Shown: positions 1 to 44,100 of the stretch, piece after piece
Layout of the letters: every line of letters starts with the position of its first letter
How positions within the stretch are numbered: the first letter of the stretch is position 1
DNA from: Promethearchaeota archaeon
Lineage (GTDB): Archaea > Asgardarchaeota > Lokiarchaeia > Sigyniarchaeales > SOKP01
DNA length: 44,100 nt
Reading direction: 5' to 3'
Assembly (NCBI GenBank): GCA_048939445.1
Contig: JBHLPN010000002.1
Coordinates: 1 to 44,100 of the forward strand
Translations under genes and position numbers: made by a program
The notes under the pieces: model-generated
The model's database searches: none
Seen by the model: the letters and a program-made list of their open reading frames with translations, nothing else
What the model was told of the DNA's origin: nothing

Positions 1-600
1 GTTTATAAAATGATTTCTAATATAATCATCTACACTCTCAAGTCCAATAGCAATTTCTATATATTTTTCTTTAAATAAACTTCTTAGTTCCTCTAATTTT
101 TCTGATGTTATGTATTCTAATCGCGATTCAATCACAACTTCTTTAAATTTCTCTACACTTGAGATTTTTTCAAAAATATAGGTTCTAGCTTCTTTAGGTA
201 TCTCAATTTCGTCCAAAAAGCTCCCAGAATTAAAGATTTTAAGAACATAATTATAAGAATCTTGATTTATTTCATTTATTTTATCATTAAAAGCATAATC
301 AAATTGGCTAATAAGTTGCGTAGTTGAAACATCTTTAGTAGTTGCATCTAGATAATATCCACACATAGAGCATCCTCCATGTTCACCTAATGCCCAACTA
401 CATCCCTTTGATCGCAAAATAATTGTGAATTCTTTTCCAATTTCATCTTTAAGCCTATCTTTTTTCGTCCAATAACTAATTGGCTGTCTAAATTGTTCTT
501 CTCTATAATTGACCTGCCGTTTTAGAGCGTGATGTTTGATAGAGTGAATCTTCTCAACAACAGATTTATTATCTTCAAAAATGTAATTATTGGTGTTCAT
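1..600 (-). CDS. Radical SAM protein, RaSEA-like (partner of ArcS in archaeosine formation). The 3' end runs off the window.
   Basis: Not in the ORF track because there is no stop inside the window. My translation from the ATG at 598-600 reads MNTNNYIFEDNKSVVEKIHSIKHHALKRQ..ILRSKGCSWALGEHGGCSMCGY..FNSGSFLDE..IGLESVDDYIRNHFIN. It has a Cys cluster plus SGSF/GLES-type radical SAM motifs. The start overlaps the arcS stop by 14 nt. Confidence 0.65.
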   Translation of the reverse strand, partial: MNTNNYIFEDNKSVVEKIHSIKHHALKRQVNYREEQFRQPISYWTKKDRLKDEIGKEFTIILRSKGCSWALGEHGGCSMCGYYLDATTKDVSTTQLISQFDYAFNDKINEINQDSYNYVLKIFNSGSFLDEIEIPKEARTYIFEKISSVEKFKEVVIESRLEYITSEKLEELRSLFKEKYIEIAIGLESVDDYIRNHFIN

Positions 601-2668
601 TGATCTTTACAATTCTCCCACTTTTTGAATTCTTTAAAAAATTAGATCCAACTATTAATTGTCCACTTCCCATAACCTTCTTCTTTCCTTTCTCTAATAT
701 AACCACTTGATTATTAGGGATAAGATCTAAACTATAATCTAATATACCAGTCCGAAATAATGTGTTTCCATGTATTTCTTTTCCATCAAAAACAATGTAA
801 TTTGTATTTATAGAACGTTGAGACTGAACTAGCCTACTAAGTCCAGGAATGGTTAACTCGATTTGACCTGTTGAAAATTTAAAAACCCCTAGTTTTTCTT
901 GGGTTTTTAAATCTTTTAAATCAATCTGGTTGGCGGATCTAATTCGGATAGGTTTTAGACCATTAGAAATAATTCTAATACCTGCTCCAGTACCAAATTG
1001 ATAATCTAAAATTTTGGTAAATTTCCTAGTCCAAGTTTTTGAGTAATTTTCAAAAATTAAATTACTTTTTTTAGGTCGAAATTTGTTTTTATATTCAATT
1101 ATTAATTTTTCTAAAGATTGGAGTGATTTATTAGAAGTTATTTTGTCAGAAATTTCAGAGAAAATAAAATTATGTGGCAATTTCGATGAAGCTCTCTTTA
1201 TTATTTCTACATATCCATTTTTTAAATGACAAATAATGGGGATATTTGGGTCATATTTTTCTATTATTTTAATAAGCATTTCTGATGTGATAGTTATTTC
1301 TTCATTATCCCATTCACCAGTTACGGAAATATCATAAGAATTCACGGGATAAACATTTTCTAATTGTCTAGGAATACACCCTAGAGGCGATGTTAAAATA
1401 AACTCTTGAAAAATTGGAAATTCTGGAAACTTTCTAATAATGTTATAAAATTTTTTATGAGATTTAGATTCTGAATATGGTTTCTTAGCTGAACATGGAA
1501 ACAAAATGATTAATGATGTCCAAGGTTCGGGTTCAAAGTTTTTAATTACTCTTTCCCTAAACTGTTGGAAATCTGGTCTATTATATGATAAAGGTCCTAG
1601 ACATCTCACTGTGTTACTTTTTTGCGTTATTGGAGTTTCATATTTAATAACATCGAAATACTCACTATCTAAGACTTTTAACATTGAGATTAATTTAGTG
1701 TCATCAAAAGAAGATTTTTCTACAAATAATCTAAAATCCTCATAATTCAAATATTGCTTGATTTTTTTCATATAATTATTTGCTGTAATTATATTATGCA
1801 AACACAATAAATCAATTTTTTCAGCAGAGTGCTTATCTTTTAACACTTTTTTTAATTTACCTTTACATGCTACGCATGAACAAGGGAAATATTTCACTTT
1901 ATATATTGGTAATAAATATTCTATTGTATCATAGAAGTTTTCAGCAGATAAAAACAACAAATATGATGAATCAATTAAATCAATTCCTAGATAAGTTAGT
2001 AATGGATAATATTTTGGGATTATTCTTCCAGAAGCCATGATAATTAAGTTATTATCCAAATCGTTTTTTAAACTTATAACACACTTTAGGATATTTCTAA
2101 AGTTGCTGAGGTTATCAAAAATATCTGCTAGATTTATAATCTTTATATTTTTAAATCGACTAATAAAGGGAAGATAAAGTTCTATTAATTCAGCATACTC
2201 AAAAATTTTTATAGATAAGCCAAAAATTAAATTCGGATGACTTGTTAATATTTCTTCTGATTTAACTAGATAATTTTTTATTTCTCTAGATGCAAATTCT
2301 TTACTAATAGAGGTGGTTGGAACATTGAACGGAATAAGGGATATTATATTGTCTTTAGAGAAAACCTTACGATTTTTTATTAATATTTCTTGAAATTTTT
2401 GTAGCATACCTGGATAAGTAAATATAAATCCATTGTTTTTAAATTTCTCTCGTATAAAACCAATTTTTAAGAAAAATTCTTTAGATATTGTAAATATATC
2501 ATGATTTTCAAATTCTTGAATAAAGCTAAATTGTTTCATCAAGGAGCTTTTTATAGGAATGATTACGTTAGGAGTTTTAATAAATAATTTTCTTTCTTTA
2601 GAAAAGACAATTCGACCTATTCTTGAATAACCAATCTTACTGGCTAAAACTTCAAAGAAATATGTCAT
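587..2668 (-). CDS. arcS: Archaeosine synthase ArcS (TGT-like N-terminal domain, DUF5591-type core, C-terminal PUA)
   Basis: 693 aa. Zn motif PCSCVACKG as in tRNA-guanine transglycosylases. Signature FPCSAKKPYSESKSH (PC-x3-KPY-x2-S-x2-H). PUA-like C-terminus (VVILEKGKKKVMGSGQLIV). Confidence 0.8.
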   Translation of the reverse strand: MTYFFEVLASKIGYSRIGRIVFSKERKLFIKTPNVIIPIKSSLMKQFSFIQEFENHDIFTISKEFFLKIGFIREKFKNNGFIFTYPGMLQKFQEILIKNRKVFSKDNIISLIPFNVPTTSISKEFASREIKNYLVKSEEILTSHPNLIFGLSIKIFEYAELIELYLPFISRFKNIKIINLADIFDNLSNFRNILKCVISLKNDLDNNLIIMASGRIIPKYYPLLTYLGIDLIDSSYLLFLSAENFYDTIEYLLPIYKVKYFPCSCVACKGKLKKVLKDKHSAEKIDLLCLHNIITANNYMKKIKQYLNYEDFRLFVEKSSFDDTKLISMLKVLDSEYFDVIKYETPITQKSNTVRCLGPLSYNRPDFQQFRERVIKNFEPEPWTSLIILFPCSAKKPYSESKSHKKFYNIIRKFPEFPIFQEFILTSPLGCIPRQLENVYPVNSYDISVTGEWDNEEITITSEMLIKIIEKYDPNIPIICHLKNGYVEIIKRASSKLPHNFIFSEISDKITSNKSLQSLEKLIIEYKNKFRPKKSNLIFENYSKTWTRKFTKILDYQFGTGAGIRIISNGLKPIRIRSANQIDLKDLKTQEKLGVFKFSTGQIELTIPGLSRLVQSQRSINTNYIVFDGKEIHGNTLFRTGILDYSLDLIPNNQVVILEKGKKKVMGSGQLIVGSNFLKNSKSGRIVKINEHQ

Positions 2669-2823
2669 ATTTACAATGAAATGTATTTATTTTAAGTATA
2701 TTTTTTTTAGGTTTAAATAATGAAGTCTCTCAAAGTTATTAAGAATTTAGGCATTTAATTTAAAATTCATACTTGACCCTTAATCTGATTTAAAATGATT
2801 TAATTTATTATAAATCACTTAAT

Positions 2824-4137
2824 CTAAAAAATTGAGAAATTAGTGTATGGCTTTAACTCATCTAAAACAAAATTTGTATAAGTATCTTCTATTTCCTCTG
2901 ATATATATAGATCTCTGATAAAATTTGCATAATCTTCAATATTTCTAACTCTAACAATAGCAAATAATCCATATTGTTCGCCAATTCGAAATAAATCAGT
3001 TATATTTCTATTTTTATCCAATCTAAGGGCAAGTTCATTGTATTTTGATGGATCTTTAGGTTTAATCCGAAGGAGATATTTTCCTTTAAAACCTAATTTT
3101 TTCGGATGAAAATTTACGGTATAATTTAAAATAACCCCTTTTTGTTCGAGATTTTTTATTCTATTATGAATAGTTGACTGTGAAATTTCCAATTTAAGTT
3201 GATCTTTAAAAATTTTTCTTATTTCATATGTAGATATTGGCTTAATTCCTTGACTGTCTCTTAATATCTTTAAAATAGTATAATCAATATCATCAATTTC
3301 AAAACTCGGATCAATTTTTTTCTTATCTAATTTTATTCCAGTTTTCCTTATACTTTTAATTATGCTATCTATTAGTTCGTCTGTTTTTACTATATTCTTT
3401 AGACCAGTAACTACTATTTTACCATTAGAAAAAATTAAAACTTTTGCGTAACCATTTTCAATCTTTATGACTAACCCTGGAAATACCTTCGGATTATATT
3501 CAATATCAGCATGGTTTTTAGCAATTAGATCTAAATCAACTTTTTTAGGAATTTCTATAACAATCTTCTCACTTTCATTATCCTTTTTTTCTTTATATTT
3601 GTCAAATAATTTTTCTACAAGCTCTTCTTCAATAGACAGGTTTGCCATCCTTAGGCTAATCCCATTTGTCTTGAACACCTTTATAGTTTCAATTATTTGA
3701 TATTTTTTAAAATATGATTTTGCCATTATTTTATCAATGGTGTTTAATATCTGATAATATTCTTCAGGGGATTTAAAGATAAATAGGGCGAATAATGAAA
3801 AGTCTCCAATAATTCCATCCAACATCCTCAAATGGGGAATTTCTAATAATTTTTTGACCAGCTCAGGTTCTTTCGGGTTGGTTTTAATTTCCAGCATAAC
3901 ATATTTCAAGTTATTTGGATTAATATTTGGATTAATGTTTATAGTAAAATTAGTAATTATTTTTTGATCTCTCAAACCATCAAGTTTGTTTTGATATGTC
4001 TGTCTAGACAGCCCTATCGCGCGTGAGTTTTTTGATATAATAAATTTAGTTTTCCCACCCAAGTTTTTGACAAAATATTGGGCTTCTAATTGATATTTAT
4101 TATTACTCATTTTAATACAATTTTGCAAATTCTTCAA
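2824..4137 (-). CDS. Multidomain regulator: Lrp/AsnC (HTH+RAM) - single TBP-like repeat - Lrp/AsnC (HTH+RAM)
   Basis: The N-terminal part is AsnC-like: IISKNSRAIGLSRQTYQNKLDGLRDQKII, then YVMLEIKT..IGDFSLFALFIF. The middle part, VDLDLIAKNHADIEYNPKVFPGLVIKIENGYAKVLIFSNGKIVVTGLKN, matches one TATA-binding-protein repeat (FPGL..LIFSSGK.V.TG.K). The C-terminal part is a second AsnC-like module: DYTILKILRDSQG..STIHNRIKNLEQKGVI..GLFAIVRV. Confidence 0.7.
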   Translation of the reverse strand: MKNLQNCIKMSNNKYQLEAQYFVKNLGGKTKFIISKNSRAIGLSRQTYQNKLDGLRDQKIITNFTININPNINPNNLKYVMLEIKTNPKEPELVKKLLEIPHLRMLDGIIGDFSLFALFIFKSPEEYYQILNTIDKIMAKSYFKKYQIIETIKVFKTNGISLRMANLSIEEELVEKLFDKYKEKKDNESEKIVIEIPKKVDLDLIAKNHADIEYNPKVFPGLVIKIENGYAKVLIFSNGKIVVTGLKNIVKTDELIDSIIKSIRKTGIKLDKKKIDPSFEIDDIDYTILKILRDSQGIKPISTYEIRKIFKDQLKLEISQSTIHNRIKNLEQKGVILNYTVNFHPKKLGFKGKYLLRIKPKDPSKYNELALRLDKNRNITDLFRIGEQYGLFAIVRVRNIEDYANFIRDLYISEEIEDTYTNFVLDELKPYTNFSIF

Positions 4138-4238
4138 AGATTATTAATCAAATGTTAAATCTTATATATAAATATTTGCGTTTGACCAAAAAAAGCCTTA
4201 TTAATTAATTAAAATTATTATTCTTAAAATTTAAAATT

Positions 4239-5516
4239 GTGAAAAAAATGGTAAATTATAAAGTTGCAGATGAGACTTTAGTTAATCAAGGAAAAGAAGC
4301 ACTTTATATAGCTGAAAGTAAAATGCCTGTTACTAGTAAAGTTATTCGGGAAAGATTTCTGAAAGAAAAACCTTTAGAAGGCATAAAAATCGCCGGTTGT
4401 TTACATATTACAAAAGAAACGGGTAATCTTGCTCGAACTTTGAAAGCTGGAGGAGCAGAGGTATATCTTTGTGGAAGTAATCCATTGTCAACTCAAGATG
4501 ATGTAGCAGCAGCATTAGTTCAGGAAGGGATTAATGTTTTCGCTTGGCATGGTAATACAGACGAAGAATTTTATTGGTGCATAAGACAGTGCTTAAATGC
4601 AAAACCTAATATTTTAATTGATGATGGAGCTGATATGATTGTCACTGCCCATCAGGAATATGAAGATCTAATAAAATCAGGTACTATTATTGCATGTCAA
4701 GAAGAAACAACTACAGGTGTAAAAAGATTTAAAGCGATGGATAAACAAGGAGTTTTGAAAGTACCTTTATTTCCTGTCAATGATGCTCGATGTAAAAATC
4801 AATTTGATAATGAATTAGGTACGGGTCAAGGTATAGTTTCTGCCATTTATGGAATGCATGTCCTTTTTGCGGGAAAGAATGTAGTTATTGCGGGATATGG
4901 CCATTGCAGTTCAGGTATGGCACTCAGAGCGCGAGGTTTAGGTGCCAACGTAACTGTCACAGAAGTAGATCCAATAAAAGCCTTACAAGCGAAGTTTGCA
5001 GGTTATAACGTGATGCCTATTGAGCAAACCCTGCCATATGCAGATATTATCCTTACTGCTACTGGTTGCAAACATGTAATTCAGCCAACTAAGGAAATGT
5101 TTGATAAGTTAAAGGATAGCGTTATACTCGGTAATCTCGGACATTTTGATATAGAGGTTCCAACCAAGGAGATTTACGAGTATGCTAAAGAGATCAAATC
5201 TATTAGGCAAGATGTTGAAGAGATCACCTTTCCTAATGATAAGAAAGTATATCTACTTGCCAAAGGACGTTTAGCGAACTTAGTTCTGTCTGAAGGTCAT
5301 CCTGCCGAAGTCATGGACATGTCGTTTGGACTCCAATCTCTCATGTCTGAATACATTGTCAAGAACAAGGATAAATTAAAGCCTGGGATGGTTGATGTTC
5401 CCGCTGAGATCGACGATAAGGTAGGATTTCTAAAACTTCAATCCATGGGCGTGAAGATCGATAAATTAACCGAAGAGCAGTACAACTACATCCACGGCTT
5501 TCTTGAGGGCACATAA
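4239..5516 (+). CDS. ahcY: S-adenosyl-L-homocysteine hydrolase
   Basis: 425 aa. CLHITKETGNLARTLKAGGAEV..CGSNPLSTQDDVAAAL. NAD-binding GYGHCSSGMA. EGHPAEVMDMSF. Alternative ATG start at 4248. Confidence 0.95.
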   Translation: MKKMVNYKVADETLVNQGKEALYIAESKMPVTSKVIRERFLKEKPLEGIKIAGCLHITKETGNLARTLKAGGAEVYLCGSNPLSTQDDVAAALVQEGINVFAWHGNTDEEFYWCIRQCLNAKPNILIDDGADMIVTAHQEYEDLIKSGTIIACQEETTTGVKRFKAMDKQGVLKVPLFPVNDARCKNQFDNELGTGQGIVSAIYGMHVLFAGKNVVIAGYGHCSSGMALRARGLGANVTVTEVDPIKALQAKFAGYNVMPIEQTLPYADIILTATGCKHVIQPTKEMFDKLKDSVILGNLGHFDIEVPTKEIYEYAKEIKSIRQDVEEITFPNDKKVYLLAKGRLANLVLSEGHPAEVMDMSFGLQSLMSEYIVKNKDKLKPGMVDVPAEIDDKVGFLKLQSMGVKIDKLTEEQYNYIHGFLEGT

Positions 5517-5694
5517 TTAATTAAGAAAGAACTTAATCTATTTACATTTAGTTTTTTTATATTATATTACTTTTTTCAAGTTTCTTATATAATTCCCTCA
5601 ATTAGTCTAAGTACATAAATTTAAATTAACTTTTGTTTAATTATCATAATTACCAATAATAAAACCTTATAAAAATAATAATTAGGTTTTAAAA

Positions 5695-6198
5695 ATGAAA
5701 GAAAATGTAGAATTAGGTTTAGAAGAATTACTAGATTTGATGAGATTTGCTTTTCTTAGGTTGGATGGTGCGTGGTTCATGGCTTCGGCAGAAAAACTCG
5801 GTTTGGAGACTGCTACAGAATTAGATATAAAATCATGGGAGATGTTTTCTAAAAGGTTGGGAAAAAAAATCGCTTCAATAACAAATTTAAAAGGTCTTTT
5901 CTCTCAAACACTGCCAAAACTAATGAAGATACAACATACGCTCATGAATATGAATTCAGAAATAGAGGTTATTAATGAGAGCAAAGTTGTTCACAGAGTT
6001 TTAGAATGTGAAATTTGGAGTATGGTTAAGAAAGTATGGCCTCAGAATGCAATTCCTTGTCACAAGGTTACACTAGCAAGTATTAGGGGCTTGTTAAAGG
6101 GCGCTTTTCCAGAAAAAGAGTTTATTTTAAAACATAAGAAGAAAATTCCTTTGGGAGATCCTTGCTGTGAGATTGAAATTTCCGTTAAAGATTCATAA
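5695..6198 (+). CDS. Hypothetical helical protein, possibly DUF6125 / ATC-hydrolase-like
   Basis: 167 aa ORF. It shows only a weak resemblance (LRLDGAWFMASAEKLGLETATELD, C-terminal Cys pair). No firm motif. Confidence 0.35.
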   Translation: MKENVELGLEELLDLMRFAFLRLDGAWFMASAEKLGLETATELDIKSWEMFSKRLGKKIASITNLKGLFSQTLPKLMKIQHTLMNMNSEIEVINESKVVHRVLECEIWSMVKKVWPQNAIPCHKVTLASIRGLLKGAFPEKEFILKHKKKIPLGDPCCEIEISVKDS

Positions 6199-6409
6199 TA
6201 ACTTTTTATTTTTCAAGATTTTTCTTTACATTTTCTAATTATTAATCTTTGTTTATTTTTACTTTCTTTTAATTATTATATTTGTAAATAACTGTTTGCT
6301 CTAATGTCTAGCTATAATTTATTATGAAGCTTTACATACTTTTTTTAATTTTATTCATATAATCAATTGATAAAATTTAATAATTACTCAATAAGGATGT
6401 AATACGTAG

Positions 6410-7510
6410 ATGAATTCTGGAAATGTAGAACAAGAAAAAGCGGTAATAATTGATCTTGAAAATCGTGATATATCAAAAAGTTTATATGAAGCCTTTCTAC
6501 AAGCAGAGATTTTACCTATCATTAATAAATCTCATGAAATATATGTGCATGTACCATTAGGAGCCACTTTTTTCCGAGATAAACAACCAATAGGAGGAAC
6601 TTATCTTGATGTTAAATTTGCTGAATCTTTAATATTAGCAAGTGCTGGTAAACCAGTCACTTTTTATGAAACACCTGCAACAAGTAATCGGAATATTGAA
6701 TATCTATTTGAAAAATTTGGTTATACTCAACTAGCTAAAAAATATTCACAAGTCCGGGTTCTTTGTTTAAAAGAAGATTCATTAGACACTGAAGATTTAG
6801 TTAGTTTGAATTATGGTTTTGACTATCCCCCAGTTAGACTCCCTAAGTTTCTCTTCAATAATAAAAATTTGATTATTAGTTTTAGTAATCCTAAAGCGCC
6901 ATTTTCCGAATTTGTTGCAGGCTTTAAGGGACTTCCTTTTTCTCTGAGTGGTAAATCGCTTATTATAGGATCAACATTATTCCATAAGAAAAATTTATTG
7001 CATCTTGCTTTCTCTGATATAGGATTAGGATTAAAGGATTATGTAATTGACGCATTAGATAGGATACGTAAAGCAGGTGTTGTTTGTATTGGAATCAATG
7101 GAGGACGCTTCGCAGGTTCTATGGTTGATCAAGTAAAAGTAGAACCAATTGAGTGGAATGCACTTGTAGTTTCTACAAGCATCGGAATTTCAGATGCTGT
7201 GACGGCTGTATTAATGGGATTTAATCCACAAAAAATAGAATTTTTCGCTAATTTAGCTCAAAAAGGGCTAATCCCTTTCAATATTAGTACTATTCCCATC
7301 ATTGAAATCGGAAATAGTCGTAATCGTCTAGAGGAACAACTAAAATTAAGTAATCCCTTTTTACCACAAGGAACTCCAATAACAACACGTCAATGGATAT
7401 TTGGACTCCTTAAACAAGTTTCATTTATAGACAGGTTACACTTAATTAGCAAAATTATTCCTTCAATAATCAGATATAAATTTACAAGAAAAAATAAATC
7501 CAACATTTAA
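6410..7510 (+). CDS. DUF362-like protein (function unknown)
   Basis: 366 aa. The C-terminal segment ALVVSTSIGISDAVTAVLMGFNP resembles the DUF362 D.VA.D....lmG..P motif. The rest is divergent. Confidence 0.45.
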   Translation: MNSGNVEQEKAVIIDLENRDISKSLYEAFLQAEILPIINKSHEIYVHVPLGATFFRDKQPIGGTYLDVKFAESLILASAGKPVTFYETPATSNRNIEYLFEKFGYTQLAKKYSQVRVLCLKEDSLDTEDLVSLNYGFDYPPVRLPKFLFNNKNLIISFSNPKAPFSEFVAGFKGLPFSLSGKSLIIGSTLFHKKNLLHLAFSDIGLGLKDYVIDALDRIRKAGVVCIGINGGRFAGSMVDQVKVEPIEWNALVVSTSIGISDAVTAVLMGFNPQKIEFFANLAQKGLIPFNISTIPIIEIGNSRNRLEEQLKLSNPFLPQGTPITTRQWIFGLLKQVSFIDRLHLISKIIPSIIRYKFTRKNKSNI

Positions 7511-7637
7511 TCTCATTTTATTTCATAATTTTTCACTAAATGCAACAGCTTAAATTTAATACTAAAGGAAATCGATTATAAATGGTTTCTAGATATCCTC
7601 TACTATCGCAGATCCATATACATATTTAGCCAATTTC

Positions 7638-7949
7638 TTAATTCTCATTAAACCAATTTCCAATGTTATTAGCTTGATAAACAAATACAATTATGAACCC
7701 TGATGCGATTATAATTACCATTATGAAAAGAATCAAAAACAAATTATTATTTCCTGATAGAACAAAATAAACTGAGAATATATCAATAAAACACTGACAG
7801 ATTATAGAAAGAAGAAAACTTACTTTACCAACAGCAACATAACCAAATGCGATTCCTATAACGGATGCATAAACAACTAAAATTAATGCATATATTGTAT
7901 GAGAAATCGAGAATAGGACGTACTTAATTATGGTTTTGGGTTTAAAATG
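7638..7949 (-). other. Stop-free hydrophobic reading frame (about 3 predicted TM segments) with no canonical start. It lies in the -1 frame relative to the end of get3.
   Basis: My codon-by-codon translation is HFKPKTIIKYVLFSISHTIYALILVVYASVIGIAFGYVAVGKVSFLLSIICQCFIDIFSVYFVLSGNNNLFLILFIMVIIIASGFIIVFVYQANNIGNWFNEN*. The first in-frame ATG/GTG/TTG appears only at codon 70, which is why it is absent from the ORF track. Confidence 0.4.
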
Positions 7950-8953
7950 TCATCTACATTGACATTATTACCATAAACTTCATAAGCCAGAGCTCTCAAC
8001 CCATCTAATCCTATAGGTTCTTCTCTAAGCTTTTCTGATTGCCAAACTTTTAACTTTTTAAATTCATTTATAATTTCTGAATTATATTTTAGCTGCTGCT
8101 TTCGAAGTTGAGTACAAAAATCACATTTTTTAGGTTCTGGTATAAGCATGTTAATATGAACTCCCTCTAATTTAATATATCGTCTAGTTAAATCTCTTGC
8201 CCTTTTGATTTCTTCAAAACTTGGTTTTTCTGCTATAGTGACAAGTCTAAGTGAACCAATATCATGAATCAGATTTGAAATTCGTTCTCCACGCTTTTCG
8301 AGCTCAACAATCATATTAAAAATTTCCTTTCCTAATTCTCTTCTTTCTTCATAATTATCAAAAGGTTTAATAATTTGTCTCCACATTTTTGAAACACTTC
8401 TTATCGCACCCTTGATAGAATTATAAAAATTTAATGAATATTTTAGCACTACTTTCACTTGATCTTCAGGTATTTCAAAGAGAGTGATCATATTTGCTGT
8501 TGGGGGGAAATCTGCTACAATTATATCAAACTGAATATCTTGAGTATTAATATCTTCAGCATCCAATATTTTTTGAAAAAACATAGCATTTTTCAGAGCT
8601 AATGGAATAGAATCAGCTGTAAATGTTGTATCAATAAACTTTTCGATTTGAGGAATACTCCCCACTAGTGGCATTTGCTTCATAAGCCTCTTCATTTTTT
8701 CTATTAAATCTTTAGTGTATTTTTTCGCATAATTATCGGCATCAGGTTCAATACTCCATAGATTTTTGGTTAGTGGTGTTATTTTGTTTCCAATCTCCAA
8801 TTTGAATAAATCACTAAGGTTATGTGCCATATCAAAAGAGATTAAGAGAATTTTTTTATTAGGAAGTAAGTCTGAGAGCAAGACTGCTGTTGCTGCACTA
8901 ATCGAACTCTTTCCTACACCCCCTTTCCCTCCAAGAACAATAATTTTTTCCAT
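7928..8953 (-). CDS. Get3/ArsA-family ATPase (tail-anchored protein targeting factor homolog)
   Basis: 341 aa. Deviant Walker A GGKGGVGKSSISAA. Get3-type CxxC (KKCDFCTQ). Helical insert region. Confidence 0.85.
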   Translation of the reverse strand: MEKIIVLGGKGGVGKSSISAATAVLLSDLLPNKKILLISFDMAHNLSDLFKLEIGNKITPLTKNLWSIEPDADNYAKKYTKDLIEKMKRLMKQMPLVGSIPQIEKFIDTTFTADSIPLALKNAMFFQKILDAEDINTQDIQFDIIVADFPPTANMITLFEIPEDQVKVVLKYSLNFYNSIKGAIRSVSKMWRQIIKPFDNYEERRELGKEIFNMIVELEKRGERISNLIHDIGSLRLVTIAEKPSFEEIKRARDLTRRYIKLEGVHINMLIPEPKKCDFCTQLRKQQLKYNSEIINEFKKLKVWQSEKLREEPIGLDGLRALAYEVYGNNVNVDDILNPKP

Positions 8954-9474
8954 GATAAGTAGTAGATTTAAAATATCAAATTTATAATATCAAAAATAAA
9001 AATAACATAAAAAACTAACCAAATAAAATAGAATATCAATAATATATTCCTTCAATTAGCAAATAATAAATTGATTGATACATTTTATGAGAATATAATA
9101 TTAATTATTATCATTAATATTTATTAAAATATCAATTAAATTAACCAATCATATTAACACATTTAAAATATTAAATTTACAAAGTCTTACAAAATTTTAA
9201 CAAAAAAATAATAATTAAATAATCAAAAATATAATCAGTTCAATAAATCAAAATTATTGTTCAGGCTTATAATTATCTATAAGAAGTAGATTCACTGTTC
9301 AAACTTAATAAATTTCATAATAATATATAAAGCTAAATAATTAAGAATTTCATTAGAGAAAATTAATTAATATATTACACTTCAAGTGCCTAGATTCTAC
9401 TTCTATTGGATAGGTCTTCCTTTTGATTTTGGTCTATTGAGCAAATTTAAGAATTAAATATCTGAAAAAAGGAA

Positions 9475-10653
9475 GTGATTAAGATTACAAGTCAAAATGA
9501 GTTTACAACTAAATATATTATAGAAGTTAAATATGCCATTAAGGGTGTTGTTGAGAAATCAGATATAGTTGGAGCTATTTTTGGACAGACTGAAGGCTTA
9601 CTTTTGGATCTCGATTTAAGAGATCTTCAAAAATCTGGAAGAATTGGTAGAATTGAAGTAGAAACCGCGACAAAAGAGGGTGTTTCTAAAGGGATTATTA
9701 AAATTCCATCCTCATTAACCAGAAAAGAAACGGCTCTATTAGCAGCGACGGTTGAAACTGTTTCTCGCGTTGGTCCCTGTGAAGCAGAATTTTCTCTTTT
9801 TGATATTCGAGATGTTCGTGAAAAAAAAAGAAAGAAAATCATAGCAAGAGCGACAGAGCTTTTAAAAGAATGGGATCAAAAATCTTTAGAACAGAGCGAA
9901 ATTGAAGAAAAGATTGATAAAGATATTAAACTAGGAGAAATTATCTCATGGGGTTCAGAACATCTCCCTGCCGGTCCAGAAATAGAAAATAACCCCGATT
10001 TAATAATTGTTGAAGGACGAGCTGATGTTTTAAATCTATTAAGGATAGGAGTTAAAAATACGATTGCTGTACAGGGAACCCAAATCCCTAAATCAGTAAT
10101 CGAATTAACTAAACAAAAAAAAAAAGTAACAGCTTTCGTTGACGGAGATCGTGGTGGATCAATCATTTTTAATGAACTCTTACAAGTTGCTAAAATTGAC
10201 CAAGTAGCTAGAGCTCCTGATGGTTTCGAAGTTGAAGAATTAACAAGAAAACAAATGATAAAATCCTTACAAAATGCAAAACCAGTAAAAACCTCTAAAG
10301 AAAAAGGTGTAATTGAGAATGAATATGGAAAAATTAATGGAAATCTTCAGAAAATTCTAAAAAAATTGAAAATTAAAGATGTAAATATGATAATCGATGC
10401 AATTAAGAATATTAAAGCAGGTTTTGCTATTGGTTTTAATAAGAATCTCGAAAAATTATTTGATATTCCAGTTGGAGAAATTTTTGAAAAAATTAGGAAC
10501 TTTAATGACATCCAATTTTTAATTATTGATGGAATTTTATCAAAAAGACTTCTCTCACTTTCAATAAATTTAAAAATTAAATTCATTGCTAGTAAAAATA
10601 TAGAAGAAAATCTTAAGATCCCACATCATATTTCTGTGTATTTTATTAAATGA
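9475..10653 (+). CDS. dnaG: Archaeal DnaG primase (Toprim domain)
   Basis: 392 aa, GTG start. VVEKSDIVGAIFGQTEGLL at the N-terminus. Toprim motifs IIVEGRADVLNL and DGDRGG. Confidence 0.9.
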   Translation: MIKITSQNEFTTKYIIEVKYAIKGVVEKSDIVGAIFGQTEGLLLDLDLRDLQKSGRIGRIEVETATKEGVSKGIIKIPSSLTRKETALLAATVETVSRVGPCEAEFSLFDIRDVREKKRKKIIARATELLKEWDQKSLEQSEIEEKIDKDIKLGEIISWGSEHLPAGPEIENNPDLIIVEGRADVLNLLRIGVKNTIAVQGTQIPKSVIELTKQKKKVTAFVDGDRGGSIIFNELLQVAKIDQVARAPDGFEVEELTRKQMIKSLQNAKPVKTSKEKGVIENEYGKINGNLQKILKKLKIKDVNMIIDAIKNIKAGFAIGFNKNLEKLFDIPVGEIFEKIRNFNDIQFLIIDGILSKRLLSLSINLKIKFIASKNIEENLKIPHHISVYFIK

Positions 10654-10672
10654 TTAATTCTCTTTATGAGAA

Positions 10673-10930
10673 TCAACCAATAGGCATTGCTACAGAAAAG
10701 ATTAATTGTATTATATATGAAACTGCACCTAAAATCAAAACTCCTATACCACATATTTTAAAAACTAGTAAGTAGTCTTTTCTTTTAGGTTTGCTCGCAA
10801 TTTTCATTATCCTTTTTGAATTTTGAAAAAAGATAACTAACCTTTCATACAAACCTGGTTTCTTTTGCTTTTCACTTTTAGCGTATTTTTCATATTTTGG
10901 GTATTGAGACACAATAAAAAAAAAGTACAT
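10673..10930 (-). CDS. secE: Protein translocase subunit SecE / Sec61-gamma
   Basis: 85 aa. KPKRKDYLLVFKICGIGVLILGAVSYIIQLI matches the SecE KPt..Ey..v.k..g.G....G..g.iI pattern. Single C-terminal TM. Confidence 0.7.
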   Translation of the reverse strand: MYFFFIVSQYPKYEKYAKSEKQKKPGLYERLVIFFQNSKRIMKIASKPKRKDYLLVFKICGIGVLILGAVSYIIQLIFSVAMPIG

Positions 10931-10973
10931 TTAGATAAAAAGTTAACTTTTAAGAGTGGTATCTAATTCCTTA

Positions 10974-11864
10974 TTAAATAATTTCAAGTATATTTGATAT
11001 AAATAACTCTTTGTCAAACAACTCTAAATCGTCATATCCTTGTCCTACACCACACCACAGAATTGGTTTCTTTGTTTCATAGGAAATTGACAAGGCAGCA
11101 CCACCTTTAGCATCAGCATCAAGTTTAGTTAAAATATTAGCATCAATACCTACATGTTTTTTAAATTCTTTTGCCTGAAAAAGAGCATCGTTGCCTGCCA
11201 AACTATCTCCAACAAAAATAACCAAATCAGGTTGAGCAACTCTGCATATTTTTTGTATTTCTATCATCAGGTTTTTATCTGTGACTTGTCTTCCGGCTGT
11301 ATCGACTAAAACAACATCAATTTTTCTTGCTTTAGCGTGTTCGATAGCGTCATAAGCAACAGAAGCAGGATCAGATTTATATTCATGCTTTATAACTCTT
11401 ATTCCCACATTTTCCATATGATAAGATAATTGTTCAATTGCAGCTGCACGAAATGTGTCTGCAGCTGCTGCTACAACTGAGAATCCTTTTTTTTTTAAAA
11501 AATGAGCAACTTTAGCCATAGTAGTAGTTTTTCCTGTGCCATTAACTCCAAGAAATACAATCACATAAGGCTGACTTTTTTTTTTAATTTCTGCAAGTAA
11601 ATCAATTTCTTCTTCAGGTGTTAAGATCTCAGTAATTGTTTCCTTTAAAGTTTCGAATAAGACTTTTTGGGTTGACGCTAATCGGCCTATTTGTTCTCCC
11701 TGAAAAGATTCAATGATTTTATTGCAGATTTCATCTGCGGTGTCGATAGCCACATCATTACTCAAAAGAAGTAATTTAAGTTCGTTAATCGCATTATCTA
11801 ACTTCTTTTCTGTTAAAGTTTTTTTAACAAATGATGAAAAAACGTTCTTTAGCTTTTCTAGCAT
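10974..11864 (-). CDS. ftsY: Signal recognition particle receptor FtsY
   Basis: 296 aa. GVNGTGKTTT, DTAGR, TKLD SRP-GTPase motifs. Confidence 0.95.
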   Translation of the reverse strand: MLEKLKNVFSSFVKKTLTEKKLDNAINELKLLLLSNDVAIDTADEICNKIIESFQGEQIGRLASTQKVLFETLKETITEILTPEEEIDLLAEIKKKSQPYVIVFLGVNGTGKTTTMAKVAHFLKKKGFSVVAAAADTFRAAAIEQLSYHMENVGIRVIKHEYKSDPASVAYDAIEHAKARKIDVVLVDTAGRQVTDKNLMIEIQKICRVAQPDLVIFVGDSLAGNDALFQAKEFKKHVGIDANILTKLDADAKGGAALSISYETKKPILWCGVGQGYDDLELFDKELFISNILEII

Positions 11865-11930
11865 TTATTTCTCCATAGATCTTTAAATCATAATTAAGAA
11901 TATAACAAGATTGAAGCAAAAAATCTATTT

Positions 11931-12341
11931 TTATGTATAACCCTTTTGAATATTTTGAGAAATTTCTTGGAGGTTTACATCAATATTTTGTAATTGCGTT
12001 GTTAGAAATTGAATTTGATTATTATGTTGTTCGATGAGTTTATCAAGAAATTGAATTGTTCCTTCTAAATCTTTTTCTATTATAACATCTTGTGTAACAG
12101 AAAGTAAAACCTTTTTTGTTTCTTTAATCGACGCTTTCAAATTTATTAGACCTCCAATTGGTACTAATATCTCGTCATCTTCGTTTACTCCCTCTTTTAG
12201 ATTTTCTACTGTATTTTTTGTATTAATAATATTACCTAGTGAAGCATTTATGATTTCTAATTGTCCACGAAACATATCCCGTTGTTCCTTTAAATAGCGA
12301 AACTTTATTATTTGTTCTTGATATTCTTGAGGTGGTTCCAT
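11931..12341 (-). CDS. pfdA: Prefoldin alpha subunit
   Basis: 136 aa coiled-coil protein with a central hairpin segment (ILVPIGGLINLKASI). Sits at the conserved position between LX and ftsY. Confidence 0.8.
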   Translation of the reverse strand: MEPPQEYQEQIIKFRYLKEQRDMFRGQLEIINASLGNIINTKNTVENLKEGVNEDDEILVPIGGLINLKASIKETKKVLLSVTQDVIIEKDLEGTIQFLDKLIEQHNNQIQFLTTQLQNIDVNLQEISQNIQKGYT

Positions 12342-12373
12342 TATTATCTAATTTTTTATTAATTATTTTCTTA

Positions 12374-12601
12374 TTATTCCGATAATTCTCGAATAAGGTG
12401 ATCTTGAGATTCTTCCAGAGATATTTCTTTTATTTCTTGAATGTTAATTTGACGCCTATATATACCAATTGAAGTAATTTGACTTAACACCTTTTCAACA
12501 GCATCTTCCTCTTTTAAAGAACGTACTTCTTTTCTAAAAAGGTATTTTTTATGATTTTTTTTGTAATTACCAATAATTCTGTAAATTTTAATCTCTGACA
12601 T
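12374..12601 (-). CDS. rplX: Ribosomal protein LX (eL20 / L18Ae family)
   Basis: 75 aa. FRKEVRSLKEEDAVEKVLSQITS...INIQEIKEI resembles archaeal LX. Conserved synteny eIF6-LX-pfdA. Confidence 0.7.
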   Translation of the reverse strand: MSEIKIYRIIGNYKKNHKKYLFRKEVRSLKEEDAVEKVLSQITSIGIYRRQINIQEIKEISLEESQDHLIRELSE

Positions 12602-12733
12602 AACTTATTATAACCACTGTTTCAAAGCTATTAAAATAGCATAATTTTTGAAAAAATATTAAATTTTGTATTTTTTCCACAGTTAGAATAAAAAAAAATG
12701 GTTTCCATGATGCTCTAATTCATTATACAAAGC

Positions 12734-13402
12734 TTACAAGCGTAAGACACTTGTAATTCGCATCATTTCTGGACCTGTACAATCAATACCAAAAATCCCG
12801 CTCCTATCATTAACAATTGCTCCTGAACTCAAATATGGTATCCCACGATTAACTGTTGATACATCAACTTCATCAACTTTTAAAATAGAAGAAATAAACT
12901 CGATTTCTTCATCATTAGATAAGGGATGAATTAAGCAACCATAATTATTGGCTAATGATATTGAACCAGGTAGATAATAATTTGCAAATTCATAAACCAC
13001 TGTCTCAACATTTAAAATATCTTCAATCTCAGTTTTATAATTTTCTAAAAAAGAACTAATTATCGCACCTTTGTCATTACATAAGATTAAATTTCCAAAT
13101 GCATTATCGATAGATTTCAATATTCCAATATTGCTTGACTCATTCATATATGATTTTAACTTATTAAGCTCATCTTCTCTTATAATGTGTGGTACGATGA
13201 TGCCATACTTATTTGACGCAGTATATACTCCTAATAAATTGGAATTGTTAATGGTTAATGGATAAAAGGGCTCCTCAAAAACATGTTTGAATTTTTTAAG
13301 TGTTGGTTTTAATAGTGTTGGAGGATAAAGAATGTATGAATTATTGGCTACTAAATATACCCCAATCAAACCTTTACCAAAAATTTGAGTCTTAATAATC
13401 AT
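12734..13402 (-). CDS. eif6: Translation initiation factor 6 (aIF6)
   Basis: 222 aa with a pentein-repeat pattern (IGVYLVANNSYILYP, GVYTASNKYGIIVP, GNLILCNDKGAII, LANNYGCLIHP, GAIVNDRSGIFG). Confidence 0.9.
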   Translation of the reverse strand: MIIKTQIFGKGLIGVYLVANNSYILYPPTLLKPTLKKFKHVFEEPFYPLTINNSNLLGVYTASNKYGIIVPHIIREDELNKLKSYMNESSNIGILKSIDNAFGNLILCNDKGAIISSFLENYKTEIEDILNVETVVYEFANYYLPGSISLANNYGCLIHPLSNDEEIEFISSILKVDEVDVSTVNRGIPYLSSGAIVNDRSGIFGIDCTGPEMMRITSVLRL

Positions 13403-13456
13403 AAATGTTCTAAAAAGAGCGTATTTTATTAAAAATATTTTTTAATTTATTAAATC

Positions 13457-13912
13457 TTAACCTAAATAGACAACTACTAATCCATCTATATTTTTGGTTG
13501 CCCTAACTTTTAATTTTCTTGGTGGTTTCTGTATTCCGTGTTGCCAGATACGCTCATTAACTTCCTGAGTAATTACTAGTGATTCTGGTTTAAAATGACG
13601 CGTCATATATTCTCTTAGATATTTAACTGCTTTTTTAGCTCGTTTATTTCTAGGACCTTTACGAGCTTTAGCAAGAGGGATTGTGTATATCCTCTCATCT
13701 ATGATTTCTTCTTTAGGAACTTCTTCTTCTTCAATTAATTCTCTTTCTTCAAATTCTTCTTCAAATATTTCACTTATTTCTTCTTCTTCAGAAATTTCAT
13801 CTAAACTAAATTCTTCGATCTCCTCAATTTCCTCTTCCATTTCAGATTCTCCAGAATCTACCAATTCTTCTTCTAGATCATCTAGATTAATTTCTTTTTC
13901 TTTTTTTGCCAT
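13457..13912 (-). CDS. rpl31e: Ribosomal protein L31e with a ~70 aa acidic N-terminal extension
   Basis: The C-terminal 80 aa (RIYTIPLAKARKGPRNKRAKKAVKYLREYMTRHFK...VRATKNIDGLVVVYL) is canonical eL31. The N-terminus is a Glu-rich low-complexity tract. Confidence 0.85.
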   Translation of the reverse strand: MAKKEKEINLDDLEEELVDSGESEMEEEIEEIEEFSLDEISEEEEISEIFEEEFEERELIEEEEVPKEEIIDERIYTIPLAKARKGPRNKRAKKAVKYLREYMTRHFKPESLVITQEVNERIWQHGIQKPPRKLKVRATKNIDGLVVVYLG

Positions 13913-13940
13913 AATATTTCAATCTAATAATAAATTCTAT

Positions 13941-14102
13941 CTAATCTCGTTTTAATTTTGTATTCCTCCATGTTCTCCTCGAGAGAGGGCTCTCTCTCAC
14001 TTTACGATTTGTCTTTATCATAACCCAGTTTGGAGGTGTTTGACTTTGCTTCATTTTTTTTGCTCTACGTAATTTTGATCCTAAATTTTTGTTACGAGCC
14101 AT
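13941..14102 (-). CDS. rpl39e: Ribosomal protein L39e
   Basis: Below the ORF-track size cutoff. My translation is MARNKNLGSKLRRAKKMKQSQTPPNWVMIKTNRKVRESPLSRRTWRNTKLKRD*, 53 aa. This matches the eL39 pattern (..P.WV..KTNR.V...P.RR.WRR.KL), and it sits in the conserved position upstream of L31e. Confidence 0.85.
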   Translation of the reverse strand: MARNKNLGSKLRRAKKMKQSQTPPNWVMIKTNRKVRESPLSRRTWRNTKLKRD

Positions 14103-14121
14103 TTTCCTTATCTTCTTTTAA

Positions 14122-14463
14122 TTATTTTTTAATATTAAATTCTTTTTTTCTTTCAAAAGAAGAAATTTGTTTTAAAAGTTTCTTGAATGCATTATCTGGT
14201 AAAGGTGTGGCCCCTCTTAGTTGTCCTGATTGAAATAATTGAATCAATTGTAGTTCTATTTGTTCAGCAAATTGTGGTTTAACCATTCGTATATTTTCTA
14301 ATCTCTGTCTACCTTCTGGTGACAAAATTTTACGCATTATTTGATATTTCTTTTCTTCAAAATCTCTTTGTTGAGCTTCTGCTATTTGCTGATGTGCTGC
14401 TTGTTGTTTTAATTCTTCTAATCTTCTTCTTCTAATTTCATCTAATTCTTCGTCGTTGCTCAC
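14122..14463 (-). CDS. PDCD5/TFAR19-like dsDNA-binding protein
   Basis: 113 aa. RRRRLEELKQQ...ILSPEGRQRLENIRMVKPQFAEQIELQLIQLFQSGQL is typical of the dsDNA_bind family. Confidence 0.8.
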   Translation of the reverse strand: MSNDEELDEIRRRRLEELKQQAAHQQIAEAQQRDFEEKKYQIMRKILSPEGRQRLENIRMVKPQFAEQIELQLIQLFQSGQLRGATPLPDNAFKKLLKQISSFERKKEFNIKK

Positions 14464-14488
14464 TCTAAATCCCTAAATCATTCAAGTT

Positions 14489-14914
14489 TTATTTTTTATG
14501 TCGTGTAATTCCATATGCCATTCTTTCTAATAAACTGGTTCCTTCAGCAGTAACAACTCTGCCTTCTTTTTCCTTTTTATCAAGCAAATTTGCATTTTCC
14601 AATTGCTGCAATGCCACTCTTATAATTTTACCACTTCCTTTAGCAGAATGATTAAGCCCCGATCCTTTCCTATTTCTCCCTCCATAAAATTTCCTAAGCT
14701 TGTTTACCCCTATTGGCCCATATTTCTTCACTTTTCTAAGAATTGAAGCACATCTGATATACCAAAAATTTTCAGAATCTTGTGGTGCTAATTCTTTAAA
14801 AAATGCGGTTTTCCAAAATTCTGAACCTTCAGGAGGTGAAATTTCAGGATACTCCCTAAGTTTTTCTGCAATTACTTCAACAAGTTTTTCTGGTTGAACG
14901 ACATATATGGACAT
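14489..14914 (-). CDS. rps19e: Ribosomal protein S19e
   Basis: 141 aa. WYIRCASILRKVKKYGPIGVNKLRKFYGGRNRKG and IIRVALQQLE motifs. Confidence 0.9.
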   Translation of the reverse strand: MSIYVVQPEKLVEVIAEKLREYPEISPPEGSEFWKTAFFKELAPQDSENFWYIRCASILRKVKKYGPIGVNKLRKFYGGRNRKGSGLNHSAKGSGKIIRVALQQLENANLLDKKEKEGRVVTAEGTSLLERMAYGITRHKK

Positions 14915-15009
14915 GTTAATCTTTAATTCTATCCTTCTTTATTAAATATAATACGTTTTAAAAGTCAGAATAGATTAAAAATTTTTCGTATTTTCTGTGT
15001 TCTGAGACC

Positions 15010-15282
15010 ATGAGTTATCAAAAGGAATTTAAAAAAGCTTTACTTTCACAACCACATTGCATTTTAGGTAAACATGGTATATCAGATGAGTTTATTGGTC
15101 ATGTCGCCAAGTTATTAAAGAGATATAAAATAATAAAGGTAAAAGCATTAAAGTCTGTTGCTACTAAGTTAAATATAAAAGAATTAGCTCAAAAAATCTC
15201 GAAATTGACAAACTCTTATTTATTAGATATTAGAGGAAAAATTTTCATACTTTCTTTATATGACATTAGAAAGCCTAATTAA
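15010..15282 (+). CDS. YhbY/CRM-domain RNA-binding protein
   Basis: 90 aa. LGKHGISDEFIGHVAKLLKRYKIIKVK fits the CRS1/YhbY pattern (iGk.G.....i......l....liKvk). Confidence 0.75.
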   Translation: MSYQKEFKKALLSQPHCILGKHGISDEFIGHVAKLLKRYKIIKVKALKSVATKLNIKELAQKISKLTNSYLLDIRGKIFILSLYDIRKPN

Positions 15283-15304
15283 AAATGTTATCAAAATAAT
15301 TTAA

Positions 15305-15649
15305 ATGCCTAAACGTAATAAAAATATTAAATATATAGTAAAAAAAATTGCAAATTCCCGAATGCTTTATTTATTTCAGAAAGCTCATGAAGTTTTTCCT
15401 AAAAATAAGGCTTTAGCAAATCGATATACTTATTTAGCAAGACGTTATGCTCAAAGAGCTAAGATTAAAATTCCATTTGAGTGGAAAAAACGTATATGTC
15501 ATAAATGTAAAATATTTTTATACCCCGGGGTGAATTATAGAGTTAGATTGCATTCTCATAAAGGAAAAGGATCTCATGTATCTATAACTTGCTTTGAGTG
15601 TAATAGAACTACACGTTATTTCATTAATTTAAAAAATGAAAATAAATAA
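15305..15649 (+). CDS. rnp4: RNase P protein component 4 (Rpp21/Rpr2 family)
   Basis: 114 aa. LARRYAQRAKIKIP then zinc ribbon CHKC...RVRL...CFECN. Confidence 0.8.
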   Translation: MPKRNKNIKYIVKKIANSRMLYLFQKAHEVFPKNKALANRYTYLARRYAQRAKIKIPFEWKKRICHKCKIFLYPGVNYRVRLHSHKGKGSHVSITCFECNRTTRYFINLKNENK

Positions 15650-15684
15650 TGTTATTATTGTAAACTAATTATGGGAAACTGAAA

Positions 15685-16359
15685 ATGCCATTGATCTTGA
15701 TTCTGGTTGAATGTGGATTAGAATTAATTCCAAAACATATTAGAGGTCATCCTGCTGTTAAGAAAAATTTGTCATCAAGGATTTACTCTTCACATCTCTT
15801 AGATAATGCCCTACACCTTTCTGCTATGACAAACTTGAAAAATAAAGAAAAGAGAGGACGACCAGATATAATCCATAATTGTTTACTTAATGCTTTAGGA
15901 TCTCCTCTAAATAAAAATGGAAATTTAAAACTATATATTCATACAATTAATGATAAAATCTTTGAATTCAATCCAAAAATCAGAATCGCAAGAAATTATA
16001 ACCGATTCAAAGGCTTAATGGCTAAATTGTTAATAGATGGAAGTATAGAAACAGAAAATTCAAGATTAATAACAATGTTTGAAGGGAATTTAAAGAATCT
16101 CATAACTACATTTGAAAATCCTGAAATTTATCTCTTATCGCGTAAGGGTAAGTTAATAAACAATTTTAAAGAATTGTTTACTGAAGATTTTTCAAAGAAT
16201 TATATTGTATTTATTGGTGGATTTCAAAAAAGTAGTTTCTCAAAAGAGATTACTAGTCTCTCAGAAAAAATAATATCTGTGTCTCAACACTCATTAGATG
16301 CATGGATCGTTACCAATAGAATAATAACATATTACGAGCTAACGTATAAAATCCTTTAA
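15685..16359 (+). CDS. nep1: Ribosomal RNA small subunit methyltransferase Nep1 (EMG1)
   Basis: 224 aa. LVECGLELIPK and RGRPDIIHNCLLNALGSPLNK SPOUT/EMG1 motifs. Confidence 0.85.
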   Translation: MPLILILVECGLELIPKHIRGHPAVKKNLSSRIYSSHLLDNALHLSAMTNLKNKEKRGRPDIIHNCLLNALGSPLNKNGNLKLYIHTINDKIFEFNPKIRIARNYNRFKGLMAKLLIDGSIETENSRLITMFEGNLKNLITTFENPEIYLLSRKGKLINNFKELFTEDFSKNYIVFIGGFQKSSFSKEITSLSEKIISVSQHSLDAWIVTNRIITYYELTYKIL

Positions 16360-16421
16360 AATAGCTAAAGTTATAAGAAATGGTATATTTTTAATCTTAC
16401 ACTATTTTCTAAATTTTTCAA

Positions 16422-16493
16422 GCGCGATTAGTCTAGTGGTCAGGATCTCGGCCTTCCAAGCCGATGACCCGGGTTCAATTCCCGGATCGCGCA
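16422..16493 (+). tRNA. tRNA-Gly (anticodon UCC), no encoded CCA
   Basis: Folded by hand. Acceptor GCGCGAT/ATCGCGC. Anticodon stem TCGGC/GCCGA with loop CTTCCAA (UCC at positions 34-36). T arm CCGGG-TTCAATT-CCCGG. Discriminator A. It is a GC-rich island in AT-rich DNA. Confidence 0.9.
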
Positions 16494-16654
16494 TATATAA
16501 GCTTTTAGACTTATTTAAGAGCGATTTTCTTAGAAAAAAATATTCGTAAAAGAACAGTTTCACGAATATTATTTCGTTAGAAAATGCGAAATAAATTGAT
16601 AAATTAATATTTCATAGATTATTAAAAGCACTTTGAGTAATTTAACTAATAAGA

Positions 16655-17122
16655 GTGATAAATATGCAAAAATCAAAAATAGAGATTGGATCATTTTTTA
16701 TACTTTTTATGGCAATGTATATCATAGTACTGTCATTGTTGTGGATATTTTTAACTGAAATAATGTTTGTGAGTGATTTTGCACATGTCACAGGCTATGA
16801 ATTTAGCGAACATCCTGACATTGTCTTAACTGGATTTTATATTATAACAAAAAAGTTAATTGGATTTATTCTTTTAGCGAATGGGTCTATGATTCTTTTA
16901 ATAAATCAAAAAAGTTTTCGTAAAGCTGAAAAATGGTCTTGGTATGCACTTCTAATTGGAGGAGGAGTATCTTGGGGTACTTTTATAGTATATAAAATCT
17001 TTATAGGATATATAGGATTAAGTATGATTACATTCGCAGTTGGAGCAACCCTTCTAGTAATTGGGTTAGCTTTTCCAGCTAAGGCAATCTTGGGCAACAA
17101 ATCAACTGAAATGGCTAGATAG
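16655..17122 (+). CDS. Hypothetical integral membrane protein (about 4 TM)
   Basis: 155 aa hydrophobic ORF (GTG start, alternative ATG at 16664). No recognisable family. Confidence 0.5.
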   Translation: MINMQKSKIEIGSFFILFMAMYIIVLSLLWIFLTEIMFVSDFAHVTGYEFSEHPDIVLTGFYIITKKLIGFILLANGSMILLINQKSFRKAEKWSWYALLIGGGVSWGTFIVYKIFIGYIGLSMITFAVGATLLVIGLAFPAKAILGNKSTEMAR

Positions 17123-17222
17123 TACTTAAATTAAATGATTATAATATTTTTTTCTTTATTCTTGATATAAATGTCTTATACATTTAATATAAGATTTAAG
17201 AGAATAAAATAATTTTATATTT

Positions 17223-17429
17223 TTAAGAAAGAACTTCTAATATTTTAGTGAGAATGCGTGCTTTGCCACCTGTAGATTGCAGTAAAGTTTTTCCGCAAAC
17301 TAAACACTCTACGTCTGTTGCAGAACAACCAAAGATTATTTGTTGGTTTCCACAATTCAAACATTTTACTCGTAAAAACCTACTTTTTGGCTGAGGTATA
17401 AGTTCCTTTTCTTCCCTTTTATGTACCAT
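17223..17429 (-). CDS. rps27e: Ribosomal protein S27e
   Basis: 68 aa. C4 zinc ribbon [16 protein letters not shown]...ECLVCGKTL. Confidence 0.9.
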
Positions 17430-17443
17430 AATTACTCAAGTTT

Positions 17444-17725
17444 TTATACTTCTTGTAATTCGAGTCGTTTTACTCGATAAGATTTAGCATACTGTTTTTT
17501 ACCACATTCAGAACACTCTAATAACGGGGTTGATTTTTTATTTATTTTACTATTTTTATGAAATATTTCTTTTGGAAAAGAACCATAACCCGCCTTTTTC
17601 CTTTCCAATCGTCTTCTACCATGATTTAGCATACGTTCCTTACCCTTTTTGTAGAGAGCTACATTGTGAATTTGATGTGAACGGCAGTTTGGGCAGTATC
17701 TCCTAATTGTTTTGGGATATTTCAA
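17444..17725 (-). CDS. rpl44e: Ribosomal protein L44e (eL42)
   Basis: 93 aa. YCPNCRSHQIH..YKKGK...RRRLERKKAGYG...CSECGKK. Confidence 0.9.
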   Translation of the reverse strand: MKYPKTIRRYCPNCRSHQIHNVALYKKGKERMLNHGRRRLERKKAGYGSFPKEIFHKNSKINKKSTPLLECSECGKKQYAKSYRVKRLELQEV

Positions 17726-17886
17726 TTTTAATAAACCACTAATATCTTATAACGTGAAATAATTATTTATAAATTTTAAATTTTATTAGTTCTGGGTAGT
17801 TCTTTTTGAATAACCATTATTTAATAAAAAATAATTTAAATCTTATTTACATAATGATAATAAAAACATGTTGAATGAGAATTTAA

Positions 17887-18804
17887 ATGTTTAGAGAGAA
17901 ATTTAGCGAAGGTATTATAAGTGCTAAGCAATTTGATCGAGACGATATTAATTACATATTGAAGAAAGGCAAAGAAATGATTAAAATCAAGAATTCAAAT
18001 CTTCTGCACGGAAAAATCTTAGCTACTTTGTTTTTTGAACCTTCGACTCGTACTCGTCTAAGTTTTGAGTCTGCTATGTATAGATTGGGAGGAAATGTTA
18101 TAGGTTTTCATTCTGGGGATGTCTCTTCGATTAAAAAAGGTGAAAGTATTGCTGATACGATAAGAACCGTTGAAAATTATTGTGATTGTATAGTAATGAG
18201 ACATTCACTTGAGGGAGCAGCAACAATGGCAGCAAAATTCACTGAAATTCCGGTAATTAATGCGGGTTCTGGAAGTGGAGAACATCCCACTCAAGCGTTA
18301 TTAGACTTACTAACAATTACTGAAGAGGTTGGCCCATTGGATGGTTTGAATATAGGTCTAATGGGGGATCTTAAGTACGGACGGACTGTTCATTCCCTTT
18401 CAATTTTGTTATCAAATTTTAATGTAAATATTTATTTCATAAGTCCTATGGAATTAAGAATGAGAAATCGTGATAAAGATTTTCTACAACAACGAGAAGT
18501 TAAATATAAAGAGATTAAAGATTATAGAAAAATTTTAAATATTTTAGATGTTCTTTATATGACTCGAATTCAAAAAGAACGTTTTGGTGATTCAGAAGAA
18601 TATGAAAGAATTAAAGACTTTTACATATTTCGACAAGAAGATCTTTTGCAAACAAAAGATAATTTTAGATTGTTGCACCCCCTTCCAAGAATTACAGAAA
18701 TATCTCCTGATGTTGATCGTTCAAAAAAAGCAATTTACTTCAAACAAACTTATTATGGAATTCCAATGAGGAAGGCACTCTTGGCTGAATTGATGACTAA
18801 ATAA
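17887..18804 (+). CDS. pyrB: Aspartate carbamoyltransferase catalytic subunit
   Basis: 305 aa. FFEPSTRTRLSFESA, HPTQALLDL, HPLPR motifs. No pyrI follows. Confidence 0.95.
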   Translation: MFREKFSEGIISAKQFDRDDINYILKKGKEMIKIKNSNLLHGKILATLFFEPSTRTRLSFESAMYRLGGNVIGFHSGDVSSIKKGESIADTIRTVENYCDCIVMRHSLEGAATMAAKFTEIPVINAGSGSGEHPTQALLDLLTITEEVGPLDGLNIGLMGDLKYGRTVHSLSILLSNFNVNIYFISPMELRMRNRDKDFLQQREVKYKEIKDYRKILNILDVLYMTRIQKERFGDSEEYERIKDFYIFRQEDLLQTKDNFRLLHPLPRITEISPDVDRSKKAIYFKQTYYGIPMRKALLAELMTK

Positions 18805-18841
18805 AATTTTATAGAACTTCCTTTCTTTTATATTTCGTATT

Positions 18842-20827
18842 TTAGAATATGCAATCTCTTAAAGAAACTGCCCCTATCTTGGATTCATTTAGAATTTTTA
18901 GAAAGTTTTGTAATGGAAGTTCGTCTGCGTTTACTTTTTCCATAAATAGAGTACCTCCATCAATAATTGTTTGAAATTTTTGGAATAATGCGATTCTTTT
19001 ATTCATGGAAAGGTTTGATTCACTTCTTATTAATCTTGATGAGTATCCCTTTATTTTTCGGTTGTATTGTGTAAAACCATTATGCCAGGAATTTTGTAAA
19101 TAAGAATCATAATGAGGTTGACTCATAACAAAATTATCACCCTCAAGTTCATTTCTTTCCTCTATAATTTTTTTCATAAAAGATAAAATTCGTAAAGCAA
19201 AAGTTTCGCTATTTTCAGTTCTATCAAGTTCAATTCCACAATGATTTAGAACAGCTTCATTAAAACCAAAAAAACTAATTGATTTTAACGCATTTTTGAT
19301 TATATTCTTTGGATTACTGTCTAAAATCCGTGTAACTATGGAATTCCATTGATTAAGTGAGTTCAATTTCTTTTGCACAAATTCCTCCTTATAATCAAAC
19401 AATTTAAAAATCGACATCATTTTATCTAGCAATAAATCTAAAAATAAATCGTCATTTTGCCCTGCTTCAACTGATATCATGTGTAAATTAACAAGTATCT
19501 TGTCTAAAATGATTTGATCCTCATCAGGATTGGGTATTTGAATTATAATAGAATTAAGCAGATTTGAGTAGTTTTTATTGTACAGAATTACATTTTCTTT
19601 AAGATTATTGAAAATTTGGTTTTTTATATTTTTGTTTTCTGATTCTGAGGGAAACAGCTTTGAAAATTCGAATAATATAAGTGGTTGAATTTGATCTCCA
19701 CTCTGTTTTGCCAATGAATTAAGGAATTTTTCATCAATTAGATTCTGATTTGAAGATTCTTCAATTAATTTTTCATTATAATTAAAATCAAGAGTTAAAG
19801 AAGATTTTAGTCTATTAAAGTGATTATTAAATCTAAGGATTTGAGATATTAATAAGTGTAAGTCAAATGGCATTGCTTTCGGTAAAGAAAATAAAGAAAG
19901 AAATTGATTATTGAAATTCCCTAGAAGCAGATCTTCAGAAAAAAATTGTTTAGTAAGATATAAAAGATCTAAGAATTTTATAATCATTTCTGAATGATTT
20001 TCGATTTTTTTTATTTCATGCTTTAGATGGGTATCGTTCTTGAAAAGATAATCCACTAAAGTTTTTGTATTTATATATAGGCTTAAGGGTCTTAATGCCC
20101 AGTAATTTAAGTGCAGTAAAGTGATTTCTCCAGATAAATATAAATCAGCTAGATTCTTAGGGATGAGATTTAAAAGCAAAAATTGCTCAGATACGTCAGA
20201 ACCTAATTTTTCAATAAATATTTTAGGGGTTATTTTGCTACTATGGGAATTGAATAATTTAAATACTTCGAATGGAGGAGTTCCCAATCGAGTTAATTTG
20301 TGCCTTACCTCTTCTAAACCATTTTCCAATAAAATTGCATTTATATATTCTCTCATGAGTGGCGCAGTCATATATTCTATATTTGTTTTAGAGAGTCGCT
20401 CTTCTACTTCACGGGCAATTTGTCTAGCTAAATAACGCTCCAATTCACCTTCTTTAATTAAATATTCCTCAATTTTACTCGCATCAAAAAGTTCTTTAGA
20501 ATATTTTGATGTTCGGATCATCTTTGCTTGATTTTGCTTATTAAGAATTTGCTCAATAGATAAAATTTTATCTATAATTTGCTCGCCCAAAAATGTAATA
20601 GAATACCCTTCATCCGAGGAAAAAACTAAATCACTCTTCTTTAATGTGTTAAGATGAAAAGATAAATTCACAGAAGAGACATCATTACCAATGACCTCTT
20701 TTTGAAGCTTTGAGAATGATAAAGGTGTTTGAGCATTTTTTAACTTTTTTAGGAGATCAATCCTAACCTTCTGACCTAAAGTTTTTAACTGCTTTTCTAA
20801 AATATTCTGATTTTTGTCGGTATTCAC
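18842..20827 (-). CDS. wHTH (ArsR-like) + ATP-cone + NrdD-like domain protein. It lacks a recognisable glycyl-radical/Zn-ribbon C-terminus.
   Basis: 661 aa. The N-terminal wHTH is VRIDLLKKLKNAQTPLSFSKLQKEV..NLSFHLNTLKKSDLV. The ATP-cone is IRTSKYSKELFDASKIEEYL...TAPLMREYINAILLENG. The later segments LYLSGEITLLHLNYW, FFGFNEAVLNHCG and IIDGGTLF resemble class III RNR (NrdD) blocks, but the protein ends at ..SLRDCIF without RxxGY or CxxC pairs. Confidence 0.6.
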   Translation of the reverse strand: MNTDKNQNILEKQLKTLGQKVRIDLLKKLKNAQTPLSFSKLQKEVIGNDVSSVNLSFHLNTLKKSDLVFSSDEGYSITFLGEQIIDKILSIEQILNKQNQAKMIRTSKYSKELFDASKIEEYLIKEGELERYLARQIAREVEERLSKTNIEYMTAPLMREYINAILLENGLEEVRHKLTRLGTPPFEVFKLFNSHSSKITPKIFIEKLGSDVSEQFLLLNLIPKNLADLYLSGEITLLHLNYWALRPLSLYINTKTLVDYLFKNDTHLKHEIKKIENHSEMIIKFLDLLYLTKQFFSEDLLLGNFNNQFLSLFSLPKAMPFDLHLLISQILRFNNHFNRLKSSLTLDFNYNEKLIEESSNQNLIDEKFLNSLAKQSGDQIQPLILFEFSKLFPSESENKNIKNQIFNNLKENVILYNKNYSNLLNSIIIQIPNPDEDQIILDKILVNLHMISVEAGQNDDLFLDLLLDKMMSIFKLFDYKEEFVQKKLNSLNQWNSIVTRILDSNPKNIIKNALKSISFFGFNEAVLNHCGIELDRTENSETFALRILSFMKKIIEERNELEGDNFVMSQPHYDSYLQNSWHNGFTQYNRKIKGYSSRLIRSESNLSMNKRIALFQKFQTIIDGGTLFMEKVNADELPLQNFLKILNESKIGAVSLRDCIF

Positions 20828-21177
20828 TTTATTTATTGAACCTGTTCTGTTTCTTTAATTCTGTTTAACTAAATAATATTACTTTCAAATATATAAAAAT
20901 TTAGAAATTTTTCATGCATATAATGGCTACAGATAATATATAGGTGATATGAATCACAAATTCAAGAGTTTTAACCTTATAGTGAAATTAAATTATATTT
21001 AGAAGAATTATTTTTTATTAAATCCACAAACCATATAAAAATTGGTCTACTTAATTGTTATATTTCTCTTAATTACAAAAATTGAACTAGGTATATTTTT
21101 AATATATTTCCATAACTATTATGGGTAAGTTAAAAAAAAAAAACTAAATTCTGATAACCAATTATAGTGGTTATTTT

Positions 21178-21855
21178 ATGAGTATTAACTGGAATGAATT
21201 TAGAAAAAAGCTCAGTATAGGTACTATAGCTTTTTGGATTATTTTCGGGATTACAACTATTGTAATGATAGCTCTTATTTTAGGTAAGGTTTTTCCACCA
21301 AGTGACTATTGGATCCCTATGATTCCTATTGGAACTTTGCTAGTAATAGCTATTGCAGCTACAATTGTGGATATTAAATCTGAAAGAAAAATTAGGTTAG
21401 GCATTATTGGATTATGGACAATATTTGGAATTACACTAGTTGTATTCGCAGCTTTAATGATAGGAAACGTTTTTCAACTTGATGAATTTTGGATTCCTAT
21501 GATGGTAATTGGTACGTTATTTATTTTAACAATAGTCCCGACAATTTTAGAGTACACTGCCGGAGAAGTAAAATTTTGTCCTAAATGTGGAAAAATTCTC
21601 GAAAGAAAAGGGAATTTTTGCCATGAGTGTGGTATAAGAATTCTTATGACTTGCCCTTCTTGTGGAATGAAAATCAAAGGAAATCCCAAATTTTGCGTTA
21701 AGTGTGGAATAAATTTAAGCGAATTTGAACATGTTCAAATTCCTTCAACTCAAAAAAAATTTAGAACTGAAGGATATACAAAACTATGTAAACAATGTGG
21801 AGGTCCCCTTAAAGCTGAAGCGAAATATTGTATATTCTGTGGGGCTCCTCAATAA
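21178..21855 (+). CDS. Membrane protein with duplicated 2-TM module and three C-terminal zinc ribbons
   Basis: 225 aa. Internal repeat GTIAFWIIFGITTIVMIALILGKVFPPSDYWIPMIPIGTL / GIIGLWTIFGITLVVFAALMIGNVFQLDEFWIPMMVIGTL. Zinc ribbons CPKCG..FCHECG, CPSCG..FCVKCG, CKQCG..YCIFCG. Confidence 0.6.
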   Translation: MSINWNEFRKKLSIGTIAFWIIFGITTIVMIALILGKVFPPSDYWIPMIPIGTLLVIAIAATIVDIKSERKIRLGIIGLWTIFGITLVVFAALMIGNVFQLDEFWIPMMVIGTLFILTIVPTILEYTAGEVKFCPKCGKILERKGNFCHECGIRILMTCPSCGMKIKGNPKFCVKCGINLSEFEHVQIPSTQKKFRTEGYTKLCKQCGGPLKAEAKYCIFCGAPQ

Positions 21856-21896
21856 ATTAAACTCTTTTATTTTTTTCCTAAAGTAAATTGTTAGAA

Positions 21897-22514
21897 TTAT
21901 CTAGCAGAAACAGCAATTCTTTCAATTTCATCCTTTCGCTTTACAGCCCTAGATTCTTGGCTATTATTCGCAGCTAAGATTAGTTCTTGAGCTAGATTTT
22001 CTTCAAACTGTTTAACATTAGAATGAGATCGAGCCCCTATTGCTTGAACAATGTACTTGATTGCAAGGTCAATTCGGCGCTGTGGTGCGATATCTACTGC
22101 TGACGCATAGGAAATGCCTCCCATTGCAATTTTCGTCGTTTCCTCTCGAGGCGCAGTGTTAACTATTGCATCTATTAAAATTTGTATAGGGTTTTGTTCA
22201 GTGAGCAATTCGATTAAAGTGAAGGCGTTTTCTAAACTCTTTAGAAGTTTACTTTTTTTACCAGAATTGTAAGAACTTTTATGACCCTTAATTTTACCTC
22301 CAATAAAGCCGGGAGAAAGTAATCTATTATTAAATCTTTCAATTATTGAAACTTTCGAGGATTTCCAGAATCTTTTATGCTCATGTCTCCCTGCTGAATG
22401 AGGTACAATAATAGGTTTTAAATTTATATAATTCTCAAGTGTTCTTTCATTAACTTGAATATCTGCAAAAGACCACTTATTAAATAGTTTAATATCTTTC
22501 TTAGTTTTGCTCAT
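21897..22514 (-). CDS. rps7: Ribosomal protein S7 (uS7)
   Basis: 205 aa, canonical archaeal uS7 (IIERFNNRLL, NPIQILIDAIVNTAPREE, RRIDLAIKYIVQ). Confidence 0.95.
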   Translation of the reverse strand: MSKTKKDIKLFNKWSFADIQVNERTLENYINLKPIIVPHSAGRHEHKRFWKSSKVSIIERFNNRLLSPGFIGGKIKGHKSSYNSGKKSKLLKSLENAFTLIELLTEQNPIQILIDAIVNTAPREETTKIAMGGISYASAVDIAPQRRIDLAIKYIVQAIGARSHSNVKQFEENLAQELILAANNSQESRAVKRKDEIERIAVSAR

Positions 22515-22532
22515 AATTATTTACCTCAACGA

Positions 22533-22973
22533 TTATCTCAAAGGTTTTTCTTTCTTACCTTGAAGTAATGCTTCTAAACTAACACCATTTACTTTTACTA
22601 CCTTATATCGGACTCCAGGAAGATCTCCAATTGATCGTCCCTTTGCTCCTCCGATTCCTTCAACAATTACTCGATCGTGCTCTTCTATGAAATTAAGTGC
22701 GCCATCTCCTGGGAGGAAAGCTGTTACCCCTTTTCCGTTCTTTTTCAATTGGACACGTACGCACTTTCTTATCGCTGAGTTTGGTTGTTTACTCTCTCGA
22801 CCAACTTTTTGTAGAACAATTCCAAGAGCTTGACATGATCCTTCCAAAGGATCTACTTTCTTCTTTAATTGAAGTTTTCTTCTTTTATATTTTGTTTTAG
22901 ACCATCGAAACTTCTTTCGATTAATTTTCAGCTTTCTTGCTGCATATAATCCTTTAGGAGGTATTAATAACAC
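22533..22973 (-). CDS. rps12: Ribosomal protein S12 (uS12)
   Basis: 146 aa. [30 protein letters not shown]...[18 protein letters not shown]. Confidence 0.95.
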
Positions 22974-23066
22974 CTGGTACTTATTTTTTAACTTTAGTAG
23001 TAGAAAAAATGTTTCCCTAAACTTAAAATTTATGTAAATAATGAAAAATTACTGATTTTAGATAAT

Positions 23067-24167
23067 TTATTCTACTCGCAGATCAAGACTTTTTATAGCA
23101 TTAAAACAAATATCAATACAACCATTAAGATTCTCAGTAGAGCACAAATCAGGAATATCTTTTTTAGAATGTATATATTTTGAATCCTTTTTTGATAAAA
23201 AACAGGTAATTTGAAAATCCTTTTTTTCTGCTTTTTTAGCAAATGCGCGTAAAACTAAATGATCACTTCCAGAACCAAATGACATTTTTGTTTTCTCAGA
23301 AGGGATTTTCTGTTGAGTATCAGATGCTTTTAAAACATCATTCAGATTTTCATTTAATTTCTTCTTCTTAATTAATCCTATTTCATCAATTAAACCAATA
23401 TAAGTCCCTACCATGTCTATATTAATGTTATATGATTTATTCAAATCATAATCACGATCTAATTCTTCAAAATGTTTAGAACAATATTGTTTTGAACCCC
23501 AAAGACCCATTTCTTCGGCTCCAACCCATAGGAAGACTACATCTGTCTTTTGTAGTGGGTATTTTTTAACTAGTTTAGCCAGTTCTAAAAGAATTGCAAC
23601 TCCTGAAGCGTTATCAATTGAACCAATAGATTGATTAGTTCTTCTATTGAATAACGTAATCAAAAGTTCTATCATAATGACGATACCGATAATCAGGGAT
23701 ATTGTTCTTATTACTAGATACACAATATTAATTGAAACTACTGCAAAAATAGCAATGATAGACCATATCGAAAGAAATATATTTATAATTATATAAGAAA
23801 GAAGAAGGAAAACAGCAGAAAGAAGTAAAAACCTTAGAAATTTCGTAGGAAAGAGCGATGAGACAGAATCATGATGAGCTGAAAAAATAATGACAGGACG
23901 ATTTGGATATAAATTTTTTGCCTGTACAGTTGTTATAACATTTTTTGATGCTCTCTTCTTACCAATGTATGAAATCCTTGAATGATCGAATAATATTTTT
24001 CCACTAAATAATAACAATAAGATAAAAAGGCTATCAAGAACAAGAATTAACCATGTAATAACTGGATATAACAAAAAAACTTCACAAATTAACACAAAAA
24101 GAAAGATACTAAAAAAAAATAAATTCCTTAATTTTGTTAGCGTTTTACTCCATTTAAAAGATTCCAA
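23067..24167 (-). CDS. M28-family metallopeptidase with TM segments inserted inside the catalytic domain. The homologous N-terminus continues in frame to 24314.
   Basis: Metal/catalytic motifs are in order: SAHHDS, SIDNASGVAILLE, GAEEMGLWGS, NIDMVG, GSDH. About 2 TM lie before and about 3 TM after the HxD motif. The track start is TTG. The 49 upstream in-frame codons (FSTLKLYDEEAAFNHVKALGFKRHAGTDGETKTINYILKELDKASINPK) look like a genuine M28 N-terminus. Confidence 0.75.
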   Translation of the reverse strand: MESFKWSKTLTKLRNLFFFSIFLFVLICEVFLLYPVITWLILVLDSLFILLLLFSGKILFDHSRISYIGKKRASKNVITTVQAKNLYPNRPVIIFSAHHDSVSSLFPTKFLRFLLLSAVFLLLSYIIINIFLSIWSIIAIFAVVSINIVYLVIRTISLIIGIVIMIELLITLFNRRTNQSIGSIDNASGVAILLELAKLVKKYPLQKTDVVFLWVGAEEMGLWGSKQYCSKHFEELDRDYDLNKSYNINIDMVGTYIGLIDEIGLIKKKKLNENLNDVLKASDTQQKIPSEKTKMSFGSGSDHLVLRAFAKKAEKKDFQITCFLSKKDSKYIHSKKDIPDLCSTENLNGCIDICFNAIKSLDLRVE

Positions 24168-24387
24168 TTTAGGATTAATACTTGCCTTATCTAATTCCTT
24201 TAGTATATAATTTATGGTCTTTGTTTCTCCATCGGTTCCTGCATGACGTTTGAAACCTAATGCTTTAACGTGGTTAAAAGCAGCTTCTTCATCATATAGC
24301 TTTAAAGTCGAAAACTAAATCACTTTAATGGTTTATTATATATTTTAATTAAATATTGTATAAGATTAGAATTAAAAAAAGAGAATA

Positions 24388-24864
24388 CTATATATTTTTA
24401 GTATTAATGATTACATTGTCAACCTCAAAATACCTTAAAACCAATTCTTTGATTTTTCGTATCATAGAGCCGTCTTTACCAATTGCTTTTCCGCGATCTT
24501 GAGGTCGCACAGTTATTATCACAGTTTTTTTCTGAGTTCTGCTTTCTTTAATTTCAATATTTTGAACTTTTATTAAATTTTTAGTAGTTTGTAAGATATT
24601 CTGTATGAATTGGTTTAGATTCTCAGAGAAAGCAATGACATCTATCTTTTTTTGAAGTTTTGATTTTAAATCTTTAACGTGTTCACCAGCTTTCCCGATT
24701 GCTTTTCCAACATCTTCCTCTTTTACCAAAAATATAATAACTTCGGTACTGTTTTCGGGAGACTTAAAAATAAGACAATCCTTAATTATAGCGCCAGAGA
24801 TGTTGTTAAATAGCGAAATAAGTTCCATTGCTTCCCGATCAATTTTAATATTCTTTTTTAGCAT
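24388..24864 (-). CDS. nusA: Archaeal NusA-like transcription termination/elongation factor (two KH domains)
   Basis: 158 aa. KH GxxG motifs GKAIGKAGEHVK and GKAIGKDGSMIRK. Conserved position after L30e. Confidence 0.85.
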   Translation of the reverse strand: MLKKNIKIDREAMELISLFNNISGAIIKDCLIFKSPENSTEVIIFLVKEEDVGKAIGKAGEHVKDLKSKLQKKIDVIAFSENLNQFIQNILQTTKNLIKVQNIEIKESRTQKKTVIITVRPQDRGKAIGKDGSMIRKIKELVLRYFEVDNVIINTKNI

Positions 24865-24886
24865 GAAATAAACTTATTAATTGTTA

Positions 24887-25267
24887 TTAAGTTCTTTTAG
24901 TTTTTAATGAGATTAAATCTGAATCTCCAAAATCAATTACACCTATAATAGAGATCATATAAGGTTTAGCACAAGCTAATCCTAAATCCCAACTTGAACC
25001 TTTGTATTTATAGATAAAGATTTTGTCTTTTAAAAGAGAATTATAATTATTTAACTGAGTTATCAATTCTCTAGGGCAATTATTGCTTACTATAAGCATT
25101 TTATAACGATTTTCTTTCTGAAGGTTTTTAATTACTTGATTTTTACCATATACAATTTTACCTGTTTTATATGCAACTTTGATATTGGTATCTACATCAA
25201 ATTCTTTAGTTTTTTTCCTACTAAGATCAACTTTATCAACGGCTGTTTTACTCTTTCTCTTTACCAT
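24887..25267 (-). CDS. rpl30e: Ribosomal protein L30e (with short Lys-rich N-terminal extension)
   Basis: 126 aa. AYKTGKIVYGKNQVIKNLQ...MLIVSNNCPRE...YKGSSWDLGLACAKPY fits eL30. Confidence 0.85.
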   Translation of the reverse strand: MVKRKSKTAVDKVDLSRKKTKEFDVDTNIKVAYKTGKIVYGKNQVIKNLQKENRYKMLIVSNNCPRELITQLNNYNSLLKDKIFIYKYKGSSWDLGLACAKPYMISIIGVIDFGDSDLISLKTKRT

Positions 25268-25369
25268 GGTTTATTCAATCAGTTTATATATATTAAGTAA
25301 TAAGTATAATACTTTTTTAATTTTTTTTAGGCACGTTAAAGTTATTTAATCTTAATTAAAAGTTTTCGG

Positions 25370-26575
25370 TTAACTGAGTCTTTTTTTCTTCTTTTTTAGC
25401 AATTCTAAATTAGCATCCAAATCGAACATTACATTAACACGACCTGAGCCAATCGGGCTAATCTGGCCCACAATCACGTTTTCTGGTATCCCTAGTAAGC
25501 GTTCTTCTTCTCCATATAATCCAGCATCAAGTAATTGATTAACTGTAACTTCAAACGCTGCTCGAGCGAATACACTTGATTTTGAACCTGATATCCCGTG
25601 TCTTCCAATAGATTGAATCGATCCTGAATAGCACATCAAATCAGCCAAAATTAAGAGATGTCTTAAATCTACATCTAATCCTTGTTGCTCAAGAACTTTT
25701 TGAGATTCTAAAATTATCATTTGACGTGCTGCTTCGATACCATAAAGTTTTTCTATTTCATGAATATGATTTGACACGGTTCTAGTTACGTCAACTCCTT
25801 CTATTTGAATAACACTTTGCATATTAGTACCTTCGGTTTTAATTATCCATTCTTTATTATCATCTGAGGGTGTTAACAAACCTCTCTTAACGCCTCTTAT
25901 TCCTTTTACAACTTTTTTAAGGATCTTTTCCCTTAATTTTTGTAAACTTTGGAGATCTTCTATACCTGGATCGATAATAATAGAATTGCCTTCGCGTTTT
26001 ATTGTTCCTTTTTTCTTATAACGCTTCAAAATTTCTGGAATTTCATCAATATCAATCCCCTTTTTTTCACAAATTTCTGGGATTAAGTTAATAACAATGC
26101 TCCAATTCACAAAATCTAAGTCCACATCATGAATAATTTGCTCTATGCGTATTTGTTCAATTCTATTATGTACTTCAATAGCTTTTTCTTCAGAATCCGC
26201 ATACGGTTTTTCAAGAAATACAGACATTTGTGGTGTACTTGGAAAACGGCGTGCATCTACAATTTCAATTAATCTAGGTAACCCTTGAGTGACACTAAAT
26301 TCTTCAACCCCAGCATAATGAAATGTTCGTAATGTCATTTGGGTTCCTGGCTCACCAATAGATTGCGCAGCAACGGTACCTACAGGTTCTGAGGTTTCTA
26401 CGATAGCATTATTAAAATTGATAAATATTTTATTTAAAAGATATTCTAGTTGTTCCTTTTCTAAATCTTCATTTAATACTTTTTTCCTTATTCTATCTAT
26501 TAAATCTTCAGGTATGCCATCTTCTTTTAAAGCCTCTAGTTGTTCATCTAAAAATTTTTGAGTTACTTTTGCCAT
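25370..26575 (-). CDS. rpoA2: DNA-directed RNA polymerase subunit A''
   Basis: 401 aa. [26 protein letters not shown] and [12 protein letters not shown] motifs. Confidence 0.95.
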
Positions 26576-26611
26576 AATAATCTTCCTTTCCTTCTAGTAA
26601 ATTTTTTTATA

Positions 26612-29533
<2,922 letters not shown>

Positions 29534-29791
29534 AAGCTAAATACCTCCAAAATATTACTTTTATAAATAAACTGTGAAGAAGAAACACAATTCATAGGAG
29601 AAAACATCCTCTATAATGGTTATAGAACATAATTATTAAAAAATAAGAATACGAGTCTTCCACTGTACATAAAGAAAGATAGCAAATATTAAAAATTTTA
29701 CTGTTTTGTGCTTTTTATTCTAATAGAGCTATTTTAAAATCATTATTTATTTAGAAGAGTTTAATTCTTTGAAATATTTAGATATTTAATA

Positions 29792-30400
29792 ATGAAACTT
29801 TATGAAGTATTTAGAAATAGATTTGTACTTTTTATAATTCAAACACTAATTTTAAATTTAATTATATTTTGTTTTGGTTATCAAATCAATCTTAATTTAG
29901 ATATAGGGATAGCAATCGAGCAAAAAGTAATAATACAATTTTTAGCCAACTATATTTTATTTGATATATTACCTAGTTTATTATTCATTTATTTGATTTG
30001 GATTTTAGTTTCATTAATACCAATTTTTATTTATAATGATTTCAAAAAATCATATTCAATGAATTTAATAACATTTTTCTTTCCTAATTTCTTTCTTTAT
30101 GTATTTTTATCAAGATATTCTCCAGTTTATTTTAATTCTCATTTTCCATTCCATTTCATTCATACTATTCTTCTCGGAATTGTAATCATTAGTCTTTCAA
30201 TTGGTCTTTCATTAGCAAAAAAAAAAATTTTAAGATATAAAGTTAGAGCTCAAATCGAAGATTTGCAATTTATTGCTAATCAGAATAAATTAGTTTGTCC
30301 AAATTGCGGTGCCAATTTTAGTTCTCTCCCAAAATTTTGTTATAGATGCAACACAGATTTAACAGGAATAATTGAAGATAAAGGGGAAGAGGAAAACTAA
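29792..30400 (+). CDS. Multi-TM membrane protein with C-terminal zinc ribbon
   Basis: 202 aa, about 5 hydrophobic segments, then CPNCG..FCYRCN. Confidence 0.5.
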   Translation: MKLYEVFRNRFVLFIIQTLILNLIIFCFGYQINLNLDIGIAIEQKVIIQFLANYILFDILPSLLFIYLIWILVSLIPIFIYNDFKKSYSMNLITFFFPNFFLYVFLSRYSPVYFNSHFPFHFIHTILLGIVIISLSIGLSLAKKKILRYKVRAQIEDLQFIANQNKLVCPNCGANFSSLPKFCYRCNTDLTGIIEDKGEEEN

Positions 30401-30441
30401 CAATACAAAACAATTTATGTATTCTTTAATTTTCAAATTCA

Positions 30442-31422
30442 ATGTTAGGAGAATTTATTGCAATTCTAGCAGTTTTAACATTTGTTGGATCTAATGTTAT
30501 GTTTCGCAAGACAGAGCATGAAGTTAGCCCAACTTTTATCAATTTTTTTAGAACATTTATAGGTACGTTAACATTCATTCTTCTAGTTTTGTTTTTAAAT
30601 CAGTTAAATCTTATTTTTATAATCCCCTGGCAATTATGGATGCTATTAATTTTAAGCTTTGTTTTTGGTCAAGTGATTGGAGACACAGCATATTTTACTG
30701 CTCAAAAAGAATTAGGAACTACGATAGCTCTTGCTATTTCAATGACATTTCCTCTATTTACCTTCATTTTATCCTTAATCTTTCTAAATCAAGCATTTAA
30801 ACTCAATTTGATTTTATCTCTAATCTTGATTGGAATTGGAATAACTATTATTGGAAAATCTAAAATAGATTCTGAGAATTCTAAACGTGAGAAGATTCAT
30901 ATCTCAAATCATTCTATAAAAAATAGATTGAGAGAAATTTTGAGAAAAGATTATATTAAAGCAATAGGTTTTTGTTTTGGTGCTTCTCTCGGGTGGGCTA
31001 TTGGTGCTGTTTTAATTGAGCTCGCAACTGATCAAATTGATCAAATTACTCACATTGAAGAACTAAGCTCTGTTATAGGAAATGTAATTAGATTTCCGTT
31101 TGCACTATTGATTTTGGGGACAATGGTGTGGAGAGAAAATTATTTGATGAAAAAAAATAATAATATGCAGAAAAAAACAGCTCGATCATGGATTGTCTTA
31201 ATAGTTGCTTCAATAATAGGCACTTCTTTAGGCGCATATTTATATACAGAATCCGTACATCTAGCAGGGGCAAATATTGTTTCCTTAATTGCAAGTACGA
31301 GCCCATTATTTGCCCTTCCACTTACATATTTAGTAAATAAAGAAAAAATCACTAAGTTTGGTTTTATTGGTGTAATCTTAACAATTTTGGGTGTAATAGT
31401 TATTCTTATCGAAACTAGATAA
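30442..31422 (+). CDS. EamA/DMT-family transporter (10 TM)
   Basis: 326 aa. Two EamA-like halves (GDTAYFTAQKELGTTIAL... and ...YTESVHLAGANIVSLIASTSPLFALPL). Confidence 0.75.
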   Translation: MLGEFIAILAVLTFVGSNVMFRKTEHEVSPTFINFFRTFIGTLTFILLVLFLNQLNLIFIIPWQLWMLLILSFVFGQVIGDTAYFTAQKELGTTIALAISMTFPLFTFILSLIFLNQAFKLNLILSLILIGIGITIIGKSKIDSENSKREKIHISNHSIKNRLREILRKDYIKAIGFCFGASLGWAIGAVLIELATDQIDQITHIEELSSVIGNVIRFPFALLILGTMVWRENYLMKKNNNMQKKTARSWIVLIVASIIGTSLGAYLYTESVHLAGANIVSLIASTSPLFALPLTYLVNKEKITKFGFIGVILTILGVIVILIETR

Positions 31423-31424
31423 TA

Positions 31425-32504
31425 TTACTCAAAATATTGTTCAAACAACTTTAACTCTTTTGATATCTTATTTAAATCAGACATTTCTGCTTCAGAGGGG
31501 AGTTCCTCCTCATAAATATCATAGAGTTTTAATTTAAGATTTTTTCTAACTTGTTTTTCTAATTTATTTATTTTTTGTTTAGTTGCAAAATACTTTATCA
31601 TTTTAAACTTCAATTTAGTTATTTTCTTTTCCCATTCCTTAGTAAAATCTCCATCCTGAATTTCTCTTAAAATCCTAGCCATCTTATCCTTAAGAGGGAG
31701 TTTCCTAAATCTTATACCTCTGCTCATAGCTCCATATTGGCTTGTTTGAGAATGAAAGTCTACTTGTTTTACTAATCCAACATCTGCCATCTTCTTATAT
31801 GTATAGGACATCTCATTACTCATGTACATTTCTATTAATACTGCTTCTGGAGGATAACCTGCATCAATTAAAGTGTAAATACTTGATAATAAAACTCTTC
31901 CAAACGCGGGACCAAATGCTTGTTCATTAAATAAATCTAATTCTGCTTCTTGTTTGAAACTTAACATTATCGCGCCTTTTTTCAAGGTTCCAATACCTTT
32001 GGCTAGGGAAAGCAAAATCTCCTTAGCTTTACCAGAAGCATCTTGTTCAATTCCAATGAAACTAAAAAAGCCTACATTTTTTAAGAAATTCTCTCTCACA
32101 CCGACTCCAATCATTCTAGGAGCAATCATTATTACATCTACATCTTCAGGGGGACTTAATAGTCCAAAACCAATATTATATCCACTGGCAAAAACTATTG
32201 TAGATTTAGGTTTTAGGTTTGATTTAATATCTTTCTCAAATATGAAATTCATAATATCATCTGGAAGAAGCAAAAATATTATATCTGATTTAATGGAAGC
32301 TTCTTTAATTGTAAAAACTGGAAAATTATCCTTTAAAGCAACACTTCGATACTTATCTTCAATATTACCCACAATTATGTTTAAGCCAGAATCTCTTAAA
32401 TTAAGAGCTTGAGCTCTTCCTTGGTTTCCATAACCGATAATACCTACCGTCTTATCTTTTAAAATTGAGAGATTTCCATCTAATTCATAAAATATATCTA
32501 CCAT
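31425..32504 (-). CDS. ilvC: Ketol-acid reductoisomerase (class I)
   Basis: 359 aa. GIIGYGNQGRAQALNLRDSG Rossmann motif, LFNEQAFGP.., SQYGAMS. Confidence 0.9.
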   Translation of the reverse strand: MVDIFYELDGNLSILKDKTVGIIGYGNQGRAQALNLRDSGLNIIVGNIEDKYRSVALKDNFPVFTIKEASIKSDIIFLLLPDDIMNFIFEKDIKSNLKPKSTIVFASGYNIGFGLLSPPEDVDVIMIAPRMIGVGVRENFLKNVGFFSFIGIEQDASGKAKEILLSLAKGIGTLKKGAIMLSFKQEAELDLFNEQAFGPAFGRVLLSSIYTLIDAGYPPEAVLIEMYMSNEMSYTYKKMADVGLVKQVDFHSQTSQYGAMSRGIRFRKLPLKDKMARILREIQDGDFTKEWEKKITKLKFKMIKYFATKQKINKLEKQVRKNLKLKLYDIYEEELPSEAEMSDLNKISKELKLFEQYFE

Positions 32505-32575
32505 TTTTATTCTACCTTAAGTTAAATGCATTGTTAATTATTAAATCAGTTAGAACTATGATTTGATTACTTTTT

Positions 32576-33169
32576 TTATAGTAATCGATCATAATCCAAT
32601 TTATTTTTCTCTAATATTTTAATAACAAGTTCTTTGAAAATTAAATTTATATTATAATTCTCTTTCGAAGAAGTTTTATAAAAGTCATTTTCTTCATGCC
32701 TTTCCATGAACCTTTTAATTACTAAATCGTCCACTTTAGATTTATCATTTGCAATTTTCACGAGATCGTTTTTTGCTCCAACACATATTCTCGGTGTAAA
32801 TCCATGATTATAATCAACAAGTCTTTCATACCACCAATCTAATCTTAGCAAAGTTTGAAGATCTATTAAATCAAAAACCATAAAAATTCCATTAGCTCCA
32901 TTAATATAATATGGAAATAATTTTTTGAATTGCTCGCGTCCACCAAAATCCCATATACTAATTCGAACGAATGTTTCTTCACCATTGACAATAATTGGAA
33001 GATCTTTTGTATAGAATTCAATTCCTAACGTTTCTTTTGTATTTACATCAAAAGTATTAAAACATAATCGTCTAGCAATACACGTTTTCCCTACACGTTC
33101 CTGACCCAAAATTGTAATCTTAAAAATGTAAACTGGTTTTTCTTTATCGTTCATCTCTGAAATAGGCAT
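32576..33169 (-). CDS. Ras-superfamily small GTPase (Rab/Ras-like)
   Basis: 197 aa. G1 GQERVGKT. G2 region ETLGIEF. G3 WDFGGRE. G4-like GAKNDL. G5-like TSSKEN. Confidence 0.8.
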   Translation of the reverse strand: MPISEMNDKEKPVYIFKITILGQERVGKTCIARRLCFNTFDVNTKETLGIEFYTKDLPIIVNGEETFVRISIWDFGGREQFKKLFPYYINGANGIFMVFDLIDLQTLLRLDWWYERLVDYNHGFTPRICVGAKNDLVKIANDKSKVDDLVIKRFMERHEENDFYKTSSKENYNINLIFKELVIKILEKNKLDYDRLL

Positions 33170-33293
33170 TATTTATTCAGCCATGAGTTTAAAAGTTTTG
33201 TTAAACTTAAAAAAATATAAATTTAATAATAACAAATAAAAACTGGGATTTATAAGTTTTGGACTTAAACCTAAAATTCACGGTGAAAAAGTT

Positions 33294-33758
33294 TTGAATG
33301 AAAAAGATTTGTTTCCTGATTATAAAGCAAAAACAACTCCAGACACGGTTCATGACTATTTAAGAAAGCCTGATTCTATTGTGTTTGAGATTCTTGAAGA
33401 AATTGGTCCGCCAAGACTTGAAAAATTAAAAAGGATTTTTACTTACTTTAGAAAATATAATAAATATGCAAAGCAGAATCCAAGTTGCTATCAAAAAGGA
33501 AATATAGTTATAGGAGCTGACTCTGATCAGTACTACCCCTCAGACGAAGAGATTCTTGTTTCTGAATTGGGAAAATTGATTAAGGAGATTATTGATTCCA
33601 ATTCAAAGAAAGAAATTGATAAAGTCAAAAAAAAAGAAGGGATTAGTACTCAAAAAATAACATTTACTGAAATTTATTTCCGCCACGTTGATGTTATGGG
33701 ATCTGGTCGATTTTTTTATGCTGAGAAAAAAGAACCTGAAATTGAATTAAGAATTTAG
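33294..33758 (+). CDS. Hypothetical protein
   Basis: 154 aa ORF with TTG start, hydrophilic, no motif recognised. Divergent from the GTPase gene. Confidence 0.4.
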   Translation: MNEKDLFPDYKAKTTPDTVHDYLRKPDSIVFEILEEIGPPRLEKLKRIFTYFRKYNKYAKQNPSCYQKGNIVIGADSDQYYPSDEEILVSELGKLIKEIIDSNSKKEIDKVKKKEGISTQKITFTEIYFRHVDVMGSGRFFYAEKKEPEIELRI

Positions 33759-33785
33759 TAAATGTATTTTTCTTTAATAAATCTA

Positions 33786-34856
33786 TTAAGATTTGGTAAT
33801 ATTAGGATAACCTTTTAATACCAATTTTCCTTTTAAGAGAATTTCTAGATAAGATGGTTGTACATGTTGCCAAGCTCCATCATTAATTATTTCTACTTTC
33901 TGATTATTTATATTTCCATAAAAAATTCCACTATGATGAGAATGACCAAATACGATATGATTTATTTTTGAAAAATTATAATTATCATCCTCTAAAAATG
34001 CTTTTATTTCATCAAAATAATAATCAGGTTTACTCGCACGTTGCCAATTTTTCATTATTCGCATGTTTGCTTTAATTAAATTAAATTCTAAAAAACTTAA
34101 TTCAGAAAAAAGTGCATCTTGAGATTCTAGGCTTACATTTTTCAATTTAGCTAATTCTTCTTTCATTTTTTCAAACGTAATAGGTTTAAGTTTTCTTCCA
34201 TTCTTGATTATTTCGTTCCAGAAATAATCGAAAGTCTCTTTAATTTCAAACTTATTATTAGAAATTAAAGACTTCCATATTTGTCCTACAAAAAATCTAT
34301 ATATCTCGCTATCACATTGGTATCCATGAAACATCAAACACCTATAATCTTCATCTAAGTCAAGTCCTTCTATTTTTACTTTATTAATAGGATTGTTTTC
34401 AATTTGATCTCGTGAATTATACAATAAAATCATATTATTATTGTTCTGCCTTTTTAATATTACGTATTGACATAATAATTCCTCATTAAACAACTCATTG
34501 AAATTGCTATTCTTAAATTTCTTTAAAAACTTTTCTTTTCGGCGATTAAATTTTTTATCATAATCTCCAGTAACAGGAATTTCATGATTTCCAAGAATAT
34601 AAATAATATTCATTTTTTTTTTAATCTCAAGTAAAAGTTTAAAAATTTCTTGAATTATTTCCCTTTTTAATAGAATTTCAAGAAGATCAGTACATAAATC
34701 AATAAAATCTCCTAAAATTATAAGGGCTTGTAGTTCATTTCCGAAAATTCCATTGACTATATCTTTTAAAAATTGAATAAATAAATCCCTTTCACTATCC
34801 AATGAACCTAAATGTATGTCTGAAACTGTTAAAATTCTAGGATTGATTACATCCAT
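33786..34856 (-). CDS. Calcineurin-like metallophosphoesterase
   Basis: 356 aa. VSDIHLG (DxH), ILGDFIDL (GDxxD), ILGNHE (GNHE), FHGY, FGHSHH motifs in canonical order, with a long insert between motifs III and IV. Confidence 0.8.
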   Translation of the reverse strand: MDVINPRILTVSDIHLGSLDSERDLFIQFLKDIVNGIFGNELQALIILGDFIDLCTDLLEILLKREIIQEIFKLLLEIKKKMNIIYILGNHEIPVTGDYDKKFNRRKEKFLKKFKNSNFNELFNEELLCQYVILKRQNNNNMILLYNSRDQIENNPINKVKIEGLDLDEDYRCLMFHGYQCDSEIYRFFVGQIWKSLISNNKFEIKETFDYFWNEIIKNGRKLKPITFEKMKEELAKLKNVSLESQDALFSELSFLEFNLIKANMRIMKNWQRASKPDYYFDEIKAFLEDDNYNFSKINHIVFGHSHHSGIFYGNINNQKVEIINDGAWQHVQPSYLEILLKGKLVLKGYPNITKS

Positions 34857-35369
34857 TTTTATTACTCCGATTTGATAGAAATTATTAATATTTTAATTAA
34901 AATAAAATATACAACAATTATTAAGGAAATTGCTTAAATTCTAAATTAAAGTAAAAGAAAATTTAATATTAAGATCTAAAAAAATTGCAAAGTTTTAAAA
35001 TACGAATCAAGAGTAATATATTGTGAACATTTGCAATGATTAATTAATTAAACTTTTATCTTATATAAGTTTCATTATAATGAGGCTGATAGATTTCACC
35101 CAAATATTAACAAGTTAAGAGTAAGTCTATCACAATTGCATCATTTGAAATCAAAAATTGATCATTTCTGATTAATTGAATTCAGTAATAAAAAATTTGT
35201 TAATTATTTTCATCAACTTTTTTTGTCGACTGTATTTGATTGATCAGATGTATCGGATTAATGATGATCAACCAACATATTTAAATATAAGAAATACTAA
35301 TTAAATTTTAAATACATTCAAAAAAAAAAAATAAAAAAAATTAATATAAATTAGTGGAGGAATAAGATA

Positions 35370-35576
35370 ATGGCCGCATTTGCTTGGAGTCCATTACGGG
35401 CTCTAATGAAGAAAGCCGGAGCAGAGATTGTAAGCCGAGCCGCAGTTGATAAATTAATGGACTATTTAGAAGAATATGCTAAAAGTTTAACTGGCTGTGC
35501 GCTTGATATTGCTAAACACTCTGGCAGAAAGAAAGTTACTGCTGCAGATATGAAAATTGCGATTGGTTTAGTATAA
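35370..35576 (+). CDS. Archaeal histone (HMf family, single histone fold)
   Basis: 68 aa. PLRALMKKAGAEIVSRAAVDKLMDYLEEYAKSLTGCALDIAKHSGRKKVTAADMKIA. GGAGG at 35356-35360, 9 nt before the ATG. Confidence 0.9.
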   Translation: MAAFAWSPLRALMKKAGAEIVSRAAVDKLMDYLEEYAKSLTGCALDIAKHSGRKKVTAADMKIAIGLV

Positions 35577-35699
35577 ATCGTTAATTCAGATTAAAATCAC
35601 GCGATTTTAATATTTTCAGCTCTTTTTTTTTATATTTATTTTTTACTAAATCATCCTACCTATTTATTTTAAATATAGTTCAAAAAATAACTTAATATT

Positions 35700-35882
35700 G
35701 TGTTAACAAATATAAAATGTGATAAATGTGGAGAGTTTATGACAGAAAATAGCATAAATCGGGATTATTGTTTAGAATCTACCCAACATAATTGTTCCAA
35801 ATGTGGATATTGTTATGAATCAGGATATAGATATAATACATTAACAAAACAATACATTAGATATGTGAGGTTTAATCCATAG
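35700..35882 (+). CDS. Small zinc-ribbon protein (hypothetical)
   Basis: 60 aa, GTG start, CDKCG...CSKCGYC. Its coding status is uncertain. Confidence 0.4.
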   Translation: MLTNIKCDKCGEFMTENSINRDYCLESTQHNCSKCGYCYESGYRYNTLTKQYIRYVRFNP

Positions 35883-35883
35883 C

Positions 35884-36372
35884 TTATAAAGTTCTTTGCA
35901 TCCATATGATATCAAAAAATTGATTGAATTTTTTAGCTATATTCTTAAATCTTCCACATTCAAAAAATCCATGTTTTTTATGGAAATTCAAGCTTTGTTG
36001 ATTTAAGGAAGATAAATTTACTAAAAGTATATATATTCCATGTTCTTCAGCGTCTTTAATTAATTTATTTAATAATAATGTGCCTAAACCTTTATTAGTA
36101 TATTTTTGATCAATAAAATAAGTTAACTGTCCTGTATGTTTAAAATTTTCATAAGGCAAGTAATTTTTTAAGAAGGCAAAGCCAATGACTCTTGTTCCTA
36201 ATACCAAAACGTAAAAAGAATGAGCTCTTTGTCTAATATTATTAAAAAAATTGATACTTACTTCATTTTCAGGGTAAGCAGCAAATCCATTTTTGATATA
36301 AGAGTTAAAAATCGATAAGACATTATTTAAATCAGAATCTTTAACATTTCTTATCCTAAATTCTTCTTTCAT
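35884..36372 (-). CDS. GNAT-family N-acetyltransferase
   Basis: 162 aa. Acetyl-CoA motif A region QKYTNKGLGTLLLNKLIKDAEEHG and C-terminal FHKKHGF. Confidence 0.8.
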   Translation of the reverse strand: MKEEFRIRNVKDSDLNNVLSIFNSYIKNGFAAYPENEVSINFFNNIRQRAHSFYVLVLGTRVIGFAFLKNYLPYENFKHTGQLTYFIDQKYTNKGLGTLLLNKLIKDAEEHGIYILLVNLSSLNQQSLNFHKKHGFFECGRFKNIAKKFNQFFDIIWMQRTL

Positions 36373-36440
36373 TATTATACTCCATAATTATTGGTATATC
36401 TATAAATCAAATAGAATCTTGTTTTAAAGATTTTTTTATT

Positions 36441-36510
36441 AAAAAAGAAAAAGATGATAATCCCTTAACCATTGCAGGGTTGTCATTGAATGTCTCGTTT
36501 TTTCACACTC
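36441..36510 (-). promoter_or_regulatory. Candidate SECIS-like stem-loop in the 3' UTR of the putative selenoprotein gene (weak)
   Basis: The mRNA reads GAGACAUUCA-AUGA-CAACCCUGCAAUGGUUAAGG-GA-UUAUCAUCUUUUUC. AUGA lies at 36483-36486 and GA at 36461-36462, so tandem G.A/A.G plus U.U pairs are possible. A short helix AACC/GGUU has an AA in its 7-nt loop. An alternative fold is AUGA/UCAU + CCC/GGG. A-run/U-run flanks could form a basal helix. Confidence 0.25.
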
Positions 36511-36513
36511 AAA

Positions 36514-37053
36514 TCATTCATAATTGGGATTAACAAGCTGATGATCAATTATATCCGTCATCATCTCTATTGAAGGTCTATCTGTTTTATCTTTTCCTAT
36601 ATATTTCCAAATAATCTTACCTTCTTTATTTATAAGAAATTTACTTGGTACTGCTTGTTTAATTTTGTAATTTTTTCCACCACCAGGGGCAAACCAGTAA
36701 ACATCGTATTCTTTTGCTATTTTTGCGCCTCTATCAGATACCATATCAACATTAAATTTATTTTCTTCTTTAAATTTCCTCAAAAGTCTGATGCTATCAC
36801 TAGCAATAGATATTAACTTAATCTTTCTGTTTTCAAATTCAGAGATATGTTCAGTCAACAACTTCAAGTGTTTTTTGCAATGACTTCACCAATTTCCTCG
36901 GAAAAAATCAATTAAAACTCCATCATATGTTTTGAGAAGATCTTTTAATTTTATCGGATTCTCGTAAATGTCAATTGTATCAATCATTGGTGCCATAATG
37001 TTTGTTTGTAATCCTTTAGGTCTTGGAGGTTCTTCTTCATTTGAGGTGTCCAT
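36514..37053 (-). CDS. Thioredoxin-fold AhpC/TSA-Redoxin-like protein with in-frame UGA (probable selenocysteine) at codon 56
   Basis: The frame is open from ATG 37051-37053 to TGA 36514-36516, with one internal TGA at 36886-36888. Context is VLIDFFRGNW-[TGA]-SHCKKHL...KLISIASDS...FLINKEGKIIW, so the TGA replaces the first Cys of WCxxC. The ORF track only reports the 3' part from a TTG. Confidence 0.7.
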
Positions 37054-37163
37054 ATTTATCGCTATATTTTTTTTATAATTATTTAATTAACTTAATCATA
37101 TTAAACATGTGTTTATTGTTTAATTGATGATAATTTAAATAAGTTTTAAGAAATATTATTTAT

Positions 37164-37700
37164 TTACTCGCTTGAAAACCTTTCGAATAGAATTTCTGTC
37201 ATCACTTCGAAAGTGGTTTCGACATTAGCTCCTGTTTTAGAAGATAATTCAACAAAAGACGCGAGATTGTATTTTTTTGCTGCCAGTATTCCGTCATCTC
37301 GAGGAACTACTCTAAATTCATCTAGATCTACTTTTGAGCCAATTAACATTATTGGTATATCTCCTGCATATTCTCTAATCACTTGTGTCCAATCAGGAAG
37401 GTGATCTAATGATAATTGATTCGTAATATCATATAAGAAAAAAGCTCCATTTGCACCTTTACAGTATTGGGAAAGTAAGAATCTGAATCTTTCTTCTCCT
37501 CCAAAATCCCATATCTGTAGTTTTACTTTTTTTCCTTTGAATGATGTTGTTTTTGAATAAAAATCAACGCCTATTGTTAATTTTAGATCTTCTTGAAAAT
37601 ACCCCGAAATGTATCTTATTGTAAGAGATGTTTTTCCCACTGAAGCATCTCCCAACATTAATACTTTAAATGTATAATCGTATTTTGTCACTCTAATCAA
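37164..37700 (-). CDS. Ras-superfamily small GTPase (Rab-like)
   Basis: 178 aa. G1 GDASVGKTS. G2 LTIGVDF. G3 WDFGGEERF. G4-like GSKVDL. G5 LSSKTGANV. TTG start in the track, with an alternative GTG three codons later. Confidence 0.85.
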   Translation of the reverse strand: MIRVTKYDYTFKVLMLGDASVGKTSLTIRYISGYFQEDLKLTIGVDFYSKTTSFKGKKVKLQIWDFGGEERFRFLLSQYCKGANGAFFLYDITNQLSLDHLPDWTQVIREYAGDIPIMLIGSKVDLDEFRVVPRDDGILAAKKYNLASFVELSSKTGANVETTFEVMTEILFERFSSE

Positions 37701-37853
37701 TATTATTGTTATTTTGGGGGTTTTTCCTAGATAGGTAAATGGTTAGATTAAATCTTAGTATTAAAATAGATTTAATTTTAATCTATAATATAAATATAAT
37801 ATTAATTAATTTTTGTTTAATTTAAAAGTATTAATATCATAAGAAGATAGAAA

Positions 37854-38498
37854 TCATATTACCATTAATAGTACATTAAAACAAGAATGAGCGATTGAAC
37901 AAGGAATTATTGAATAATTAAAATATACAAAAATCAGAGCTAAGAGAAGACCAAAAGTAAAATAATACCCAAAAAAAGTTATAATGGTAGATACTGGTAC
38001 TAAGAATGGAGGAACATGATAAAGTGTAAAAATGGTGGATGAAATAACAATTGAATAGAATAATTTTAATTTTATATTAAATTTTTTAATAAGAAATCCT
38101 CTGAAAAAGGCTTCCTCGCACGGTCCGACAACAATTATCTGTAAAGTTGTTAAAATGATTAATTGAATAAAAGTAGGTTGGATGGGGGCTGTGCTAATAA
38201 CTCCTTCTTGAGCCTGGTTCACAAATTCAGCACCAAATAAATTTCTAATAATGAAATCTTTAAAAAATATTATAATATAATCACTAAAGAAGAAAAACAA
38301 GATACCAAAACCTAAGCCTGAAATTACTTTAATAAGTAAGTCTTCATTTTTTTGAAATCCCATCTCTTTTAATACGTCTGTAAATGATTGATTTTTCAAT
38401 CTACTAAAGATTAAAGCAGGAAGGATGGTTAAAAGTGTCTCTAAAAGCATTAATCCAATTAAAATCCAAGAGTTTTCTCCCAACTGGACAGTCATCAT
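37854..38498 (-). CDS. CPBP-family intramembrane glutamic endopeptidase (CAAX protease-like)
   Basis: 214 aa multi-TM. Motifs CEEAFFRGF (EExxxR), FTLYH and IAHSCFN. Confidence 0.8.
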   Translation of the reverse strand: MMTVQLGENSWILIGLMLLETLLTILPALIFSRLKNQSFTDVLKEMGFQKNEDLLIKVISGLGFGILFFFFSDYIIIFFKDFIIRNLFGAEFVNQAQEGVISTAPIQPTFIQLIILTTLQIIVVGPCEEAFFRGFLIKKFNIKLKLFYSIVISSTIFTLYHVPPFLVPVSTIITFFGYYFTFGLLLALIFVYFNYSIIPCSIAHSCFNVLLMVI

Positions 38499-38589
38499 AT
38501 CTATTATTTTTATTTTGAATTATTGCTTAAAAATCAAAAAATTAAAGATCTCATTATTATTATTATTAATTCTATTATTTGTACTTTTA

Positions 38590-39870
38590 ATGACAATTAG
38601 AGATAAATTTGTTAATTCAGAAAACTCTAATTTTCAAAATTTCTCTCGTGATAAAGAGATTATTAAGAATTTAGGATTTACAAAAGAGCAACTTCTATTA
38701 AAAAATCTTAAAATAATCGCACAAGAATATTTAGCACTTGAAAAATTAAAGAATTCTTTTATCAACATTGTTCTTAAAAATATTGATGATTTAAGTTTTT
38801 CTCAATTTATAGATTTCCCTAAATTTTATATTAAAGAACAATTTCTGAAAAAAAAAGTCCAATCTGCAAATATTAGAGGATTAAACATAGTAAGCGTCGA
38901 TGGAAGCTCTGTTACTAAGAAATTTGTGAATGTAGATTTCTCATTTTTAAAAGCTATAGCTGTAAAATATTATTTCCAAAAAAACCATATAGCAAATATT
39001 GGGTATTTTCCCGACCTAAACGGTTTTAATAATTATTTAGTGCAAGGTAACCTACTCAATAGTGATGAAACAACAGTTGAAACTAAAATCTCTATAGATA
39101 TGACTTTCATGGAAATTAATCTATTAAATAATATGATTAGAAAGCATTCTGATATTGATATGATAATAATTGATGGGTCGATTGTTATCATGCCAATTAA
39201 TTTGGTATTTTCCAAAGATCCTGAAATATCTAAAATGTATGATAAATTATTGAAAGAATATCATAAGTTATACTTAAATTGTAAAGAAAATGGGATATTA
39301 CTAATTGGTTCAATTAAAGATACTAGAACATCTGCTTTATGTCATTTATTAATGGATTCTATACAATTACTAAAACCAAATCAATCAAGATTAACAGATT
39401 TCATTAAAACTGATTATCGAAAAGTAATGGAATATTTTTCTGATCTAGATTTATTTAATAGAATTATGAGTAAGTCTGAGAGAACTTGCATCTTTAATTG
39501 CAAAAGAGAAATTGATAAAATAAGAGATACAGGTATTAAAAAAGAAATTCCCTATTATTTTCCTCTAACATTCTATGCGTTTTATTTAAAAACTGCTCAA
39601 TATGATACTCCTTGTAGAATTGAGTTTTTCATGGATGAGAAACACTCCTTTAAAAAGGCTTCAGAGAAAGCCGATTTAATCACTTCTATTTTATTGCCAA
39701 TTTCAAGTTTGAATGAGCATTATGCATTACCAATCCCTCAAATTGAAGCTCATAGGAGAGCTGTTTTCAAACCGAAAGAAGTTGACGTTTTATTCAATAA
39801 TTTAACTAGAACTTTAAACACTCATGGCATATCTTTATTAGAAAAAAGAAGAAATAGAAGACCTTTTTAA
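38590..39870 (+). CDS. nurA: NurA-domain nuclease
   Basis: Motifs IVSVDGSS, FMEINLL, DMIIIDGSIVIMP, LIGSIKDTRTS and ALPIPQIEAHRRA occur in the order expected for NurA. I prefer the ATG at 38590. The track start at 38425 would overlap the divergent CPBP gene by 74 nt. Confidence 0.7.
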   Translation: MTIRDKFVNSENSNFQNFSRDKEIIKNLGFTKEQLLLKNLKIIAQEYLALEKLKNSFINIVLKNIDDLSFSQFIDFPKFYIKEQFLKKKVQSANIRGLNIVSVDGSSVTKKFVNVDFSFLKAIAVKYYFQKNHIANIGYFPDLNGFNNYLVQGNLLNSDETTVETKISIDMTFMEINLLNNMIRKHSDIDMIIIDGSIVIMPINLVFSKDPEISKMYDKLLKEYHKLYLNCKENGILLIGSIKDTRTSALCHLLMDSIQLLKPNQSRLTDFIKTDYRKVMEYFSDLDLFNRIMSKSERTCIFNCKREIDKIRDTGIKKEIPYYFPLTFYAFYLKTAQYDTPCRIEFFMDEKHSFKKASEKADLITSILLPISSLNEHYALPIPQIEAHRRAVFKPKEVDVLFNNLTRTLNTHGISLLEKRRNRRPF

Positions 39871-40559
39871 TCTAGATTATATCTTAATCTATTTAGGAGA
39901 ATATCTTCAAAAAAAATGTGTTTTCTTCTAACAATTTCGTTTTTATATCCTAATCTAGTAACTTTTTCATTTAGCTCTGTTAAATTAGTTCTACTTGAAG
40001 TGATACAATAAATATAGTGTTCCTTCCTTAAATTTAAATAAGTAACGACATCTTTAAGGAAATCAATTAAAATTTCATAACCTTTTAAGCCTCCATCCCA
40101 GCTATAATCTATTTTTTCATTAATAGCTTTTTCTTTTATCAATTGTAAGGAGGGTAAATAAGGTGGATTAAATACAATGATATCAAAAGTATTCCTAAGT
40201 TTATCTGGAAATGAATCAAATAAATTTGAATGTAAGAAGATTATTTTATCATTGATATTGTTTGCCTTCTGATTTAATTCTGCACATTTTATAGCAACTT
40301 CTAAAATATCAGAGGCATAAATTTTTGGATTAAAATTCGGATATTGTATTTTAATTAATTCAAAGAATATTGCAAATATCCCTGTTCCAGTGCCTAAATC
40401 AAGAATATTTTGAATCTTGTTTATTTCTATCCCATCAAAAAATGATTTAGTAATGTTAGATTTAAAATAATCTAATATTAAGAACGTGTCATCAGAAGGT
40501 GCATAAACATCTTCAAAATCACAATTGATTATTGGATCAGGAATGGATGGTATTTTCAT
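39867..40559 (-). CDS. HemK/PrmC/Mtq2-like SAM-dependent methyltransferase (NPPY class)
   Basis: 230 aa. YAPSDDTFLILD, SAM motif LDLGTGTGIFA, catalytic IVFNPPYLP. Confidence 0.8.
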   Translation of the reverse strand: MKIPSIPDPIINCDFEDVYAPSDDTFLILDYFKSNITKSFFDGIEINKIQNILDLGTGTGIFAIFFELIKIQYPNFNPKIYASDILEVAIKCAELNQKANNINDKIIFLHSNLFDSFPDKLRNTFDIIVFNPPYLPSLQLIKEKAINEKIDYSWDGGLKGYEILIDFLKDVVTYLNLRKEHYIYCITSSRTNLTELNEKVTRLGYKNEIVRRKHIFFEDILLNRLRYNLD

Positions 40560-40576
40560 TATTCATTCTATTCTTT

Positions 40577-41422
40577 TCAAGTATAAAATAGCTTACTAAT
40601 TTCTATATATTCATCAATTTCAAAGTTGAATACTTTTTTATTCTCATAGTCATTTTTATTCAAAATTGAGATAATATTTTCTTTGGTATACTGAGTATCT
40701 TTTTGAGTTTTAAAAAATAGATCAATAGCATTAACAACATTCTTATTCTTATACGGCATTATCCCACCAATAAATTTTAAAAAAAAATCTTTAGAGTCCT
40801 TTTCTAATAAAAATGGGTTTATTTTATCCTTAGGCGTAAGTTTTATCAGTGATAGTGGGATTCTTGGAATAGGATAAAAAGTTTTTCTTGAAATATTTGA
40901 TTTTGAAATAAGTTTCATGAATGCATTAACTCCAACACTTATTCTCGAGAAATTTTTATAATCACCTGATAAACTGATTCGATCAGCAATACTTTTTTCA
41001 ATAGTTAATATTCCTGTAGGTGAATTTATATTGAAAAAGATCTTTTCGAATATCGGTCCTGTAATTGTATAAGGAATATTGGAAATAACTTTATTATGAT
41101 TGGGGATTTCAATCTTTAATACATCTCCATGAATAATCTCTATATTATCATAAATCGAGAACTTATCATCTAAATATGAACATAAACGATGATCTATTTC
41201 AATAGCATATATTTTTTTTGCTAATTCTATTAATTCGTCTGTTATAGCTCCTAATCCTGGTCCAATTTCTAAAATAATATCACTCTGAGAGATTTCAGAA
41301 ATAGAAATAATTCTTTCTGCAATATTATTGTCAATCAAAAAATTTTGACCTAACTGTTTGCTAGGTTGGATATGGAGTTGCTTTAAAACGAGTTGTACTT
41401 CTCTTTTATTCATAAGGTTCAT
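40577..41422 (-). CDS. rsmA: 16S/18S rRNA dimethyladenosine transferase RsmA/KsgA/Dim1
   Basis: 281 aa. LGQNFLIDNNIAERI, EIGPGLGAIT, ISNIPYTITGPI. Confidence 0.9.
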   Translation of the reverse strand: MNLMNKREVQLVLKQLHIQPSKQLGQNFLIDNNIAERIISISEISQSDIILEIGPGLGAITDELIELAKKIYAIEIDHRLCSYLDDKFSIYDNIEIIHGDVLKIEIPNHNKVISNIPYTITGPIFEKIFFNINSPTGILTIEKSIADRISLSGDYKNFSRISVGVNAFMKLISKSNISRKTFYPIPRIPLSLIKLTPKDKINPFLLEKDSKDFFLKFIGGIMPYKNKNVVNAIDLFFKTQKDTQYTKENIISILNKNDYENKKVFNFEIDEYIEISKLFYT

Positions 41423-42063
41423 TCATATTTTTGAGTCTTGCTAAAAAGATAGTATTTTGCGTCCCTTTGAAGTTCTTTTATAATTCTTTGGGCAATTAAT
41501 TTAGCAGGACTAGAAATACTAGTTCTATCGGCAATATCTTGAAATTTTCCAAATTTTTGTCTGTCTCTTGCTTCAAGAATCTCCCACATATGCTTTTGTC
41601 CAATTCCCGGCAACAATTTTAGAGCATGCATTCTTGGAGTAATTGAAGTAGAGTTATTAAAGAAGTTGATAAATTCTTCTTCATATTTCATGACTTCTTT
41701 TTCAAGAATTGGTTGGATTAATGCTTTTGCGGTACTAGTTAAATCATTATAATCAACTTTTTTCAAGACTTCTTTTAATTTATCTTCATTTAAGAATTCT
41801 TCATAGGTTTTTTGTTCTTGAACTTCTATCATGGAGTTTTTATTCACTTTTACTTCATATAGTACGAAGTCAGGAAAAGTAAGTACTTGCGCTATTGGTG
41901 TTTTAGCCCAGCTAGGTTTATCTTCTTCGGGATGTCCATGCATTAATACATCTAAGATAACAATTTCCCGAAATTTCTTTATAAACTGCTTTTTCTTTCT
42001 TGGACCACTTCGATAATTTCTCCTGCGTGGAGAACCTCTGTATCGCTCTCTTCTTTCCATCAT
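41419..42063 (-). CDS. DUF655 protein (OB-like N-terminal domain plus C-terminal helix-hairpin-helix)
   Basis: 214 aa. VILDVLMHGHPEE..PIAQVL...FVLYEV and HALKLLPGIGQKHMWEILEAR. Conserved synteny next to rsmA. Confidence 0.8.
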   Translation of the reverse strand: MMERRERYRGSPRRRNYRSGPRKKKQFIKKFREIVILDVLMHGHPEEDKPSWAKTPIAQVLTFPDFVLYEVKVNKNSMIEVQEQKTYEEFLNEDKLKEVLKKVDYNDLTSTAKALIQPILEKEVMKYEEEFINFFNNSTSITPRMHALKLLPGIGQKHMWEILEARDRQKFGKFQDIADRTSISSPAKLIAQRIIKELQRDAKYYLFSKTQKYE

Positions 42064-42215
42064 TACTAGATATTTTATTTTTTACTTTTCCAGATACCAT
42101 TTCAAAATTTATATTGTAATGAACTACATAATCAGATGGGATTGTTCATTAGAATTTAAAACAATATATACTTATAAATTCTTCGAATTAAGATGATTAA
42201 ATTCAAAATTTTAAT

Positions 42216-42581
42216 TTAAGATGATTTAAGTTCTTCTATTTCTTCAATTATCACTTCTAATTGATCATCTGCTAATGTTTTACCTGTAAAACTTTTTTCT
42301 AATATTGTACGTAACTCTGGAACCGATTGTGGATCGATATTAACAATATTAATAGCATAGATTTCTTCAATTTCGTACTTTTCTGTTAATAGCTTTATTA
42401 CCTTTTTAGCAATCTTTGCTTCATATTTCGCAAATTTGTTTACGTAATTGTATGTAATTTCTTGGAAATGAGACATTCCCTCATCAGCATCAATTTCTAA
42501 AAGTTGATCTTTTAAATTCTCCATTATATCTTTCACTTCTGGAATTGATACAGTTTTTTCGTCTTTTTTACGTCCAGACAT
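42216..42581 (-). CDS. rpoF: RNA polymerase subunit F / Rpo4 (Rpb4 homolog)
   Basis: 121 aa, acidic and helical. ISIPEVKDIMENL...NYVNKFAK....IVNIDPQSVPELRTIL. Conserved position between L21e and DUF655. Confidence 0.7.
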   Translation of the reverse strand: MSGRKKDEKTVSIPEVKDIMENLKDQLLEIDADEGMSHFQEITYNYVNKFAKYEAKIAKKVIKLLTEKYEIEEIYAINIVNIDPQSVPELRTILEKSFTGKTLADDQLEVIIEEIEELKSS

Positions 42582-42599
42582 TATTTACATCTAAAAATT

Positions 42600-42911
42600 T
42601 TATTTTTCCTTTATGGAAATAGGATTTAATCTTAAATGTTCTTTTCCAATAATGAGTGTTTTTTTTGAGTTTCCTAATTTTACTTCCACTAAATAACAAC
42701 GTCCACGTTCTCCAATAATTGTCCCAGTTAGACCATGGAATCTCCGATGTGGCATTCCGCGTTTATGTTGTGAAGGATCAGTGATTACATCTACTTTATC
42801 TCCTAGTTCATAATCAATCAAATATTTCTCTATGGAACCAAGTCCCCGATCTCGTACATTCTTTCTATGCCTACTTCGAGTCTTGTTTCTGTATCCTTTA
42901 TGTTTTGTCAA
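42600..42911 (-). CDS. rpl21e: Ribosomal protein L21e
   Basis: 103 aa (TTG start). KGYRNKTRSRHRK...GDKVDVITDPSQHKRGMPHRRFHGLTGTIIG. Confidence 0.9.
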   Translation of the reverse strand: MTKHKGYRNKTRSRHRKNVRDRGLGSIEKYLIDYELGDKVDVITDPSQHKRGMPHRRFHGLTGTIIGERGRCYLVEVKLGNSKKTLIIGKEHLRLNPISIKEK

Positions 42912-43026
42912 AAAAACACCTCTAAGCTTAAGATAAATAAGAAATTGTAAAACAGTTTAGTAAAATCATGAAAGATGACTTATTTATTTTTTGATTTTAG
43001 ATATATGAAATTAGTTATATTTTCGT

Positions 43027-44100
43027 TTAAACCGAAATTTCTAAAACATCCAACTCTTTACAAACTAAAGGTATTTCAAAAATTTCCGAAAAAGAAGGAG
43101 AAGTACGTCCCTCATCACCATTGATAAGCTCTTTTATATAAGTACCGCCTTGAGTTTCTATTTTAAACTCAAATAAATTTGTTTTAATCCATTTACCCTC
43201 TATTTTAAAAATAAATTTTTCTCTTATCTTATCAGCACGACGATGAGACACTCTATATGGTGTTCTTTGATATATTTGCTTATTTTCAAAAGATTCTTTC
43301 AATTCATTTATTTTTTGGAGAAAGTCATTTTTACTTAATTTGCTTTCAGATTTTACTATTGCTCTATATAATTTTTTTGAATTTTTTGCTTCAATTTTAA
43401 GTTTAATTACTTCCTTCTTACTACTATATTTTAAATCGTGAATCCTTACCTTTTTTTTATATTTTTTGTTAACTTTTCTTGATATTTTACCCAAGATTAA
43501 ATTTCTAATTTTAGGATTTCTTAATTCAATAATAAATGGTCTTCCTGTGCCTAACATTCTCACATCAATATCTTCTCTTCCAGCTCCATGAAATCTTGAA
43601 TCAGTCGCTTTAGATTCTTTAATAAACTCTGGACTTATTAGATCCTCAACACTAGTTAGATACTGCCTTCCAGTATAATTACATAATTCACAACCTGTTC
43701 CCATGCATTTTTTACAGAACCAATGGGTTTGAGGGATTCCCCTTATTAATTTATTATATCTCCCAGAGATAAAAACAGATTTTAATATTAACTCAACATT
43801 AAATTTTTCAAAATCTAAAGAGTATATTATTAATACATCAGGATGGTTAAATTCAGGTACTTTATTTAAGGTTATTAATAATCCTTTCCCTACTACACGA
43901 TTAAAGTGACTTTTAAAAGATTCTGCTTCTAACAGATTAAACTCAGTTTTGAATCTATCTTCTTGATTAATAATTTGAGATTCTGGGCTTGAACCAACTA
44001 AGAAACTGTTGAATTCGATTTCTTTAACTATTTGGGTTGCTTTATTAATAAATTTCTCGATATTGGAAAAAATATTATGACATAGATAACAGATATGATC
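43027..44100 (-). CDS. pus10: tRNA pseudouridine synthase Pus10. The 5' end runs off the window.
   Basis: Catalytic block HGAGREDIDVRMLGTGRPFIIEL. I checked that the frame stays open upstream of the track start all the way to 44100: DHICYLCHNIFSNIEKFINK...FISGRYNKLIRGIPQTHWFCKKCMGTGCELC. This gives Zn CxxC pairs plus a THUMP-like region. Confidence 0.85.
   Translation of the reverse strand, partial: DHICYLCHNIFSNIEKFINKATQIVKEIEFNSFLVGSSPESQIINQEDRFKTEFNLLEAESFKSHFNRVVGKGLLITLNKVPEFNHPDVLIIYSLDFEKFNVELILKSVFISGRYNKLIRGIPQTHWFCKKCMGTGCELCNYTGRQYLTSVEDLISPEFIKESKATDSRFHGAGREDIDVRMLGTGRPFIIELRNPKIRNLILGKISRKVNKKYKKKVRIHDLKYSSKKEVIKLKIEAKNSKKLYRAIVKSESKLSKNDFLQKINELKESFENKQIYQRTPYRVSHRRADKIREKFIFKIEGKWIKTNLFEFKIETQGGTYIKELINGDEGRTSPSFSEIFEIPLVCKELDVLEISV

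Follow-up and report, generated by a model that had tools for sequence, protein, structure and literature searches.

The window (the whole 44,100-nt stretch of DNA that was analysed) contains a minus-strand gene whose product consists, in order, of a diverged Lrp/AsnC unit, one TATA-binding-protein (TBP) repeat and a clear second Lrp/AsnC unit (Table 1). The 437-aa reading frame described in the initial annotation, with its TTG start, is present in the ORF listing exactly as claimed. The true start is likely the ATG at 4108-4110, which would give a 428-aa product and a gene spanning 2824-4110, because in most orthologues translation begins at an ATG that corresponds to codon 10. A database protein that is 99% identical (P0001) is also 428 aa long and begins at this same ATG, and the gene order at its locus is that of the window. 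The divergent transcription from ahcY noted earlier was confirmed by Pfam, which identifies AdoHcyase on the plus strand. The order of ahcY (divergent), regulator and archaeosine-synthase-like (ArcS-like) gene is common to forms of the regulator that carry the TBP repeat and forms that lack it: ahcY is divergent and adjacent in essentially all of 79 related loci, and the ArcS-like gene lies downstream, on the same strand as the regulator, in nearly all of them.

Table 1. Features of the regulator locus, with positions in the window
Feature	Position	Strand	Basis or remark
ArcS-like protein, TGT-like domain plus DUF5591	587..2668	-	Pfam PF17884 (E=8.5e-47), PF01702
Whole ORF, 437 aa from TTG 4137	2824..4137	-	Stop codon 2824-2826; ORF listing
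C-terminal Lrp/AsnC unit, residues ~280-437	2827..3300	-	Winged HTH with invariant ISQSTIHNRIK.LE, plus RAM domain
Single TBP repeat, residues ~191-272	3322..3567	-	Pfam PF00352, PDB 1pcz, repeat tree
Variable linker, residues ~166-190, predicted helical	3568..3642	-	Present in long-linker orthologues, missing from short-linker ones
N-terminal diverged Lrp/AsnC unit, residues ~22-165	3643..4074	-	HTH with GLSRQTYQNKLDGLR, then RAM-like alpha-beta fold
Divergent control region, 137 bp	4111..4247		Conserved across loci
Near-palindrome TTGCAAAATTGTAT	4115-4128	-	In conserved control region
Conserved box TTAACATTTGATTAATAAT over the predicted own transcription start	4140-4158	-	Start site predicted from archaeal promoter geometry
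Regulator's own putative BRE/TATA ACGCAAATATTTATATATAA	4162-4181	-	Inferred from archaeal promoter geometry
ahcY BRE-like CCAAAAAAAGCC	4186-4197	+	Inferred from archaeal promoter geometry
ahcY TATA-like tract TTATTAATTAATTAAAATTA	4198-4217	+	Inferred from archaeal promoter geometry
ahcY (S-adenosyl-L-homocysteine hydrolase), divergent; probable start ATG 4248	4239..5516	+	Pfam AdoHcyase plus AdoHcyase_NAD

The initial annotation had placed an Lrp/AsnC unit on each side of the TBP repeat, and both units are recovered, the C-terminal one over Pfam cut-offs and the diverged N-terminal one by profile-profile alignment. The C-terminal unit scores 33-45 bits against AsnC_trans_reg (PF01037; cut-off 25) and 22.6-24.1 bits against HTH_24 (PF13412; cut-off 21.9), and stays under the cut-off of the HTH_AsnC-type Pfam model. 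The PDB matches of residues 280-433, which cover the HTH and the RAM domain, include PH1519/FL11 (E~2e-13), and the best Foldseek matches of this unit are 2cyy and 2e1c. The N-terminal unit reaches 15.3 bits against AsnC_trans_reg (E=0.019), under the cut-off; aligned with the C-terminal unit by hhalign it gives a probability of 95.6% (E=1e-8) over 94 columns, which begin at the HTH recognition helix and take in the RAM fold. The recognition helices of both units are invariant in the orthologue alignment, and the N-terminal unit retains 85% mean pairwise identity among orthologues. The best score against the NCBIfam Lrp, LysM, LrpA and AsnC equivalogs is about 61 bits, compared to cut-offs of 180-250, and by this measure no named Lrp is an orthologue of the protein. 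Since a single chain holds two HTHs and two RAM domains, it probably corresponds to one conventional Lrp dimer and would therefore bring one TBP half only, so that a TBP-like saddle would need two chains. An AF2 monomer model of the window protein (77 homologues) has a mean pLDDT of 64 and a pTM of 0.39, values at which the domain folds are recognisable and their arrangement is unreliable; a model of a TBP-less orthologue (P0096), built from a shallow alignment of 54 sequences that are too similar, reached a mean pLDDT of 58 and a pTM of 0.35, values too low to inform on an intramolecular pseudo-dimer of the two Lrp units.

TBP serves archaea and eukaryotes universally as the factor that recognises promoters. 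The claim that half of a TBP domain sits in the centre of this protein is borne out. Residues 195-265 match the Pfam TBP model PF00352 at 61-63 bits (E=8e-17; cut-off 22.9), and in a phmmer search of the PDB both repeats of Pyrococcus woesei TBP 1pcz align with residues 194-272 (E=2.8e-19); the Pfam and PDB matches thus agree in placing residues ~195-270 within the TBP superfamily. Scores against the NCBIfam TBP models are 41-61 bits, with cut-offs of 181-347. The protein contains one TBP repeat only, and no second TBP-like ORF was found within the 44,100-nt window. In a tree of repeats, the insert clusters with N-terminal repeats from some of the TBPs that match it best, including one labelled a Helarchaeota TBP; the TBPs for this comparison came from a HMMER search of representatives. 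Furthermore, the family profile scores the N repeat above the C repeat in 105 of 139 two-repeat TBPs. Judged from these sequence comparisons, the source of the insert is the N-terminal repeat of Asgard-type TBPs.

The residues that have been kept in the insert are largely those of the DNA face. Among 37 inserts, the position equivalent to F99 is always Phe and that equivalent to F116 is Phe in 34; one orthologue (L029) has lost the second Phe. The two conserved Phe of the window protein are F220 and F237 (437-aa numbering). Lys or Arg occupies the equivalents of R98 (36/37), R105 (32/37) and K120 (36/37), the V122 equivalent is Val or Ile in 35, and the T124 equivalent is Thr or Ser in just 24. 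The F-P-G and G-K motifs are invariant, and the mean net charge of the inserts is +3.0. The least conserved part of the repeat is strand S1, the source of the central Asn/Val contacts in TBP. Many orthologues have S1 substituted or truncated, its Asn and Val positions are not reliably alignable, and in the short-linker forms it begins only ~5-8 residues after the N-terminal unit. The linker itself, which contains a helix at residues 160-173 (428-aa numbering) in the low-confidence AF2 model, shows 45% mean identity among orthologues. At the stirrup position equivalent to E284 of hTBP, 28 of the 37 inserts have Asn, whereas 34 of 45 C-terminal repeats have Glu. By this criterion the stirrup is of the N-repeat type and lacks the TFB-contacting glutamate, which argues against a TBP substitute that recruits TFB and favors occlusion of the TATA box or auxiliary binding in the minor groove.

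The region between the two divergent genes is 133-138 bp long in most loci. Blocks that are at least 90% conserved across 38 loci hold both predicted BRE/TATA pairs along with repeated TTAATTAAT-type boxes, and identity over the region is 80-92% where dS is 0.5-0.9; the intergenic DNA is better conserved than synonymous positions. Loci that carry the repeat and loci that lack it do not differ systematically in their intergenic sequence, and hence no repeat-specific cis element was found. Rfam detected no riboswitch upstream of ahcY. An operator-like motif, TTGCAAAATTGTAA, was set aside since its 6 matches in the window are no significant excess over the 2.9 expected. The inverted repeats of the AT-rich intergenic DNA are indistinguishable from chance within a single sequence, where only conservation across species is informative, and a scan for bacterial sigma-70 promoters and terminators was discarded as inapplicable to archaea.

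A phylogenetic survey of the architecture, as had been proposed, found Lrp-TBP-Lrp uninterrupted within a single ORF in 36 GTDB species representatives, exclusively Asgard archaea, and in more than 60 protein clusters. The concern that the gene might be a fusion artefact is answered by the same distribution. Another 43 species have, at the same locus, an orthologous tandem-Lrp gene of 309-351 aa without the TBP repeat; among the loci listed, tandem-Lrp orthologues across the Asgard archaea occur once per assembly. The repeat has a mean identity of 50%, compared to 78-85% for the Lrp units, and a dN/dS of about 0.3 compared to about 0.1, so that it evolves about three times faster. Its dN/dS ranges from 0.15 to 0.70 and is below 1 in all 12 close pairs, and the repeat is, by this test, under purifying selection. 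TBP-less alleles are nested between close TBP-carrying relatives, and the repeat is therefore dispensable. Taken from these comparisons, it is an accessory, faster-evolving insertion into an older and highly conserved tandem-Lrp gene. A history of one gain and three losses, drawn from a first NJ tree, turned out to be too simple and was rejected because a bootstrapped comparison with the flanking genes revealed discordance with strong support. Alleles appear instead to have been exchanged between lineages, the TBP-carrying allele having spread between some that have distant flanking genes.

The explanation of these observations that we favor, tentatively and at somewhat less than an even chance, is a local regulator that senses a ligand and acts on ahcY and on its own gene, equipped with an accessory module for the minor groove of TATA-like or AT-rich DNA that probably occludes the TATA box. 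The tandem Lrp chain would control the back-to-back promoters of ahcY, its most likely target, and of its own gene from the conserved AT-rich boxes of the 137-bp region. It most likely senses a small molecule, and the gene context permits a guess at a methyl-cycle metabolite (SAH, adenosine, homocysteine or methionine). Within one derived lineage of alleles, the short linker between the Lrp units would have received a copied N-terminal repeat from a host-type TBP, and there this repeat may serve as a DNA-binding module tethered beside the HTHs. The repeat could act as a half-saddle, or pair with the repeat of a second chain in an Lrp oligomer, and in either case might strengthen or extend the occupancy of TATA boxes. 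The expected outcome is competition with TBP and TFB, and hence repression rather than nucleation of a pre-initiation complex, because the N-type stirrup of the repeat lacks the glutamate that contacts TFB. There are precedents: Lrp-family regulators act at or beside TATA boxes and start sites, with Ptr2 contacting TBP (PMC2995911), and the single TBP-like domain of RNase HIII binds a nucleic-acid duplex (PMC4132731).

The repeat might instead be a protein-interaction module that sequesters cellular TBP, by pairing with its concave face or capping it, or that mimics TBP toward a TBP-binding factor. Such a module would amount to a hard-wired version of the Lrp-TBP contact by which activators such as Ptr2 work (PMC2995911). 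Its placement on the exterior of the regulator, with the RAM core on one side and the second HTH on the other, would suit this role, and the fast-evolving surface and variable S1 fit a function other than DNA binding. However, the side chains that are best kept, namely both Phe, the three Lys/Arg phosphate-contact positions and Val/Ile at V122, are those that face DNA in TBP; the stirrup lacks the TFB-contacting Glu, and the conserved neighborhood encodes no partner. We regard an interaction module as unlikely on balance.

A second alternative, to which we assign a small probability, is that the repeat is a near-neutral passenger which, after a single insertion into a linker that tolerated it, has been drifting toward loss without a function of its own. 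The divergence of the repeat relative to its flanks (50% against 78-85% mean identity), its several-fold higher dN/dS, the nesting of TBP-less among TBP-carrying alleles and the lost Phe of L029 would all be expected of a passenger. Against drift speak a dN/dS below 1 in 12 of 12 close pairs, an intact frame throughout the 36 species and more than 60 protein clusters, invariant F-P-G and G-K, basic residues kept on the DNA face, and the apparent spread of the TBP-carrying allele between lineages whose flanking genes are distant.

A smaller probability still attaches to an alternative, ligand-gated TBP, the strong form of the idea in the initial annotation, in which two chains would form an N-N homodimeric saddle. 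By bending the TATA box and nucleating pre-initiation complexes at particular promoters, the protein would act as an activator. A single repeat with a retained DNA face, joined to modules of a family known to oligomerise (PMC2995911) and encoded beside a conserved control region with two predicted TATA boxes, is what such a factor might look like. Both ends of that saddle would carry N-type stirrups without the TFB-contacting Glu, however, and S1, which is needed for repeat-repeat pairing, is variable and only ~5-8 residues from the N-terminal unit in the short-linker forms; moreover, close relatives with identical promoters dispense with the insert. Finally, a frameshift or mis-assembly fusion, or an Lrp-like enzyme such as the siroheme decarboxylase AhbA/AhbB, looks refuted and is scarcely credible: the N-terminal unit does fall under the Pfam cut-off and there are weak NCBIfam matches to AhbA and AhbB (E=5e-5 and 1e-4), but the ORF is uninterrupted in 36 independent assemblies, the enzyme matches amount to 22-23 bits against cut-offs of 125-140 while the Lrp/LysM models give ~61 bits, and neither unit varies in its HTH recognition helix.

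The preferred reading, a regulator that occludes TATA boxes with the help of an accessory repeat, can be set against several known systems. Archaeal Lrp/AsnC proteins (FFRP), including FL11/PH1519 (2cyy, 2e1c) and P. furiosus LrpA (1i1g), have the same winged HTH plus RAM in each unit and are, in sequence and in fold, the closest matches to residues 280-437. Members of the family are typically divergent from a metabolic gene, with AT-rich operators that cover the TATA box or the start site (PMC2995911). The present protein differs from them in that two units are fused in one chain with a foreign domain between, the N-terminal unit has diverged too far for Pfam, and conservation across species is unusually high (78-85%). 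Ptr2 of Methanocaldococcus jannaschii, an Lrp-family activator that recruits TBP, likewise involves TBP directly in its mechanism (PMC2995911). Ptr2 contacts free cellular TBP non-covalently, whereas here the regulator chain itself includes half of a TBP; since the stirrup of the repeat is not of the TFB-binding type, the effect may be reversed, namely occlusion. Pairing of Lrp-like units into one functional entity is also seen in siroheme decarboxylase AhbA/AhbB and NirDL, which are not regulators; in contrast to AhbA/AhbB, the match here is very weak, the invariant recognition helices look functional, and the context is the methyl cycle rather than heme synthesis.

On the TBP side, the insert shares with archaeal TBPs (PF00352; 1pcz, 1ais, 1mp9; Helarchaeota NVM04375.1) the repeat fold and the signature YNPE-FPG ... 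LIFS-GK-V-TG. It is 35-45% identical to their N-terminal repeats and keeps the DNA-face Phe and basic residues. The differences are that there is one repeat instead of two, which precludes an intramolecular saddle, that it is embedded in another protein, that S1 is altered and that the C-terminal TFB-contact stirrup is missing. Single TBP domains, alone or fused as here, are known from haloarchaeal TbpA-type proteins and from the N-domains of RNase HIII and DNA glycosylase (PMC3597702). The fusions surveyed by Brindefalk et al. in 2013 are ancient, highly diverged, mostly recognisable by structure and attached to enzymes, whereas this insert is a recent and clearly TBP-like copy inside a transcription regulator; a fusion to Lrp/AsnC is not mentioned in that survey of TBP domains (PMC3597702).

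The initial annotation did not recognise the Lrp-TBP-Lrp combination as a described family, and it appears indeed to be undescribed: literature searches found no published description, and databases annotate these proteins automatically as Lrp/AsnC domain proteins only. Gene-specific regulation in archaea is mainly the work of Lrp-type proteins, and among archaeal groups the Asgard archaea are closest to eukaryotes. A regulator with a recent half-TBP copy may therefore represent a natural case in which general machinery has been reused for specific control. A bolder version, which we consider quite unlikely, is a ligand-gated "half-TBP" in which two chains would place an N-type homodimeric saddle on the TATA box, fail to bind TFB, and so act as a gene-specific anti-TBP that spread by allele replacement. 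A homodimeric single-repeat TBP has been postulated as the ancestor of the two-repeat TBP, and a saddle of this kind, if it exists, would be a living example of that ancestor. The locus also offers an experimentally tractable system for three problems: the capacity of one TBP repeat, on its own or as a homodimer, to bind TATA DNA and bend it; the competition between regulators and TBP where promoters are compact and stand back to back; and the control of the methyl cycle (ahcY) in Asgard archaea. The natural alleles with and without the repeat, which occur in close relatives behind near-identical promoters, provide ready-made controls.

A genuine TBP repeat lies between two Lrp/AsnC units in the regulator encoded by the window, as the initial annotation had proposed, and three kinds of search bear out this anatomy. 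Pfam places the central segment in the TBP superfamily, as had been suggested, with PF00352 at residues 195-265 (E=8e-17; 61.3 bits against a cut-off of 22.9), and the central 80 residues score 63 bits when scanned separately. Pfam also recognizes a winged HTH at residues 315-336 and an Lrp/AsnC ligand-binding domain at residues 359-426. In a phmmer search of the PDB, residues 194-272 match Pyrococcus woesei TBP (1pcz) in each of its two repeats (E=2.8e-19), and the Lrp-family protein PH1519/FL11 is matched by residues 280-433 (E~2e-13). For the N-terminal 195 residues, Pfam reports just an AsnC_trans_reg match below threshold (E=0.019); in a profile-profile alignment the Lrp/AsnC unit before the repeat (N-unit) matches the one after it (C-unit) at 95.6% probability and E=1e-8, and the 94 aligned columns run from the HTH recognition helix through most of the RAM fold. 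Both units are thus Lrp/AsnC by domain tests, and a score of about 61 bits against cut-offs of 180-250 makes the regulator no orthologue of any named Lrp. No second TBP-like ORF was found within the window, which is AT-rich (G+C 25-33%) and carries core archaeal genes including those for RNA polymerase subunits A' and A'', an SRP54-type GTPase and NurA.

The ORF listing begins the gene at a TTG. Most orthologues, and a 99%-identical database protein of 428 aa, begin at the ATG equal to codon 10 here, and the shorter gene extent is therefore the more likely one. The AF2 model of the protein, built with 77 homologues, has a mean pLDDT of 64 and a pTM of 0.39, the TBP repeat being its best-modelled part (74-83). 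A TBP-less orthologue was modelled no better (pTM 0.35), and the domain arrangement is not readable from either monomer model. Foldseek comparison with the PDB returned Lrp/FFRP proteins (2cyy, 2e1c, 2cg4) and archaeal and eukaryotic TBPs (1ais, 1mp9, 2z8u), matches to a predicted fold that agree with the sequence evidence.

A protein search with the regulator recovered 486 relatives. Full-length relatives of 400-443 aa (63-99% identity) contain PF01037 together with PF00352; they derive from Asgard MAGs, where automatic annotation names them 'Lrp/AsnC ligand binding domain-containing protein' or 'hypothetical'. Shorter relatives, of about 318 aa, have both Lrp units and no TBP repeat. Locus counts rest on a scan of GTDB species representatives, of which 79 of 97 matches are listed. 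All 79 are from Asgard archaea, labelled Promethearchaeota or Promethearchaeia, with some Hermod-, Hod-, Thor- or Odinarchaeota. The TBP-containing form is an uninterrupted ORF of 417-447 aa in 36 of these loci (one cut by a contig end), which dismisses the earlier worry about a fusion artefact; the other 43 (two cut) have a TBP-less form of 309-351 aa. Each listed locus comes from a different assembly, and therefore the two forms, among the 79 of 97 matches listed, are alternatives at one locus and not paralogues. The tandem Lrp/AsnC protein with a TBP repeat is accordingly real and conserved. Full-text literature searches found no published description of an Lrp-TBP-Lrp architecture; absence there is not proof, and the combination, which the initial annotation did not recognize as a described family, is apparently undescribed. 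Two well-known families are combined here in a new domain architecture.

Several observations argue that the repeat is a fairly recent copy of the N-terminal half of a host-type TBP. An exhaustive HMMER search with residues 186-275 matched 2429 proteins at E<=1e-3, and the top matches are ordinary two-repeat TBPs, usually best aligned through their N-terminal repeat. With the family profile, 105 of 139 two-repeat TBPs score higher in the N repeat than in the C repeat, the mean difference being 11 bits. In a repeat tree the inserts cluster with the N-terminal repeats of one TBP subset, one member of which is named Helarchaeota TBP, while the C-terminal repeats of the same proteins lie elsewhere; the signature '...FS(T/N)GK.V.TGL' is common to the inserts and those N repeats. 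The insertion point is the 8-10-residue linker between the Lrp units of the TBP-less form. Other unusual TBP architectures were seen. Sediment metagenomes hold a second, unrelated single-repeat protein (P0200, 320 aa, from a cluster of 13 members), in which a region of about 228 residues without a Pfam match precedes one TBP repeat at the extreme C-terminus; this repeat is 46% identical to that of the window and clusters with it and with Asgard N-terminal repeats. An archaeal-type TBP of 272 aa (P0128) has three repeats, and a eukaryote-like TBP of 376 aa (P0121) has four: its whole core occurs twice in exact tandem, perhaps through an error of assembly or gene modelling.

In a gene tree of the Lrp parts, the basal lineages all lack the repeat, and the TBP-containing genes form one derived group with TBP-less genes also inside it. 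The Lrp parts of loci L003 (with the repeat) and L044 (without) are 88% identical, with similar flanks, which points to precise loss or gain of the repeat between close relatives. The regulator tree is strongly and with good support discordant with the tree of the flanking AhcY and ArcS-like (archaeosine-synthase-like) proteins, and thus the locus is a recombination mosaic: lineages have traded repeat-containing and repeat-less alleles. For example, L055 (without) and L009 (with) have flanks 92% and 86% identical and Lrp parts only 69% identical. L026 shares 84% identity with L032 in the ArcS-like protein; the regulator and repeat of L026, in contrast, are most similar to those of L028 and L030, from which L026 differs far more in the ArcS-like protein (only 53-57% identity). 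These patterns indicate that recombination has replaced alleles at a syntenic locus among Asgard lineages; the trees are NJ on short alignments and do not fix the number of events. The repeat is evidently dispensable. In three pairs (L002/L003, L003/L006 and L008/L010) the dS of the N-unit is several-fold below that of the repeat and C-unit (0.12 versus 0.71 and 0.55 in L002/L003), which could reflect an intragenic recombination breakpoint or nucleotide-level constraint near the 5' end.

The divergent ahcY reported beside the regulator is indeed there, and is the upstream flank in essentially all 79 listed loci; a TGT-like/DUF5591 (archaeosine-synthase-like) gene follows on the same strand in nearly all. 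Both hold whether the repeat is present or absent. The start codons of regulator and ahcY lie 133-138 bp apart in most loci. Across the 38 loci of the derived clade, long stretches of the intergenic region keep an identity of at least 90%, and intergenic identity is 80-92% between genomes whose adjacent genes have a synonymous divergence of 0.5-0.9. Archaeal promoter geometry suggests two back-to-back core promoters, with putative TATA centres about 35 bp apart, so that each promoter forms the upstream region of the other. Half-sites of the TTAATTAAT or TTGCAA type are common to the conserved box, the near-palindrome and the ahcY TATA tract, and the box and near-palindrome look like known Lrp/FFRP operators (PMC2715240; PMC2995911). 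Rfam found no riboswitch. The layout is the classic one for a local, autoregulated Lrp-type regulator of a divergent gene. Within the derived group, no systematic difference separates the intergenic sequences of repeat-containing loci from those of repeat-less loci.

Features of the regulator locus and of other genes in the window
Feature	Position	Strand	Remarks
Regulator ORF	2824..4137	-	437 aa, TTG start (ORF listing)
More likely extent of regulator gene	2824-4110	-	ATG start at codon 10
Near-palindrome / conserved motif	4115-4128	-	TTGCAAAATTGTAT / TTGCAAAATTGT; directly before regulator ATG
Conserved box	4140-4158		TTAACATTTGATTAATAAT; regulator side, over predicted regulator start site
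Putative regulator promoter	4162-4181	-	ACGCAA then ATATTTATATATAA; from archaeal promoter geometry
Putative ahcY promoter	4186-4217	+	CCAAAAAAAGCC then TTATTAATTAATTAAAATTA; from archaeal promoter geometry
ArcS-like downstream neighbour	587-2668	-	weak TGT match + DUF5591
Gene pair beyond ahcY	5695-7510	+	DUF6125 protein (167 aa) and 366-aa protein without Pfam match
661-aa protein	18842-20827	-	N-terminal DUF7347 + NRDD domain

Read in frame, TTGCAAAATTGT encodes Leu-Gln-Asn-Cys, and it is conserved in the window and at the equivalent position of L001-L047, which therefore gives the TTG-start ORF an apparently conserved 'LQNC' N-terminal extension. Five orthologues (L001, L033, L043, L044 and L047) lack the ATG at the usual position and may start at that TTG; the motif may be operator, start region or both.

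The inserts retain much of the DNA-contacting surface of TBP. Among 37 inserts, by TBP-equivalent position, the kink phenylalanines are kept at F99 (37) and F116 (34), and the phosphate contacts R98, R105 and K120 are K/R in 36, 32 and 36. V122 is V/I in 35, L114 is L/I in 33, and T124 is T/S in 24 and Asn in 10. Their mean net charge (+3.0) is like that of N repeats (+2.5) and unlike that of C repeats (-1.4). The stirrup is N-type, with Asn in 28 of 37 inserts where 34 of 45 C-terminal repeats have Glu, the residue that contacts TFB in established TBP-TFIIB/TFB structures. The first strand, S1, is the least conserved part; it directly follows the N-unit in short-linker orthologues, and long-linker orthologues have an extra helical segment of about 25 residues.

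The protein is a double Lrp regulator in a single chain, locked to the ahcY promoter region; among the listed Asgard loci, each assembly has one orthologue. We tentatively favor a mechanism in which such a regulator acts on both promoters and the repeat is a TATA-occluding accessory. One chain would be the equivalent of one Lrp dimer, would bind the AT-rich boxes overlapping both TATA boxes and its own start site, and would respond to a small molecule, perhaps, to guess from the gene context, a methyl-cycle metabolite. The tethered repeat would add minor-groove binding to TATA-like DNA, either paired across chains or alone, for which the duplex-binding N-domain of RNase HIII (PMC4132731) offers a model. 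Any such saddle would have an N-type stirrup at either end, and the expected outcome is therefore TATA-box occlusion rather than TFB recruitment.

The repeat might be a protein-contact module, either a hard-wired Ptr2-like contact to TBP or a means of TBP sequestration; the residue counts suggest that the inserted N-repeat keeps its DNA face, in one allele lineage, and we regard this alternative as unlikely. Between TBP-containing orthologues the N-unit averages 85% pairwise identity, the C-unit 78% and the repeat just 50%. In 12 close pairs the repeat has a dN/dS of 0.15-0.70, compared with 0.00-0.17 in the N-unit and 0.06-0.20 in the C-unit. Selection on the repeat is thus purifying but clearly relaxed, and a near-neutral passenger domain seems improbable. 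It is still more doubtful that the protein is a true alternative TBP that forms its saddle by dimerization. Although its repeat is bona fide, the protein lacks two features that define TBP, namely a pair of repeats and a stirrup that binds TFB. It belongs with the proteins of a single TBP domain that Brindefalk et al. (PMC3597702) surveyed, a survey that covers glycosylases, RNase HIII and small monopartite proteins but has no Lrp/AsnC fusion. That the protein is an artefact or an enzyme is hardly credible beside its many intact orthologues. With natural alleles that have the repeat and others that lack it, the finding lends itself unusually well to testing.

Neighboring genes yielded some further observations. 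The domain combination of the downstream neighbour is typical of archaeosine synthase (ArcS), and the protein is not a plain tRNA-guanine transglycosylase. The gene pair between ahcY and the ArsA/Get3-like ATPase is absent from the same place in a 99%-related contig (L080) and in many other loci, and therefore marks a variable spot beside the conserved core. Finally, the anaerobic ribonucleotide reductase (NRDD) match in the 661-aa protein covers just the C-terminal part of the model.

What the first reader, a model, noticed from the sequence alone, without database searches (positions are those of the whole stretch)
36514..37053. In-frame UGA at the redox-active position of a thioredoxin-fold gene: probable selenoprotein
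The ORF track lists only 36514..36867, starting at a TTG. On the minus strand the same frame stays open up to an ATG at 37051-37053, interrupted by a single TGA at 36886-36888.

The conceptual product is 179 aa: MDTSNEEEPPRPKGLQTNIMAPMIDTIDIYENPIKLKDLLKTYDGVLIDFFRGNW-U-SHCKKHLKLLTEHISEFENRKIKLISIASDS...

The TGA falls exactly where AhpC/TSA, Redoxin and TlpA-like proteins carry the first Cys of WCxxC. The flanking pieces (VLIDFF strand before it, ISIASDS after it) belong to one fold, so two independent genes are unlikely. UxxC is the usual Sec version of this motif.

Sec decoding with eukaryote-like SECIS elements has been reported for Lokiarchaeota (Mariotti and colleagues 2016, cited from memory), which fits the other Asgard-like traits of this window.

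The gene's own terminator is also TGA (36514-36516). The next in-frame stop is a TAA 24 codons later, so termination versus a second recoding event is worth checking.
Basis: partly seen in the sequence, partly recalled or inferred. Interest (0 to 1): 0.75.

Follow-up and report, generated by a model that had tools for sequence, protein, structure and literature searches.

The report
Lokiarchaeal Prx-like selenoprotein gene with SECIS
The in-frame TGA is real and almost certainly encodes selenocysteine in a peroxiredoxin-like redox protein of a Lokiarchaeial genome, but this gene family, its eukaryote-like SECIS hairpin and its stop codon inside that hairpin were all published in 2016 and 2024, so it is a well-supported ordinary case that public gene calls split in two.

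Summary
Observation confirmed. One 179-codon minus-strand ORF (37053..36514) carries a single in-frame TGA at 36888-36886. An AhpC/TSA thioredoxin-fold domain spans it.

All 81 orthologous genes in 73 Asgard (mostly Lokiarchaeial) genomes have TGA at this codon. The partner position is Cys in 60 and a second TGA in 21 (UxxC or UxxU). Both halves evolve as coding sequence in one frame. Two further assemblies contain the identical sequence across the TGA.

A lokiSECIS of the published geometry sits at the CDS end, within 36531-36459: AUGA, 9-bp stem, 11-nt A-rich loop ending in G, then GA. It has strong covariation. A model built without the window scores it 82 bits.

The terminal TGA (36516-36514) is the UGA of the SECIS core AUGA. 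Most orthologs stop two codons earlier at TAA, so it is a terminator, not a second Sec.

This is the PrxL (Prx-like thiol:disulfide oxidoreductase) selenoprotein of Mariotti et al. 2016 and Huang et al. 2024. Those papers also describe the stop codon overlapping AUGA.

The practical yield is an annotation fix. Sec machinery could not be searched for in the rest of the genome.

The parts
36514..37053 (-). Complete PrxL coding sequence: 179 codons including Sec56, plus the stop. Public gene calls split it into a 55-aa orphan ORF, with the C-terminal part either uncalled or called as a 114-aa fragment.
   Evidence: The ATG coincides with the ortholog start. Pfam AhpC-TSA covers residues 21-149.
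36886..36888 (-). In-frame UGA encoding Sec56, the first position of the UxxC redox box. It lies at the N-cap of helix alpha1 in the model.
   Evidence: TGA in 81 of 81 orthologs. It aligns with the first Cys of the ResA CxxC and with the Thr/Ser of the Prx T/SxxC motif. An AF2 model of the 86%-identical ortholog places residue 56 at the start of helix 56-68.
36877..36879 (-). Cys59 codon (TGC), the second redox-box position and the only Cys in the protein. It aligns with the peroxidatic Cys of peroxiredoxins.
   Evidence: In orthologs this codon is TGT or TGC in 60 genes and TGA in 21.
36646..36648 (-). Pro136 codon in the invariant KQAVPSKFL motif. It aligns with the Trx/ResA-type cis-Pro. 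Q133 (36655-36657) occupies the position of the catalytic Arg of peroxiredoxins.
36459..36531 (-). Whole lokiSECIS element (eukaryote-like, type I). It overlaps the last six codons (five sense codons plus the stop) of the CDS.
   Evidence: A covariance model built from 71 orthologous elements without the window scores it 82.2 bits (E about 3e-21), and it is unique in the window. Covariation is shown. It meets the published criteria.
36514..36517 (-). SECIS core AUGA. Its UGA (36516-36514) is also the gene's stop codon.
   Evidence: ATGA is present in 72 of 74 elements. The stop lies in the core in 8 of the 74 genes analysed. The overlap is published.
36485..36513 (-). Upper SECIS hairpin. The 5' arm UUUGAGUGU is 36513-36505, the 11-nt apical loop GAAAAAACGAG is 36504-36494, and the 3' arm ACAUUCAAU is 36493-36485.
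   Evidence: 8 of 9 pairs show compensatory double changes and 88.6% of cells are paired. The loop is 11 nt in 65 of 74 elements, and its last G is invariant.
36482..36484 (-). 3' half of the SECIS core (GA), followed by an invariant C.
   Evidence: GA in 73 of 74 elements. Invariant columns are listed.
36467..36481 (-). Small extra hairpin between the 3' GA and helix I (AACC/GGUU in the window). Most orthologs have a GCAA or GUGA loop.
   Evidence: 83-87% of cells paired, and 2-3 of 5 pairs have compensatory changes. It is not mentioned in the text read from the two papers.
36526..36531 (-). Helix I 5' arm AAUCCC, which is the Asn-Pro codons near the C-terminus. It pairs with GGGAUU at 36464-36459.
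   Evidence: 72-78% of cells paired, and 6 of 6 pairs have double changes. The same motif lies in the 3'UTR in orthologs that stop earlier.
36441..36452 (-). Oligo-U tract (UUUUUCUUUUUU) directly after the SECIS. It is a likely archaeal transcription terminator. This is inferred.
   Evidence: Read directly from the sequence. T-runs follow the element in almost all orthologs. Not tested experimentally.

Best explanation
This is one gene for a soluble, roughly 20-kDa Prx-like (PrxL) selenoprotein of a Lokiarchaeial (Promethearchaeota) genome.

Decoding. The UGA at codon 56 is decoded as selenocysteine by Sec-tRNA(Sec) and the archaeal/eukaryotic-type EFSec. This is directed by a eukaryote-like kink-turn SECIS (lokiSECIS) that begins within the last codons of the CDS, about 370 nt downstream of the Sec codon. 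The second UGA, at the end of the ORF, is the UGA of the SECIS core AUGA. It terminates translation, because a ribosome with that codon in its A site has already unwound the element. This matches the minimal-distance rule proposed by Mariotti et al. 2016.

Enzyme (inferred). The protein has a BCP/PrxQ-type peroxiredoxin scaffold, but its active site has been rebuilt into a thioredoxin-like redox box, U56-S-H-C59, opposite a conserved Pro136. It has lost the Pro, Thr and Arg of the peroxiredoxin catalytic site. The most likely chemistry is therefore thiol:disulfide (selenenylsulfide) exchange. Sec56 would be the attacking nucleophile, Cys59 would resolve the mixed intermediate, and a thioredoxin-type reductant would recycle the enzyme.

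Shown here: gene integrity, TGA conservation, the SECIS, the fold and the residue mapping. Inferred: Sec insertion itself, and the catalytic cycle and substrate.
For: - Gene integrity and fold: AhpC-TSA and Redoxin domains span the TGA. An AF2 model of the 86%-identical ortholog has pLDDT 90.3, with the Sec position at the N-cap of helix 56-68. The best PDB match is Bcp4 3hjp, TM-score 0.78/0.87.
- TGA conservation: 81 of 81 orthologs have TGA at this codon. The partner codon is Cys in 60 and TGA in 21.
- Coding signal: purifying selection acts in the same frame on both sides of the TGA, and the ATG start is shared with orthologs.
- Sequence reliability: the sequence across the TGA is identical in two further assemblies.
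- SECIS: AUGA, 9-bp stem, 11-nt A-rich loop ending AG, then GA, exactly as published. The covariation score is 0.432 against 0.249 for shuffles (0 of 500 reach it), and slid controls reach at most 0.153. The leave-one-out covariance model scores 82.2 bits.
- Terminal stop: orthologs end in TAA in 61 genes, TAG in 12 and TGA in 8. The window differs from the common CCC AAT TAA GAA TGA only by TAA to TAT.
- No global TGA reassignment.
- Active-site mapping: R52, U56, C59 and Q133 against the Prx residues P, T/S, Cp and R. U56, C59 and P136 against the ResA residues C, C and cis-Pro.
- Literature: PrxL with UxxC or UxxU plus a lokiSECIS in Lokiarchaeota. It occurs in 43% of Sec-using Asgard archaea, and 86% of Lokiarchaeia/Helarchaeales use Sec. 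The stop-in-AUGA overlap is described.
Against: - No direct evidence of selenium incorporation (no proteomics or 75Se labelling).
- tRNA-Sec, EFSec, PSTK, SepSecS and SelD are not in this 44-kb window. They could not be searched for in the rest of the genome.
- No lokiSECIS has been tested functionally, and its binding protein is unknown. SBP2 was not found in Loki.
- The enzymatic function of the family has never been characterised.
- Cys59 occupies the peroxidatic position of a Prx scaffold, so a peroxidase-type cycle is not excluded.
Confidence: 0.92

Rival explanations
1. The TGA is a genuine stop: a pseudogene, a sequencing error, or two separate genes (a 55-aa peptide and a 117-aa TTG-started fragment), as the public gene calls imply.
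For: Public gene calls list a 55-aa ORF and either nothing or a 114-aa fragment. MAG annotations of orthologs are C-terminal fragments of 100-119 aa.
Against: - The TGA is conserved in 81 of 81 orthologs at 41-87% identity.
- The N-terminal 55 codons are under purifying selection in the same frame, and they supply the strands (residues 45-51 and earlier) that the fold needs.
- The Pfam domain spans the TGA.
- The DNA across the TGA is identical in two further assemblies.
- A dedicated SECIS follows the gene.
Confidence: 0.01
2. The UGA is read through or reassigned to a standard amino acid (Trp, Gly or Cys) rather than Sec. This is how code-4 gene callers translate it (W).
For: Database 'full-length' homologs print W at this position. 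No Sec machinery was seen in the window.
Against: - The W comes from gene callers switching to code 4 on short contigs. It is an artefact.
- In this window Trp is TGG, including the codon immediately before the TGA. No other gene has an internal TGA, and three genes end in TGA.
- The position is the catalytic nucleophile of a redox box, where only Cys or Sec makes chemical sense.
- A conserved SECIS accompanies every ortholog.
Confidence: 0.03
3. The terminal UGA (36516-36514) is a second recoding site. Translation would then continue 24 codons to the TAA.
For: It is a UGA in a mRNA that carries a SECIS. Three code-4 database translations run through the equivalent codon.
Against: - The UGA is inside the SECIS core, which cannot stay folded while it sits in the A site.
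- 73 of 81 orthologs end in TAA or TAG, typically two or more codons upstream, so the downstream stretch is untranslated in them.
- The downstream sequence is conserved through compensatory base-pair changes, not as protein.
- Mariotti 2016 reached the same conclusion for VhuU.1 and for terminal UGAs in general.
Confidence: 0.02
4. A functional alternative that still assumes a selenoprotein: the enzyme is a true peroxidase. Cys59 (at the Cp position), or Sec56, would reduce peroxides and the partner residue would resolve the oxidised form. It would not be a general thiol:disulfide oxidoreductase.
For: The closest structures are all BCP/PrxQ/AhpE peroxiredoxins. C59 aligns with Cp. Sec is an excellent peroxide-reducing nucleophile in GPx and in TxxU Prx selenoproteins (table).
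Against: The Pro, Thr and Arg that activate Cp and bind peroxide in all peroxiredoxins are replaced by R52, U56 and Q133, which are invariant or nearly so across orthologs. The CxxC-plus-Pro arrangement is that of ResA/TlpA-type oxidoreductases. The literature calls the family a 'Prx-like thiol:disulfide oxidoreductase' lacking typical Prx features.
Confidence: 0.25

Closest known systems
PrxL / Prx-like thiol:disulfide oxidoreductase selenoprotein of Lokiarchaeota and other Asgard archaea (Mariotti et al. 2016, PMC4989117, gene PrxL.2 type; Huang et al. 2024, PMC11227280)
   Same: - AhpC/TSA-type fold lacking the typical Prx residues.
- UxxC redox box with TGA at the first position, and no Cys outside the box.
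- Type I lokiSECIS (AUGA, 9-bp stem, 11-nt A-rich loop ending in G, GA) at the CDS end.
- The UGA stop overlaps AUGA, as described for other Loki selenoprotein genes.
- Orthologs at 41-87% identity in 73 Asgard genomes.
   Different: Nothing essential. This copy comes from assembly GCA_048937805.1, whose high accession number suggests (not verified) a deposit later than those surveys. It is split or uncalled in the public gene calls. The extra small hairpin and the CDS-embedded helix I are not described in the text I could read.
BCP/PrxQ-type peroxiredoxins (e.g. S. solfataricus Bcp4 3hjp, A. pernix PrxQ 2cx3/4gqf, S. tokodaii 2ywn)
   Same: Best structural and sequence neighbours: TM-score 0.78/0.87, with profile E-values of 1e-11 to 1e-15. 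C59 aligns with the peroxidatic Cys.
   Different: The catalytic Pro, Thr/Ser and Arg are replaced by Arg52, Sec56 and Gln133. A three-residue insertion (PSK), absent from the Prx sequences, carries Pro136. The redox partner lies three residues upstream of Cp, not in the usual resolving-Cys positions.
TlpA/ResA/CcmG-type thiol-disulfide oxidoreductases
   Same: W-C-x-x-C box at the same column (here W-U-x-x-C). The LPTSFLID motif corresponds to VPSKFLIN here, including the conserved Pro. The likely chemistry is the same.
   Different: Those proteins are membrane-anchored and extracytoplasmic and use Cys. PrxL has a polar N-terminus with no hydrophobic anchor and uses Sec. Overall similarity is lower than to BCP.
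Selenoprotein L (metazoan UxxU Prx-like selenoprotein, Shchedrina et al. 2007) and NCBIfam NF040769 'SelL-related redox protein'
   Same: A Prx-like thioredoxin fold with Sec in a UxxU or UxxC box. One SECIS serves two UGAs two codons apart, as in the UxxU paralogs of PrxL.
   Different: The NCBIfam score is only 50.6 bits against a cutoff of 120, so this is not a member. The window gene has one Sec, not two.
Eukaryotic SECIS element (kink-turn AUGA...AA...GA; Rfam SECIS_1)
   Same: AUGA/GA core, unpaired A-run in the apical loop, and a 3'UTR location that acts on a distant UGA.
   Different: The upper stem is shorter (9 bp) and the loop is a fixed 11 nt. It abuts and overlaps the CDS. It got no Rfam hit even at E<=10. 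No SBP2 is known in these organisms.

Membership tests
Asgard PrxL (Prx-like) selenoprotein | AhpC/TSA-type thioredoxin-fold domain as one continuous protein | tested here: met
   Pfam PF00578 scores 76.3 bits (cutoff 26) over residues 21-149, across the TGA. The AF2 model has pLDDT 90.3 and Prx neighbours in the PDB.
Asgard PrxL (Prx-like) selenoprotein | Redox box UxxC or UxxU, with an in-frame TGA at the first position that is conserved in orthologs | tested here: met
   The window reads W-U-S-H-C. TGA is present in 81 of 81 orthologs. The second position is Cys in 60 and TGA in 21.
Asgard PrxL (Prx-like) selenoprotein | No Cys outside the redox box (Mariotti 2016) | tested here: met
   C59 is the only Cys in the 179-aa translation.
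Asgard PrxL (Prx-like) selenoprotein | Type I lokiSECIS right after the CDS: AUGA, 9-bp stem, 11-nt loop with a 5' A-run and a terminal G, then GA | tested here: met
   All features are present within 36531-36459. Covariation is shown. The leave-one-out covariance model scores 82.2 bits.
Asgard PrxL (Prx-like) selenoprotein | Host genome encodes tRNA-Sec, EFSec, PSTK, SepSecS and SelD | not testable with these tools
   None of these is in the 44-kb window. The literature reports that 85.9% of Lokiarchaeia/Helarchaeales have the Sec trait.
Asgard PrxL (Prx-like) selenoprotein | Sec actually incorporated into the protein | not testable with these tools
   This needs proteomics or 75Se labelling. 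It has not been done for any PrxL.
Peroxiredoxin (AhpC/TSA, BCP/PrxQ subfamily) | Prx fold | tested here: met
   Foldseek top hits are 3hjp, 4gqf, 4x1u and 5epf, with probability 1.00 and TM-scores up to 0.87.
Peroxiredoxin (AhpC/TSA, BCP/PrxQ subfamily) | Active-site motif PxxxT/SxxCp | tested here: not met
   FFPAAFSPVC (2cx3) aligns with FFRGNWUSHC. Pro is replaced by Arg52 and Ser/Thr by Sec56. Only Cp (C59) is kept.
Peroxiredoxin (AhpC/TSA, BCP/PrxQ subfamily) | Conserved catalytic Arg | tested here: not met
   kRAV--F of the Prx sequences aligns with kQAVPSKF. Gln133 is invariant in PrxL.
TlpA/ResA-like thiol-disulfide oxidoreductase | WCxxC box at the N-cap of helix alpha1, plus a conserved Pro loop | tested here: met
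   GTWCKPC and LPTSFLID of ResA 4nmu align with GNWUSHC and VPSKFLIN. P136 is invariant. The cis conformation of the Pro was not tested.
TlpA/ResA-like thiol-disulfide oxidoreductase | N-terminal membrane anchor or signal, with an extracytoplasmic location | tested here: not met
   The N-terminus MDTSNEEEPPRPKGLQTN is polar and acidic with no hydrophobic segment. Residues 1-5 of the model are disordered. No dedicated predictor was run.
NCBIfam NF040769 SelL-related redox protein | Score above the curated cutoff | tested here: not met
   50.6 bits against a cutoff of 120.
Eukaryotic SECIS (Rfam SECIS_1) and other Rfam SECIS families | Match to the curated covariance model | tested here: not met
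   No SECIS family hit at E<=10 over 35800-37300. The only overlapping hit is a sub-threshold C/D-box snoR21 match of 26.4 bits against a gathering score of 45. This agrees with Mariotti 2016, who found that standard SECIS tools miss the lokiSECIS.

The most novel reading that the evidence does not exclude
The PrxL SECIS may be more than the published stem-loop. It may be a family-specific three-helix element.

Its closing helix is built from the last sense codons (AAU-CCC, Asn-Pro). A small GNRA-like hairpin sits on the 3' strand. Its kink-turn core can supply the stop codon.

Across lineages the stop codon sits before helix I, between helix I and the core, or inside the core. The CDS end therefore appears to have crept into the RNA element. 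If so, the conserved C-terminal '-NPN' tail would be dictated by RNA structure, not by protein function.

If the extra hairpin and helix I are required for Sec insertion, for example as a docking site for the still-unknown lokiSECIS-binding factor, this would be a new structural determinant of the archaeal-to-eukaryotic SECIS transition.
Probability: 0.2. Interest if true: 0.4.

Novelty: already known. Interest (0 to 1): 0.2.

Why it matters
For biology it matters little beyond confirmation. PrxL selenoproteins, their eukaryote-like SECIS and the stop-in-AUGA overlap are established for Lokiarchaeia.

The practical value is in annotation. In GCA_048937805.1 the gene is split into a 55-aa orphan ORF with the C-terminal part uncalled. 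Orthologs in MAG records are truncated to 100-119 aa. Protein databases also hold versions with Trp printed at the Sec position, because gene callers switched to code 4.

The 90-sequence SECIS alignment and covariance model built here could be used to re-annotate Asgard selenoprotein genes. They also provide well-defined constructs (core, stem, extra hairpin, helix I) for the first functional test of a lokiSECIS.

Tried and rejected
- Rfam scan of 35800-37300 at E<=10. No SECIS family matched. The only overlapping hit was a sub-threshold C/D-box snoR21 match. I reject it as a real snoRNA. It reflects the kink-turn-like AUGA/GA motifs and the AAUCCC/GGGAUU closing helix, and the element is tied to 90 PrxL 3' ends.
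- Single-sequence MFE folding of the 3' region. The z-score was 0.15, so it was uninformative. AT-rich sequence folds no better than shuffles. The structure is supported only by comparative data.
- First anchoring heuristic for the SECIS. It mis-set about 15 loci. It was replaced by a search that scores stem complementarity.
- Second covariance-model hit at 38461-38541(-), 19.9 bits. It lacks AUGA and has many broken pairs. I reject it as chance.
- Global TGA reassignment. Rejected on the stop-codon and Trp-codon usage in the window.
- Structure prediction of the U-to-C edited window protein. The 86%-identical ortholog P0001 was modelled instead.
- Supplementary tables of Mariotti 2016. They are not held in the library, so I could not compare directly with their PrxL.2 sequence.
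- Sec machinery. I looked for it in the window only and found none.
Full report
**1. Observation**

On the minus strand an ATG at 37053-37051 opens a frame that runs to a TGA at 36516-36514. The frame is interrupted once, by a TGA at 36888-36886. The mechanical ORF list shows only a 55-aa piece and a 117-aa TTG-started piece. So is the statement that the next in-frame stop after the terminal TGA is a TAA 24 codons later.

**2. One gene, one fold**

With U replaced by C, the product matches Pfam AhpC-TSA (2.6e-21, 76 bits, cutoff 26) over residues 21-149, and Redoxin (3.6e-15). Both matches run straight across the TGA.

An AlphaFold2 model of the 86%-identical ortholog P0001 is confident (pLDDT 90.3, pTM 0.86). 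It places residue 56 at the N-cap of helix 56-68, directly after strand 45-51. That is the canonical redox-box position of the thioredoxin fold.

The closest solved structures are archaeal BCP/PrxQ peroxiredoxins and AhpE. The best is Bcp4 3hjp, with TM-score 0.78/0.87 and rmsd 2.0 Å.

**3. Comparative evidence for recoding**

A protein search gave two classes of homolog:
- 'Full-length' entries on short contigs.
- C-terminal fragments of 100-119 aa in Lokiarchaeota/Promethearchaeota MAG annotations.

Every full-length entry aligned (25 of them) prints W at the U column (GNWWSHC), and some print W at both redox positions. This is the signature of gene callers switching to genetic code 4.

I then fetched 78 loci from GTDB species representatives. 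Nearly all are Promethearchaeota. A few are labelled Hermod-, Hod-, Thor- or Odinarchaeota.

At the DNA level the codon is TGA in 81 of 81 PrxL genes found. The second redox position is TGT or TGC in 60 and TGA in 21 (UxxC and UxxU). Eight loci carry a tandem UxxC plus UxxU pair.

Substitutions relative to the window concentrate at third codon positions both upstream (793/589/1701 at positions 1/2/3) and downstream (942/453/2298) of the TGA. The ATG coincides with the ortholog start, M-x-x-x-N-E-E-P-P-R-P.

The window is contig JBHLMV010000002.1 of GCA_048937805.1. The 609 nt of CDS plus SECIS are identical in a second MAG. An independent Logan assembly matches without mismatch over the 490 nt it covers, including the TGA and the SECIS. 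This excludes a read or assembly error.

TGA is not globally reassigned. The other 36 Pfam-supported genes of the window have no internal TGA, and three of them end in TGA. Trp is TGG, including the codon just before the Sec codon.

**4. The SECIS**

Mariotti et al. 2016 define the lokiSECIS as follows:
- AUGA immediately before a 9-bp stem.
- An 11-nt apical loop whose first nucleotides are adenines and whose last is an ultraconserved G, usually preceded by A.
- GA after the stem.
- A location right at the CDS end.

The window reads AAUGA | UUUGAGUGU | GAAAAAACGAG | ACAUUCAAU | GA-C at 36518-36482, so it meets every criterion.

The same element follows the orthologs. ATGA is present in 72 of 74. 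The loop is 11 nt in 65 and 12 nt in 9. GA is present in 73 of 74.

On a plain MAFFT alignment of 72 elements:
- 8 of the 9 stem pairs show compensatory double changes, in 22-30 sequences for six of them.
- 88.6% of cells are paired.
- The covariation score is 0.432 against 0.249 for shuffles (0 of 500 reach it), and at most 0.153 when partners are slid.

A covariance model built without the window sequence scores the window element at 82.2 bits (E about 3e-21). It finds nothing else credible in the 44 kb.

Rfam has no matching family. The only overlapping hit is a sub-threshold C/D-box match, which reflects the kink-turn-like motifs. This agrees with the published remark that standard SECIS tools miss these elements.

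**5. The terminal TGA**

The gene's stop (36516-36514) is the UGA of the SECIS core AUGA.

Most orthologs read CCC AAT TAA GAA TGA, where the window reads CCC AAT TAT GAA TGA. The window has lost the usual TAA and runs two codons further, into the core. Among the 74 genes analysed (window included) stop inside the core. Over the 81 genes, the stops are TAA in 61, TAG in 12 and TGA in 8.

The 24 'codons' after the stop are the SECIS itself. They are conserved through base-pair covariation, not as peptide.

The terminal UGA is therefore a terminator. Both the overlap and the minimal-distance rationale are already in the literature.

**6. What the protein probably does**

Profile alignments map the Prx catalytic residues P, T/S, Cp and R onto R52, U56, C59 and Q133. 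They map the ResA residues C-x-x-C and cis-Pro onto U56, C59 and P136. R52, Q133 and P136 are invariant or nearly so.

The scaffold is therefore a BCP-type peroxiredoxin, while the active site is a thioredoxin/TlpA-type redox box with Sec as the exposed nucleophile. The N-terminus is polar, with no membrane anchor.

I infer a cytosolic thiol:disulfide (selenenylsulfide) oxidoreductase. I keep a peroxidase cycle as a minority alternative, at about 0.25.

The family has never been characterised experimentally. NCBIfam's best match, below threshold, is 'SelL-related redox protein'.

**7. Context and limits**

The window carries archaeal housekeeping genes: rpoA1/A2, NusA, L30e, S12, S7, eIF6, FtsY and prefoldin. 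It also carries two Ras-family GTPases and a histone. This content is consistent with a Lokiarchaeial origin.

It contains no Sec machinery and only a tRNA-Gly. The literature reports the Sec trait in 85.9% of Lokiarchaeia/Helarchaeales, and PrxL in 43% of Sec-using Asgard archaea.

**8. Comparison and verdict**

Every defining feature of the published PrxL selenoprotein family that could be tested is met. The defining catalytic residues of true peroxiredoxins are not.

The finding is correct but already known (Mariotti 2016; Huang 2024; the 2026 review). What remains is an annotation error in the public record, plus a small unreported-looking detail of the PrxL SECIS. That detail is a covarying extra hairpin (36481-36467) and a closing helix (36531-36526 with 36464-36459) whose 5' arm is the Asn-Pro codons of the CDS end.

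Interest is 0.2.

Noticed in passing
window 36459-36531 (-), and loci L001-L078 at the 3' ends of PrxL genes: Beyond the published 9-bp stem and 11-nt loop, the PrxL SECIS has two further parts. One is a covarying small hairpin (window 36481-36467), whose loop is mostly GCAA or GUGA in orthologs. The other is a closing helix, AAUCCC/GGGAUU. The 5' arm of that helix encodes Asn-Pro at the CDS end in most lineages, but lies in the 3'UTR where the stop comes earlier. The conserved '-NPN' tail may therefore be constrained by RNA structure.
   Followed up: partly
L004, L005, L007, L008, L011, L017, L028, L071: These loci carry tandem PrxL paralogs about 700 bp apart. In seven of the eight the UxxC gene comes first and the UxxU gene follows (L071 has the reverse order). 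Each gene has its own lokiSECIS. The window has only the UxxC gene, followed by a GNAT acetyltransferase.
   Followed up: partly
proteins P0001-P0041: Public protein collections hold 'full-length' PrxL sequences with Trp printed at the Sec position or positions. Three run through a terminal TGA into the SECIS. The cause is gene callers choosing genetic code 4 on short contigs. This artefact could mislead homology-based annotation.
   Followed up: yes
L042 (DATKTW010000172.1): An 8-kb contig binned as 'Candidatus Nanopelagicaceae bacterium' carries a Loki-type PrxL gene with TGA and a lokiSECIS. The contig is probably mis-binned archaeal DNA.
   Followed up: no
L061 and L006 SECIS cores: Two rare core variants. 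L061 has AGGA instead of AUGA. L006 has AA instead of GA after the stem. The AA variant is known for VhuU and HdrA elements but is unusual for PrxL.
   Followed up: no
window 2824-4137 (-): A 437-aa ORF combines a single TBP repeat (residues 195-265) with a C-terminal Lrp/AsnC ligand-binding domain. This is an unusual domain pairing. It might be a fusion or an over-extended ORF.
   Followed up: no
window 38461-38541 (-): A weak second hit of the SECIS covariance model (19.9 bits, E about 0.007), inside the 5' end of the Rce1-like ORF. It lacks AUGA and has many broken pairs, so I judged it chance.
   Followed up: yes
window 32576-33169 (-) and 37164-37700 (-); 35370-35576 (+): Two Ras/Roc-family small GTPases and an archaeal histone flank the PrxL gene. 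I take small GTPases to be typical Asgard gene content (from general knowledge, not tested here). The upstream GTPase ends 110 nt before the PrxL start.
   Followed up: no
window 24887-25267 (-): An L7Ae/L30e-family protein sits in the rpoA-NusA-S12-S7 cluster. It is an ordinary ribosomal gene. I note it only because kink-turn binders of this family (SBP2, L30) bind the eukaryotic SECIS, and no lokiSECIS-binding protein is known.
   Followed up: no
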